The notes under the pieces: model-generated
Told to the model about the DNA's origin: nothing
Seen by the model: the letters and a program-made list of their open reading frames with translations, nothing else
Databases searched by the model: none
Source: a virus
DNA: 12,455 nucleotides
Reading direction: 5' to 3' (one strand)
Virus genome (UHGV): UHGV-0098743
In this document: positions 1 through 12,455 of the stretch, piece after piece
How positions within the stretch are numbered: the first letter of the stretch is position 1
Layout: every line of letters begins with the position of its first letter
Position numbers and translations under genes: made by a program

Positions 1-28
1 TGTGAACTGGTCGTTCTGACCATCAACG

Positions 29-52
29 AAAAAGCCCACATCTGTGGGCTTT
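29..52 (-). terminator. Putative Rho-independent terminator in the flank beyond the ssrA-derived att core
   Basis: Inverted repeat gcccaca/tgtgggc (34-40 and 43-49) flanked by an A-run (29-33) and TTT (50-52); on the minus strand this reads as a stem-loop followed by TTTTT. Could act in both directions. Confidence 0.4.
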
Positions 53-61
53 CATGTTACC

Positions 62-77
62 AGGAGCCGCGGCTCCT
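62..77. repeat. Perfect 16-bp palindrome AGGAGCCG|CGGCTCCT
   Basis: Read directly; the two halves are exact reverse complements and are followed by TTT. Function unknown (hairpin or protein-binding site). Confidence 0.3.
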
Positions 78-179
78 TTGCGTATCCTTTTATGTCTCCT
101 CACCGTCTGGTCGGTGTTTTGCTGAGACTTCTAACTTCCTGTTTTTGTTGGTGTTGTCCTTACACCGTCCAATCATGAT

Positions 180-223
180 TGGTGGGCTGGCGGGAGTTGA
201 ACCCGCGTCCGAAATTCCTACAT
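180..223 (-). other. ssrA: tmRNA (ssrA) 3'-terminal fragment: prophage attachment-site core
   Basis: The reverse complement reads ATGTAGGAATTTCGGACGCGGGTTCAACTCCCGCCAGCCCACCA, matching the 3' end of E. coli tmRNA as I recall it (ending CGGGUUCAACUCCCGCCAGCUCCACCA) apart from a one-base difference near the CCA end. Only about 44 nt are present; a full 363-nt ssrA would overlap the integrase ORF, so this is a partial att-core copy. Confidence 0.7.
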
Positions 224-317
224 ACCATTTTTAGCCTAATAAAAACATACATTTACTTTTAAAATCATCACGTTATTGTTTTTTGTATTTGTCGGGTTTT
301 ATGTGATTTTAAGTCTG

Positions 318-337
318 TGCCGCCAAAGTGCCGCCAT
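318..337. repeat. Tandem direct repeat GTGCCGCCA x2 (11-bp period) between the integrase stop and the att core; candidate Int arm-type site
   Basis: GTGCCGCCA at 318-326 and 329-337, read directly; the position in the att arm next to the int 3' end. Function is inferred. Confidence 0.25.
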
Positions 338-340
338 AAA

Positions 341-1366
341 TTAACGGTTCCAGTTGAGATTGTGAAGCGGGTTTTTTGTCACTGCATCTTCCAGGTGGTC
401 GGGTGCGAAGTGGGCGTAAATCATTGTCATTTTAATATCGGCGTGGCCCAGAATATCGCGCAGTACCAGTATATTTCCGCCGTTCATCATAAAATGACTG
501 GCGAAAGTATGGCGCAGAACGTGGGTGCATTGGCCCTCTGGCAAGTCAATGCTTGCCCGCTTGACTGCACGCTCAAAGGCTTTTCTGCATGGCGTGAATA
601 ACTTCCCTCGGTTCTTTGGTAACTCGTCATACAGCGCCTGAGATATAGGAACCGTTCGGTTTTTCTTGCCCTTTGTTTTGGTGTAGGTGATTCGGTATTT
701 AGATAACTGATGGCCCTGCAGGTTTTCGGCTTCACTCCAGCGGGCGCCGGTAGCTAAGCAGATTTTTGCAATCATGAGCAGGCTGGGGTTTTCTGAATCA
801 GCGCAGGCATCCAGCAGGCGTTTAATTTCTTCCGGCGCCAGGAACGCCAGTTCCCCCTCTGCGATTTTAAATGTTGGAAGCCCGGCGAGTGGGTTGGGGG
901 CTGACCAGTGGCCCAGCTTTTTCAGCGTGCCAAAAACTGATGATAGGTTGCGTTGTTCAAGGTTTACCGTGCGGGGCTTAACTGGCGACATAGGCAAGCC
1001 ATCTTCATTTTTGACTTCACCTTTTAGGCGTGCTTCACGGTATTTTGTAAAGTCACCGGCAGTCAGCTCCGAGGCAATGGGATCACCCAGGCCATTACAA
1101 ATAATGTTAAGTTTTGCCATCAGGCGCTTGGGGTCAGCAAGAGTCTGTCCGTAAAGTGAATGCCACTGCTTAATTACTTCTGACAATTGGCGCCGATCAT
1201 CCTTTTCGCCTAGCCATGGCTTTTTGTTCACTTCATCCATTGTGAAGTTTTCGAATGCTATGGCCTCGCCTTTCGTCGCAAATTGCTTGCGCACGCGCTT
1301 GCCATCGCGCCCGCTAGGGTAGCACTCACACAACCATTTCCCGTTTGGCTGTTTTCTGATGGTCAT
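341..1366 (-). CDS. int: Tyrosine recombinase / phage integrase (P2 Int-like), 341 aa
   Basis: Full-length ORF; the C-terminal catalytic region has HVLRHTFASHF and LGHADIKMTMIYAHF (R-H-R-Y signature of tyrosine recombinases). Lies next to the ssrA-derived att core and is transcribed toward it, as in P2/186-type prophages. ATG at 1366..1364. Confidence 0.93.
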   Translation of the reverse strand: MTIRKQPNGKWLCECYPSGRDGKRVRKQFATKGEAIAFENFTMDEVNKKPWLGEKDDRRQLSEVIKQWHSLYGQTLADPKRLMAKLNIICNGLGDPIASELTAGDFTKYREARLKGEVKNEDGLPMSPVKPRTVNLEQRNLSSVFGTLKKLGHWSAPNPLAGLPTFKIAEGELAFLAPEEIKRLLDACADSENPSLLMIAKICLATGARWSEAENLQGHQLSKYRITYTKTKGKKNRTVPISQALYDELPKNRGKLFTPCRKAFERAVKRASIDLPEGQCTHVLRHTFASHFMMNGGNILVLRDILGHADIKMTMIYAHFAPDHLEDAVTKNPLHNLNWNR

Positions 1367-1367
1367 A

Positions 1368-2000
1368 TCAAAGGCTCTTAATAACTTTTAAGACGTGGCC
1401 TACAACCTCGATATCATCCAGGCTGCACTCAAAAGATGATTCATCTTGATGAACTACCAATCTGTTTCCGGGGATACGGGTTAACTTCACAATACTTTTT
1501 ATTCCATCAATATCGACCAACCACACCCCATTTACTGGTGGTGTTTGGCTGCGATCCACTAGGTATGAATCACCACCGGTATTTACTAAGAGTAAGTTAC
1601 TGGAATTGGAAGGAAGCAAGCTGCTGTCAATGATTGCTTTACCTGTATCCACCAAAGAGCCGCTAGAAAGTGTCACTTTGTCAATTTCGGGAGAAACAAG
1701 GTCAGAAAGGTGTTTAACTTTGCCGGAGTTCACGAAATTGATATCTTTTTGCATGTCAATGTTTGAACCCGGCTCGCCTTGCCCTGTGGTAAGCCAGAGT
1801 AAAGAAACGCCTGTCTCAAGAGCGCACTGAATTACCCATTCTGCAGGGAAACTATCTCTTAAGTATCTGTTTGCCATGGTGCTTTTAGATGCGCCAAGAT
1901 GGTCGCACAATTGCTGTCTTGATTTGAAATCGTAGGCTGCCATTAGCCTATGGATGGCCTCTCTACCCCCGGTGTTCTCGCCTGTCTTTACTTGTATCAT
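1368..2000 (-). CDS. cI: CI-like immunity repressor (phage 186 CI type: N-terminal HTH, C-terminal S24-peptidase-like fold), 210 aa
   Basis: N-terminal segment QQLCDHLGASKSTMANRYL looks like an HTH. The C-terminal half has the topology of lambda CI/LexA C-domains (GGDSY, VKL, VVGHVLKV). Its stop lies 1 nt from the int start (cI-int operon) and it is divergent from the cox/cII operon. Whether the Ser/Lys dyad is catalytically competent cannot be judged by eye. Confidence 0.8.
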   Translation of the reverse strand: MIQVKTGENTGGREAIHRLMAAYDFKSRQQLCDHLGASKSTMANRYLRDSFPAEWVIQCALETGVSLLWLTTGQGEPGSNIDMQKDINFVNSGKVKHLSDLVSPEIDKVTLSSGSLVDTGKAIIDSSLLPSNSSNLLLVNTGGDSYLVDRSQTPPVNGVWLVDIDGIKSIVKLTRIPGNRLVVHQDESSFECSLDDIEVVGHVLKVIKSL

Positions 2001-2012
2001 TTTTTAATCCTA

Positions 2013-2041
2013 TTGACGTATCAAATATTGGATCGTAGTAT
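2013..2041 (+). promoter_or_regulatory. Candidate sigma70 early lytic promoter (pR/Pe-like) for the cox-cII operon
   Basis: TTGACG (2013-2018), 17-bp spacer, TAGTAT (2036-2041); about 80 bp upstream of the cox-like start and overlapping operator repeat R1. Confidence 0.45.
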
Positions 2042-2067
2042 CTTTTCGTATCAACTCTTGAATCGTA
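2017..2067. promoter_or_regulatory. Two 21-bp direct-repeat operator candidates (R1 2017-2037, R2 2047-2067) in the cI / cox intergenic switch region
   Basis: R1 CGTATCAAATATTGGATCGTA and R2 CGTATCAACTCTTGAATCGTA match at 18 of 21 positions, with centres 30 bp apart; each has internal partial dyad symmetry (TCAA...TTGA). R1 contains a GATC. A possible leftward promoter for cI (TTGATA -35 at 2054..2049, CAATAT -10 at 2030..2025 on the minus strand) overlaps them. Confidence 0.5.
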
Positions 2068-2119
2068 TAAAACAAGATAAAACGACGTAAACCAAACCTT
2101 AACCGAGAGATACTGCACT

Positions 2120-2368
2120 ATGAGCACTGATATTTCAATTCGTGTACCAAAAGTGATAGCGACGCCAGCCGAGTTTGCTAAGTGGGAAGGGTATTCCCGT
2201 GGTTCTGTTTATCAGATGATTCATAACGGTAAATTGGCTAACTACATTGAAAAGAAAGAAAAAAACAAAGGCCGCGTATTCATCCTTTACCTCAAGTACA
2301 AAAAAGACCAAGCAAGCAAAAACATGGACAAGTCTGCATTCAATTACAACGTTGTAGTTGGTTGTTAA
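2120..2368 (+). CDS. Cox/Apl-like excisionase and switch regulator, 82 aa
   Basis: First gene of the rightward operon, divergent from cI. The segment PAEFAKWEGYSRGSVYQMIHNGKL resembles the HTH region of P2 Cox (EFAKLIGKSTGAVRRMIDKGKL). RBS GAGAG upstream. Confidence 0.7.
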   Translation: MSTDISIRVPKVIATPAEFAKWEGYSRGSVYQMIHNGKLANYIEKKEKNKGRVFILYLKYKKDQASKNMDKSAFNYNVVVGC

Positions 2369-2400
2369 GTTCAATTATGTGAACTTTTGAGGTATGAAAC

Positions 2401-2910
2401 ATGTTTGATTATAAGATTTCCAAACATCCGCATTTTGATGAAGCCTGCCGGGCTTTCTCGCTGCGTCACAACATGGCGAAGCTGGCAGAACGCGCAGGAA
2501 TGAATGTCCAGACGCTGCGCAACAAGCTGAACCCGGAGCAACCGCATCAACTTACCCCGCCGGAGATCTGGCTGCTGACTGATATCACAGAAGACTCAAC
2601 GCTGGTTGACGGTTTTCTGGCTCAAATCCATTGCCTGCCGTGCGTGCCATTGAATGAAGTGGCAAAAGAGAAGCTGCCGCATTACGTCATGAGCGCTACT
2701 GCTGAAATCGGACGTGTTGCTGCCGGTGCCGTATCGGGTGATGTGAAAACCACCGCAGGCCGCCGCGATGTTATCAGCAGCATTAACTCTGTTACTCGTC
2801 TGATGGCACTGGCTGCCGTTTCGATGCAGGCGCGTTTACAGGCTAACCCGGCGATGGCAAGCGCGGTGGATACCGTGACGGGCCTCGGCGCTTCGTTTGG
2901 TCTGATCTGA
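2401..2910 (+). CDS. cII: Phage 186 CII-like transcriptional activator (CP76 family), 169 aa
   Basis: Same length as 186 CII (169 aa) and same position (second gene after apl/cox). N-terminal HTH-like segment NMAKLAERAGMNVQTLRNKLNP. Strong RBS GAGGT 7 nt upstream. Confidence 0.75.
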   Translation: MFDYKISKHPHFDEACRAFSLRHNMAKLAERAGMNVQTLRNKLNPEQPHQLTPPEIWLLTDITEDSTLVDGFLAQIHCLPCVPLNEVAKEKLPHYVMSATAEIGRVAAGAVSGDVKTTAGRRDVISSINSVTRLMALAAVSMQARLQANPAMASAVDTVTGLGASFGLI

Positions 2911-2917
2911 GGTGGTT

Positions 2918-3118
2918 ATGCTGACTAAAGAACCCTCTTTTGCGTCACTTCTCATAAAGCAAAGCCCGGCAATGCACTACGGTCACGGCTGGATCATGGG
3001 GAAGGATGGCAAACGCTGGCACCCGTGCCGCTCTCAGGATGAACTGCTGGCTGACCTGTCCACAACCAAACAGGGGAAATCATGGCTATTGAAGGCGCTG
3101 CAGCGACTGTCCCATTAA
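2918..3118 (+). CDS. Hypothetical small early protein, 66 aa (alternative GTG start at 2912)
   Basis: ORF in the early operon directly after cII; GGTGG just upstream of the ATG. Sits where 186 has the fil/dhr host-takeover genes, but I see no recognisable motif. Confidence 0.45.
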   Translation: MLTKEPSFASLLIKQSPAMHYGHGWIMGKDGKRWHPCRSQDELLADLSTTKQGKSWLLKALQRLSH

Positions 3119-3423
3119 GCCCCGGTAAAAGGCTGGACGCATTGAATCATATTGCGGAATTGAGAGCTAAAGTGTTTGGCCTAAATATTGAGCCGGAGCT
3201 TGAAAGGTTTATTAAAGATATGCGCGATCCACGCGACGTAAATAATAAACAGAATGAGCGGGCACTGGCAGCCATTTTTTATATGGCAAAAATTCCGGCA
3301 GAACGTCACGGCGTCAATATTAGTGATCTGACTACTGACGAAAAGCGGGAACTGGTGAAAGCAATGAATCATTTTCGTGCAGTGGTGAGCTTATTTCCCA
3401 AACGGCTAACCATGCCGAATTAA
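3082..3423 (+). CDS. Hypothetical early protein, 113 aa
   Basis: ORF with RBS AGGGGA; overlaps the upstream ORF by 37 nt; no recognisable motif. Confidence 0.5.
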   Translation: MAIEGAAATVPLSPGKRLDALNHIAELRAKVFGLNIEPELERFIKDMRDPRDVNNKQNERALAAIFYMAKIPAERHGVNISDLTTDEKRELVKAMNHFRAVVSLFPKRLTMPN

Positions 3424-3490
3424 TCCACAACAGAAATTAATGGCGTAAACCCGCCGGGCTTCTTATTGCCCAAATTCAGGAGAAACAACT

Positions 3491-3724
3491 ATGCGAAATA
3501 TTGAAACCCGTACCACTAAAACCGGACCAGATGATGCTGGTCTCAACCTGTTGCTGACTGAGGCACGCAAAGAAGAACGCCGGGGACGCGCAGATGTGAT
3601 GGCTGCGCGTCTGGATTCTTTAGCTGCTCGTATCGTGTCACGTCAGCTTAACCACACGGAAGCGGCTGAGCTGCTGCGTCAGGAAGCTGTGAAGATTCAG
3701 AACGAAGCGCAGGAGATCCACTGA
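3491..3724 (+). CDS. Hypothetical early protein, 77 aa, probably helical
   Basis: Good RBS CAGGAGAAA; its stop overlaps the next start (TGATG). Confidence 0.55.
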   Translation: MRNIETRTTKTGPDDAGLNLLLTEARKEERRGRADVMAARLDSLAARIVSRQLNHTEAAELLRQEAVKIQNEAQEIH

Positions 3725-3951
3725 TGGCTGATTCAATGGACCTTGTACAGCAGCGCGTTGAAGAAGAACGCCCGCGCCATATCCACACCGCCCGCAATAA
3801 AACGCCGGGCGTTTCCCGTGTTCTCTGCATTGATTGCGATGCGCCGATCCCGCCAGCTCGCCGCCGCGCCATTCCGGGCGTGCAGTGCTGCGTCACTTGT
3901 CAGGAAATCGCAGAGCTGAAAGGCAAACACTACAACGGGGGTGCTGTATGA
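3724..3951 (+). CDS. TraR/DksA-family C4 zinc-finger protein (P2 orf82-like), 75 aa
   Basis: CIDC-x17-CCVTC gives the C-x2-C...C-x2-C spacing typical of phage TraR/DksA zinc fingers; it is translationally coupled to neighbours on both sides. Confidence 0.75.
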   Translation: MADSMDLVQQRVEEERPRHIHTARNKTPGVSRVLCIDCDAPIPPARRRAIPGVQCCVTCQEIAELKGKHYNGGAV

Positions 3952-4808
3952 GCACTATTCTGAAATGGGCGGGAAATAAAACCTCCATCATGCCGGAACT
4001 GATTAAGCATCTTCCTGCTGGCACGCGACTGGTTGAACCTTTCGCGGGTTCATGCGCTGTAATGATGGCGACAGACTATCCTCATTATCTTGTCGCGGAT
4101 ATTAACCCAGACCTGATAAATCTTTTTAAGCATATTGCATTTGACTGCGAGAAATTTATTTCAAATTCAAAAGGATTCTTTTCAGGCACAAATAGCGCTG
4201 AGTCTTATTACAACATCCGTCAGGATTTTAATCATTCGGCTGAAACCACCGATTTCTGGAAAGCTGTATTTTTCCTTTATCTTAATCGCCATGGTTATCG
4301 TGGGTTGTGCCGCTATAATTTGAGCGGTCATTTTAATGTCCCTTACGGTAATTATAAAAATCCGTATTTTCCTGAAAGTGAAATACGCGCTTTTGCAGAA
4401 AAGGCTCAACGCGCAACGTTTATCTGTGCCAGCTATGACGAAACACTGGCGCTGCTGCAGGCTGGTGATGTTGTTTATTGTGATCCGCCATACGATGGCA
4501 CATTTAGCGGTTATCACACTGCCGGTTTTACAGAAGACGATCAGTATCATCTGGCGTCTATTCTTGAGCGCCGGTCATCAGAAGGTCATCCGGTTATCGT
4601 GTCCAACAGCGACACGTCCCTGACCCGTTCGCTTTATCGTAATTTTACCCGCCATCGCATCACTGCAAAGCGCAGCATGGGTGTGGCTGCCGGCGAGAGT
4701 AAATCTGCAGCAGAAATCATCGCCACAAAATCAGCTGGCTGGTTTGGTGTCGATTTGGCGTCCGGTCCAGATATCTCGGTGGAAACTGAGGTGCGGGCGT
4801 GGCAGTGA
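3948..4808 (+). CDS. dam: DNA adenine methyltransferase (Dam-like, N6-adenine, D12 class), 287 aa
   Basis: N-terminus [38 protein letters not shown] parallels E. coli Dam (LKWAGGK...LVEPFVGAGSV); catalytic motif [15 protein letters not shown] (DPPY). ATG at 3948 overlaps the upstream stop (ATGA). The six-frame ORF starting at 3834 is an in-frame upstream extension and is unlikely to be the true start. Confidence 0.9.
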
Positions 4809-6238
4809 GTAAATTCACATTACATAATGCACCAACCACCGGCGGCTCGAATGAGGCCGCCGTGGCCTTTTCATGGAATAACCCCAAAAAAGCGGTTAAC
4901 CCATATCTGGACCCGGCGGAAGTTGCGCCGGGGTCTGCGCTTTCAAACCTGATTGCTCTTTACGCTGCGGATAACGAGCAGGAGCAGCTGCGCCGTGAGG
5001 CGCTGAGCGATGAGGTCTGGGAACGCTATTTCTTCAATGAATCCCGTGATCCTGTCCAGCGCGAAATGGAGCAGGACCGGCTGATTAGTCGTGCCAAAAT
5101 GGCGCGCGAGCAGCAGCGTTTTAATCCCGATCTGGTCATTCTGGCTGACGTTAACGCCATGCCGTCCCATATCAGCAAGCCTCTGCTGGAGCGGATTAAA
5201 TATTTCCATAGCCTGGGCAGAGCAAAAGCCTATTCCCGCTACCTGCGCGAAACAATTAGGCCCTGTCTTGAGCGGCTGGAGCGCGTGCGTGACAGTCAGG
5301 TGTCTGCCTCTTTCCGGTTCATGGCAAGTCATGACGGGCTGGAGGGGCTGCTGGTACTGCCTGAAATGAATCAGGATCAGGTCAAGCGTCTTTCCACGCT
5401 GGTTGCGGCTCATATGAGCATGTGTCTTGATGCGGCCTGCGGTGATCTGTTTGTCAGCGACGATGTTAAACCAGAAGAAATCCGCCAGGCATGGGAAAGG
5501 GTTGCAGCAGAGGCGATGCGCCTTGAGATCATCCCGCCTGCGTTTGAGCAGTTACGCCGCAAAAAGCGTCGACGCAAGCCGGTGCCCTATGAACTGATCC
5601 CACCGTCGCTGGCGCGGATGCTGTGCGCGGACTGGTGGTATCGCAAATTGTGGCAGATGCGCTGCGAGTGGCGGGAGGAACAGCTGCGTGCTGTCTGCCT
5701 GGTCAACAAAAAAGCGTCCCCGTATGTCAGCTATGAAGCCGTGATCCACAAGCGCGAGCAGCGCCGCAAATCGCTGGAGTTCTTCCGCTCACATGAGCTG
5801 GTCAACGAAGACGGTGACACGCTGGACATGGAAGACGTGGTGGCGTATGTCCGCAACAACCCGGATAAGCTGCACCTTTTCGTTGATAACGGCTCACTGG
5901 TGGCAACCGGTGCCAGCTCTATGTCATGGGAATACCGCTACACCCTGAACGTTGTGATCGAGGATTTCAGCGGCGACCAGAATCTGCTGATGGCTCCCGT
6001 GTTGCTGTGGCTCAGCGAAAATCAGGCGGACGCCATCAACAACCCGGAGCTGCGCGAAAAACTGTTCACCTTTGAAGTGGATATTCTGCGCAATGATGTG
6101 TGCGATATCAGCCTGAATCTGCAACTGACGGAGCGTGTACTGGTCAGCACTGACGGCGGTATCTCAACGGTTGAGGCGGAGCCAGAACCCGACGAGCCAG
6201 AAGAAATGTGGACGGTGAAACGTGGAAAATCTGCATAA
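4799..6238 (+). CDS. Hypothetical protein, 479 aa, in the position where P2/186 carry replication gene A; function unknown
   Basis: Long ORF with host-like codon usage, GTG start overlapping the dam stop. I could not find a Walker A, HUH or other catalytic motif. Contains the basic stretch [17 protein letters not shown] and an acidic C-terminal tail [11 protein letters not shown]. Its stop overlaps the S-like gene by 17 nt. Confidence 0.7.
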
Positions 6239-6668
6239 AGTGGATGAGTGGCTGACAGCGCTGCTGGCGAATCTGGAGCCGGCTGCGCGTCAGCACATGA
6301 TGTGTGAACTGGCGCAGCAGCTGCGTCGAAATCAGCAGAACAACATCCGCCTGCAGCGCAACCCCGACGGAACCGGCTACGAGCCGCGCCGGGTAACAGC
6401 CCGCAGCAAAAAGGGGCGCATCAAACGCCAGATGTTTGCAAAACTTCGCACCACCAAATACCTGAAAGCTGCAGCGAGCGCGAACTCTGCGAGCGTGCAG
6501 TTTGTGGGACAAGTGCAGCGTATCGCTCGGGTACACCATTACGGCTTACGTGATCGTGTTAGCCGCAATGGACCATTAGTAATTTATAGAGAACGAAGGT
6601 TACTTGGATTCAATGAGAATAATGATTGCATTAAAAATATATTAATTATGTCTTTATTTAATACATAA
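6222..6668 (+). CDS. S: Phage virion morphogenesis / tail-completion protein (P2 gpS / Mu gpG family), 148 aa; C-terminus possibly altered by the downstream insertion
   Basis: Pattern [28 protein letters not shown] ... [20 protein letters not shown] resembles the gpS/gpG family as I remember it. The last ~20 codons ([18 protein letters not shown]) lie in abruptly AT-rich DNA. Confidence 0.55.
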
Positions 6669-6680
6669 TGTATCGTGGTA

Positions 6681-6718
6681 AAAAATAGTAAAGCCAAATG
6701 GCTGGCTAATTGCCAGCC
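6681..6718 (-). terminator. Putative Rho-independent terminator downstream of the ariB-like gene
   Basis: Stem GGCTGGC (6700-6706), loop TAATT, stem GCCAGCC (6712-6718); on the minus strand it is followed by the U-rich tract AUUUGGCUUUACUAUUUUU. Confidence 0.5.
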
Positions 6719-6724
6719 GTAACT

Positions 6725-7582
6725 CTATGAAATTAGTGATATTTTTTGATTGTAGTAATCATAATCCGCATGTTCTTCAGTAAAGAATAATTCAAAAGCC
6801 GTTAGCATATTTGAATAAAAACTATCTTTTGATATTGCAGTTTTTCTCTCATTTTTAGCTAAGTAATTGGTTATGAATCTTAATGATGCTGAGAATAGAA
6901 AGTGCCCCTTTATCCAATGCGTTATGCAAGTGTTGGCAGGAAATTGAATGTTGTTTTTTTCTGCTAACCCTACATTTCTGAAATCATCAGGAAGGGTTTG
7001 AATATAAGCATTTATCTTATCTTGACATGTTTTGTAAGAGTTTTTTGATTGCATAAATCTATCGCATGAATCACCTACTACGGAATAGCCACGCTGATTT
7101 AAATGATTGTAAATATCTAAGGCAATTAGGTCTTCAATATTGTTATAAAACTCTAATAGCCAGGAGTTTATATTTATTCCTTGGATTTCTTTGGCACTGT
7201 ATCTTCCCATGTGTTTTAACACACGGGATAGGACTTTCTCATCGACTATAGTATTTTCAATTGAGTAACCTTTTGTATAGATGATGTTTGTATGATTTAC
7301 TAAGTTGGATGAAAAATGATTCAGATCTGCATCGCGGGCAACAATTGCGTTTATTTGTCCTGATGTGATTCGCTCAATATAAGGTTCTAATGCTTCACAC
7401 CCTCCAACTTCTTGCACTTCAACACTTAGTCGACCATTTTTTTTGAAAACTATTTCCCAAAATCCAATATCATCCTCACCTTCAACATATACCATGATAT
7501 CAGCATCATAAAACATGCTGATAACATTTTCCGCCTCGTCAGACCAATTAAAGTTATCTGTTCGAATCTCATTATTGGACAT
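6725..7582 (-). CDS. ariB: DUF4435/TOPRIM-like (OLD-family nuclease-like) protein, AriB-like effector candidate of a PARIS-type defence pair, 285 aa from ATG 7582 (alternative GTG start at 7612)
   Basis: N-terminal motif MVYVEGEDD followed by AIVARDAD, i.e. the acidic E...DxD arrangement of TOPRIM/OLD nuclease domains. AT-rich codon usage. Its start overlaps the upstream ATPase gene stop by 11 nt (ATGTCCAATAA). Domain identity is from memory of family motifs, not a search. Confidence 0.75.
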   Translation of the reverse strand: MSNNEIRTDNFNWSDEAENVISMFYDADIMVYVEGEDDIGFWEIVFKKNGRLSVEVQEVGGCEALEPYIERITSGQINAIVARDADLNHFSSNLVNHTNIIYTKGYSIENTIVDEKVLSRVLKHMGRYSAKEIQGININSWLLEFYNNIEDLIALDIYNHLNQRGYSVVGDSCDRFMQSKNSYKTCQDKINAYIQTLPDDFRNVGLAEKNNIQFPANTCITHWIKGHFLFSASLRFITNYLAKNERKTAISKDSFYSNMLTAFELFFTEEHADYDYYNQKISLIS

Positions 7583-8825
7583 TGACAAGTTTCTCCATGT
7601 TAAAAATTGCACTCCTGTATTTTGAAGCTACTTCTGGAGAATGTGTGGCAGCTATTACTTGTGCATTGGGATTGAGTTTTTTGATTGCTGGGATAATGTT
7701 TCTTTGCCATTGAATATGTAGGGAGAGTTCAGGCTCATCTGTTAGGAAAATATATTGTTTTTCTCTTTGTAATAGGGTTTCTATGAATAAAATAAGTAAT
7801 TGCTTCTCACCTGAAGATAAATTTTCCTGAATTATTGGTCCGTAAGTATTCTTTATGGAAAGTATTCCGCCTTGAAAGTCAAATTCCTTATCAGTAATAA
7901 ATTCTTTTAAAATACTTAAAAATTGTTCAATGGGAGCGAAAACTAAAGATGTTTTTTCTTTAGATTTTAAAGACATTCTAATTATTTTTTGTGTCTTTCT
8001 TAGCGCTTCAATTGAGCGGATGTCAAAACCATCTTTTTTATTTTGTTTTAATTCTGCAATGGTGTGATCAATAGTGTCAACATGGAAATTTATTTTCCGA
8101 CGGACATTCATATCAATAGCGTTTAGTTGTGTGTACGCACTTAAAAGGTTTTGTTTTTCTTCCTCCTTGTTAAATTGAATGTTGTACGCCTTATCATCAA
8201 TATCATCTTTACTATATAGAATAGATGCTAAAACTTCTTTTTGAAGTTCTAATGCAATATCTCTCGCTCGTTGAGATAATTCAAGTTGATATTTTGTTAA
8301 TTCCTGCATTAATTCTGATAGTTTATAATCGACAGGGTTGATAAAGCGAGAGCCGTATTTGTCTCTAACCTCAAAGTCGTCACTATTCCTTAGTCTATAG
8401 ACGGATAAAGATGAGAGTGAAACCAGTTTTGCTAATTCTGCTCTTAACTCCTCAGTCTCTTCTTGTGCTCTGCGTCTATAACTGAGGGAGATTCTTCTGT
8501 CATCGGCGTTGAATAGTCGGATGGTATGTTTTTTTGATGAAAGTTGATACTCTATTTTAGAGAACGGTGATGCATCACTCTCGATTTTCTTAATTTTTAT
8601 TGTCTTAGTTTTCTTTTTGTCCTTTAGTTTTATTTCGGCACTATTGAAATCATTGTTGTTAATGCCATCAAGGTCAATTGATAAAATTGAATGCAAAATA
8701 TTCATAAAAGTTGTTTTGCCGGTTCCATTCCTTCCAATGATGATGTTTACATCATCATTAAAAGAGCAAAGAGCATTTAATCTTTGCCAAAAACCATTGA
8801 TAGCGATGCTTTGTATTTTATACAT
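7572..8825 (-). CDS. ariA: ABC-type ATPase (AAA_15/AAA_21, OLD/SMC-like), AriA-like sensor candidate of a PARIS-type defence pair, 417 aa from ATG 8825 (TTG at 8828 possible)
   Basis: Walker A GRNGTGKTT near the N-terminus; a long insert domain; C-terminal ABC signature-like SSGEKQLL, Walker B IFLTDEPELSLH and H-loop ATHSPEV. Strong RBS AAGGAG 7 nt before the ATG. AT-rich. Confidence 0.82.
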   Translation of the reverse strand: MYKIQSIAINGFWQRLNALCSFNDDVNIIIGRNGTGKTTFMNILHSILSIDLDGINNNDFNSAEIKLKDKKKTKTIKIKKIESDASPFSKIEYQLSSKKHTIRLFNADDRRISLSYRRRAQEETEELRAELAKLVSLSSLSVYRLRNSDDFEVRDKYGSRFINPVDYKLSELMQELTKYQLELSQRARDIALELQKEVLASILYSKDDIDDKAYNIQFNKEEEKQNLLSAYTQLNAIDMNVRRKINFHVDTIDHTIAELKQNKKDGFDIRSIEALRKTQKIIRMSLKSKEKTSLVFAPIEQFLSILKEFITDKEFDFQGGILSIKNTYGPIIQENLSSGEKQLLILFIETLLQREKQYIFLTDEPELSLHIQWQRNIIPAIKKLNPNAQVIAATHSPEVASKYRSAIFNMEKLVNVQ

Positions 8826-8868
8826 CAACTTACTCCTTGTTTTGGTTGAGTCGAACTTATCAACTGTT

Positions 8869-8886
8869 TGTACCAGCTATAACACA
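8869..8886 (+). promoter_or_regulatory. TGT-N12-ACA dyad upstream of V: possible Ogr/Delta-type late-activator site (P_V-like)
   Basis: TGT (8869-8871), 12 nt, ACA (8884-8886), read directly. P2 late promoters carry this dyad near -55. Here the dyad centre is only about 56 bp from the V start codon, so the spacing is tight and this may be coincidence. Confidence 0.3.
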
Positions 8887-8915
8887 ATTATGCTGGTTCG
8901 TACGAATCATTTCAA
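8886..8915 (-). promoter_or_regulatory. Candidate sigma70 promoter for the ariA-ariB operon
   Basis: On the minus strand: TTGAAA (8915..8910), 18-bp spacer, ATAATT (8891..8886); predicted leader about 55 nt to the ariA ATG. Confidence 0.35.
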
Positions 8916-8933
8916 ATGTTCAATATAGGCAGT

Positions 8934-9512
8934 ATGAACACACAACTTACCGAAATCATGCGCCTTATCACCAATCTGATCCGTACCGGCACTGTGACCG
9001 AAGTGGACCGGAAAAAGTGGCTGTGTCGGGTGAAAGTGGGCGAGCTTGAAACTAACTGGATTAACTGGCTGACGCTGCGCGCCGGTGGTGCCCGTACATG
9101 GTGGTGTCCGTCGCCGGATGAGCAGGTGGTGTTGCTGAGCATGGGCGGCAATCTGGAAACCGCTTTTGTGCTGCCCGCTATCTACTCCAATCAGTTTCCG
9201 CCACCGTCGGATTCCGTGGACGGCTGCGTGACGGAGTACCCGGACGGGGGATGGTTTGAGTATGAACCCGCCACCGGACGGTGGCATGTCAGGGGCATCA
9301 AATCCATGGTGATCGAGGCATCAGACAGTGTCACCTACAAAACCGGTGAGTTTGTGGTGGAGGCTGACACCACGCGCATTAACAGCGAGGTGGTGATCAA
9401 TGGCGGCGTCACCCAGGGCGGCGGCGCAATGAGTTCTAACGGGATCGTAGTTGATGACCATGAGCATACTGGCGTTCTGAAAGGCGGCGACAACACGGGG
9501 GGACCGGTATGA
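8934..9512 (+). CDS. V: Baseplate assembly protein V (P2 gpV-like spike), 192 aa (ORF opens at 8916; 8934 is the homologous start)
   Basis: N-terminus MNTQLTEIMRLITNLIRTGTVTEVD parallels P2 gpV (MNTLANIQELARALRNMIRTG...); conserved WLTLRAGGARTWWCPS and C-terminal HEHTG. Stop overlaps the W start (ATGA). Confidence 0.85.
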   Translation: MNTQLTEIMRLITNLIRTGTVTEVDRKKWLCRVKVGELETNWINWLTLRAGGARTWWCPSPDEQVVLLSMGGNLETAFVLPAIYSNQFPPPSDSVDGCVTEYPDGGWFEYEPATGRWHVRGIKSMVIEASDSVTYKTGEFVVEADTTRINSEVVINGGVTQGGGAMSSNGIVVDDHEHTGVLKGGDNTGGPV

Positions 9513-9868
9513 CGTTGTATATCGGTATGAGCAGGAATGACGGGCAGACCATTGCAGATACAGACCATCTGCGCCAGTCGGTGCGGGATATTCTGCTGAC
9601 GCCGCAGGGCAGTCGTCTTGCGCGTCGGGAATATGGTTCCCTGCTGTCTGCCCTGATAGACCAGCCGCAGACCCCGGCGCTGCGCCTGCAGATTATGTCT
9701 GCGGTCTATGTGGCGCTGAACCGTTGGGAGCCGCGCCTTACGCTGGACTCCATCACCATCAACGGCAATTTTGATGGCTCTATGGTGGTTGAACTTACCG
9801 GACACGGCAATAACGGCGCACCGGTTTCCCTTTCCGTATCAACAGGAGCAGACAATGGCAGTCATTGA
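9509..9868 (+). CDS. W: Baseplate assembly protein W (P2 gpW / GP25-like), 119 aa
   Basis: Size and position between V and J; gpW-like N-terminal region (DLRQSVRDILLTPQGSRLARREYGS). Confidence 0.85.
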   Translation: MTLYIGMSRNDGQTIADTDHLRQSVRDILLTPQGSRLARREYGSLLSALIDQPQTPALRLQIMSAVYVALNRWEPRLTLDSITINGNFDGSMVVELTGHGNNGAPVSLSVSTGADNGSH

Positions 9869-10763
9869 CCTTTCCCGGCTACCGCCGCCGCAGATTGTGG
9901 ATGTGCCGGACTTTGAGGCATTGCTGGCAGAACGCAAGGCCGCCTTTGTGGCCCTCCATCCGGCTGATGAACAGGAGGCTGTTATGCGCACGTTAGCGCT
10001 GGAGTCAGAACCTGTCACCAAACTGCTGCAGGAAAATACTTACCGCGAAATCCTGCTGCGTCAGCGAATTAATGAGGCTGCGCAGGCGGTCATGGTGGCC
10101 TATTCCATGGGAAATGACCTTGAACAACTGGCAGGTAACTGCAACGTGAAGCGCCTGACGGTAGTCCCTGCAGATAATGACTCGGTGCCGCCGGTCGCCG
10201 CAGTGATGGAAAGTGATGAAGCATTACGCCAGCGCATTCCTGCAGCATTTGAGGGGCTGTCCGTTGCAGGGCCGACGGGAGCCTATGAGTTCCACGCCAG
10301 AAGTGCCGACGGGCGGGTGGCTGATGCCAGCGCAACCAGTCCGGCACCGGCAGAGGTGGTGCTTACCGTGCTGAGCCGTGAGGGGGACGGTACGGCAGGG
10401 GCTGACCTGCTGGCGGTGGTTGAGCAGGCGCTTAACAGTGAAAAAGTTCGCCCGGTGGCAGACCGCCTGACGGTGCGCAGCGCAGAAATTATTCCGTACA
10501 GCGTGGACGCAACGATCTTCCTTTATCCGGGGCCGGAGGCTGAGCCGGTGATGGCAGAAGCAAAAGCCAGTCTGCAGAAATACATCGCCAGTCAGACGCG
10601 GCTGGGACGTGATATCCGCCGCAGCGCCATTTATGCCGCGTTGCATGTGGAGGGCGTCCAGCGTGTGGAGCTGGCGTCCCCGCAGGGTGATGTGGTGCTG
10701 GATAAGACGCAGGCGGCATCCTGTACTGAATGGAGCATCATCAACGGGGGCACGGATGAATAG
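9855..10763 (+). CDS. J: Baseplate assembly protein J (P2 gpJ-like), 302 aa
   Basis: Starting at ATG 9855 (RBS AGGAG at 9844-9848) gives 302 aa, the same as P2 gpJ; conserved order V-W-J-I-H. The longer ORF from 9771 is an in-frame extension overlapping W. Confidence 0.88.
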   Translation: MAVIDLSRLPPPQIVDVPDFEALLAERKAAFVALHPADEQEAVMRTLALESEPVTKLLQENTYREILLRQRINEAAQAVMVAYSMGNDLEQLAGNCNVKRLTVVPADNDSVPPVAAVMESDEALRQRIPAAFEGLSVAGPTGAYEFHARSADGRVADASATSPAPAEVVLTVLSREGDGTAGADLLAVVEQALNSEKVRPVADRLTVRSAEIIPYSVDATIFLYPGPEAEPVMAEAKASLQKYIASQTRLGRDIRRSAIYAALHVEGVQRVELASPQGDVVLDKTQAASCTEWSIINGGTDE

Positions 10764-11361
10764 CCTGTTGCCGCCGGGTTCGTCGCCGCTTGAGCGCCGA
10801 CTGGCGCAGACCTGCAGCGGGATTTCCGATCTGCAGGTATCGCTGCGTGATTTGTGGAATCCGTCAATCTGCCCGGTCAGATTCCTGCCTTATCTGGCCT
10901 GGGCGTTTTCTGTTGACCGCTGGGATGAGAGCTGGACAGAAAGCGTCAAGCGCCGCGTTGTGCAGGACGCTTTTTATATCCATCAGCACAAGGGGACAAC
11001 CAGCGCCGTGCGGCGCGTGGTGGAGCCGTTCGGCTTTCTGATCCGCATCATTGAGTGGTGGCAGACTGGCGAAATACCAGGGACGTTCCGTCTGGATATT
11101 GGCGTGCAGGACCAGGGCATAACAGAAGAAACCTATCTGGAGCTGGAGCGCCTGATCGGTGACGCCAAACCGTGCAGCCGTCACCTGGTTGGTATGTCCA
11201 TCAACCTGCAGACAGGTGGCCCGTATTTTGTGGGCGCAGCCACCTACACCGGCGAAGAAATCACGATCTACCCGTATATCAACGAAACCATTATTTCCGG
11301 CGGCACCGCTTATGAGGGCGGGGCGGTCCATGTTATTGACACGATGAGAGTGAACCCATGA
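10756..11361 (+). CDS. I: Baseplate/tail protein I (P2 gpI-like), 201 aa
   Basis: Position between J and H; ATG at 10756 overlaps the J stop; the longer ORF from 10609 is an out-of-context extension. Confidence 0.82.
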   Translation: MNSLLPPGSSPLERRLAQTCSGISDLQVSLRDLWNPSICPVRFLPYLAWAFSVDRWDESWTESVKRRVVQDAFYIHQHKGTTSAVRRVVEPFGFLIRIIEWWQTGEIPGTFRLDIGVQDQGITEETYLELERLIGDAKPCSRHLVGMSINLQTGGPYFVGAATYTGEEITIYPYINETIISGGTAYEGGAVHVIDTMRVNP

Positions 11362-12455
11362 GCGCAAAATTTTACACCCTGCTGACGGATATCGGCGCGG
11401 CGAAACTGGTAAGCGCCGCCGCGCTCGGTGTCCCACTAAAAATTACCCATATGGCGGTGGGCAGCGGTGGTGGTATGCTGCCCACACCCAACGCGCAACA
11501 GACCGCGTTAGTGGCTGAGGAACGCCGCGCAGCGCTGAATATGCTGTATATCGACCCACAGAACAGCAGCCAGATTATTGCTGAGCAGGTGATCCCGGAA
11601 AATGAGGGCGGGTGGTGGATTCGTGAAGTCGGCCTGTTTGATGAAACAGGTGCGCTAATTGCTGTGGGAAACTGCCCGGAGAGCTACAAGCCGAAGCTGG
11701 CGGAGGGCAGCGGACGCACGCAGACCGTGCGAATGGTACTGATTACCAGCAGCACGGATAACATCACCCTGAAAATTGACCCCGCTGTGGTTCTGGCAAC
11801 CCGCAAATATGTGGATGATAAGGTGCTGGAACTTAAGGTGTATGTGGATGACCTGATGGCAAAGCATCTTGCTGCGGTTGATCCTCATTCGCAATATGCA
11901 CCAAAAGACAGTCCGACTCTGACAGGCATGCCTAAAACGCCAACGCCACCGGCAGGAAACAACAGCACCCTGATTGCCAGTACAGCCTTTGTACAGGCCG
12001 CTATTCTTGCCATGATAGGTGGCGCACCGGCAACGCTGGATACGCTGAAAGAAATTGCGGCAGCTATCAATAATGACCCGAATTTCAGTACCACCATTAA
12101 CAATGCGCTGGCACTGAAAGCACCACTGGCAAGCCCAGCCCTGACCGGAACGCCAACGGCTCCGACTGCGGCGCAGACTGTGAACAATACGCAGATTGCC
12201 ACTACAGCATTTGTGAAGGCAGCTATTGCCGGGCTGGTTGGTTCATCGCCGGAGGCGCTGGACACACTGAATGAACTGGCAGCTGCGCTGGGGAATGATC
12301 CTAACTTTGCGACAACAGTGATGAACGCGCTGGCGGGGAAACAGCCCCTCGATGCCACTTTGACTAACCTCAGCGGGAAAAGTGTTTCAGCCCTTCTACA
12401 ATACCTTGGTTTGGGAGAAGCGGCAACGAGGAACGTCGGAACGGATACCGGGCAA
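11358..12455 (+). CDS. H: Tail fibre protein H (P2 gpH-like), 5' part only; the ORF runs off the end of the window
   Basis: N-terminus MSAKFYTLLTDIGAAKLVSAA...MAVGSGGGMLP...ESYKPKLAEGSGRTQTVRMV...YVDDKV closely parallels the conserved P2 gpH N-terminal domain. No stop through 12455 (366 codons). Absent from the ORF track only because it is open-ended. Confidence 0.88.
   Translation, partial: MSAKFYTLLTDIGAAKLVSAAALGVPLKITHMAVGSGGGMLPTPNAQQTALVAEERRAALNMLYIDPQNSSQIIAEQVIPENEGGWWIREVGLFDETGALIAVGNCPESYKPKLAEGSGRTQTVRMVLITSSTDNITLKIDPAVVLATRKYVDDKVLELKVYVDDLMAKHLAAVDPHSQYAPKDSPTLTGMPKTPTPPAGNNSTLIASTAFVQAAILAMIGGAPATLDTLKEIAAAINNDPNFSTTINNALALKAPLASPALTGTPTAPTAAQTVNNTQIATTAFVKAAIAGLVGSSPEALDTLNELAAALGNDPNFATTVMNALAGKQPLDATLTNLSGKSVSALLQYLGLGEAATRNVGTDTGQ
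11910..12353 (+). repeat. Tandem duplicated ~74-codon tail-fibre repeat module inside H
   Basis: Units starting SPTLTGMPKTPTPP... (11910) and SPALTGTPTAPTAA... (12132) align over 74 aa with about half the residues identical, including TAFV.AAI, LDTL.E.AAA, NDPNF.TT and NALA.K. Confidence 0.7.

Follow-up and report, generated by a model that had tools for sequence, protein, structure and literature searches.

A displaced ssrA 3′ fragment lacking T357 lies beside the integrase gene of a defective 186/Fels-2-type prophage

The DNA studied here, a stretch of 12,455 nt that was analysed over its whole length (from here: the window), carries close to its left end a short segment that resembles the 3′ end of ssrA, the gene for tmRNA. 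The segment lies beyond the stop codon of a phage integrase gene and differs by one base from the ssrA terminus of E. coli. This arrangement raises the question of whether the segment ends a working tmRNA gene or is a displaced copy, from where the one-base difference originates, and what it would mean for a host cell if the adjacent prophage were to leave. The features on which the following argument is built are compiled in Table 1.

Read on the minus strand, window positions 223..180 are ATGTAGGAATTTCGGACGCGGGTTCAACTCCCGCCAGC-CCACCA, 44 nt in total. In E. coli K-12, CS5L, GDSC2227PM, 23CRST047 and HH107, the annotated ssrA ends in ...ATGTAGGAATTTCGGACGCGGGTTCAACTCCCGCCAGCTCCACCA; with the extra T, the same 45 nt read ...GCCAGCTCCACCA (five annotated E. 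coli strains). The fragment matches 44 of the last 45 nt of ssrA and is interrupted by a single one-base deletion, located between window positions 186 and 185. Counted on a full-length ssrA of 363 nt, with CCAGCTCCACCA as the T-containing and CCAGCCCACCA as the ΔT end, the deletion removes T357, which as U357 pairs with G3 in the acceptor stem. A permissive search with the Rfam tmRNA covariance model returned a 5′-truncated match (E = 1.5e-11), which at 32 bits stays under the gathering score and has its alignment gap exactly at U357 (CCCGCCAGC-CCACCA versus the consensus CCCgCCacCUCCACCA). The fragment consists of an exact run of 38 nt plus 6 further matching bases, and chance origin is ruled out. 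All 5,426 of the 5,426 E. coli genomes searched by BLAST gave a match to the ssrA-fragment segment. The initial annotation had described the segment as a 44-nt tmRNA 3′ end on the minus strand with a one-base difference from the E. coli terminus; both statements are supported by the alignment and by Rfam, and the E. coli end that it gave, CCAGCUCCACCA, agrees with the annotated ssrA genes. The distance to the integrase stop codon, estimated there at about 120 bp, was measured as 117 nt.

Neither ARAGORN nor Rfam at the gathering threshold found a complete tmRNA in the 12,455-nt window. With no tmRNA gene present and phage arm DNA located 5′ of the fragment, the possibility that it forms the functional end of ssrA was rejected. 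As phage arm DNA, in place of the ssrA body, borders it on the 5′ side, the fragment is a displaced copy, a pushed-aside chromosomal tail that is part of no tmRNA gene. The earlier suggestion that the difference would be harmless in a displaced copy is consistent with this neighbourhood, but holds only while the prophage stays in place.

On the side facing away from the integrase gene, the fragment is continuous with host chromosomal DNA. Window positions 1-193, from the ypjA stop codon through CCGCCAGC-CCACCA, are 100% identical to E. coli K-12, and the annotated ypjA of CS5L ends at the position aligned to window position 19. The intergenic flank that follows is the same, base for base, as the K-12 sequence beyond the right end of CP4-57, and in many genomes it stands directly after the annotated ssrA. 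This flank contains a hairpin with its stem at 33-39/44-50 and T-runs on both strands, which was read from the sequence and not listed by the consensus scan. A perfect 14-nt palindrome, CCAATCATGATTGG, at 169-182 extends across the CCA end of the fragment and into the native ssrA trailer, and is found with every copy of the native flank.

On the other side, the fragment lies within an attachment site. The att core measures 45 nt in the window and 46 nt in copies containing the T. The adjoining arm is conserved in the attP of MLG42 and SEN8 as well as in the attR of CS5L, and is absent from ssrA and from the K-12 flank. In the free phages, Yersinia phage vB_YpM_MLG42 and Salmonella phage SEN8, an arm, the 46-nt ssrA core, a terminator and a further arm succeed one another next to int, and this arm-core-arm arrangement of attP matches the window junction in the alignment. 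The presence of the same core beside int in both attP sites supports the earlier proposal that the 3′ end of ssrA serves the element as att core. In PMC3448106, Fels-2 and SopEPhi are cited as ssrA integrators.

Within the window, GTGCCGCCA occurs in exactly two copies, 11 bp apart and both inside the att arm; when one mismatch is allowed, 6 matches are found versus 3.7 expected window-wide, hence the relaxed motif is not enriched. For the arm repeats of 186-type integrases the consensus tgccGCCActt was published (PMC3448106), and by their match to it the two copies are predicted to be arm sites of a 186-type integrase. A tandem repeat in this arm had been noted before at 318-337; the repeat itself exists, but its copies occupy 317-325 and 328-336. 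The other arm, in the attL of CS5L, holds three copies in the same sense, TGGCGGCA/TGGCGACA/TGGCGGCA. Right after the CCA of the rebuilt ssrA, a G+C-rich stem-loop of the phage with a T-run, AAGGGGTTACGTGAAAACGTAGCCCCTTTTTCTTT, was observed (CS5L attL, locus L002, 12780-12826), and the same stem-loop is found in loci L004, L005, L006, L007 and L008. It looks like a phage-borne terminator replacing the native ssrA trailer.

Table 1. Features of the 12,455-nt window that bear on the ssrA junction and the adjacent prophage
Feature	Position	Strand	Basis
ypjA 3′ end, adhesin-like autotransporter (...VNWSF; TGA 17-19), host chromosome	1..19	+	CS5L alignment, K-12 identity
Native intergenic flank, follows ssrA in island-free E. 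coli	20..179	.	K-12 identity
att core, block that also occurs in attL, the junction on the ssrA side, in this prophage type	179..223	-	attR/attL/attP alignment
ssrA 3′ fragment, displaced; tmRNA nt 319-363 minus T357	180..223	-	Sequence alignment, Rfam
Integrase-proximal att arm, A/T-rich phage DNA	224..340	-	attP/attR conservation
Two direct GTGCCGCCA repeats, predicted 186-type integrase arm-binding sites	317..336 (317-325, 328-336)	+	Consensus match
Tyrosine integrase, 186/Fels-2 type, 341 aa; stop codon 341-343	341..1366	-	Pfam, identity
CI-type immunity repressor	1368..2000	-	Pfam Phage_CI_repr, Phage_CI_C
Apl/Cox-like regulator, excisionase candidate, 82 aa	2120..2368	+	Intact ORF, positional homologue
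Replication gene A (first half) fused in frame with tail-completion gene R	4799..6238, joint near 5842	+	Pfam, BLAST
AriB, DUF4435 protein	6725-7612	-	PADLOC 9e-23
AriA, AAA ATPase	7572-8828	-	PADLOC 1e-36

The integrase gene adjoins the att core and is transcribed toward it. Its product belongs to the P2/186 family, with Pfam matches to Int_N (5.6e-28) and Phage_integrase (3.4e-23), and is identical to the protein of CS5L at 341/341 amino acids, to that of MLG42 at 332/341 and to that of SEN8 at 324/341. A P2-type Int acting on an ssrA-derived core had been expected at this locus; the geometry is as anticipated, while the enzyme is of the 186/Fels-2 type and not P2 proper. The positional homologue of the Apl/Cox-like ORF is apl in MLG42 and the excisionase in SEN8, whereas a Pfam search with its 82 aa gave no match. 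The int and apl-like ORFs are both full length. CII and further genes follow the Apl/Cox-like gene, and the window ends in tail-fibre genes. DNA identity to MLG42, SEN8 and Fels-2 amounts to 85-91% from int through the early genes, and the element is a 186/Fels-2-type prophage of the Peduoviridae.

This prophage is defective. In the fusion ORF, Phage_GPA is matched by aa 193-356 and P2_Phage_GpR by aa 348-464, and the BLAST alignment breaks at 5839/5842; the joint was compared with positions 25843 and 36578 of CS5L. Relative to CS5L, ~10.7 kb are missing, comprising the rest of A, dinI and the genes for portal, terminase, scaffold, capsid and lysis, and the joint carries a microhomology of 4-5 bp (GGTG). 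Replication, head and lysis genes were lost. Judged from the PADLOC matches, the AriA and AriB genes located among the prophage tail genes (6725-8828) appear to form a PARIS-type anti-phage defence pair. None of the complete E. coli genomes searched matches window positions 1-400 exactly, the best match being 98%, and the whole window is covered by any of them to at most 78%.

The other end of the prophage lies outside the window and was followed in relatives. The initial annotation had anticipated a full ssrA gene at the far end of the element and had proposed to look for smpB nearby. In CS5L, GDSC2227PM, 23CRST047 and HH107, an intact ssrA was found at the ogr end with smpB next to it, and the int end adjoins the fragment in all four of these complete genomes, with ypjA beyond it in CS5L, 23CRST047 and HH107. 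In the annotations of S1 and GDSC2227PM, the integrase carries the protein accession that it also has in CS5L. In 23CRST047 and HH107, attL contains the T and is fused to full ssrA with smpB, and attR is ΔT and stands beside ypjA; in CS5L and GDSC2227PM, which carry the same prophage, the displaced copy contains the T. The exact 84-nt hybrid junction is present in six complete genomes, and ~7 more have the ΔT together with one SNP. Going by these relatives, the ogr end of the window prophage would be joined to an intact ssrA.

The right end of CP4-57 in K-12 carries the same CCGCCAGC-CCACCA on the same flank, where it is annotated as the pseudogene psaA; the remnant of ssrA there comprises only ~19 nt, ACTCCGCCAGC-CCACCAA. 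Both MLG42 and SEN8 contain the T in their attP, and no ΔT att core was found in ~28 phage records with the core, most of them from other hosts. Since the T is present in these phages and window positions 1-193 equal K-12, the possibility that the phage brought the deletion was rejected. The missing T is the known chromosomal ΔT357 allele, as found at the CP4-57 right end of K-12. Up to 587 of the 5,426 complete E. coli genomes contain the ΔT 39-mer together with the native flank; the T version was counted in up to 1,542, many of these being ssrA without an island. CP4-57 excision joins the ΔT tail to ssrA, yielding ssrA ΔT357 with the end CGCCAGC-CCACCA (PMC10107115). The resulting tmRNA ΔU357 is inactive in vivo, has no tagging activity and is synthetically lethal with ΔarfA; it should remain uncharged, the G·U pair being the identity element for alanyl-tRNA synthetase (PMC10107115). 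Recurrence of this scar across several species and integrase types was tabulated in the same study (PMC10107115).

The exact ΔT 24-mer GGTTCAACTCCCGCCAGCCCACCA was also observed in 12 species-representative genomes, with the genera Providencia, Paraglaciecola, Motilimonas, Enterovibrio, Leclercia, Atlantibacter, Citrobacter and Enterobacter represented besides E. coli. In loci L016-L021, a CP4-57-type left end comes after GGTTCAACTCCCGCCAGCCCACCA. In E. coli ECDA1023 (locus L014, 5531-5891), ARAGORN reported a full tmRNA gene ending in the ΔT tail. In TUM1887 (locus L024, ~46210-46310), a Fels-2-like arm leads into a ΔT core and then into a CP4-57-type left end (CGCCAGC-CCACCAAAATTCTCC).

The best explanation, very probably the correct one, is that the window contains the junction on the integrase side (attR when read along ssrA) of a Fels-2/186-like Peduoviridae prophage in the 3′ end of an E. 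coli ssrA gene. The phage attP would bring 46 nt that duplicate the ssrA 3′ end, together with its own terminator. On integration, the phage copy would complete a working ssrA beside smpB at the opposite, ogr end, and the old chromosomal tail would be pushed to the int end, beside the native flank and ypjA. The 5′ part of the fragment is phage-side and includes CTCCCGCC (CTCC-GCC in the K-12 remnant), and its 3′ part is the ΔT tail of K-12. A junction composed of these two parts is predicted by CP4-57-type excision of a P4-like island located between a Fels-2-like prophage and ypjA. We infer that the phage would have integrated between ssrA and a resident CP4-57-like island, giving a tandem array, and that the island would later have been lost by its own site-specific excision with a crossover in GCCAGC just 5′ of T357, joining the phage-side 38 nt to the ΔT tail. 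Entry of the phage, a tandem array and then loss of the island is the most likely course of events.

Such tandem arrays exist. GDSC2227PM and S1 carry the same prophage followed by a P4-type integrase, and the order Fels-2-like arm, core and CP4-57 left end is found in at least 5-11 genomes. Among the four arrays inspected (GDSC2227PM, S1, CUWW06 and TUM1887) none retains an intact distal ΔT remnant. In all four, ypjA is missing and the stretch past the P4-like integrase is rearranged or shortened; GDSC2227PM simply has no ypjA, and IS1 or IS3 elements border the shortened outer island of S1, CUWW06 and TUM1887. The ΔT before a CP4-57-type left end in the TUM1887, Enterobacter and Leclercia loci is not predicted by the simple history, and in the case of TUM1887 a one-off scar fixed to the ypjA flank would not predict it either.

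The same end product would result if only the order of events were different, that is, if the phage had entered an ssrA that was already ΔT357 after excision of a CP4-57-like island, repairing tmRNA with its wild-type tail. This order is possible but the less likely one, and we consider it rather improbable. The final structure would be identical to that observed, full-length ΔT ssrA is known from ECDA1023 (L014) and DTU-1, and the succession of Fels-2-like arm, ΔT and P4-like left end in TUM1887 and in Enterobacter (locus L020) is what integration into a ΔT attL would be expected to give. However, this order needs a tmRNA-deficient intermediate as well as a crossover 5′ of T357, whereas the tandem arrays, as intermediates without a fitness cost, are seen in the genomes counted above. 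An empty-site ssrA with ΔT357 and the native flank occurs in a single one of the 5,426 complete E. coli genomes, that of the laboratory strain DTU-1 (NZ_CP026612.1, 4278395-4278483), which argues against a long-lived ΔT ssrA intermediate.

Two further explanations are each highly improbable. The T might have been lost de novo, by neutral decay in the displaced copy after integration and independently of the K-12 allele; such a copy is under no selection and one-base deletions are common mutations. Against this stand the 100% identity of the flank to K-12 over 193 nt, with the same deletion there, and the wide distribution of the allele; moreover, no copy examined shows a change at any of the other 44 fragment positions, and random decay would not repeat the loss of the same base. 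The recurrent loss of one base with the remaining fragment unchanged is not explained by simple decay. The other explanation places the prophage in the ssrA remnant at the outer end of a CP4-57-like island, with the island located between prophage and ssrA. It draws on the far end of the prophage lying beyond the window and on the flank being that which follows CP4-57 in K-12. Nevertheless, two-thirds of the 46-nt core, namely the 5′ part in which the crossover is expected, are missing from the K-12 remnant, ssrA stands directly at the ogr end in both inspected genomes with the exact hybrid junction (2/2), and no tandem array seen has another element closer to ssrA than the Fels-2-like prophage. 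That the missing T, a single-base indel, is a sequencing or assembly error can practically be dismissed, as the site lies outside any long homopolymer, K-12 MG1655 and hundreds of assemblies made independently share the same allele, and the ΔT allele was verified experimentally (PMC10107115).

While the prophage stays integrated, the ΔT is harmless in place. Excision by Int and Apl with a crossover 5′ of T357 would transfer the ΔT tail to ssrA, which would then lose the G3·U357 identity pair of alanyl-tRNA synthetase and be inactive, as shown in the CP4-57 experiments; excision of this prophage would thus probably disable tmRNA. In elements that integrate into tRNA or tmRNA genes, the shared block usually starts near the crossover and runs to the end of the gene. 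Here the 5′ boundary of the att core is located 38 nt upstream of T357; this boundary and the precedent of the P2-type integrase of Shewanella putrefaciens favour strand exchange by this Int 5′ of T357, which we consider somewhat more probable than the opposite. Were the crossover 3′ of T357, excision would leave ssrA intact.

More tentatively, the ΔT357 tail could be a persistent and transferable allele of the ssrA hotspot, acting as a tmRNA off-switch or addiction module through whichever element supplies the good tail; we hold this to be conceivable, though not probable. The defective Fels-2-like prophage would then have inherited the switch that CP4-57 holds in K-12. Such a role is consistent with the occurrence of the same deletion in at least 12 species representatives, with its two contexts in E. 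coli (the native flank and P4-like left ends), and with the unchanged remainder of the fragment in all copies examined. Taken together, these observations would favour site-specific recombination as the route of spread, or selection, over decay. Curing a prophage of this kind would be expected to shift ribosome rescue from tmRNA to ArfA, and a check of ssrA is advisable when such strains are engineered or cured. For annotation, the analysis defines the left boundary of a defective Fels-2-like prophage, explains the tmRNA-like fragment and identifies the apparent mutation as a known allele.

Both the integration of Fels-2-type phages in ssrA and the ΔT357 scar with its effect were already established (PMC3448106, PMC10107115). 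The sole addition made here is that in some E. coli a 186-type prophage instead of CP4-57 precedes the ΔT tail; in ~13 complete genomes such a prophage lies between a working ssrA and the ΔT357 tail. The closest known systems are the phages of the Fels-2 group. As in the window, int and cI are oriented leftward and apl, cII and the genes through A rightward in Fels-2 and SopEPhi (Felsduovirus). Over int to the early genes, the SEN8/Fels-2/MLG42 group shares 85-91% of its DNA sequence with the window, and 95-97% for the integrase. Repeats of the 186 type in the arms and a ~46-nt ssrA 3′ core in attP are likewise common to both, as is the placement of int beside the displaced fragment and of ogr beside the working ssrA, the ogr end being taken from relatives of the window prophage. 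In contrast to that group, the window copy lacks ~10.7 kb, is defective and carries the PARIS pair. Enterobacterial P2-type examples are tabulated as non-mutating (PMC10107115); in Table 1 of that study, Fels-2 and SopEPhi are listed as leaving ssrA unchanged, whereas the attR of the window lacks T357.

CP4-57, a P4-like cryptic prophage of K-12, resembles the window in occupying the site between ssrA and ypjA, in the identical ΔT357 tail and flank, and in being a defective cryptic element whose removal is expected to leave CGCCAGC-CCACCA and to abolish trans-translation (PMC10107115). The two differ in the integrase, which is of the P4 type in CP4-57 and of the 186/P2 type in the window, in the core (~20 nt versus 46 nt for the window type, the place of the crossover probably differing as well), and in the control of excision, exerted by AlpA in CP4-57 and by Apl/CI in the window prophage. 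The outcome of excision was demonstrated for CP4-57, while the window prophage is known here from its sequence. A P4-type IntA under AlpA control, the combination found in the switches of E. coli and S. oneidensis, is absent from the window prophage, which has a 186/Fels-2-type Int with CI and Apl. It is not a member of the CP4-57 family, though it may work in the same way. A precedent for a P2-type integrase is Shewanella putrefaciens W3-18-1 (Liu et al. 2019), for which Table 1 of PMC10107115 lists integration at ssrA and the excision scar CGCCAGC-CCACCA, in another genus and by another phage than the prophage described here.

Follow-up and report, generated by a model that had tools for sequence, protein, structure and literature searches.

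Two repeats three helical turns apart as candidate CI operators in the 186-type lysis/lysogeny switch of a defective P2-like prophage

What do two near-identical repeats do in the short gap between a leftward immunity repressor gene and a rightward early operon, and to which of the known switches of P2-like phages do they belong? The question arises in the window, that is, the whole stretch of 12,455 nucleotides analysed here (UHGV virus genome UHGV-0098743). An earlier note, made from the letters alone, had described a 119-bp gap between cI and a cox-like gene and a 186-like gene set around it. We found the same gap length between cI and what we call the apl-like gene, and the domain matches of CI, CII and Fil bear out the 186-like gene set. 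The genes that matter for what follows are these:

1368-2000, minus strand: cI, immunity repressor of 210 aa, 186 CI family (PF07022, PF16452)
2120-2368, plus strand: apl/cox-like gene of 82 aa, which opens the pR operon (30% identity to 186 Apl)
2401-2910, plus strand: cII, 169 aa (PF06892, E 3.8e-44)
3948-4808, plus strand: dam, D12-class N6-adenine methyltransferase (PF02086, E 5.1e-71), further downstream in the pR operon

Pfam matches identify CII (PF06892), Fil, DUF5347 and the D12-class Dam methylase downstream of the switch and a tyrosine integrase upstream of it. The Apl-like protein aligns to 186 Apl with a pairwise E of 2e-9 (30% identity), and its gene is labelled apl or excisionase in relatives. 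We conclude that the region is the lysis/lysogeny control region of a defective P2/186-like prophage. From cI to cII, the closest sequenced phages are Yersinia phage MLG42 (87.9%), SopEPhi and SEN8 (83.4%) and the Klebsiella Kp4845-2 prophage (81%). Judged by sequence, the switch shares its immunity type with the Salmonella phages SopEPhi and SEN8 and with Yersinia phage MLG42. The switch itself is an ordinary heteroimmune member of the 186 family, with near-identical copies already present in sequenced phages.

The window as a whole is a composite or deleted prophage, with a junction near 5839-5842. The junction falls inside a 479-aa open reading frame (4799-6238), which resembles a replication protein A gene at its start and, in its translation, a tail completion protein of the P2 gpR type at its end. 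One E. coli genome agrees with positions 179-5842 at 100%, and others agree with positions 5839-12420 at 99.9%; among complete E. coli genomes, none was found to carry the two segments together at one place. The window lacks head, lysis and packaging genes. Between tail genes, on the minus strand at 6725-8828, lies a two-gene insert whose 418-aa ATPase matches AriA (E 1e-36) and whose 295-aa DUF4435 protein matches AriB (E 9.4e-23); this insert is a PARIS-type anti-phage defence pair.

Around the cI-apl gap, the following promoters and regulatory elements were located:

2013-2041, plus strand: pR, early lytic promoter, TTGACG (2013-2018), 17-bp spacer, TAGTAT (2036-2041), start predicted near 2048
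2110-2138, minus strand: candidate pL for cI-int, TTGAAA (2138-2133), 17-bp spacer, CAGTAT (2115-2110), start predicted near 2103
2068-2104, plus strand: four direct TWAAMC hexamers at 2068, 2078, 2088 and 2099 (spacing 10, 10 and 11 bp), candidate Apl sites
2369-2428, minus strand: putative pE/CII region, -10 CATAAT (complement of 2373-2378) and an ATGTTTG...CAAACAT dyad at the cII start

A consensus scan recovered the rightward promoter TTGACG-17-TAGTAT that had been proposed to overlap the repeats; it matches the consensus at 9 of 12 positions and lies where pR is annotated in 186. The leftward cI promoter that had been suggested to overlap the repeats as well is not credible. The sole minus-strand match there, TTGATA-17-AATGAT (2024 to 1996), has its -10 on the cI start codon, so that transcription would begin inside cI, and we rejected it. 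The better candidate for pL lies at the apl start, just where pL is annotated in 186 with respect to the apl ATG (TTGCGA-17-CATGAT), and this stretch is nearly invariant in all relatives, even those with a CI just 50-60% identical. The predicted starts of pR (about 2048) and pL (about 2103) would then face each other at a distance of about 55 bp, and in P2-like phages the promoter starts are 40-60 bp apart (PMC7498355). Between the two promoters, the TWAAMC hexamers are conserved in relatives; the Apl operators of 186 are likewise 6-bp direct repeats, 10-11 bp apart, between pR and pL (PMC7498355). Furthermore, the junction of apl and cII matches the annotated pE, FR and CII-site region of 186, both in the dyad at the cII start and in the CATAAT -10.

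The repeats themselves, R1 (2017-2037, CGTATCAAATATTGGATCGTA) and R2 (2047-2067, CGTATCAACTCTTGAATCGTA), agree with what the earlier note had reported of them, namely two near-identical 21-bp elements about three helical turns apart: they are identical at 18 of 21 positions, and their starts are 30 bp apart. In 2000 dinucleotide-preserving shuffles of the 119-bp region, the best non-overlapping pair of 21-mers agreed at 16 of 21 positions at most, and 18/21 was never reached (0/2000). The full 21-bp pattern, expected 0.02 times in the whole window, was observed twice.

We examined their conservation in relatives with a CI 82-100% identical to that of the window (80 IMG/VR loci, five bacterial genome loci and six phage or E. 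coli records), which gave 59 distinct sequences over 1971-2149, the window's own included. The intergenic length is exactly 119 bp in every relative, and the 59 sequences contain no indels despite many substitutions, which argues for strict spacing constraints over the whole switch. Positions 2013-2043, comprising pR and R1, are invariant or nearly so; since the whole promoter is invariant, the conservation of the first repeat is uninformative. In R2, only 2051-2064 (TCAAnTnTTGAATC) is conserved, with 2055 and 2057 free, and the surrounding positions 2044-2050 and 2065-2067 vary freely. The repeat under selection therefore measures about 14 bp, with the sequence TCAAnTnTTGRATC, and the 21-bp length, with its CGTA/GTA ends, is a peculiarity of this lineage. 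Of the expectation that the repeats be conserved in related prophages, the part concerning the 14-bp core thus held in these 59 sequences, while the outer ends of R2 vary. The two copies of the core are:

2021-2034, plus strand: O1, core of R1 (TCAAATATTGGATC), inside the pR spacer, dyad centre at 2026
2051-2064, plus strand: O2, core of R2 (TCAACTCTTGAATC), about +4 to +17 of the pR transcript, dyad centre at 2056, a conserved block

Each core holds a small dyad, TCAA-N3-TTGR, which ends in TTGA in O2 and in TTGG in O1. The symmetry is weak: a conserved ATC follows the right arm but has no counterpart on the left, where the flank is free, and the two copies point in one direction. Besides these two copies, no third was found at 20-21 or 30 bp on either side of the pair. 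Whole-genome motif scans of MLG42 and SEN8 returned no further strong copies, the sole conserved weak match lying inside cI. The region is the immunity switch, as the earlier note had it, and the repeats, placed on pR with a core kept while its flanks drift, are its best operator candidates. Operators at these positions are plausible on the grounds of conservation, and repressor sites on a lytic promoter would be ordinary.

Altogether, we favour, at a probability of roughly 0.7, the reading that this is a 186-type lysis/lysogeny switch of a P2-like prophage in which the two repeats are CI dimer operators three turns apart. From the observed features, their conservation and the protein families present, we infer the binding of CI to the repeats, the activities of the promoters and the oligomeric state of the repressor. 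In such a switch, pR would fire rightward into apl-cII-fil...dam, and a weak pL inside the apl start would fire leftward into cI-int, head-on with pR. The two repeats would be the strong CI operators, O1 filling the pR spacer and O2 covering the first transcribed bases. One CI dimer would take each operator dyad (TCAA-N3-TTGR) through its N-terminal helix-turn-helix, and the C-terminal oligomerisation domain would join the two dimers along the same face of the DNA over a distance of 30 bp, about three turns. CI at either site would exclude RNA polymerase from pR, and the silencing of pR would also relieve the head-on interference with pL, as in 186. Apl would occupy the four hexamers between pR and pL.

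The weak symmetry of the core also admits another arrangement, in which the repeats are true direct repeats as in P2, each an asymmetric 14-bp half-site, and a CI oligomer sits head-to-tail around the -10. The common orientation of the two copies, the one-sided ATC that they share and the lack of a conserved symmetric left flank would all fit, as would the placement: in P2, too, O1 lies within the spacer and O2 directly behind the -10; half-sites of the P2 type are 22-34 bp apart (PMC1904268). We nevertheless consider it unlikely. The repressor is not of the P2 C type, a TCAA/TTGA dyad is conserved in each unit around middle bases that are free, the binding form of 186 CI is the dimer (PMC3675496), and perfect palindromes occupy the same place in related CI groups. 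Indeed, relatives with a more divergent CI carry other elements in the pR spacer, some of them clearly dyad-symmetric: ATCTTGAATCAAGAT in the Cartapus type, with a second, related element 31 bp downstream, and CACTTAAAGTG in locus L021, with a second dyad, ATTCCCGCAATGGGAAT, about 29 bp downstream. The annotated CI sites FL and FR of 186 are visibly inverted repeats as well (TTCAC-N5-GTGAA). Against the operator assignment itself, a comparison of the similarity of site 1 and site 2 within and between CI groups showed no significant difference (mean of 8.1/12 within the own group, 7.1 with others).

We also considered that the repeats may not be repressor sites at all, but features of the promoter or leader, or sites for IHF, Apl or another protein. 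The IHF consensus is WATCAANNNNTTR, and both TATCAA-N4-TGG and TATCAA-N4-TGA are one mismatch away from it. The conservation pattern led us to reject an IHF site, however: the WA that IHF needs at 2049-2050 varies, and the ATC at 2062-2064, which IHF does not need, is conserved. Apl is a poor candidate as well, its hexamers forming a separate and clearly phased set at 2068-2104. As for an RNA element in the repeats or the leader, we rejected this reading, as the pR leader gave no RNA structure signal (z 0.18) and the window had no match to an Rfam family.

What speaks more generally for something other than CI is that groups A, B and E all have similar elements, TCAATATTGAAT and GTATCATTATTG, ahead of the ogr-like gene. 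Upstream of this ogr/B-like late activator gene, GTTCTCAATATTGAAT and GTATCATTATTG(C/A)GAT lie 22 bp apart and resemble the pR repeats (L037 25460-25500, L038 34700-34770, L036 21010-21070, L039 357-426 and L040 22499-22568). The pair is conserved across immunity groups A and B; in Cartapus (group E), the first element is kept and the second is replaced by a palindrome, ATCATTGCAATGAT. Their presence in all three groups shows that such sequences need not be specific to one group, and we did not retain them as support for group-specific CI binding by analogy with 186 pB. With the evidence on IHF, Apl and the leader against it, a role of the repeats outside repression appears very unlikely to us, and we keep the reading of the repeats as CI operators.

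The repressor itself belongs with 186 CI. It matches PF07022 (E 5.9e-31, 107 bits) and PF16452 (E 1.8e-29, 102 bits), the solved structures that it matches best, 2FJR and 2FKD, are entries of 186 CI, and it is 34% identical to 186 CI, from which it differs by a longer inter-domain linker. We rejected the longer linker (210 versus 192 aa for the whole protein) as the cause of the three-turn spacing, as it is contradicted by the short-linker group D (CI of 187-191 aa), in which hand inspection places the half-sites about 28-31 bp apart as well.

The recognition helix, SKSTMANRYLRD, comprises cI residues 38-49 (about 1854-1889 of the window). It is identical in the window's own group, the Fels-2 group and the L345 group (loci L007, L015-L020 and L345-L360), whose pR regions are strongly different. 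Other CI clusters carry one to four changes in the helix (Y to V, M or N), as in SKSTLATRYMRD of cluster D and SKGTLANRYMRD of locus L025. The same helix facing unlike pR regions weighs against our operator assignment and means that specificity does not lie in the helix alone, or that operators have been misassigned. For the groups that share the helix, either specificity would reside elsewhere in the N-terminal domain or some of these groups would be cross-immune. CI immunity classes of this type have been described as little studied (PMC3448106), and our literature searches found no report of operators for CI proteins of the SopEPhi/Fels-2 type.

Beyond pR, one further site within the window may be bound by CI, in the manner of the distal sites FL and FR of the 186-type switch, which lie about 300 bp away and serve looping:

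1756-1766, no strand assigned: candidate distal operator, FL-like (TCAATGTTTGA), an exact TCAA-N3-TTGA inside the cI linker

The pattern xCA AAx xTT GAx is preserved at codons 79-82 in 64 of 67 distinct cI genes, although the residues that these codons specify vary (S/P/T/A, N/K, D/E). Because the neighbouring cI codons are also well conserved, this makes 1756-1766 a weak candidate for a distal CI site. Just after apl, at 2369-2385, GTTCAATTATGTGAAC is closer to 186 FR (TTCACTTTATGTGAA) than to the local operator motif, overlapping the putative pE -10. It might be a relic; alternatively, it may represent a second type of CI site, as 186 CI recognises two sequence types.

At the R position of the core, O1 and O2 differ, which brings in the phage's own methyltransferase gene:

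2031-2034, no strand assigned: GATC, Dam target, at positions 13-16 of the pR spacer, one base upstream of the -10 and within O1

It had been remarked before that R1 contains a GATC and that the element encodes its own Dam. Both statements are correct, the former for 2031-2034, which is the only GATC in the intergenic region, and the latter for the D12-class methyltransferase at 3948-4808. At the R position of the core, the window's own group has G in O1 in 58 of 59 sequences, which creates the GATC, and A in O2 in 56 of 59.

We extended the comparison to 339 loci, clustered by CI at 75% identity, and looked in the flanks of each for a homologue of the window's Dam. Spacer positions 13-16 read GATC in each of the six clusters that have more than one member and carry dam. 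Counted over distinct intergenic sequences, it was found in 50/51 of cluster A, 23/25 of D, 14/14 of E, 9/10 of B and 4/4 of D'; in cluster F, where a misplaced cI start defeated the pattern match, GATC was read by inspection of the sequences. None of the five clusters without dam has it (186 type 0/26, L167 0/22, L345 0/12, and L194 and L197); the recognition helix of L345 is the same as that of the CI studied here. When nine groups of the dam type were aligned on their -35, spacer positions 13-16 were always GATC, and positions 1-12 were unrelated between groups. The exceptions are L178, L199 and L343, which carry dam without the GATC, and SopEPhi, which has GATT together with a dam homologue.

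A GATC that is kept across different operators and that tracks the phage dam is not simply the specificity of one repressor. In this altered form, the methylation effect that the earlier note had called conceivable gains an indirect, comparative argument. We therefore asked whether the GATC in O1 might be a functional Dam switch, in which methylation of A2032 and its partner alters the use of pR or the affinity of CI, and in which phage Dam made from the pR operon would bear on the lysis/lysogeny decision. This proposal would add to the reading of the repeats as CI operators and would not replace it. We regard it as possible though doubtful. The constancy of spacer positions 13-16 next to an unrelated 1-12 in every multi-member dam-carrying cluster, the absence of GATC from dam-less clusters, same-helix L345 among them, and the G in O1 but A in O2 all favour it. 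On the other hand, the contrast stands on a small number of independent lineages, with maybe two or three transitions, and pR and dam sit in the same early region and, being linked, may simply have been inherited together. Moreover, the exceptions above have to be accommodated, and the window shows no excess of GATC (36 observed, 43 expected). The hosts, too, weigh against it, being enterobacteria, which as far as known have a Dam of their own.

The association is suggestive, not proof, and a link between Dam and pR is possible. Taken one step further, phage Dam, made from pR, might set the methylation of the pR GATC and thereby tune polymerase or repressor, which would amount to an epigenetic feedback loop; this we consider rather improbable. 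If true, such a loop would give the widespread prophage dam genes a function, and we know of no explanation for the role of dam in P2/186-like prophages. Literature searches for a link between Dam and switches of this kind found no report. A fixed GATC in pR that tracks the phage dam across many heteroimmune lineages yields a simple, testable hypothesis.

Two further observations concern GATC elsewhere. In group D, a direct repeat formed by CGATCGTAT and CGATCCGTAT contains another conserved GATC, about 34 bp downstream of the one in pR (loci L023, L024 and L027 and the IMG/VR loci of CI cluster D, within L201-L280). In the Pe spacer of P2, O1 (GTTTAGAT) extends into a GATC, which precedes the TAGTAT -10 by four bases (L361, 1395-1403); this -10 is identical to the one found here, and to our knowledge P2 has no dam gene.

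How does this switch compare with known systems? For the GATC, the nearest parallel is pIN of IS10, a Dam-sensitive promoter with a GATC inside its core promoter elements. Here too the GATC lies inside the core promoter and could make promoter use dependent on methylation, but it is located in the spacer just upstream of the -10 and inside a putative operator.

As for P2, the Pe-Pc region shares with our locus a pair of repeats in the same orientation, the first within the early promoter's spacer and the second directly behind the -10, as well as the TAGTAT hexamer itself and, with the candidate pL, the face-to-face promoters. In P2 and WPhi, the operator repeats flank the -10 (PMC1904268). 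The likeness does not extend to the proteins. P2 C is a 99-aa HTH_3 protein that falls below the PF07022 threshold, lacks the C-terminal domain of CI and aligns solely to residues 19-79 of the CI studied here. Its half-sites measure 8 bp, with O1 and O2 22 bp apart (PMC1904268) instead of 30 bp, and neither cII nor pE is annotated in the P2 switch region.

The likeness to 186 goes further. The CI proteins have the same two domains, cI-int runs leftward and apl-cII-fil rightward, pR and the candidate pL face each other with pL inside the apl start, direct repeats of the Apl type lie 10-11 bp apart between the promoters, and cII is present together with a putative pE region. The earlier note had taken the switch for a hybrid with operators in the style of P2 C. 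This view is not supported, as CI has both 186 CI domains and both cII and a candidate pE are present. Since the protein, the cII/pE module and the weak dyad inside each repeat are all of the 186 type, and since the three-turn pair has a precedent in 186 pB, the switch is a heteroimmune member of the 186 family and not a P2/186 hybrid.

It nonetheless differs from 186 in several respects. Its operators have no sequence relation to those of 186. 186 pR lacks the GATC, and no dam homologue was found near cI in loci of the 186 type. Likewise, against SopEPhi, SEN8, vB_YpM_MLG42 and the Klebsiella Kp4845-2 prophages, whose DNA from cI to cII is 81-88% identical, with the same 119-bp gap and the same O1 and O2 core, the window differs in the flanks of O2, and SopEPhi has GATT for GATC.

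The clearest difference from 186 concerns the geometry of the operators. 186 CI acts as dimers assembled into a heptamer of dimers, which bind three operators at pR, two helical turns apart and spanning 56 bp, and single 17-bp sites at FL and FR (PMC3675496). Here, we find two clear sites three turns apart. A pair of similar CI sites at about this distance is known from 186 pB, where the sites are 32 bp apart, centre to centre (PMC3675496). However, pB is another promoter, at which CI controls the late activator gene, and its spacing distorts the DNA and has been described as not favoured, whereas the three-turn arrangement found here stands at the main lytic promoter. A main lytic promoter apparently equipped with two three-turn sites, in place of the three two-turn sites of 186, bears on how the CI wheel contacts DNA.

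Follow-up and report, generated by a model that had tools for sequence, protein, structure and literature searches.

A 10,740-bp deletion joins replication gene A to tail gene R in a Fels-2/186-type prophage at ssrA of Escherichia coli

How does a prophage come to have an early operon that runs directly into tail genes? This question is raised by the UHGV virus genome UHGV-0098743, of which the whole stretch of 12,455 nucleotides was analysed (the window). An earlier note on this DNA had described an early operon followed by a 479-aa reading frame of unknown nature, an S-like gene and V-W-J-I-H, and it had found neither an HUH motif nor terminase, portal or capsid genes in between. It had offered two explanations, namely a large internal deletion that resulted in a defective prophage, or a natural satellite- or tailocin-like element.

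Gene order and retained genes of the window

ORF, Pfam and PHROGs assignments confirm the gene order: the early operon (apl/cox, cII, fil, DUF5347, DUF2732, TraR, dam) is followed by the 479-aa ORF, S, a defence pair and V-W-J-I-H. No terminase, portal or capsid genes were found by Pfam and PHROGs between the early operon and S, as had been noted before, and in the same searches no portal, terminase, capsid or lysis genes were found between the early operon and the tail genes of the window. The divergent int-CI / apl-cII lysogeny switch is present according to Pfam and PHROGs, together with flanking att repeats, a 38-bp core that occurs both in the window and in L015, a genome of the lineage that shows the whole element. 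An intact sibling prophage (L001), which is 99.8% identical to the window, is located at ssrA in E. coli 702/18 and served as reference for the following features.

186..223, no strand: attL core, 38-bp direct repeat of the ssrA 3' end (exact 38-bp word shared by the left end of the window and the ogr-ssrA region of L015)
L015 16226-16263: attR copy of the 38-bp core, at ssrA
341-1366, minus: integrase, 341 aa, intact (Pfam Int_N and Phage_integrase; 0 aa differences from the intact sibling)
1368-2000, minus: 186-type CI repressor, 210 aa, intact (Pfam Phage_CI_repr and Phage_CI_C; identical to the sibling)
2013-2041: promoter-like site of the early operon
2120..4808, plus: early lytic operon, all genes intact (Pfam, PHROGs; every product identical to that of the sibling)
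2120-2368, plus: apl/cox
2401-2910, plus: cII
2918-3118, plus: fil
3082-3423, plus: DUF5347
3491-3724, plus: DUF2732
3724-3951, plus: TraR/DksA
3948-4808, plus: dam (orphan methyltransferase in PADLOC)
4799-6238, plus: 479-aa ORF
6222-6668, plus: S, tail completion / virion morphogenesis, 148 aa, intact (Pfam Phage_tail_S)
8934..11361, plus: baseplate genes V-W-J-I, intact (PHROGs, Pfam; identical to the sibling)
8934-9512, plus: V
9509-9868, plus: W
9855-10763, plus: J
10756-11361, plus: I
11358..12455, plus: 5' part of the tail fibre gene H, which continues past the window end (gene calls in L002 and L015)

ARAGORN and Rfam gave no match in the window, where attL holds only 38 bp of ssrA; in the intact sibling, ssrA is annotated beside ogr. 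Within H, the identity among the siblings stops at about 12420-12444, where the alignments end at the start of the invertible fibre segment. All 16 retained window genes show 0-1 amino acid differences from those of the intact sibling, and S has the same 148-aa form in the siblings L007-L016. It is plausible that CI immunity, the Dam methylase and the AriA/AriB cassette described below still work, and that Int and Apl can still use the att sites, which are intact. S would lack its native late promoter, because in the P2 operon structure the late promoter is located upstream of O, which lies in the interval that the window has lost. An Ogr-type dyad, TGT-N12-ACA, is found upstream of V at 8869-8886, and the two matches in the window against three expected by chance are not significant.

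The A'::'R fusion and the deletions

The supposedly unknown 479-aa ORF is recognisable in both of its parts. The first 348 residues of the replication endonuclease A continue in frame into R, the tail completion protein, of which residues 15-146 are present. Pfam detects Phage_GPA at aa 193-356 (profile positions 1-160 of 321) and then P2_Phage_GpR at aa 348-464 (15-133 of 133), and PHROGs detects an origin-nicking family at aa 5-355 and then a tail terminator family at aa 344-474. The 1,044 nt of the A' part are 100% identical to the start of a gene annotated as 'replication endonuclease' in eight E. coli genomes, with the match ending at query nt 1044. In intact A, the motifs HWHLL and YIAKYISK are positioned at aa 449 and aa 503, both past the breakpoint at aa 348 and thus deleted in the window, which agrees with the reported absence of an HUH motif. 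As only 348 of the 802 A residues are present, the ORF is not a complete replication initiator and the deletion reading stands. The R part has lost its first 14 residues and carries 348 residues of A in their place.

4799..5842, plus: A', codons 1-348 of A, which has 802 codons in its intact form (breakpoint mapped against L001)
5839..5842, plus: deletion junction, GGTG microhomology common to both parental sites
5843..6238, plus: 'R, codons 15-146 of R, in frame with A' (Pfam P2_Phage_GpR; alignment to R of L001)

The large internal deletion could be traced to the base pair. The window equals L001 minus exactly 10,740 bp, with arms that are 99.85% and 99.83% identical; the identity on the left reaches window position 5842 and that on the right reaches back to 5839, so that both overlap on the four bases GGTG, and the missing part begins with codon 349 of A and ends with codon 14 of R. 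At least eight complete genomes of E. coli contain the intact sibling prophage with 99.8% identity. An origin by recombination between two different prophages is unnecessary, as eight genomes have the two arms within a single prophage, separated by 10.74 kb.

The deleted interval is annotated in L001 as the A C-terminus through lysC. It held the catalytic part of A with the HUH and Tyr motifs, the genes Q, P, O, N, M, L and X (L and X as well as those for portal, terminase, scaffold and capsid), and the genes for holin, lysozyme, a lysA-like protein, lysB and lysC; the genes called in L002-L006 and L015 include no lysis genes. The block cos-Q-P-O-N-M-L, in which cos is a candidate site, lies in this interval of L001 and is absent from the window and from L015. 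The cos search was done with 19-mers that we take to be the 186 and P2 cos sequences. A partial match to that of 186 (15 of 19 positions), GGCGTGGCGGGGATACGAG, is present at L001 11428-11446 in the expected place between DinI and Q and is a candidate only, and no cos-like sequence was found with the two 19-mers in the window or L015. Following P2 and 186 biology, the deletion would have removed both the ori, inside A, and cos. The interval also contained the LexA-box consensus CTGTAATTATAAACAG, followed after 50 bp by a 62-aa ORF and a DinI-family ORF. This DinI/Tum-like module is kept in Fels-2 with 83.6% identity and is likely the SOS induction switch, a Tum-like role that is suggested by what is known of Fels-2 and 186.

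We think that the element is very probably a Fels-2/186-type P2-family prophage at ssrA in E. coli that was disabled by a single illegitimate-recombination deletion. That event would have joined A codon 348 to R codon 15 at GGTG under removal of the 10,740 bp, and the two halves would have come to lie in frame by chance, giving the 479-aa A'::'R ORF. With the HUH/Tyr domain, the presumed ori and cos, Q-L, X and the lysis genes lost, replication, DNA packaging, head formation and cell lysis should no longer be possible; the host would keep the defence and immunity benefits, with the risk of death from induction removed. The deletion may be neutral and recent, and it appears to be very recent because no other window gene has decayed. 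This is ordinary prophage decay, and such defective P2-like elements are already known.

The region past H, where capsid, lysis and sheath/tube genes might still have been found, can be read in L015, in which the element ends with ...H-G-invertase-FI::D-ogr-ssrA-smpB. Between H and attR, this genome contains no head, terminase or replication genes, and lysis and tube genes are missing as well. Instead, a second deletion of 5,303 bp with CTG microhomology has fused the sheath FI (1-242) to D (101-366). It spans sheath codon 243 to D codon 100 and removes the tube (FII), E/E', the tape measure (T) and U, and its product of 507 aa matches Pfam Phage_sheath_1 and Phage_GPD. This chimera, WP_259281233.1, is the downstream partner of the A'::'R protein and occurs on 6 contigs in all; both deletions together were seen directly in one genome, L015, the one whose locus reaches that far. 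After the second deletion, a tail would not be formed either. The view that tail functions were kept is not supported: S, V, W, J and I are intact, and a complete tail module (R-D) is not present, as R is truncated and fused. In L015, moreover, the sheath continues into D, and FII, E, E', T and U are gone.

Selection, tailocins, satellites and artefacts

As an alternative to plain decay, it can be proposed that A-to-lysis deletions recur and are favoured, as hosts would thereby disarm the phage yet keep CI and the defence cassette in the tail-gene slot, and that the A stump or A'::'R may hinder incoming relatives. At least six different A-to-lysis/R junctions were found among P2-family prophages of E. 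coli, and in two cases A' and 'R are fused in frame. The additional independent junctions of this kind, at least five in number (EC596, EC05, EC556, LR-45, ECCNB20-2), support such a selected domestication. In all five, the immunity region is still present together with S and the cargo gene or genes between S and V; the cargo varies across these deletions (PARIS, FRG, SIR2, unknown) and is never lost, and conserved defence genes in defective P2 elements are reported in the literature. However, the cases were found by a query that required A and R/S to be adjacent, so that the common pattern is partly selection bias, and they are rare: among 1,707 E. coli genomes that contain parts of related prophages, A adjoins R/S in only 6, with a different junction in each lineage. 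The further deletions also differ between cases, EC05 and LR-45 having lost the baseplate genes, and in-frame junctions (about three of some seven events) are not enriched over the expected one third. We therefore regard selected domestication as unlikely. The more specific proposal, that the recurrent A-to-lysis/R deletions reflect positive selection for disarmed prophages keeping CI and the S-V slot, with the retained A N-terminal domain (alone or as A'::'R) being dominant-negative against the replication of incoming related phages, is quite improbable. The related idea of the earlier note, that the retained set is one from which a host would benefit, is plausible for CI and PARIS and less evident for the baseplate genes, which were lost in other independently decayed relatives. 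A conserved "early operon + tail" element family was rejected on the same grounds, namely the 6 of 1,707 genomes, the junctions that are all different and the baseplate loss in EC05 and LR-45. Only if the recurrent A-to-lysis deletions were proved to be selected would the locus be of wider interest.

The second of the two original explanations, a natural tailocin- or satellite-like element, is not supported: there is no cos-like match, replication function or lysis cassette, R is truncated and the tail is gutted in L015. For a tailocin-like (R-type bacteriocin) element, in which tail genes are kept and head genes dropped so that killing particles are released, one can point to the absent head and packaging genes and to S, V, W, J, I, H, G, the invertible fibre segment and ogr, all kept intact. 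Of the features that define R-type tailocins, a complete contractile tail with a lysis cassette and no head genes, only the lack of head genes is found here. Holin, lysozyme and lysB/C were inside the deleted interval, R lacks 14 residues and is tethered to A, S would be without its late promoter, and the intact sibling with 99.8% identity indicates that this architecture arose very recently by accident and did not evolve as such. The second deletion in L015 goes further, cutting the sheath short and taking away residues 1-100 of D along with the tube, E/E', tape measure and U. We consider a tailocin very improbable.

Equally improbable is a satellite-like element dependent for its mobilisation on a helper phage of the P2 family. 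Excision is conceivable with Int, Apl and both att cores intact, and the P2-family regulators cII, TraR and ogr are retained, but the putative cos was in the deleted interval, no primase or other replication gene exists besides the dead A stump, and psu, sid or delta-like hijacking genes are absent. The lack of a cos-like match in the window and L015 and of a replication gene would exclude this possibility, and the rare and differing A-R/S junctions do not indicate a conserved element family. Pfam and PHROGs detected in none of the window ORFs the domains expected of a P4-like satellite (own initiator/primase, hijacking genes), which would also need a cos or pac site that its helper recognises.

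An artefact of assembly, in which two pieces of an intact prophage had been joined into a chimera, would be compatible with the window on its own and with the absence of the junction from 5,426 complete RefSeq E. coli genomes, but it is hardly credible, because the same fusion protein is present in at least five independent assemblies (isolate, metagenome and Logan, from different assemblers), the 4-bp overlap is much too short for an assembler mis-join and one carrier contig has a length of 4.67 Mb. An exact-protein look-up identified the chimera as WP_220403627.1 on at least 10 contigs. Among the carriers are two isolate assemblies from NCBI, two metagenome assemblies from ENA, of which at least one is of human gut origin, and a Logan assembly, and their contigs show 0-1 mismatches to the window over up to 12.4 kb. 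The exact 50-nt junction had 0 matches in a contig collection that holds one genome per species, so that nothing follows from this result.

The defence pair and related elements

The defence pair between S and V is AT-rich (about 33% GC), is encoded on the minus strand at 6725-8825 and is also carried by the intact phage, where the AriA/AriB-like cassette occupies the same S-V cargo slot.

6718-6700, minus: terminator-like hairpin just downstream of the AriB-like gene
6725..7582, minus: AriB-like DUF4435/TOPRIM effector, 285 aa (Pfam DUF4435 5e-26; PADLOC AriB 9e-23)
7572..8825, minus: AriA-like ABC/AAA_15 ATPase, 417 aa (PADLOC AriA 1e-36; Pfam AAA_15/AAA_21/SMC_N)
8915-8887, minus: promoter-like site of the AriA-like gene

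In PARIS, AriB is released in a trigger-dependent manner and infection is aborted by tRNA cleavage; PMC11464382 and PMC12409363 deal with this mechanism. The pair appears to be a self-contained PARIS-like AriA/AriB anti-phage cassette: the ABC/AAA_15 ATPase gene overlaps the DUF4435/TOPRIM gene on the same strand at 7572-7582, AriA and AriB are the models that score best in PADLOC, and the pair is a phage-borne, AT-rich cargo. The ATPase matches Pfam AAA_15 with 3e-21, and its top PDB match is AriA (8ux9/8v45). Nevertheless, the cassette is divergent from the solved system, as only the C-terminal 120 AriA residues align (1e-17) and the AriB-like protein has no match among PDB sequences, so that its assignment comes from Pfam and PADLOC. 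It also differs in its location, a tail-gene slot instead of the A-Q or P4 hotspots, and its activity is a prediction.

Among known phages, those of the Fels-2 / SopEPhi / SEN8 / 186 type (P2 family, Peduoviridae; at ssrA) agree with the element in the gene order and content of all blocks that it retains. For A', the identity is 96% with SEN8, 95% with SopEPhi and 93% with Fels-2, and the 186-type CI, apl, cII, fil and the ssrA attachment site are shared. In contrast to these phages, the element lacks 10.74 kb, and a further 5.3 kb in L015, which makes it a non-viable derivative and not a phage. Its likeness to R-type tailocins (such as R-pyocins), which come from P2-like tails, consists in P2-family baseplate and fibre genes without head genes; it differs in the missing lysis cassette, tube and tape measure and in the truncation of R, sheath and D. 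Defective ('grounded' or cryptic) prophages have been reviewed (PMC6379469), and defective P2-like prophages with conserved defence genes, often without the replication gene, have been described (PMC13586616, NAR 2026). Compared with the latter, the inactivating event is here very recent and exactly resolved, as one deletion with 4-bp microhomology and an in-frame fusion ORF. The locus thus provides a base-pair-resolved case of a temperate phage grounded in one step by a microhomology-mediated deletion, with immunity and PARIS-like cassette intact, and it fits the published view that defective P2-like elements stably carry defence genes.

Beyond annotation, the importance of the locus is small. 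Automatic pipelines would count it as a P2-like prophage and might mistake it for a tailocin, and WP_220403627.1, which is actually a dead A'::'R chimera, carries the NCBI name "replication endonuclease".

Gene content of the window and the 479-aa ORF

The ORF listing and profile searches place the left end of a Fels-2/186-type P2-family prophage in the window, with the features listed below.

Features of the window (coordinates, strand where assigned, identity)
186-223, attL core
341-1366, minus strand, integrase
1368-2000, minus strand, 186-type CI
2120-2368, plus strand, apl/cox, early operon
2401-2910, plus strand, cII, early operon
2918-3118, plus strand, fil, early operon
3082-3423, plus strand, DUF5347, early operon
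3491-3724, plus strand, DUF2732, early operon
3724-3951, plus strand, TraR/DksA, early operon
3948-4808, plus strand, dam, early operon
4799-6238, 479-aa ORF (A'::'R)
6222-6668, S
6725-8825, minus strand, AT-rich gene pair (GC about 33% vs about 55% around it)
8934-9512, V
9509-9868, W
9855-10763, J
10756-11361, I
5' part of H, running to the window end

These searches bear out the gene order described in the earlier note, in which the early operon runs through to S without portal, terminase or capsid genes; lysis genes are absent from this stretch too. The 479-aa ORF, which that note had left as unknown, can be assigned. Pfam finds Phage_GPA at aa 193-356, covering only profile positions 1-160 of 321, and P2_Phage_GpR at aa 348-464 (profile positions 15-133 of 133), and PHROGs places an origin-nicking family at aa 5-355 and a tail-terminator family at aa 344-474. 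By megablast, nt 1-1,044 of the ORF match the start of the gene for replication endonuclease at 100% identity in eight complete E. coli genomes, and the match ends abruptly at nt 1044. From window 5839 on, identity with the R-S-...-H block of those prophages is 99.8-99.9%. The intact sibling used as reference, L001 (E. coli 702/18, NZ_CP074701.1), lies between ypjA and ssrA and is annotated as follows.

Annotated gene order of L001
Early half: int, CI, early operon, dam, A (802 aa)
3' of A: two small ORFs (one DinI-family), a further small ORF, Q, P, O, N, M, L, X
Lysis to ATPase: holin, lysozyme, lysA-like, lysB, lysC, R, S, DUF4435, AAA ATPase
V to end: V, W, J, I, H, G, invertible segment with invertase, FI, FII, E, E', T, U, D, ogr

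Window 1-5842 aligns with L001 3422-9264 and window 5839-12444 with L001 20001-26607. In a base-by-base identity walk the two arms overlap in GGTG (window 5839-5842), and 10,740 bp of L001 are missing from the window. The join is in frame and leads from A residues 1-348 to R residues 15-146, so that the ORF is a deletion scar, a fusion of replication endonuclease A with tail completion protein R. The large internal deletion and defective prophage proposed earlier are thereby corroborated, and the HUH motif that was not found there is indeed absent, because it lies in the deleted part of A (HWHLL, aa 449), together with the tyrosine motif (YIAKYISK, aa 503). As a minor point, S is 144 aa long as annotated in 702/18, against 148 aa in ten further siblings and in the window (L001 20384-20818 vs window 6222-6668), the reference sibling having a private change at the S 3' end.

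Content of the lost interval

According to the L001 annotation, the deletion took the catalytic two-thirds of A, a 62-aa ORF, the DinI-family ORF and the further small ORF, every head, packaging and lysis gene, and R codons 1-14. The replication origin has probably gone as well, because in P2 and 186 it sits inside A. A perfect LexA-box consensus, CTGTAATTATAAACAG, is found at L001 10726-10741, 50 bp upstream of the 62-aa/DinI pair, and this module, 83.6% identical to its Fels-2 counterpart, resembles a Tum-type SOS antirepressor module that has been split. SOS induction in 186 and Fels-2 proceeds via the LexA-controlled Tum antirepressor at the equivalent position, and the induction switch was therefore probably lost, too. 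The module spans L001 10726-11224 and is conserved in Fels-2, SEN8 and SopEPhi; its 62-aa ORF belongs to phrog_698, and the 77-aa DinI-family ORF matches only the C-terminal half of phrog_189.

Between DinI and Q, a candidate cos-like sequence, GGCGTGGCGGGGATACGAG (L001 11428-11446), partially matches the 186 cos sequence; it was not found in the window or in L015, the locus of GCA_019585165.1 that reaches through to attR. The P2 late promoter for S is located upstream of O. We infer that the native late promoter of S was lost with the deletion, which would leave read-through from the CI-repressed early promoter as the only way to transcribe S. The deletion also took an AT-rich stretch (L001 11225-12064) that separates DinI from the portal gene and contains a small Cys-rich ORF and an 89-aa ORF (phrog_1090). 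This stretch sits where the main defence hotspot of P2 has been described, between A and Q (PMC13586616), in this element inside the lost interval.

Spread of the deletion and the rest of the element

The exact 479-aa sequence is deposited as WP_220403627.1, "replication endonuclease [Escherichia coli]", and occurs on at least 10 contigs, among them GCA_019585165.1 (a 4.67-Mb contig), GCA_052167735.1, two ENA metagenome assemblies, at least one of them from human gut, and a Logan assembly. Between the carrier loci and the window there are 0-1 mismatches over as much as 12.4 kb; the junction is found in 0 of 5,426 complete RefSeq E. coli genomes. An assembly artefact is excluded, because the assemblies are independent and a 4-bp overlap cannot produce an assembler join. 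The deletion is real and belongs to one clonal lineage. It is also recent, because the products of all 16 retained genes show 0-1 aa differences from the intact sibling and one intact relative is 100% identical over window 179-5842.

The earlier note had suggested searching beyond H, and in L015 the order 3' of H is G, an invertible fibre segment, the invertase, a 507-aa product, ogr, ssrA and smpB. No head, terminase or replication genes occur elsewhere in this element through to attR, and the deletion reading stands. The 507-aa product (L015 14291-15814; WP_259281233.1, on 6 contigs) combines Phage_sheath_1 and Phage_GPD (Pfam) and results from a second deletion downstream of the window, which is 5,303 bp long relative to L001 (29965-35267) and has a microhomology of 3 bp (CTG). 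This deletion joins residues 1-242 of FI in frame to residues 101-366 of D; gone with it are the C-terminal part of the sheath, the tube (FII), E, E', U and the tape measure. Since both ends of the element carry the 38-bp att core, excision by Int/Apl is conceivable.

The fibre region itself is an invertible host-range segment, caught in differing orientations among assemblies. Siblings that are otherwise 99.9% identical diverge in the H 3' part (window ~12420-12455), and downstream, at L015 11650-14207, there are oppositely oriented fibre and fibre-assembly gene fragments with a Hin/Cin-type invertase (Resolvase and HTH_7).

One microhomology-mediated deletion, plus the second one downstream, grounded a Fels-2-like prophage, leaving intact, as predicted from the genes, CI immunity, Int/Apl, Dam and a PARIS-like cassette. 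We therefore regard the locus as a clean, very recent instance of known prophage grounding; grounded prophages at large have been well covered in review (PMC6379469), and the replication gene has been singled out as a frequent casualty (PMC13586616).

Related deletions and cargo of the S-V slot

Other 186/Fels-2-like prophages of E. coli, most of which sit at the rcdA-ybjL site, carry independent deletions that run from A or dam into lysB, lysC or R.

Junctions in related prophages
EC596 (L017): A' (544 aa) to lysC
EC05 (L020): A' (434 aa) to lysC
EC556/571/581 (EC556, L019): in-frame A (about 1-409)::R (about 48 to end)
LR-45 (L021): A' (about 288 aa) to R remnant
ECCNB20-2 (L018): dam' to 'lysB

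In EC556 the A'::'R fusion is again in frame; it is 505 aa long and independent of the one in the window. The locus would have wider appeal only if such deletions were selected, or if the A stump interfered with incoming phages. A handful of independent A-to-lysis deletions speaks for this, albeit in a biased sample, but their parallelism is partly produced by how the cases were found, and there is no enrichment of in-frame junctions (about 3 of 7); we consider it improbable. A conserved element family of early operon and tail can be rejected, as the junction differs in each lineage and A near R/S is rare: in a sensitive search, A lies within ~1.4 kb of R/S in 6 of 1,707 E. coli genomes containing related A/R/S sequences. 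Baseplate genes are not consistently retained among the relatives, because further deletions differ, EC05 being without V' through T' and LR-45 without J and the greater part of the sheath-D block. The satellite- or tailocin-like element offered as an alternative in the earlier note does not hold: for a satellite, cos, replication function and hijacking genes are absent, and for a tailocin the lysis cassette is missing and R truncated, and in the complete L015 element the tube, tape measure and U are absent and sheath and D truncated.

The AT-rich pair between S and V consists of overlapping genes. The ATPase (7572-8825) scores best against AriA models (1e-36, PADLOC), its closest solved relative being PARIS AriA (8ux9/8v45, 1e-17, C-terminal 120 residues only); its 285-aa partner matches DUF4435 (5e-26) and AriB (9e-23, PADLOC), with no match in the PDB by sequence. 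The pair has its own promoter-like site (8915-8887, minus strand) and a terminator-like hairpin (6718-6700, minus strand). This PARIS-like cassette is phage cargo older than the deletion and unrelated to it, because intact siblings carry a nearly identical copy (0-1 aa differences).

The start codon of the adjacent V is ambiguous, giving 198 aa (ATG 8916) or 192 aa (8934) depending on the assembly, and RefSeq has the 192-aa form. Immediately upstream of V, oddly near its start codon, lies a TGT-N12-ACA dyad (8869-8886), which we take to be the motif of Ogr/Delta-activated late promoters; its count is not significant (2 found vs 3 expected).

Cargo of the S-V slot
Window 6669-8933, likewise EC596: PARIS-like AriA/AriB
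EC556: FRG-domain gene
EC05, LR-45: SIR2 genes (and IS5)
ECCNB20-2: 316-aa gene

Such a variable slot fits the defence hotspot that has been described among the tail genes of P2-like phages (PMC13586616). Further cargo is seen in EC05, with a SNIPE-associated-domain gene between int and CI (L020 5929-7605), and in ECCNB20-2, with a 353-aa hypothetical gene between att and int (L018 6132-7193), and both positions match minor P2 hotspots (PMC13586616).

Follow-up and report, generated by a model that had tools for sequence, protein, structure and literature searches.

The closest described counterparts of the locus considered here are two proteins of P2-like temperate phages, the gpA of P2 and 186 (PF05840), which belongs to the HUH endonuclease superfamily, and the gpR of P2 (PF06891). 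In P2, two tyrosines located in motif C constitute the active site of the A protein (Odegrip & Haggard-Ljungquist 2001, cited in PMC3986222) and, as stated in the same article, the origin of replication is located within gene A itself (PMC3986222). According to the P2 record, the genes from O to S form one late operon, whose promoter, situated between P and O, needs an activator; cos is next to Q. Enterobacterial prophages that have decayed by deletion, known as cryptic or defective prophages, have reportedly been surveyed by Bobay and colleagues in 2014. Such cryptic prophages carry internal deletions of replication, packaging or lysis genes, and the repressor, the integrase and accessory or defence genes stay in place.

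The window analysed here is a stretch of DNA of 12,455 nucleotides from the UHGV virus genome UHGV-0098743, and the integrase, the repressor and the rightward operon that follows them are laid out as in the early region of P2/186-like temperate phages. The prophage is of the P2/186 type, related to Fels-2 and SEN8, and is integrated at ssrA in E. coli. We consider, with a probability of about 0.93, that the 479-aa ORF closing its early operon is a chimeric pseudogene that results from a single deletion in this P2/186-like E. coli prophage, the front being supplied by replication gene A and the end by tail gene R. The relevant features of the window are as follows.

341-1366, leftward: integrase
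1368-2000: CI-type repressor
2013-2041, plus strand: candidate promoter of early lytic transcription, situated between CI and the first rightward gene, from a consensus match only; placed like Pe of P2
3948-4808, plus strand: Dam-type DNA adenine methylase (Pfam MethyltransfD12, E 7.4e-71), its last 10 nt shared with the start of the fusion, an overlap also present in the parent
4799-6238, plus strand: chimeric ORF A'::'R, 479 aa, RefSeq WP_220403627.1
4799-5842, plus strand: first 1044 nt of replication gene A, codons 1-348 of 804 (100% identity, Pfam, PHROGs)
5839-5842, no strand: deletion junction, with a 4-bp microhomology (GGTG) shared by the two parental breakpoints
5843-6238, plus strand: 3' part of tail gene R, codons 16-146 and stop (Pfam, PHROGs, 100% identity to the parent R)
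6222-6668, plus strand: gene S, tail completion/virion morphogenesis (Pfam Phage_tail_S, E 1.7e-35)
6700-6718, no strand: GC-rich hairpin between the convergent S and ariB genes, scored only as a minus-strand terminator

The reading frame of the fusion opens at a GTG codon at position 4799, with a Shine-Dalgarno-like GAGG 7 nt upstream, and its stop codon ends at position 6238 of the plus strand. It is the longest and final ORF of the rightward early operon, in which it is preceded by genes encoding a CII/CP76 homologue, Fil, a DUF5347 protein, a DUF2732 protein, a TraR/DksA zinc-finger protein and the Dam methylase. This is the very place that gpA occupies in P2 and 186, at the end of the early operon and after the methylase gene. 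The initial annotation had described a 479-aa ORF at these coordinates as the longest of the early operon, lying where gene A would be; coordinates and translation agree, and the first 1044 nt turn out to be gene A. It had also drawn attention to a basic stretch in the middle of the protein, to an acidic C-terminal tail and to a stop codon 17 nt inside an S-like ORF. These three traits are present as described and each has a native origin. Indeed, gpA supplies the basic stretch (residues 252-268) and gpR the acidic tail near the C-terminus, and the 17-nt overlap with S, an ORF whose assignment is borne out by its Pfam match, is the R/S overlap that already exists in the parent.

Profile searches divide the 479-aa protein into two parts. 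On the N-terminal side, Pfam Phage_GPA (PF05840) matches residues 193-356 with model positions 1-160 of 321 (E 4.7e-42), and the PHROGs family phrog_91, annotated as 'nicking at origin of replication', matches residues 5-355 (E 2.5e-79). On the C-terminal side, Pfam P2_Phage_GpR (PF06891) matches residues 348-464 with model positions 15-133 of 133 (E 9e-39), and phrog_65, annotated as 'tail terminator', matches residues 344-474 (E 9.7e-51). An intact gpA replication endonuclease of 804 aa, found in at least eight complete E. coli genomes, has an N-terminus 100% identical to residues 1-348 of the fusion, while residues 349-479 correspond to codons 16-146 of R, the tail terminator gene in that prophage, likewise with 100% identity to the parent gene. 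The complete gpA catalytic domain is absent from the fusion, as the Phage_GPA alignment ends at the junction and covers only half of the model. Neither is a stand-alone gpR of about 145-155 aa with its native N-terminus kept, R codons 1-15 being swapped for 348 aa of gpA. Among all solved structures, none was matched by the fusion sequence at E values up to 0.01, and a PADLOC scan of the fusion matched no defence model.

The event that joined the two parts can be read base by base against an intact relative. As parent reference we used the prophage of E. coli LS45 (locus L001), which runs complete from its integrase gene to ogr, is flanked by ypjA and ssrA, and encodes an A protein of 804 aa and an R protein of 146 aa (R at 17096-17536 and S at 17520-17966 of that locus). 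By megablast against complete E. coli genomes, window positions 4799-5842 are 100% identical to the 5' ends of intact genes named 'replication endonuclease' in eight genomes, and every match ends at 5842. From position 5839 on, the window is 99.8-100% identical to R (named 'phage tail protein'), S and the downstream genes of the same eight-genome set. In LS45, window 179-5842 corresponds to positions 734-6397, with one substitution (at 3183) besides an indel in attL at about 180-185, and window 5839-12420 corresponds to the parent sequence from 17137 on, with four substitutions, so that both flanks are at least 99.9% identical to the parent. The 10,743 bp in between (6398-17140 of the parent locus) are missing from the window, and codon 348 of A is joined in frame to codon 16 of R. 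The initial annotation had put forward a deletion fusion as one of two possibilities, to be checked by asking whether the two halves match different unrelated phage proteins. By both Pfam and PHROGs they do, one half falling to gpA and the other to gpR, and the in-frame deletion of 10,743 bp relative to the parent gives this suggestion its physical basis.

The two breakpoints share the four bases GGTG; if deletions fell at random in the parent prophage, 1.8% of them would be expected to show a microhomology of at least 4 bp (P = 0.018). The junction thus bears the signature of illegitimate recombination, a short microhomology and neither an IS nor an att site. Judging from this signature, the mechanism fits RecA-independent illegitimate recombination, which may have proceeded by slipped mispairing or by microhomology-mediated joining. 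In the scenario that we propose, a single microhomology-mediated deletion would have removed the 10,743 bp from A codon 348 to R codon 16; the reading frames of A and R would coincide by chance, allowing translation to run from the native A start through the junction to the native R stop. The resulting chimeric protein would consist of half a nuclease domain devoid of its active site, followed by an N-terminally truncated tail terminator carrying a bulky tag.

The loss of the replication functions can be followed residue by residue. The parent A protein aligns with P2 gpA at 34% identity. In this alignment, the active-site tyrosines Y450 and Y454 of P2 gpA correspond to Y503 and Y507 of the parent, inside an identical YIAKYISKNI motif which is deleted in the fusion with no equivalent left, and the P2 HWH motif (from H399) corresponds to H449-W-H451 of the parent, again in the deleted part. 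The initial annotation had rightly seen neither HUH nor paired-tyrosine motifs, both of which lie in the intact parent past the breakpoint at residue 348. As for the origin, the nick site of the P2 record (at about codon 620 of A) aligns with residue 682 or so of the parent, also beyond the breakpoint. A nucleotide search of the parent and of the window with the P2 ori nick region gave no similarity, as expected at 34% identity of the A proteins, and by the position of the P2 nick site only, the ori would have been lost with the deletion. That the ORF shows no Rep motifs follows from the deletion, which took away the HUH motif, the two catalytic tyrosines and the presumed ori. More generally, every oddity listed in the initial annotation, namely the missing Rep motifs, the basic stretch, the acidic tail and the overlap with S, is explained by native parent-gene sequence together with the deletion.

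According to the annotation of the parent, the deleted segment comprises the last 456 codons of A, small ORFs along with a DinI-family gene, the genes for the portal, both terminase subunits, the scaffold, the major capsid protein and head completion, as well as gene X, the holin, the lysozyme (endolysin), a lysA-like gene, lysB, lysC and codons 1-15 of R. Everything from A codon 349 to R codon 15 is therefore gone relative to the parent, including the presumed divergent promoter region between P and O, and Ogr-dependent late expression as in the O operon would not be retained. By the P2 gene order, the deletion would also have taken cos and the late, Ogr-dependent promoter from which the O-to-S operon is read. 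Taken at its gene content, the prophage remnant would be unable to replicate, to package DNA or to lyse the cell.

The deletion also alters the transcriptional context of what remains of R and of S. The early operon is repressed by CI in 186-type lysogens. If they are transcribed, the truncated R and S would now depend on the early promoter under CI repression, for which positions 2013-2041 are a candidate. Downstream of S, we assume that the hairpin at 6700-6718 also terminates the rightward transcript; in P2, a terminator follows S at the equivalent place.

Set against the P2 and 186 systems, the fusion keeps the N-terminal 43% of gpA unaltered, with the same start codon, but is devoid of the HUH motif, the active-site tyrosines, the C-terminal 456 residues and the presumed intragenic ori. 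From its residues, the fusion protein is predicted to be unable to nick DNA or to start replication. Regarding gpR, the full parent R is about 50% identical to that of P2 and the native stop overlapping S is kept, but 348 residues of gpA stand in place of the first 15, and both the presumed late promoter and the genes that precede R in the O-to-S operon have disappeared. The fusion belongs by descent to both the gpA and gpR families and, as far as its sequence tells, fails the defining functional features of both. Compared with cryptic enterobacterial prophages, the sole unusual point is the in-frame junction, which yields a long and tidy-looking ORF. The phenomenon is already known: this is a textbook deletion scar and an ordinary sign of prophage decay.

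The exact 479-aa protein occurs on at least 10 contigs, and an identical 42-nt junction was found in five loci, two from NCBI assemblies (one of them a 4.67-Mb contig of GCA_019585165.1), two from metagenome contigs at ENA and one from a Logan assembly, all 99.95-100% identical to the window. The 42-nt junction is absent from the intact parent and from P2, none of 5,426 complete E. coli genomes carries it, and a fused arrangement with at least 80% of the ORF in one place was found in none of 50,697 phage records. This distribution indicates, as judged from the near-identity of the copies, one deletion event that was then inherited.

Other deletions of this kind are found in the same prophage and in related ones. 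In one of the junction-bearing loci (L003, at 20248-21440 and beyond), the same prophage carries, outside the window, a second deletion of 5,303 bp with a 3-bp microhomology (CTG). It fuses codons 1-242 of the sheath gene in frame to codons 102-366 of D, giving a product of 507 aa, and takes out the tube, E/E', tape measure and U genes. This copy thus has a damaged tail module as well, an argument against a tailocin-like domestication. Two further E. coli strains carry in-frame fusions that begin in gene A. In EC596 (locus L002, 8973-10763), a gene A'::'lysB of 596 codons joins about 540 codons of A to the end of lysB, and in EC05 (locus L009, 5973-7445), a gene A'::'lysC of 490 codons joins about 433 codons of A to the end of lysC. 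Both are P2-like prophages about 82% identical to the prophage of the window, that of EC596 residing at another chromosomal site, between rcdA and ybjL, and their deletions are independent events starting inside A. The clustering of the EC596 and EC05 endpoints is an ascertainment effect and gives no evidence of a hotspot, because the query itself joined A and R. All four junctions (4/4) are in frame with a downstream gene, for which a rough chance estimate, calculated post hoc on n = 4, is about 0.025. This could hint at selection for read-through and is recorded here as a curiosity only.

Two explanations that dispense with a deletion can be firmly set aside. That an assembly or scaffolding artefact joined two parts of one intact prophage was considered in view of the abrupt join and of its absence from the complete E. 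coli genomes, and has no positive support; the same 42-nt junction recurs in five independently assembled contigs from three sources, among them the 4.67-Mb contig and gut metagenomes, and the microhomology is typical of real deletions. The identical junction in five independent assemblies therefore excludes an artefact for all practical purposes. Just as negligible is the probability of the other possibility raised in the initial annotation, an uncharacterised native early protein, in this case of a distinct phage lineage. While the position in the early operon and the lack of Rep and NTPase motifs would suit such a protein, the gpA and gpR parts each have a strong family match and 100% identity to two separate, well-known genes of one and the same prophage, and this candidate was rejected.

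A third explanation accepts the deletion and supposes that the in-frame chimera has acquired a function, for instance that the catalytically dead gpA fragment interferes with the replication of superinfecting P2-like phages, or that the extended gpR poisons tail completion or head-tail joining. The state of the gene speaks for it: the ORF is intact, has its native start and a good ribosome-binding site and is translationally coupled to S, all of which also stands against a lack of function, the lineage has been sampled in those 10 or more contigs, and the four junctions are in frame. However, the break cuts the Pfam GPA domain in half (model position 160 of 321) and every catalytic motif is gone, the defence models of PADLOC do not match, and the gene sits in an early operon which CI keeps repressed in 186-type lysogens. 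Furthermore, the near-zero divergence offers no sign of retention under selection, the junction-bearing sequences being at least 99.95% alike and hence too similar for a test of purifying selection, and the other two A fusions end in pieces of lysB and lysC, so that no A-R architecture recurs. We regard an acquired function as very unlikely, and give the same slim odds to the broader idea that in-frame deletion fusions in P2-like remnants in general are kept as dominant-negative decoys against superinfecting relatives. Returning to the deletion scar, the chimeric protein is most likely a functionless by-product, a view that we hold somewhat less strongly than the deletion origin itself. The remnant probably persists since the deletion would have disarmed a lethal prophage yet kept immunity and a PARIS-type defence pair.

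Recognition of the scar bears on the way such loci are named. RefSeq/PGAP designates WP_220403627.1 as 'replication endonuclease', and clustering at 90% identity places the fusion in a cluster represented by a gpR of 143 aa. The first name is misleading, for the protein is devoid of catalytic residues and one third of its length comes from a tail protein; it is an annotation hazard, as is the gpR cluster. The scar moreover indicates a prophage that is immobilised, being deprived of replication, packaging and lysis functions, and adds one more base-resolved case of prophage decay by microhomology-mediated deletion in which immunity and a defence island are spared.

The cargo and the ends of the prophage call for some further observations. 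Between the tail genes S and V, positions 6725-8825 of the minus strand encode a PARIS-type pair made of AriB (DUF4435, PADLOC AriB E 9.4e-23) and AriA, an AAA_15/AAA_21 ATPase (PADLOC AriA E 1.3e-36). The pair sits in an island of low GC content (0.29-0.36, against about 0.55 in the flanks). This slot is the orf30 position of P2, and in other P2-like prophages it holds SIR2, FRG-domain and retron genes as cargo.

At the left end of the prophage, positions 179-215 or so are the reverse complement of the 3' end of ssrA (TGGTGGGCTGGCGGGAGTTGAACCCGCGTCCGAAAT) and constitute the attL copy, which has a 1-nt deletion relative to strain LS45. Positions 1-178 are the same chromosomal site as the LS45 flank, with a 1-nt indel in the gapped alignment. 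ARAGORN detected no tRNA or tmRNA gene in the window, the ssrA-derived attL copy being only a fragment. At the opposite end, in window 12421-12455, the identity to LS45 stops abruptly within the tail-fibre gene H, and another locus (L006) matches up to the end of the window. On sequence grounds, this abrupt end in H is consistent with swapping of tail-fibre C-termini. The LS45 parent also has a region resembling an invertible segment, with a recombinase downstream.

Follow-up and report, generated by a model that had tools for sequence, protein, structure and literature searches.

Here, we show that positions 6575–8933 of a 12,455-nucleotide stretch of the UHGV virus genome UHGV-0098743 (the window) very probably constitute an accessory ("moron") PARIS-type cassette that a P2-like prophage of the Fels-2/186 type carries in its S-V slot. 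The earlier note on this DNA had left the cargo of the island unidentified; based on Pfam, PADLOC, PDB, and fold comparisons, the cargo is a two-gene PARIS-type (AriA/AriB) pair on the minus strand. The cassette and its anchors comprise the following features.

6222–6668, plus strand: gpS-like tail completion/virion morphogenesis gene, 148 aa (Pfam Phage_tail_S, 1.7e-35)
6575–6668, plus strand: alternative AT-rich C-terminus of S; left island junction at ~6570–6576
6681–6727, minus strand: intrinsic terminator of the ariAB operon (hairpin 6727–6689 from the ariB stop codon, U-run 6688–6681)
6725–7582, minus strand: ariB-like gene, DUF4435/TOPRIM nuclease, 285 aa (Pfam, PADLOC, fold match)
7572–8825, minus strand: ariA-like gene, ABC/SMC-type ATPase, 417 aa (Pfam, PADLOC, PDB sequence matches)
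8869–8886, plus strand: TGT-N12-ACA box, putative Ogr/B-type late activator site of P_V (fixed position across relatives, P2 annotation)
8887–8915, minus strand: predicted sigma-70-like promoter into ariA (−35 TTGAAA at 8915–8910, 17-nt spacer, −10 CATAAT at 8892–8887)
8934–9512, plus strand: gpV baseplate spike gene, 192 aa, the right slot anchor (Pfam Phage_base_V and Apex; annotated V in the relatives L001–L012)

The two cargo ORFs are both intact and overlap by 11 nt at the ariB start, and a Shine-Dalgarno sequence (AAGGAG) lies 7 nt before the ariA ATG at 8825. Rousset et al. detect PARIS by an AAA_15 domain scoring at least 32 bits or an AAA_21 domain scoring at least 27 bits, adjacent to a DUF4435 domain scoring at least 27 bits (PMC9122126); here, the same-strand pair scores 76.8 bits (AAA_15) and 72.1 bits (AAA_21) in the ariA-like product and 92.2 bits (DUF4435, 5.4e-26) in the ariB-like product. 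The corresponding PADLOC matches are AriA at 1e-36 and AriB at 9.4e-23, and the best PDB sequence matches of the ATPase are AriA in 8ux9 and 8v45 (E 1.4e-17). The motifs of a PARIS ATPase are all present in the translated ORF, i.e., Walker A with its lysine (GRNGTGKTT; G31-K37-T38), the signature (LSSGE, 336–340), Walker B with its glutamate (DEPE; D363-E364), and the H-loop (THSP; H395). The alignment with AriA of Escherichia coli B185 is confined to the Walker A region at the N-terminus and to the last third of the protein, while the middle part, which holds the trigger-binding pores in B185, gave no alignment to it. For AriB, the AF2 model (pLDDT 91.8) has a predicted TOPRIM fold with an acidic cluster, and in Foldseek its best PDB folds are the AriB chains 8v46_D and 8ux9_A (probability 1.0, TM 0.55–0.57, 11–12% identity), followed by OLD TOPRIM regions. 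Residues E34, D38, D84, D86, and E109 are invariant among 30 homologues in a TOPRIM-like pattern; as judged from pattern and order rather than by residue-level superposition, they would be equivalent to the acidic two-metal cluster E26, D30, D88, E90, and E122 of B185 AriB (PMC11464382). By sequence, AriB matched no PDB chain using phmmer (E ≤ 0.001 and E ≤ 10) or a 30-sequence profile (E ≤ 1), and its link to characterized AriB consists of the Pfam and PADLOC family models and the fold only.

Two related systems were considered for the cargo and rejected. PtuA-type ATPase models score nearly level with full-length AriA models in PADLOC; however, the partner here is a DUF4435 protein without the HNH domain of the Septu protein PtuB. 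OLD and Gabija do not fit two separate ORFs in an island without a helicase, and OLD TOPRIM regions are secondary fold matches only; PADLOC and Foldseek both place AriA/AriB first, ahead of OLD/Gabija. A broader reading is possible, if somewhat unlikely, namely that the pair is an ABC-ATPase and TOPRIM defense of the wider OLD/Gabija/PARIS class with a mechanism unlike that of B185, such that "PARIS" describes domain architecture only and the trigger and substrate could differ, e.g., DNA nicking or another RNA. The distance of AriB from the solved AriB (11–12% identity, TM of only 0.55–0.57), the lack of a PDB match by sequence or profile, the unaligned middle region of AriA, and OLD C-terminal TOPRIM regions as next-best folds all speak for this reading, but the match of AriB to AriB is over the full-length fold (probability 1.0, TM 0.55), against a probability of ≤0.97 and a TM of ≤0.25 for OLD/GajA; moreover, the two-gene architecture, gene sizes, overlap, and Pfam/PADLOC assignments fit PARIS, and a Gabija-type helicase partner is absent. 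We therefore favor a PARIS-type pair. Because AriB is only 11–12% identical and the middle of AriA is unaligned, the trigger, oligomeric state, and RNA target of B185 PARIS are not confidently transferable to it.

The cassette lies between Phage_tail_S and Phage_base_V genes, i.e., in a P2-type S-V slot, and the gene order R-S-[cargo]-V-W-J-I is that of the relatives and of P2. Cargo at this slot is present, absent, or replaced among close relatives. In a sample of one genome per species, 33 of 49 loci were occupied and 16 were empty (68–79 bp), and the cargo ORFs of at least 70 aa fell into 35 clusters. In nearly all of the 43 occupied loci the cargo is on the minus strand, and the median GC content of the gap is 0.35 compared with 0.58–0.60 in the flanks; likewise, the window combines AT-rich antisense cargo with a retained P_V activator site. 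In addition to PARIS, the slot carries Septu, TIR, SIR2, KAP NTPase, HEPN/ApeA, an EcoRII restriction-modification system, HigBA, and many proteins without annotation; true Septu pairs (PtuA 1e-139, PtuB 1e-72) are found in this slot of other genomes. The earlier suggestion that other genomes carry different, often defense-related, cargo at the S-V junction thus holds. The insertion point also behaves as the defense hotspot that had been proposed, but it is not a new slot, being the orf30 region of P2, which counts among the three classical regions of P2-like phages that are variable or horizontally acquired (PMC6823313, PMC3091744).

One of the other cargoes in this slot, a bona fide HigB/HigA pair in another genome, bears on the idea that the cassette is mainly an addiction or toxin-antitoxin-like module, with AriA as antitoxin and AriB as toxin, that stabilizes the prophage instead of acting against phages. 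PDB depositors named AriA "antitoxin," AAA_21 is listed in Pfam as a putative AbiEii toxin domain, and the cassette persists even though essential genes spanning 10.7 kb are missing from the prophage in the window. Nevertheless, we regard this idea as improbable: characterized PARIS requires a phage trigger and is not toxic alone (PMC9122126, PMC11464382), and the other cargo of the slot belongs mostly to defense families. Addiction and anti-phage roles are not mutually exclusive.

That the cassette is an inactive, decaying remnant carried passively is very unlikely. The prophage in the window is defective, with an in-frame gpA::gpR fusion arising from the 10.7-kb deletion, and a related cassette in E. 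coli S56 is fragmented. However, the two ORFs in the window are of full length and retain every catalytic motif, with 99.8–100% identity to copies in intact prophages; the same cassette is present in an otherwise intact prophage of nine complete E. coli genomes, these prophages being near identical. Because the prophage in the window is defective, selection on S and P_V may already be relaxed here.

The island was first noticed by eye as an AT-rich stretch from about 6580 to 8930, and its discreteness is borne out quantitatively. GC content is 0.33 over ~6575–8933 compared with 0.56–0.59 in the flanks, and in sliding windows it steps from 0.55–0.59 (6001–6600) to 0.27–0.38 (6601–8850) and back to 0.51–0.60 (8851 onward). 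A two-change-point likelihood fit covering 4800–11500 placed the maximum-likelihood changes at 6574 (2-lnL support 6556–6580) and 8959 (8927–8986), with segment GC contents of 0.564, 0.327, and 0.588 and a log-likelihood gain of 197. The left step is inside the S gene (6222–6668), as the earlier note had stated, although ~31 codons rather than ~20 are affected. On the right, the reversion noted near V is supported both by the change point and by alignable homology to all relatives, which restarts exactly at the V start codon (8934). Empty-site relatives with 87–92% flank identity have a GC-rich S tail and a GC-rich S-V spacer of 68 bp, and the proposal that a cassette of foreign composition replaced the 3' end of S and the spacer agrees with this. 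The notion that the AT-rich stretch is ancestral to the prophage lineage or a compositional artifact has virtually nothing to recommend it: the same sequence is fixed in nine near-identical prophages and nothing further speaks for it, while these relatives exclude ancestral AT-rich DNA as the origin of the island, 16 of 49 species-level loci are empty, occupied loci hold unrelated genes, and the likelihood gain for two GC steps is large. The check for direct repeats proposed in the earlier note found neither repeats nor target-site duplications bracketing the island, the listed repeats being short, internal, and typical of AT-rich DNA; this leaves a transposition-type insertion unsupported. 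No tRNA genes or Rfam families were found in the window.

The cassette was acquired, but the acquisition need not be recent, as had been suggested: other prophages have diverged versions of it (74–78% nucleotide identity over ariAB) in this slot, with a related S tail included. A deposited Peduoviridae phage also has a related pair in this slot. In contrast to the S-V-slot copies, which share flanks too, a Serratia copy in the gpQ-gpA hotspot aligns (75.6% nucleotide identity) over 8828 to 6724 only, i.e., the two ORFs, and the same ariAB clade also adjoins cI in Yersinia. As a coding block, ariAB also travels from one P2-like slot to another. For the exchange between related prophages, the likely route is homologous recombination in S and V, both of which are conserved, and the exchanged block reaches from S codon ~118 to the start codon of V.

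With a length of only 68 bp, the native S-V spacer is taken up by P_V, so that the cassette does not sit in neutral DNA. Codons 1–117 of S are native and GC rich (GC3 0.56–0.72), while codons 118–149 have a GC3 of 0.16. At ~6570–6576, identity to the empty-site S drops from 80% to 38% at the nucleotide level and from 85% to 35% (11/31) at the amino acid level. The earlier note described the result as a low-complexity AT-encoded tail, a description that does not hold: the tail preserves the native total length of exactly 148 aa, which matches the S proteins of the empty-site relatives Fels-2, MLG42, and L001, and its RRLLG-x-N motif and its spacing of hydrophobic positions are likewise those of the native tail. 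The chance that an ORF in DNA of such composition stays open and stops at the same length is ~0.0035. Judged from these comparisons, the AT-rich tail is an alternative C-terminus of the same length that can be aligned with the native one. Its nucleotide identity to the S tails at other loci with PARIS is 59%; a protein search for its donor with the 44-aa tail alone returned only short partial S fragments.

As anticipated, both a terminator at 6681–6718 and a promoter at 8886–8915 are present, both on the minus strand. A terminator scan matched 6718–6700, and the RNA fold has a dG of −19.8 kcal/mol (z = −4.9; 0 of 200 shuffles equally stable); read on the plus strand, the hairpin is not followed by a U-run. 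The candidate ariA promoter, with 10 of 12 consensus matches, is the top match in 6400–9100, and its hexamers and spacing are kept in the 74–78%-identical cassettes L010 and L011; AT-rich DNA readily yields promoter-like matches, of which the region has 6 compared with 11 expected in shuffles. Similarly, minus-strand promoter-like sites occur just upstream of V in 11 of 43 occupied but 0 of 19 empty loci, bearing in mind that AT-rich DNA matches easily. The promoter segment was seen earlier as an element of the cassette only; we found that 8869–8933 also contains P_V, the late promoter of the phage, whose box keeps its conserved distance from V. Two TGT-N12-ACA sequences (the Ogr/B-type activator box consensus; PMC3931495) occur in the window compared with ~3 expected, which is not significant for the pattern alone, and the box has weight only because of its fixed position across relatives and the P2 annotation: among the 62 loci listed, 54 have a box that begins 64–65 nt ahead of the V start codon despite unrelated surrounding sequence, and in the P2 record (NC_001895) the pV activator site is 55.5 nt upstream of the transcription start, which is the V start codon. 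The V mRNA would accordingly be leaderless and start at ~8934.

We propose that AriA and AriB, encoded opposite the late tail genes, would form a two-gene abortive-infection system that, with the predicted promoter and terminator, the repressed prophage could express without relying on its late operons. If the system works as in E. coli B185, AriA oligomers would hold AriB inactive until ATP-dependent binding of a protein from the infecting phage to AriA; AriB might then be freed, dimerize, and cut host tRNA, and the resulting stop of translation would abort the infection. In B185, an AriA hexamer sequesters three AriB subunits and releases them in a trigger-dependent manner (PMC11464382; on PARIS activity, see also PMC9122126 and PMC12409363). 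As the block spans S codon ~118 to the V start, it must supply a working S C-terminus and a P_V with its box at the conserved distance. We speculate, while considering it doubtful, that the S-V slot is a fourth, uncatalogued P2-like defense hotspot in which cassettes are functionally coupled to the phage beyond mere insertion. Each cassette would then come with its own essential S C-terminus and its own P_V core promoter. Because the cargo promoter (8915–8887, minus strand) overlaps P_V, activator binding and P_V firing could turn the defense off during late development, and cassette-specific S tails could help the phage escape its own cargo.

As both PARIS and the variable orf30 region of P2 were already known, the cassette itself is no surprise. 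Rather, we suggest that its importance lies in the slot, which behaves as a rich defense hotspot (PARIS, Septu, TIR, SIR2, KAP NTPase, HEPN/ApeA, restriction-modification, and toxin-antitoxin) and in which unannotated cargo represents candidate new defense genes that can be sought using S and V as anchors. Borders inside an essential tail gene and an essential late promoter illustrate how a tightly packed phage genome fits accessory genes. Moreover, because this AriB clade is very distant from characterized AriB, it would be a useful test of the generality of tRNA cleavage by PARIS.

PARIS of E. coli B185 (Rousset et al. 2022, PMC9122126; structures 8UX9 and 8V45–8V49, Burman et al. 2024, PMC11464382) shares with the pair described here an ABC ATPase (AAA_15/AAA_21) adjacent to a DUF4435/TOPRIM protein of ~285–305 aa, the ATPase motifs and TOPRIM acidic residues, a full-length AriB fold match, and a carrier that is a P2/P4-family mobile element with a small variable slot. 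It differs in that its AriA has 464 aa, compared with 417 aa here, and is alignable only at the ends, in that AriB here is only 11–12% identical, and in its location in the psu-int/cos hotspot of a P4-like satellite rather than the S-V slot of a P2-like phage. OLD, GajA, and other ABC-ATPase and TOPRIM defense proteins follow the same ATPase-nuclease logic; however, OLD and GajA hold both domains in one polypeptide, and Gabija requires the helicase GajB. The orf30 locus of P2 (NC_001895) has the same layout of S, terminator, opposite-strand AT-rich gene, P_V activator site, and V, and the same presence/absence and replacement of cargo among relatives. Orf30, antisense and with a GC content of 0.34, is one protein of 261 aa that matches no Pfam family rather than a two-gene defense system, and the S tail of P2 is of native composition (GC 0.51), while the junction here is ~94 nt inside S. 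The catalogued P2-like defense hotspots, i.e., gpA-gpQ (old/tin), Z/fun, and tail protein-cI (Rousset 2022; Vassallo 2022, PMC9519451; Egorov & Atkinson, 10.1101/2024.10.15.618418), do not include the S-V slot in any of the three surveys. Like it, they are high-turnover loci of 0.5–4 kb between conserved phage genes that hold diverse known and candidate defense systems; unlike them, the S-V slot has one border within an essential gene and the other within a late promoter that is likewise essential.

We found that the DNA between the tail genes S and V forms a sharply bounded, AT-rich island, as an earlier note had claimed. In 300-nt windows, GC content changes from 0.55-0.59 to 0.27-0.38 and back to 0.51-0.60, and a two-change-point likelihood fit (log-likelihood gain 197) places the borders at 6574 (support 6556-6580) and 8959 (8927-8986), separating segments with GC contents of 0.564, 0.327 and 0.588. 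The left border is within the 3' end of S, where the note had also put it: the change point at 6574 agrees with a decrease in GC3 from 0.56-0.72 in codons 1-117 to 0.16 in codons 118-149, and with a drop in nucleotide identity to the S genes of relatives with an empty site from ~80% to ~38% at 6570-6576. On the right side, the V start codon at 8934 is the exact point where alignable homology to every relative returns. Two milder and less sharp dips in GC content are present at 4051-4500 inside the Dam-type methylase gene (to 0.39) and at 1351-2400 over the repressor/early-control region (0.39-0.45).

In the four empty-site relatives (an E. coli ETEC prophage, Yersinia phage MLG42, Salmonella phage Fels-2 and SopE-phi), the S and V flanks are 87-92% identical to those in the window, the S-V gap is 68 bp, and the S tail is GC-rich; the AT-rich sequence is, therefore, not ancestral. 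The same 68-bp spacer between an S end and a V start is also found on a 410-bp contig of a Myxococcus assembly (L061), which is most likely a contamination of that assembly, its V having 86% amino-acid identity to enterobacterial V.

The window covers the left portion of an E. coli prophage of the P2-like (Fels-2/186-type) group, with the following genes:
341-1366, minus strand: integrase
1368-2000, minus strand: CI-type repressor
between the repressor and the gpA::gpR fusion in gene order: CII-like protein, then Dam-type methylase
4799-6238: gpA::gpR fusion ORF
6222-6668: S, the upstream neighbour of the island
8934-9512: V; downstream of it W, J, I and the beginning of the tail fibre gene

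The stretch 6000-9600 is present in nine of 5,426 complete E. coli genomes (identity 99.5-99.9%); among these nine, the only copy examined in its wider context, that of E. coli S1, is in an otherwise intact prophage. In the gpA::gpR ORF, an N-terminal segment of replication gene A (Pfam Phage_GPA, residues 193-356) continues in frame into a C-terminal segment of tail gene R (P2_Phage_GpR, residues 348-464). Compared with the E. coli S1 prophage, ~10.7 kb are missing, comprising the remainder of A and the portal, terminase, capsid and lysis genes. The deletion junction at 5839-5842 has a 4-bp GTGG microhomology and was found in none of the 5,426 complete E. coli genomes. Because of this deletion, the prophage is defective; nonetheless, it has kept the defence cassette.

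The cassette contains two intact genes on the minus strand, together with control signals that we assigned by consensus and folding:
8915-8887, minus strand: candidate sigma-70-like promoter, the best consensus match in the region (-35 TTGAAA at 8915-8910, 17-nt spacer, -10 CATAAT at 8892-8887)
7572-8825, minus strand: ABC-type ATPase (ariA-like), 417 aa (Pfam AAA_15 76.8 bits, AAA_21 72.1 bits)
6725-7582, minus strand: DUF4435 protein (ariB-like), 285 aa (92.2 bits)
6727-6681, minus-strand RNA: terminator hairpin and U-run, beginning at the stop codon of the DUF4435 gene (dG -19.8 kcal/mol, z = -4.9)

An AAGGAG ribosome-binding site lies between the candidate promoter and the ATPase gene, and the last 11 nt of the ATPase gene are shared with the start of the DUF4435 gene. 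The terminator and promoter had been located correctly in the earlier note, and both are parts of this minus-strand operon.

Several lines of evidence link the gene pair to PARIS, the AriA (ABC ATPase)/AriB (DUF4435/TOPRIM) anti-phage system. The top PADLOC models are AriA (1e-36) and AriB (9.4e-23), and the pair has the domain combination by which PARIS was detected by its discoverers, AAA_15 or AAA_21 adjacent to DUF4435 (PMC9122126). By sequence, the nearest solved structures of the ATPase are those of AriA (8ux9/8v45, E 1.4e-17), with the retron and Septu PtuA ATPases ranking behind; the Walker A lysine (K37), the LSSGE signature, Walker B (D363-E364) and H395 are all present. For the DUF4435 protein, sequence searches, including one with a 30-sequence profile, gave no match in the PDB. 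AlphaFold models the protein confidently (pLDDT 91.8), and the two best folds are the AriB chains of PARIS complexes (8v46_D and 8ux9_A; probability 1.0, TM 0.55-0.57, 11-12% identity), followed by OLD-family TOPRIM regions. Five acidic residues (E34, D38, D84, D86 and E109) are invariant among 30 homologues and mirror the order of the metal-binding residues of AriB from E. coli B185 (E26, D30, D88, E90 and E122; PMC11464382). Gene content, motifs, fold and strand are observed; taken together, these matches argue that the pair is a distant member of the PARIS family with a predicted function.

By analogy to the B185 system, AriA would keep AriB inactive (PMC9122126, PMC11464382, PMC12409363) and would bind a phage protein in an ATP-dependent manner; once released, AriB would dimerise and cut tRNA-Lys(UUU) and a few other tRNAs, and translation would halt, thereby aborting the infection. 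Given how remote this AriB is, and since the middle part of AriA cannot be aligned with its B185 counterpart, the trigger is likely different from that of the B185 system and the substrate is possibly different.

At the left border, the cassette supplies the C-terminus of S. In the empty-site relatives, S is 148 aa, as in the window, and its last residues (...RRLLGVNEEVETVTRDTLLRWLAG) have GC-rich codons. The earlier description of a low-complexity, AT-encoded tail holds in that the tail in the window is rich in residues with AT-rich codons, but it misses that the exact S length, the LLG-x-N motif and the hydrophobic spacing are preserved. The tail shares 11 of its 31 residues with the native one, and the chance of 31 codons remaining open with a stop at the same place in DNA of such composition is ~0.0035; judged from its sequence, the tail is not random read-through. 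At the nucleotide level, it shares 59% identity with the S tails at two further S-V loci that carry PARIS vs. 38% with native tails. Across 62 loci, S proteins are nearly all 147-149 aa whatever the tail, and in occupied loci the GC change point is mostly 5 to 134 nt upstream of the S stop codon (four loci are outside this range). Because the deposited viruses SEN8 and vB_EcoM-813R9 have non-native S tails beside cargo, we suggest that such tails are functional.

At the right border, we identified a putative activator site of the V late promoter (P_V):
8869-8886, plus strand: TGT-N12-ACA box (centre 8877.5)

TGT-N12-ACA is the consensus of Ogr/B-dependent late promoters in P2-like phages (PMC3931495), and in the empty site the box begins within a few bases after the S stop codon. 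In 54 of the 62 loci listed, it starts 64-65 nt upstream of the V ATG in otherwise unrelated surroundings, which are AT-rich where the slot is occupied. In the P2 reference record, the pV activator site is centred 55.5 nt before the transcription start, which is the V start codon; the geometry in the window (box centre 8877.5, V ATG 8934) is the same. Based on the box consensus, the fixed distance and the P2 geometry, the 65 bp before V are predicted to be the phage's own late promoter. The only other TGT-N12-ACA in the window (12383-12400, tail-fibre region) fits chance (~3 matches expected). The candidate cargo promoter (8915-8887) overlaps the P_V core (box 8869-8886, V start 8934) in the opposite direction, and the two may compete; if so, this would tie expression of the defence genes to the late development of the phage.

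Using V as an anchor and one genome per species, and thus sampling V proteins near enough to the query for detection, we observed that the S-V slot is polymorphic. Among 49 loci with both S and V, 16 are empty (68-79 bp) and 33 occupied (570-3,810 bp). Occupied gaps have a median GC content of 0.35 vs. 0.58-0.60 in the flanks, and the cargo, with few exceptions, runs antisense to the late genes. The slot ORFs of at least 70 aa form 35 sequence clusters, and the annotated cargo includes:
PARIS-type pairs
Septu, full PtuA/PtuB pairs (PtuA 1e-139, PtuB 1e-72; loci L026, L034 and L036)
a CAP12/Pycsar-type TIR protein (PADLOC candidate PDC-S35)
FRG-domain proteins (PDC-S15)
a KAP NTPase (PDC-S49)
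a SIR2 protein
HEPN/ApeA-like proteins
a complete EcoRII-type restriction enzyme with a Dcm-like cytosine methylase (L037, Erwinia typographi, 3.8-kb gap)
a HigB/HigA toxin-antitoxin pair (L052, Pantoea MAG)
an EEP-family nuclease
DUF2971 with DUF5677
several membrane proteins, and proteins without any match

The occupancy of 33 of the 49 loci and the varied, largely defence-type cargo at the same junction therefore support the idea of the earlier note that S-V is a defence hotspot.

No direct repeats bracket the island and, thus, transposition is not indicated. The ariAB clade is found in three slots of P2-like prophages, i.e., S-V, gpQ-gpA and beside cI (L067-L069, Serratia; L072-L074, Yersinia; L070 and L076, E. 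coli/phage vB_EcoM-813R9). A Serratia marcescens prophage has its AriB (73% identical) in the gpQ-gpA hotspot, and at the nucleotide level it matches the window over the two ORFs only (8828 to 6724, 75.6%); copies in the S-V slot (E. coli 2014C-3075, Klebsiella MAG) also share flanks with the window, and the Yersinia copy adjoins the cI gene. From this distribution, we infer that the ariAB coding block is a unit hopping between slots. The S tail with the terminator, and the promoter with the P_V core, look like slot-specific adaptors, and homologous recombination in S and V would be the simplest mechanism of exchange within the slot. A related S-V PARIS-type cassette in E. coli S56 (L011, 2194-4240) is annotated as four fragments (two DUF4435, two ATPase) and is apparently decaying via frameshifts. 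While the earlier observation is confirmed and its interpretation is largely right, the suggested recent acquisition is unsupported: versions of the cassette found between S and V are diverged (59-78% nucleotide identity), and AT-richness is usual for nearly all slot cargo.

Altogether, the cassette belongs to two known kinds, a PARIS-type system and a P2 orf30-type slot. The P2 record has the order S, putative terminator, Orf30 on the opposite strand (261 aa, GC 0.34, non-essential), pV activator site and V, i.e., the arrangement of the island with a different cargo, and the orf30 region is one of three regions in P2-like phages where foreign genes are common (PMC6823313, PMC3091744). The P2-like defence hotspots named by Rousset 2022 (PMC9122126), Vassallo 2022 (PMC9519451) and Egorov & Atkinson (preprint, 10.1101/2024.10.15.618418) are gpA-gpQ, Z/fun and tail-cI, and do not include S-V. 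Our analysis adds S-V to these as a broad defence hotspot and shows that cassettes in this slot must bring an S C-terminus and a late promoter.

Follow-up and report, generated by a model that had tools for sequence, protein, structure and literature searches.

The window, by which we mean the whole 12,455-nucleotide stretch of UHGV virus genome UHGV-0098743 that was analysed, carries two overlapping minus-strand genes inside a P2-like tail gene cluster, as a sequence-only reading of the same DNA had described. Both genes lie within a low-GC island between two tail genes identified by RefSeq, in agreement with that reading's placement of a moron between S and V. The locus is laid out as follows.

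6222 to 6668, plus strand: tail-completion/virion morphogenesis gene S, the left flank (RefSeq; alignment with S of five related phages)
6575 to 8933, no strand: variable island, in which low-GC DNA replaces the S/V junction, including the last ~25 to 30 codons of S
6725 to 7582, minus strand: ariB-like DUF4435/TOPRIM nuclease gene, 285 amino acids, ATG start (ORF and RefSeq WP_001744203)
7572 to 8825, minus strand: ariA-like ABC (Rad50/SMC-type) ATPase gene, 417 amino acids, ATG start (ORF and RefSeq WP_001744202)
8934 to 9512, plus strand: baseplate assembly gene V, the right flank (RefSeq)

The ATPase gene comes first and overlaps its partner by 11 nt, and RefSeq gives identical gene models at E. 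coli loci that are 99.9% identical. The cassette has a GC content of ~33% against ~57% around it; in a GC profile, the ~2.36-kb island containing both genes runs at 29 to 36% and its flanks at 55 to 63%. The motifs picked out earlier (GRNGTGKTT, SSGEKQ, IFLTDEPE, and ATHSP in the ATPase; VYVEGEDD and ARDAD in the partner) are all found in the respective translations. The ATPase has an intact Walker A (GRNGTGK37TT), signature (LSSGEKQ), Walker B (IFLTD363E364PE), and H-loop (ATH395SP), and 28 homologues show no variation at K37, LSSGEKQ 336-342, D363/E364, or H395. In AriA of the PARIS system from E. coli B185, K39 and E393 are essential (PMC11464382). In the partner, five acidic residues (E34, D38, D84, D86, and E109) do not vary across 31 homologues. 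By sequence comparison, they follow the same order, with similar spacing, as the two-metal TOPRIM set of B185 AriB (E26, D30, D88, E90, and E122; PMC11464382).

The island also contains predicted signals for expression of the pair, which are listed here in the order in which the minus strand is read.

8887 to 8915, minus strand: predicted sigma-70-like promoter of the cassette, with -35 TTGAAA, a 17-nt spacer, and -10 CATAAT (10/12 in a consensus scan)
8833 to 8838, minus strand: Shine-Dalgarno AAGGAG, 7 nt upstream of the ariA ATG, read from the sequence
6690 to 6718, minus strand: intrinsic-terminator-like hairpin (GGCTGGC-AATTA-GCCAGCC) with a T-rich tail (terminator scan)

The hairpin, of 7 pairs (6 of them GC), begins 6 nt past the ariB stop. 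In an allele of the cassette that is 77% identical (L003), the promoter hexamers and their spacing are kept and the spacer sequence differs. Strong purifying selection acts on both genes: dN/dS is 0.04 to 0.08 for ariB, and ariA shows dN of 0.09 to 0.12 with dS saturated.

The element carrying the cassette had been described as lacking capsid and replication genes. A two-block BLAST alignment bears this out for the capsid and for most replication functions: window positions 1 to 5842 and 5839 to 12426 correspond to 2661 to 8503 and 19240 to 25827 of an intact prophage (L001), relative to which 10.7 kb are deleted. The breakpoint can be placed precisely.

5839 to 5842, no strand: deletion junction with 4-nt microhomology, creating an in-frame fusion of replication gene A' with tail gene 'R

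The resulting A'-'R fusion ORF (4799 to 6238) stops at the natural stop of R. The junction was found in 0 of 5,426 complete E. coli genomes, and the deletion is private to the window's prophage; the capsid/head and replication genes are therefore missing because of this private 10.7-kb event. Since the prophage is defective, the cassette might be thought an inactive relic in a dead element. We find this hardly credible: both ORFs are intact and 99.8 to 100% identical to the copies in nine intact prophages, the catalytic residues are all present, dN/dS is far below 1, and the predicted promoter, ribosome-binding site, and terminator are intact. The cassette has been kept in three independently degraded prophages (that of the window, L004, and L005), and its survival in virion-deficient prophages fits the general picture of remnants kept for their immunity genes.

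The family to which the pair belongs was assessed with the published PARIS detection rule (Rousset et al. 2022), which calls for adjacent genes encoding an ATPase that scores at least 32 bits against AAA_15 or at least 27 bits against AAA_21 and a partner that scores at least 27 bits against DUF4435 (thresholds from PMC9122126). In the Pfam search, the ATPase scored 76.8 bits against AAA_15 and 72.1 bits against AAA_21, and the partner scored 92.2 bits against DUF4435; these are the families that had been expected for the two proteins, and the rule is satisfied by the overlapping pair. Among PADLOC models, the best for the ATPase is AriA (1e-36), and those matched by the partner are AriB/AriAB only (AriB models at 9e-23 and, for PDLC04165, 1.5e-4). 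NCBIfam holds no specific model for the ATPase, its best match there being PtuA at 62.7 bits against a cutoff of 500. By sequence, the best PDB match of the ATPase is AriA (8ux9/8v45, 1.4e-17), with PtuA at ~4e-8. Foldseek comparison of its AlphaFold model (pLDDT 79.5) with the PDB gave 14 top matches that are all AriA chains (E 1.7e-18 to 7e-16, TM 0.54 to 0.66), the best of them at E~1e-18 and TM 0.62 to 0.66; the next family follows at 2.6e-13 and TM 0.45. The modeled ATPase accordingly has the AriA fold, a Rad50-like head with AriA-type coiled-coil insertions.

For the partner, a sequence search of solved structures returned no match even at E<=1, either with the single query or with a 31-sequence profile, and the fold was therefore used to test AriB membership. 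Against the PDB, the only Foldseek matches of the partner model (pLDDT 91.9) with E<1e-3 are AriB chains (8v46_D and 8ux9_A), with probability 1.0, TM 0.56 to 0.57, 313 to 318 aligned columns, and 12% identity; OLD TOPRIM regions come after these, covering the TOPRIM core only at TM 0.23 to 0.26. The predicted structure thus points to an AriB fold over the full length of the protein. Together, profiles and folds settle for PARIS a choice that had been left open between PARIS and another split-OLD variant: the best PADLOC models are AriA and AriB, and both folds best match solved AriA and AriB.

The low identity of the partner to AriB leaves room for a PARIS-architecture ABC-ATPase/TOPRIM pair whose effector differs from that of B185, for example by nicking or degrading DNA in the manner of OLD or Gabija or by cleaving another RNA class. 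Such an effector would sit well with the 12% identity, with the lack of a sequence-level match to solved AriB, and with the ranking of TOPRIM DNA nucleases of the OLD family as next best in structure. We nevertheless judge it unlikely, as the match over the full length (313 columns, TM 0.57) is to AriB and that to OLD is confined to the TOPRIM core; Pfam, moreover, places the partner in DUF4435 and not in Toprim_OLD or RloB, and co-evolution of AriA and AriB, with signal-transduction and effector parts in common, is reported for 11 clades.

Several related ATPase systems were considered and set aside. The earlier reading had named both PARIS and AbiL-type pairs as the architecture. The PARIS part of this stands, whereas AbiL is related but distinct, its partner not being DUF4435-like. 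[quoted passage not shown] Septu and retron-associated PtuA-PtuB share the AAA_15/21 type of ATPase, and PtuA supplies the second-best matches for the cassette ATPase. PtuA nonetheless scores far below AriA (structures at E 1e-13 or weaker and TM 0.35 to 0.45, compared with ~1e-18 and TM 0.62 to 0.66), and the Septu partner is an HNH nuclease, whereas that of the cassette matches only DUF4435/AriB and no HNH family at E<=0.01. P2 Old, a class 1 OLD protein, shares the catalytic logic of ABC ATPase plus TOPRIM and is likewise a moron of the P2 family, one that excludes other phages. It is, however, a single polypeptide with Toprim_OLD encoded in the tin/old hotspot beside cos, while the cassette encodes two proteins from separate ORFs with a DUF4435 AriB-type partner that lacks a Toprim_OLD Pfam match; the C-terminal regions of class 1 OLD proteins match the partner structure weakly and partially (TM 0.23 to 0.26). 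Gabija was rejected because the partner is not a helicase-associated protein.

The closest counterpart is PARIS from E. coli B185 (8UX9, 8V45-8V49), which lies in a P4-satellite hotspot. It likewise consists of two adjacent, co-oriented genes with the ATPase first, has the same pairing of an AAA_15/AAA_21 ABC ATPase with a DUF4435/TOPRIM protein, conserves the ATPase motifs and the five acidic residues, and is carried as a low-GC accessory cassette by a P2/P4-type mobile element. The two differ in size and location: B185 AriA has 464 residues compared with 417 here (47 fewer), and B185 AriB has ~305 compared with 285; the cassette sits in the S/V tail slot of a helper-type phage and not in the cos-proximal hotspot of P4 or P2. 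Because identity to B185 PARIS, the sole mechanistically studied system, is only ~20% for AriA and 12% for AriB, we place the cassette in a distant PARIS clade. Judged from its sequence, it appears to be a genuine and largely ordinary member of PARIS, which standard tools (PADLOC and the DefenseFinder rules) already suffice to label as such, leaving current understanding unchanged.

We consider it highly probable that the pair functions as an abortive-infection system of the PARIS type (class 4 OLD family) from this distant clade. It would be autonomously expressed as an antisense moron from the S/V (P2 orf30) slot, in a 186/Fels-2-like prophage integrated at ssrA of E. coli, and would work, by analogy, through B185-like AriB release and tRNA cleavage. 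If B185 PARIS is taken as a guide, AriA would form an ATP-dependent oligomeric scaffold in which AriB is held inactive until a trigger protein encoded by a phage binds to AriA. AriB, then set free, would dimerise and use its TOPRIM site (E34/D38/D84/D86/E109) to cut host tRNAs, whereupon translation would halt and the infection would abort. From the same analogy we infer the phenotype, the RNA that is cut, a 6:3 (AriA6:AriB3) complex, and a trigger that need not be Ocr. Trigger-binding residues of the PARIS pore are reportedly poorly conserved across clades, and neither the Ocr trigger nor the tRNA-Lys/Thr/Asn specificity can therefore be transferred to the cassette; it is uncertain that Ocr would serve as trigger for a clade with 12 to 20% identity to the Ocr-sensing system. 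As a well-delimited example of a distant clade, natively regulated to judge by its predicted signals, the cassette can be used to ask which parts of PARIS (trigger pore, tRNA choice) differ between clades.

The same two genes could be read as a toxin-antitoxin-like addiction module, with AriB as toxin and AriA as antitoxin, that mainly stabilises a prophage segment and has little to do with defence. PDB depositors do label AriA an "antitoxin," a 2026 review places PARIS among type II TA Abi systems, and the cassette persists in the three independently deleted prophages mentioned above. Those three cases are anecdotal, though, and selection for defence equally predicts retention in degraded prophages. 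As every experimentally tested PARIS system protects against phages, and as a deletion taking both overlapping genes together is not obviously counter-selected, we regard this reading as quite improbable.

The insertion site had been called unusual. This does not hold, since the S/V junction corresponds to the orf30 slot of P2, which is among three moron regions already documented, and related phages carry other cargo there or are empty. Similarity of the window to such phages ends at 6562 to 6595 and restarts at 8933/8934, V being 82 to 95% identical in nucleotides to the V of related phages and beginning exactly at its ATG; the C-terminal ~18 residues of S vary with each cargo. The slot is empty in MLG42, Fels-2, and SopEPhi and holds other cargo in SEN8, RE-2010, and Cartapus. 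In the phages examined, the cargo of this slot (P2 orf30, R18C ORF16, the SEN8 FRG-domain protein, RE-2010 gp27, and Cartapus gp14) is antisense like the cassette, has its breakpoint in the 3' end of S, and leaves a dyad before V in place. These are single genes, mostly of unknown function, whereas the cassette holds a PARIS system complete with both genes. Defence systems within tail genes had already been reported for P2-like prophages in a 2026 survey that covered 1,511 of them (PMC13586616). The P2 orf30 slot recurrently carries complete defence systems. As a separate observation, the SEN8 cargo matches the PADLOC candidate PDC-S15.

The dyad kept before V directly adjoins the -10 element of the cassette.

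8869 to 8886, no strand: TGT-N12-ACA dyad upstream of V

Its pattern is that of a P2 Ogr-type late-activator site, which we take to be its role here from P2 late promoters. The pattern occurs once between positions 6601 and 9000 of the window, and the dyad sits 55.5 to 56.5 nt from the V ATG in 6/6 variants of the S/V slot, amid DNA that cannot be aligned. The -35 and -10 elements of the cassette lie on the strand opposite V, between the dyad and the start of V. On a speculative and rather unlikely reading, the slot may be an under-described Peduoviridae defence hotspot whose late promoter P_V incorporates the promoter of the cargo; with a trigger and tRNA specificity unlike those of B185, this slot-specific clade would then be a PARIS variant with its expression wired to the life cycle of the carrier phage. 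Under such coupling, activator-driven late transcription in the lytic cycle would occlude the PARIS promoter, and a quiescent lysogen would express the system constitutively.

A near-identity search of deposited phage genomes returned no copy of the cassette, which is known solely from prophages in bacterial genomes. Of 5,426 complete E. coli genomes, 31 have the S/V slot filled, in the same orientation, by three diverged alleles of its clade. That the island was strictly co-inherited with the phage backbone is doubtful, as its synonymous divergence (dS >2, saturated) is greater than the 0.6 to 1.2 of the tail genes on either side.

The insert between tail-completion gene S and baseplate gene V is a two-gene cassette whose ariA-like and ariB-like open reading frames share an 11-nt overlap and, from this arrangement, are probably translationally coupled. 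Gene models were taken from the RefSeq annotation of copies 99.8 to 100% identical to the cassette in 9 complete E. coli genomes. These models and the open reading frames agree with a sequence-only reading of the same DNA, which had placed two minus-strand genes here; all the motifs it quoted occur in the translations of both genes, and its observation is confirmed. The GC content of the island is 29 to 36%, compared to 55 to 63% on either side, and its edges are sharp.

Features of the cassette, including expression signals of its own (window positions)
7572-8825, minus strand: AAA-family ATPase gene (ariA-like), 417 aa, ATG start (RefSeq annotation of near-identical copies)
6725-7582, minus strand: DUF4435 protein gene (ariB-like), 285 aa, ATG start (RefSeq annotation of near-identical copies)
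8915-8887, minus strand: sigma-70-like promoter, TTGAAA-17-CATAAT (consensus match)
7 nt upstream of the ariA-like ATG, minus strand: ribosome-binding site AAGGAG (from sequence)
6 nt past the ariB-like stop, minus strand: terminator-like GC-rich hairpin and T-rich tail (from sequence)

PARIS loci have been defined as adjacent genes scoring at least 32 bits for AAA_15 or at least 27 bits for AAA_21, together with at least 27 bits for DUF4435 (Rousset et al. 2022). The cassette pair falls within this definition. The ATPase scores 76.8 bits for AAA_15 and 72.1 bits for AAA_21, families that the sequence-only reading had predicted; its partner scores 92.2 bits for DUF4435, likewise predicted, and matches no other Pfam family. 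The best PADLOC models are AriA for the ATPase (1e-36) and AriB for the partner (9e-23; a second AriB model, PDLC04165, gives only 1.5e-4). Both proteins are already present in PHROG families of unknown function.

Compared by sequence with solved structures, the ATPase retrieves AriA first (8ux9 and 8v45, 1.4e-17), with PtuA at ∼4e-8. A fold search with its predicted model (pLDDT 79.5) returned AriA chains as all of the top 14 matches (E of ∼1e-18, TM up to 0.66, ∼20% identity), followed by retron and Septu PtuA (E of 1e-13 or weaker, TM up to 0.45). The partner matches no solved structure by sequence, whether searched singly or with a 31-sequence profile, and its membership was therefore tested by fold. 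Along its entire length, its predicted model (pLDDT 91.9) resembles two AriB chains, 8v46_D and 8ux9_A (probability 1.0, TM 0.56 to 0.57, 12% identity). No other fold match is significant, and OLD TOPRIM regions rank next. The choice between PARIS and a related split-OLD variant, previously left undecided, thus falls to PARIS: both defining components are present, and the cassette belongs to a clade far from the experimentally studied one. The literature describes 11 PARIS clades, in which AriA and AriB co-evolve and the trigger-binding pore residues are poorly conserved from clade to clade.

Invariant positions in the ATPase family are K37, LSSGEKQ, D363/E364, and H395. Those in the partner family (E34, D38, D84, D86, and E109) match in order and pattern the acidic residues of AriB from the E. 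coli B185 reference system (E26, D30, D88, E90, and E122) (Burman et al. 2024). By analogy with B185 PARIS, an AriA oligomer would sequester AriB until ATP-dependent binding of a phage protein to AriA freed it; free AriB would then dimerize and cleave tRNAs, arresting translation. An effector acting on a different nucleic-acid target is less likely. Within the PARIS reading, neither the Ocr trigger nor the tRNA-Lys/Thr/Asn specificity should be assumed for this clade. When the window was compared with a Salmonella enterica copy and with an allele from a different prophage lineage (77% identical), dN/dS of ariB was 0.04 to 0.08, and ariA has a dN of 0.09 to 0.12 with saturated synonymous sites. 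Both genes are thus under strong purifying selection, and an inactive relic is the less likely reading.

The S/V position, previously considered unusual, is not so; related phages carry varied cargo or none there. Defense systems among tail genes were also reported in a 2026 survey of 1,511 P2-like prophages (PMC13586616).

Contents of the S/V slot in closely related phages
Yersinia MLG42 (68-nt S-V spacer), Fels-2, and SopEPhi: empty
Salmonella phage SEN8: antisense FRG-domain gene, match to PADLOC candidate defense family PDC-S15 (gp17, L009 1087-2022, E of 3e-31)
RE-2010 (283 aa) and Cartapus (176 aa): one antisense gene each, function unknown, no match in Pfam or PADLOC

The RE-2010 and Cartapus cargos could be unrecognized defense genes. 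Across slot variants, similarity ends within the last ∼25 to 30 codons of S, and its return coincides precisely with the V start codon. In the S protein (3' end of the gene at 6575-6668), the first ∼130 residues are highly conserved and the final ∼18 vary by cargo, placing the recombination breakpoints inside S; the C-terminal tail seems to tolerate replacement. Upstream of V lies one further sequence pattern:

8869-8886: TGT-N12-ACA dyad

Its center falls 55.5 to 56.5 nt before the V ATG in 6/6 slot variants (the window, L003, L008, L009, L010, and L011), within otherwise unalignable DNA. The dyad has the pattern of the Ogr-type activator site of P2 late promoters, and the V late promoter therefore appears to be preserved. 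The dyad and V flank the −35 and −10 hexamers of the cassette, which are on the opposite strand and are both retained in the second allele, so that the two promoters may interfere. Demonstration of promoter nesting, a new trigger, or a new target would raise the significance of the cassette, which is otherwise an ordinary kind of element, correctly identified.

This PARIS clade is rare in E. coli, occurring in 31 of 5,426 complete genomes as three allele groups (about 100%, 76%, and 65% nucleotide identity); in all E. coli examples examined, the cassette occupies the S/V slot and its orientation is the same. The Salmonella copy (within CP022019.1, 1277736-1290593; 75 to 80% identical) instead has a non-phage, conjugative-element context, adjoining a MobA/MobL relaxase, TraD, PilS, and a shufflon, with an Mrr-type restriction gene nearby; the cassette therefore moves between kinds of mobile element. 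More distant relatives extend across Gammaproteobacteria and beyond. In the comparison of the window with the 77%-identical allele (L003) and the Salmonella copy (L007), dS between prophage lineages is >2 (saturated) for the PARIS genes and 0.6 to 1.2 for the flanking tail genes, an excess that suggests exchange at the slot and separate histories rather than simple co-descent with the backbone.

The carrier, which makes up the window, is a Peduoviridae prophage of the 186/Fels-2-like type at ssrA that encodes integrase, CI, CII, Fil, Dam, and replication gene A, and then R, S, V, W, J, I, and H. Positions 179-223 repeat 46 nt of the ssrA 3' end (97.8% identity to the ssrA sequence bordering the intact prophage at its far end) and form the attL/attR core of a prophage integrated there. 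Relative to that intact prophage, found in 9 complete E. coli genomes, the window lacks 10.7 kb (L001 8504-19239). Lost with this segment are two-thirds of A (its 3' part), the genes for portal, terminase, scaffold, capsid, and lysis, and 41 nt at the start of R. This deletion accounts for the missing capsid and replication genes noted earlier. Its junction (5839-5842) has 4 nt of microhomology, creates an in-frame A'::'R fusion (4799-6238; the first ∼348 codons of replication endonuclease A joined to tail gene R from about codon 15), and occurs in 0/5,426 complete E. coli genomes. The cassette is likewise intact in two other independently degraded P2-like prophages of E. coli, each with a 72%-identical AriB allele: L004 (GCA_019743635.1), which has lost V to U, and L005 (GCA_019757195.1), which has lost lysozyme to Q and W to T. 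These three cases, although anecdotal, fit selection for the module; an addiction role is less likely. The cassette adds a new, uncharacterized member to the PARIS family; the prophage carrying it is defective, and the P2 moron slot it occupies was already known. A second accessory-type function of the element is the DNA adenine methylase (MethyltransfD12 type) at 3948-4808, in the early operon directly upstream of and overlapping A.

Follow-up and report, generated by a model that had tools for sequence, protein, structure and literature searches.

A probable P2-type late promoter upstream of gene V and a putative divergent promoter for a PARIS-type gene pair in a P2-like prophage

When two operons are read in opposite directions out of a very short spacer, where do their promoters lie, and can both be occupied at once? 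The question is raised by the virus genome UHGV-0098743 (12,455 nucleotides, henceforth the window), a P2/186/Fels-2-like (Peduoviridae) prophage segment. Between its tail genes S and V lies a block with two minus-strand genes at 31–36% GC, against 55–60% around it, and V is the first gene of a plus-strand operon, V-W-J-I-H (gene calls, Pfam). The early operon in the window includes a Dam-like methylase gene. An earlier note on this DNA had proposed that the spacer between V and the two leftward genes, ariA and ariB, holds both a late-promoter-type dyad for V and a divergent promoter for the defence genes. It had set the limits of this spacer at 8829–8933, but in a 99.9%-identical prophage of E. 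coli strain S1 the RefSeq starts correspond to window positions 8825 (ariA), 7582 (ariB) and 8934 (V). The ariA start is thus most likely the ATG at 8825 and not the TTG at 8828, and the starts of ariA and V in S1 make the true intergenic spacer 8826–8933, i.e. 108 bp. The features referred to below are, in window coordinates:

341–1366, minus strand: int
1368–2000, minus strand: cI
4799–6238: fused ORF of 479 aa, in which the 5' part of gene A (replication) runs in frame into tail gene R
6222–6668, plus strand: gene S (tail completion; Pfam Phage_tail_S), left edge of the hotspot
6700–6718, minus strand: terminator-like GC-rich hairpin with a T-run, 3' of ariB, between ariB and S
6725–7582, minus strand: ariB, DUF4435/Toprim-type effector (PADLOC AriB, Pfam DUF4435, RefSeq coordinates)
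7572–8825, minus strand: ariA, ABC/AAA_15 ATPase (PADLOC AriA, Pfam AAA_15/AAA_21, RefSeq coordinates)
8833–8838, minus strand: Shine-Dalgarno sequence AAGGAG of ariA, 7 nt before the ATG at 8825 (read from the sequence)
8868–8887, plus strand: dyad TTGT-N10-ACAA of the probable late promoter of V (P_V), with the core TGT-N12-ACA at 8869–8886
8887–8892, minus strand: candidate -10 element CATAAT of an ariA-ariB promoter, 17-nt spacer to the -35
8910–8915, minus strand: candidate -35 element TTGAAA of the same promoter (promoter scan)
8921–8926, plus strand: probable -10 element CAATAT of P_V, 7 nt before the ATG of V, no -35 hexamer
8934–9512, plus strand: gene V, baseplate spike (Pfam Phage_base_V and Apex motif; RefSeq start in strain S1)

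The dyad upstream of V

The TGT-N12-ACA dyad was found as described in the earlier note: positions 8869–8886 of the plus strand read TGTACCAGCTATAACACA, and the extended form TTGT-N10-ACAA spans 8868–8887. TGT-N12-ACA is the consensus of four P2 late promoters, an element of partial dyad symmetry (PMC3931495). Frequency as such was dropped as support for a promoter, as the bare motif is in no excess over chance either in the window (two matches, 2.98 expected) or in the 27.5-kb relative from strain S1 (seven against 6.4). What sets this copy beyond chance is its position relative to V, the centre of the dyad being 56.5 nt upstream of the V ATG, and positional conservation was used in place of bare motif statistics.

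For this comparison we assembled 54 V-homologue loci, one genome per species, and included the phages Fels-2, MLG42, SEN8, P2, 186 and 813R9 and E. coli EC596. Once V-upstream regions at least 80% identical had been removed, 38 non-redundant regions from Enterobacterales prophages and phages were left. In a megablast search with the spacer, the matches to about 390 records of phages and E. coli began exactly at the V ATG; the spacer is therefore not directly alignable to most relatives, and all alignments were anchored on the ATG. A perfect TGT-N12-ACA stands 55.5 or 56.5 nt before the V ATG in 32 of the 38 regions, the distance from the centre to the A of the ATG being 55.5 nt in 22 loci and 56.5 nt in 10. 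A -10 element (CAnnnT) moves by 1 nt in register with the dyad. When the distance is 55.5 nt, A at -11 and T at -7 are invariant (22/22) and C at -12 is found in 19 of 22; when it is 56.5 nt, T at -8 occurs in all 10 loci and A at -12 in 8. The window falls into the second class, with CAATAT at 8921–8926, 7 nt and then ATG, as does P2 with CAATCT, 7 nt and ATG. Insert-free S-V spacers, in which the earlier note had proposed to look for the dyad, were represented by 17 loci with a 68-bp spacer, and all 17 have it at the canonical position (e.g. Fels-2 and MLG42, at the same distance from V), so that this check does not refute P_V. Most of the sampled wild prophages carry a perfect dyad, while the type phages P2 and 186 have no perfect TGT-N12-ACA before V. 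In their P_V regions, with which the earlier note had suggested a comparison, P2 agrees in geometry and has TTGT-N11-ACAA (L004 2740–2767), and 186 has the TGT half only (L005 2160–2185).

A position weight matrix (PWM) scan of 8780–8990 detected no plus-strand -35/-10 pair above 5.2 bits, and a P_V without a -35 hexamer is what would be expected of an activator-dependent promoter. The activators of P2 late promoters contact RNA polymerase. The last T of the -10 element lies 7 or 8 nt before the ATG, which is a normal distance to a start site and is what a leaderless V predicts. No purine-rich block is conserved across the family at -6 to -1 before V; the window itself has AGG at 8927–8929, just before the V ATG. 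In the P2 RefSeq record (NC_001895), an 'activator binding site; activation of pV promoter' is annotated at 10239–10266 and the start of V-operon transcription at 10308, exactly where the coding sequence of V begins and 55.5 nt downstream of the centre of the site. The P_O and P_P starts of P2 are likewise 55–56 nt from the centre of the site that they share, and P2 is cited, via Christie & Calendar 1985, among the classic sources from which leaderless genes of E. coli are known (PMC4633059). The reservation in the earlier note that the dyad sits too close to V hence falls away: with a V mRNA that is very probably leaderless there would be no leader to accommodate, and 56.5 nt is the canonical distance.

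The sequence before V combines a TGT-N12-ACA dyad with a -10 element that lacks a -35 partner, and it heads the V-W-J-I-H operon. Given its conservation in 32 of 38 loci, the coupled -10 element and the geometry of the P2 record, the dyad is very likely a P2-type late promoter, P_V, of the Ogr/B kind that the earlier note had suggested. The V mRNA is very probably leaderless, or has a leader of 1 nt at most, with its start predicted at the ATG. Dependence of P_V on an activator of the Ogr/B/delta type would follow by analogy with P2. Such a promoter is not a new type of element and belongs to a well-known kind, the P2-family late promoters with a leaderless V. For the annotation of the spacer the matter is settled in that the dyad can be entered as P_V and V as very probably leaderless, and the worry over geometry is gone.

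The defence genes and their candidate promoter

By gene content ariA-ariB is a PARIS-type defence pair, with predicted anti-phage activity: an ABC-type ATPase, AriA, is encoded beside a DUF4435/Toprim protein, AriB, in one operon in which the two genes overlap by 11 nt. The PADLOC models match with E-values of 1.3e-36 (AriA) and 8.6e-23 (AriB), and Pfam finds AAA_15 and AAA_21 in AriA and DUF4435 (5e-26) in AriB; AriA also matches the PtuA/Septu-type ATPase models of PADLOC, more weakly than the AriA model. The anti-phage activity of PARIS systems is triggered by anti-restriction proteins. A second version of the cassette is present in E. coli EC596 and in two IMG/VR contigs, with an AriA that is 85% identical and DNA about 78% identical to the window over the matched stretch from the cassette to V. 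Other locations of this PARIS cassette were searched for, and every copy found was at the S-V site.

With no other gene upstream on the minus strand, ariA-ariB needs a promoter in the spacer. The earlier note had read a sigma70-like site TTGAAA-18-ATAATT on the minus strand; the site is present, but the better fit is TTGAAA (8915–8910)-17-CATAAT (8892–8887), with 10 of 12 consensus matches in the promoter scan. In this form the -10 hexamer does not overlap the ACA of the dyad, as had been thought, but abuts it, sharing one base with the extended ACAA only. A simple PWM gives the pair 10.9 bits, compared to 6.3 bits for the next site on either strand of 8780–8990, and minus-strand sites within V are weak (up to 5.1 bits). 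The score was reached in 105 of 5000 dinucleotide shuffles of the spacer (2.1%) and in none of 206 windows of equal size in the AT-rich cassette. In the EC596-type variant, including the IMG/VR contigs, both hexamers and the 17-nt spacing are identical, while the intervening bases agree at 9 of 17 positions; the blocks conserved between the window and EC596, ACAATTATGC and ATTTCAAATGTT, partly coincide with P_V elements and also reach past those that are known.

The hexamers cannot be recognised in the cassettes in which AriA is 63% identical (phage 813R9 and [Erwinia] mediterraneensis), nor in a Klebsiella MAG, and DNA as rich in AT as this yields promoter-like matches readily (6 in 6500–9300, where 10.4 would be expected). 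Of the proposal of a divergent promoter for ariA-ariB, it can be said that the best site in the spacer is kept in one diverged variant and is not conserved in the more distant PARIS cassettes. We lean towards TTGAAA-17-CATAAT as the putative ariA-ariB promoter. Its predicted start would lie near 8880, inside the dyad, and give ariA a leader of about 55 nt with a strong Shine-Dalgarno sequence and an unremarkable predicted fold (z -0.88); an Rfam scan of 6500–9200 produced no matches at E≤1.

A perfect 6-bp repeat, ACCAGC/GCTGGT, brackets the candidate ariA -10. This inverted repeat, ACCAGC-N14-GCTGGT (8872–8877/8892–8897), was considered as an operator or RNA hairpin and rejected: the fold is unremarkable, and the repeat is probably fortuitous since it is not conserved in the EC596 variant.

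The variable S-V site and the state of the element

P2-like phages have three moron regions, and the site between S and V (orf30) has already been described as one of them (PMC6823313); the hotspots described by Rousset et al. 2022 are Q-A (old/tin) in P2-like phages and psu-int in P4-like satellites, not S-V (PMC9122126). In these two accounts of P2 variable or moron regions, which were consulted without a targeted literature search, transcription of the leftward genes is undiscussed. Of about 50 loci, about 33 have a low-GC insert of 0.57–3.8 kb between S and V. With about two exceptions the neighbour of V is a minus-strand gene, whose start codon lies 38–158 nt from the V ATG. The S-V moron site is in other words a busy one, with low-GC cassettes in about two thirds of the sampled loci, nearly all directed away from V. 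Among their contents are PARIS, an FRG-domain protein (EC556) and many unannotated ORFs.

Pairs of loci in which the first 240 nt of V are at least 85% identical were used to compare the 77 nt before V. The median identity of this stretch is 0.82 between pairs of empty sites and drops to 0.32–0.34 between different cassette states, even with V about 90% identical. Since the spacers are otherwise unrelated, the retained dyad, -10 element and spacing appear to be under selection, and as the sequence of the spacer tracks the cassette and not the V backbone, the P_V region is effectively part of the mobile or variable module. At the other end, the last 15–20 or so codons of S (window 6570–6668) lie in low-GC DNA of cassette type. 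Homology between S proteins stops at residues 131–147, varying by locus. The left recombination boundary would thus be inside the 3' end of S, and the C-termini of S differ between cassettes. In the Klebsiella MAG (L057 3830–3990), an insertion of about 100 bp with inverted-repeat ends, CTTCAAGTTGCATGTT ... AACATGCGACTTCAAG, sits between the PARIS-linked dyad and a truncated V; its appearance is that of a small, palindromic mobile element that has disrupted P_V.

We found no complete E. coli genome with the whole window. Positions 179–5842 are 100% identical to strain GDSC2227PM, and positions 5839–12444 are 99.9% identical to S1 and other strains, with the junction of the fusion between genes A and R at about 5839–5842. 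The junction is explained either by a natural deletion, with loss of the genes for capsid, packaging and lysis, or by a chimeric assembly; EC596 and EC556, whose genomes are complete, hold similar remnants without head and lysis genes. No Ogr/B/delta activator gene is present in the window. In an element that lacks this gene, and whose left half reached the tail genes through a deletion or as a chimera, P_V may never be switched on. The intact S1 prophage (99.9% identical) does encode an ogr/Delta-like zinc-finger protein, WP_000980498.1, and it carries extended TTGT-N10-ACAA dyads at three late-operon starts, those of the divergent terminase/scaffold pair, of V and of the sheath gene. In S1 (L061 3100–3260), the ATG annotated for the terminase ATPase gene (position 3114, minus strand) and the centre of the dyad shared by P and O (3161–3178) are 55.5 nt apart; the P transcript of P2 has a 23-nt leader. 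The S1 terminase ATPase gene may be leaderless too, or its start may be mis-annotated.

Overlap of the two promoters and comparison with known systems

The predicted starts of V and ariA are about 54 bp apart on opposite strands, and the dyad, measured on the predicted ariA promoter, would extend from about -6 to about +12. Polymerase is predicted to cover about 8860–8935 at the ariA promoter and about 8879–8954 at the V promoter, footprints that overlap almost completely, so that joint occupancy would be impossible. From this geometry, mutual exclusion of P_V and the ariA promoter is likely.

The explanation that best accounts for the spacer, and one that we regard as reasonably probable, is that 8826–8933 is a compact divergent control region composed of P_V and a sigma70 promoter for ariA. 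Rightwards, P_V would consist of a site for a zinc-finger activator of the Ogr/B/delta type and the -10 element CAATAT without a -35, and transcription of V-W-J-I-H would begin at the ATG at 8934 or one base before it, leaderless as in P2. Leftwards, a constitutive sigma70 promoter would produce the ariA-ariB transcript from near 8880. In the lysogen, where the activator would be absent and P_V silent, the defence promoter alone would fire and PARIS would be expressed; once activator and polymerase occupy P_V late in lytic growth, the defence promoter would be expected to become closed to polymerase. Repressors commonly act around the start region of a promoter. An activator bound to the dyad and recruiting polymerase to P_V would be sitting just there with respect to the ariA promoter. 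If the defence promoter does start inside the dyad, the locus would offer a simple, testable case of a phage timing the defence that it carries.

To go from exclusion to regulation is another matter. Functional cross-regulation between P_V and the ariA promoter, as far as geometry lets us infer it, seems unlikely. Unlikely as well is a general form of the idea taken together with its regulatory consequence: every S-V cassette would bring or rebuild its own P_V, set flush against the coding sequence by the leaderless V, and nest its own promoter inside, and an Ogr/B-type activator would act as a dual switch, turning the tail genes on and the self-carried defence (here PARIS) off in the lytic cycle. 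Were this improbable combination true, it would amount to a general and previously undescribed coupling of late activation to the silencing of self-carried immunity. Across the family, the best minus-strand sites vary in position and quality, and they fall in the dyad in about 13 of 30 loci; given spacers no longer than about 60–110 nt, this number is not clearly above expectation, and we make no general claim of nesting.

It is a real possibility, if something short of a probable one, that both promoters exist and work independently, the overlap being a packing effect of a leaderless V and a short spacer, with no meaningful late shut-off of defence-gene expression or interference with it. The overlap need not be adaptive, as short spacers (about 40–160 nt) force some of it on nearly all cassettes; with the first start codon always 38–158 nt from the V ATG it could hardly be avoided, and the predicted minus-strand starts of the other cassettes cluster on the dyad no more than the spacer forces them to. 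AriA and AriB made earlier would moreover persist anyway. What speaks for a functional connection in the window is that the dyad, at about -6 to +12, would occupy a classical position of a repressor at the predicted ariA promoter, and that the two predicted polymerase footprints coincide.

Somewhat more doubtful is the reading in which P_V alone is real, TTGAAA-17-CATAAT is a chance match in AT-rich DNA and ariA-ariB is transcribed from elsewhere, the spacer or the beginning of V holding a start that is weaker or departs from consensus. It gains from the lack of enrichment of promoter-like matches in the cassette region (6 versus 10.4 expected), from the lack of conservation of the leftward site in the PARIS variants of 813R9, Erwinia and Klebsiella, and from the scatter, in position and quality, of the best minus-strand sites of other cassettes. 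Against a chance match, the pair is the sole strong site in 8780–8990, at a score that only 2% of shuffles attain, its hexamers and spacing were kept in the variant of about 78% identity despite the poor agreement between them (9/17), and V offers nothing above 5.1 bits on the minus strand from which the genes might be read instead. That the dyad itself is a chance TGT-N12-ACA, with V served by read-through or by another promoter, is hardly credible, since motif counts at expectation are all that favours it, while the conserved position of the dyad in 32 of 38 loci, its coupling to a -10 element and a geometry identical to the annotated P_V of P2 oppose it, and read-through from S is unlikely across 2.3 kb of antisense cassette that ends in a terminator-like hairpin.

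A compact divergent control region made of P_V and a putative ariA promoter has its nearest counterpart in P2. There the Ogr-dependent P_V (Christie & Calendar 1985; NC_001895) also lies immediately before V and follows an AT-rich, non-essential gene that is read leftwards, its site is also centred about 55–56 nt before the ATG, and its -10 element, CAAT(A/C)T at -13 to -8 in the two together, is likewise without a -35. Transcription starts on the ATG and the mRNA is leaderless, which has been mapped in P2 and is inferred here, as is dependence on the activator. The P2 RefSeq record also has an annotated terminator at the place equivalent to the hairpin between ariB and S. The spacers of the two are unrelated outside these motifs, the window has a perfect TGT-N12-ACA where P2 has TTGT-N11-ACAA, and the leftward unit is a two-gene PARIS operon in the window and orf30 in P2. 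The nested divergent defence promoter predicted in the window resembles the orf30/P_V arrangement.

The region upstream of V (orf32) in prophages of the Fels-2/186 type is similar as well: in Fels-2 the dyad TGTGCCACTGCTGGCACA is centred 55.5 nt before the ATG and is followed by the -10 element CAACCT at -12 to -7 and by a V-W-J-I operon as in the window, in which the promoter is 1 nt farther from the ATG. In contrast, the S-V spacer of the insert-free prophages of Fels-2 type is 68 bp long and GC-rich, and has no divergent gene or leftward promoter. Overlapping divergent promoters that share a single regulator, which activates one of them and occludes its partner, form a general class. The window would resemble these pairs in geometry only, with a dyad upstream of one promoter and over the predicted start of the other. 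Finally, the S-V site is like the hotspots of Rousset et al. 2022 (PMC9122126) in that a low-GC defence cassette, here PARIS, lies between conserved genes and is transcribed against the late operons, and in its high turnover, 33 of about 50 loci of the family having different inserts.
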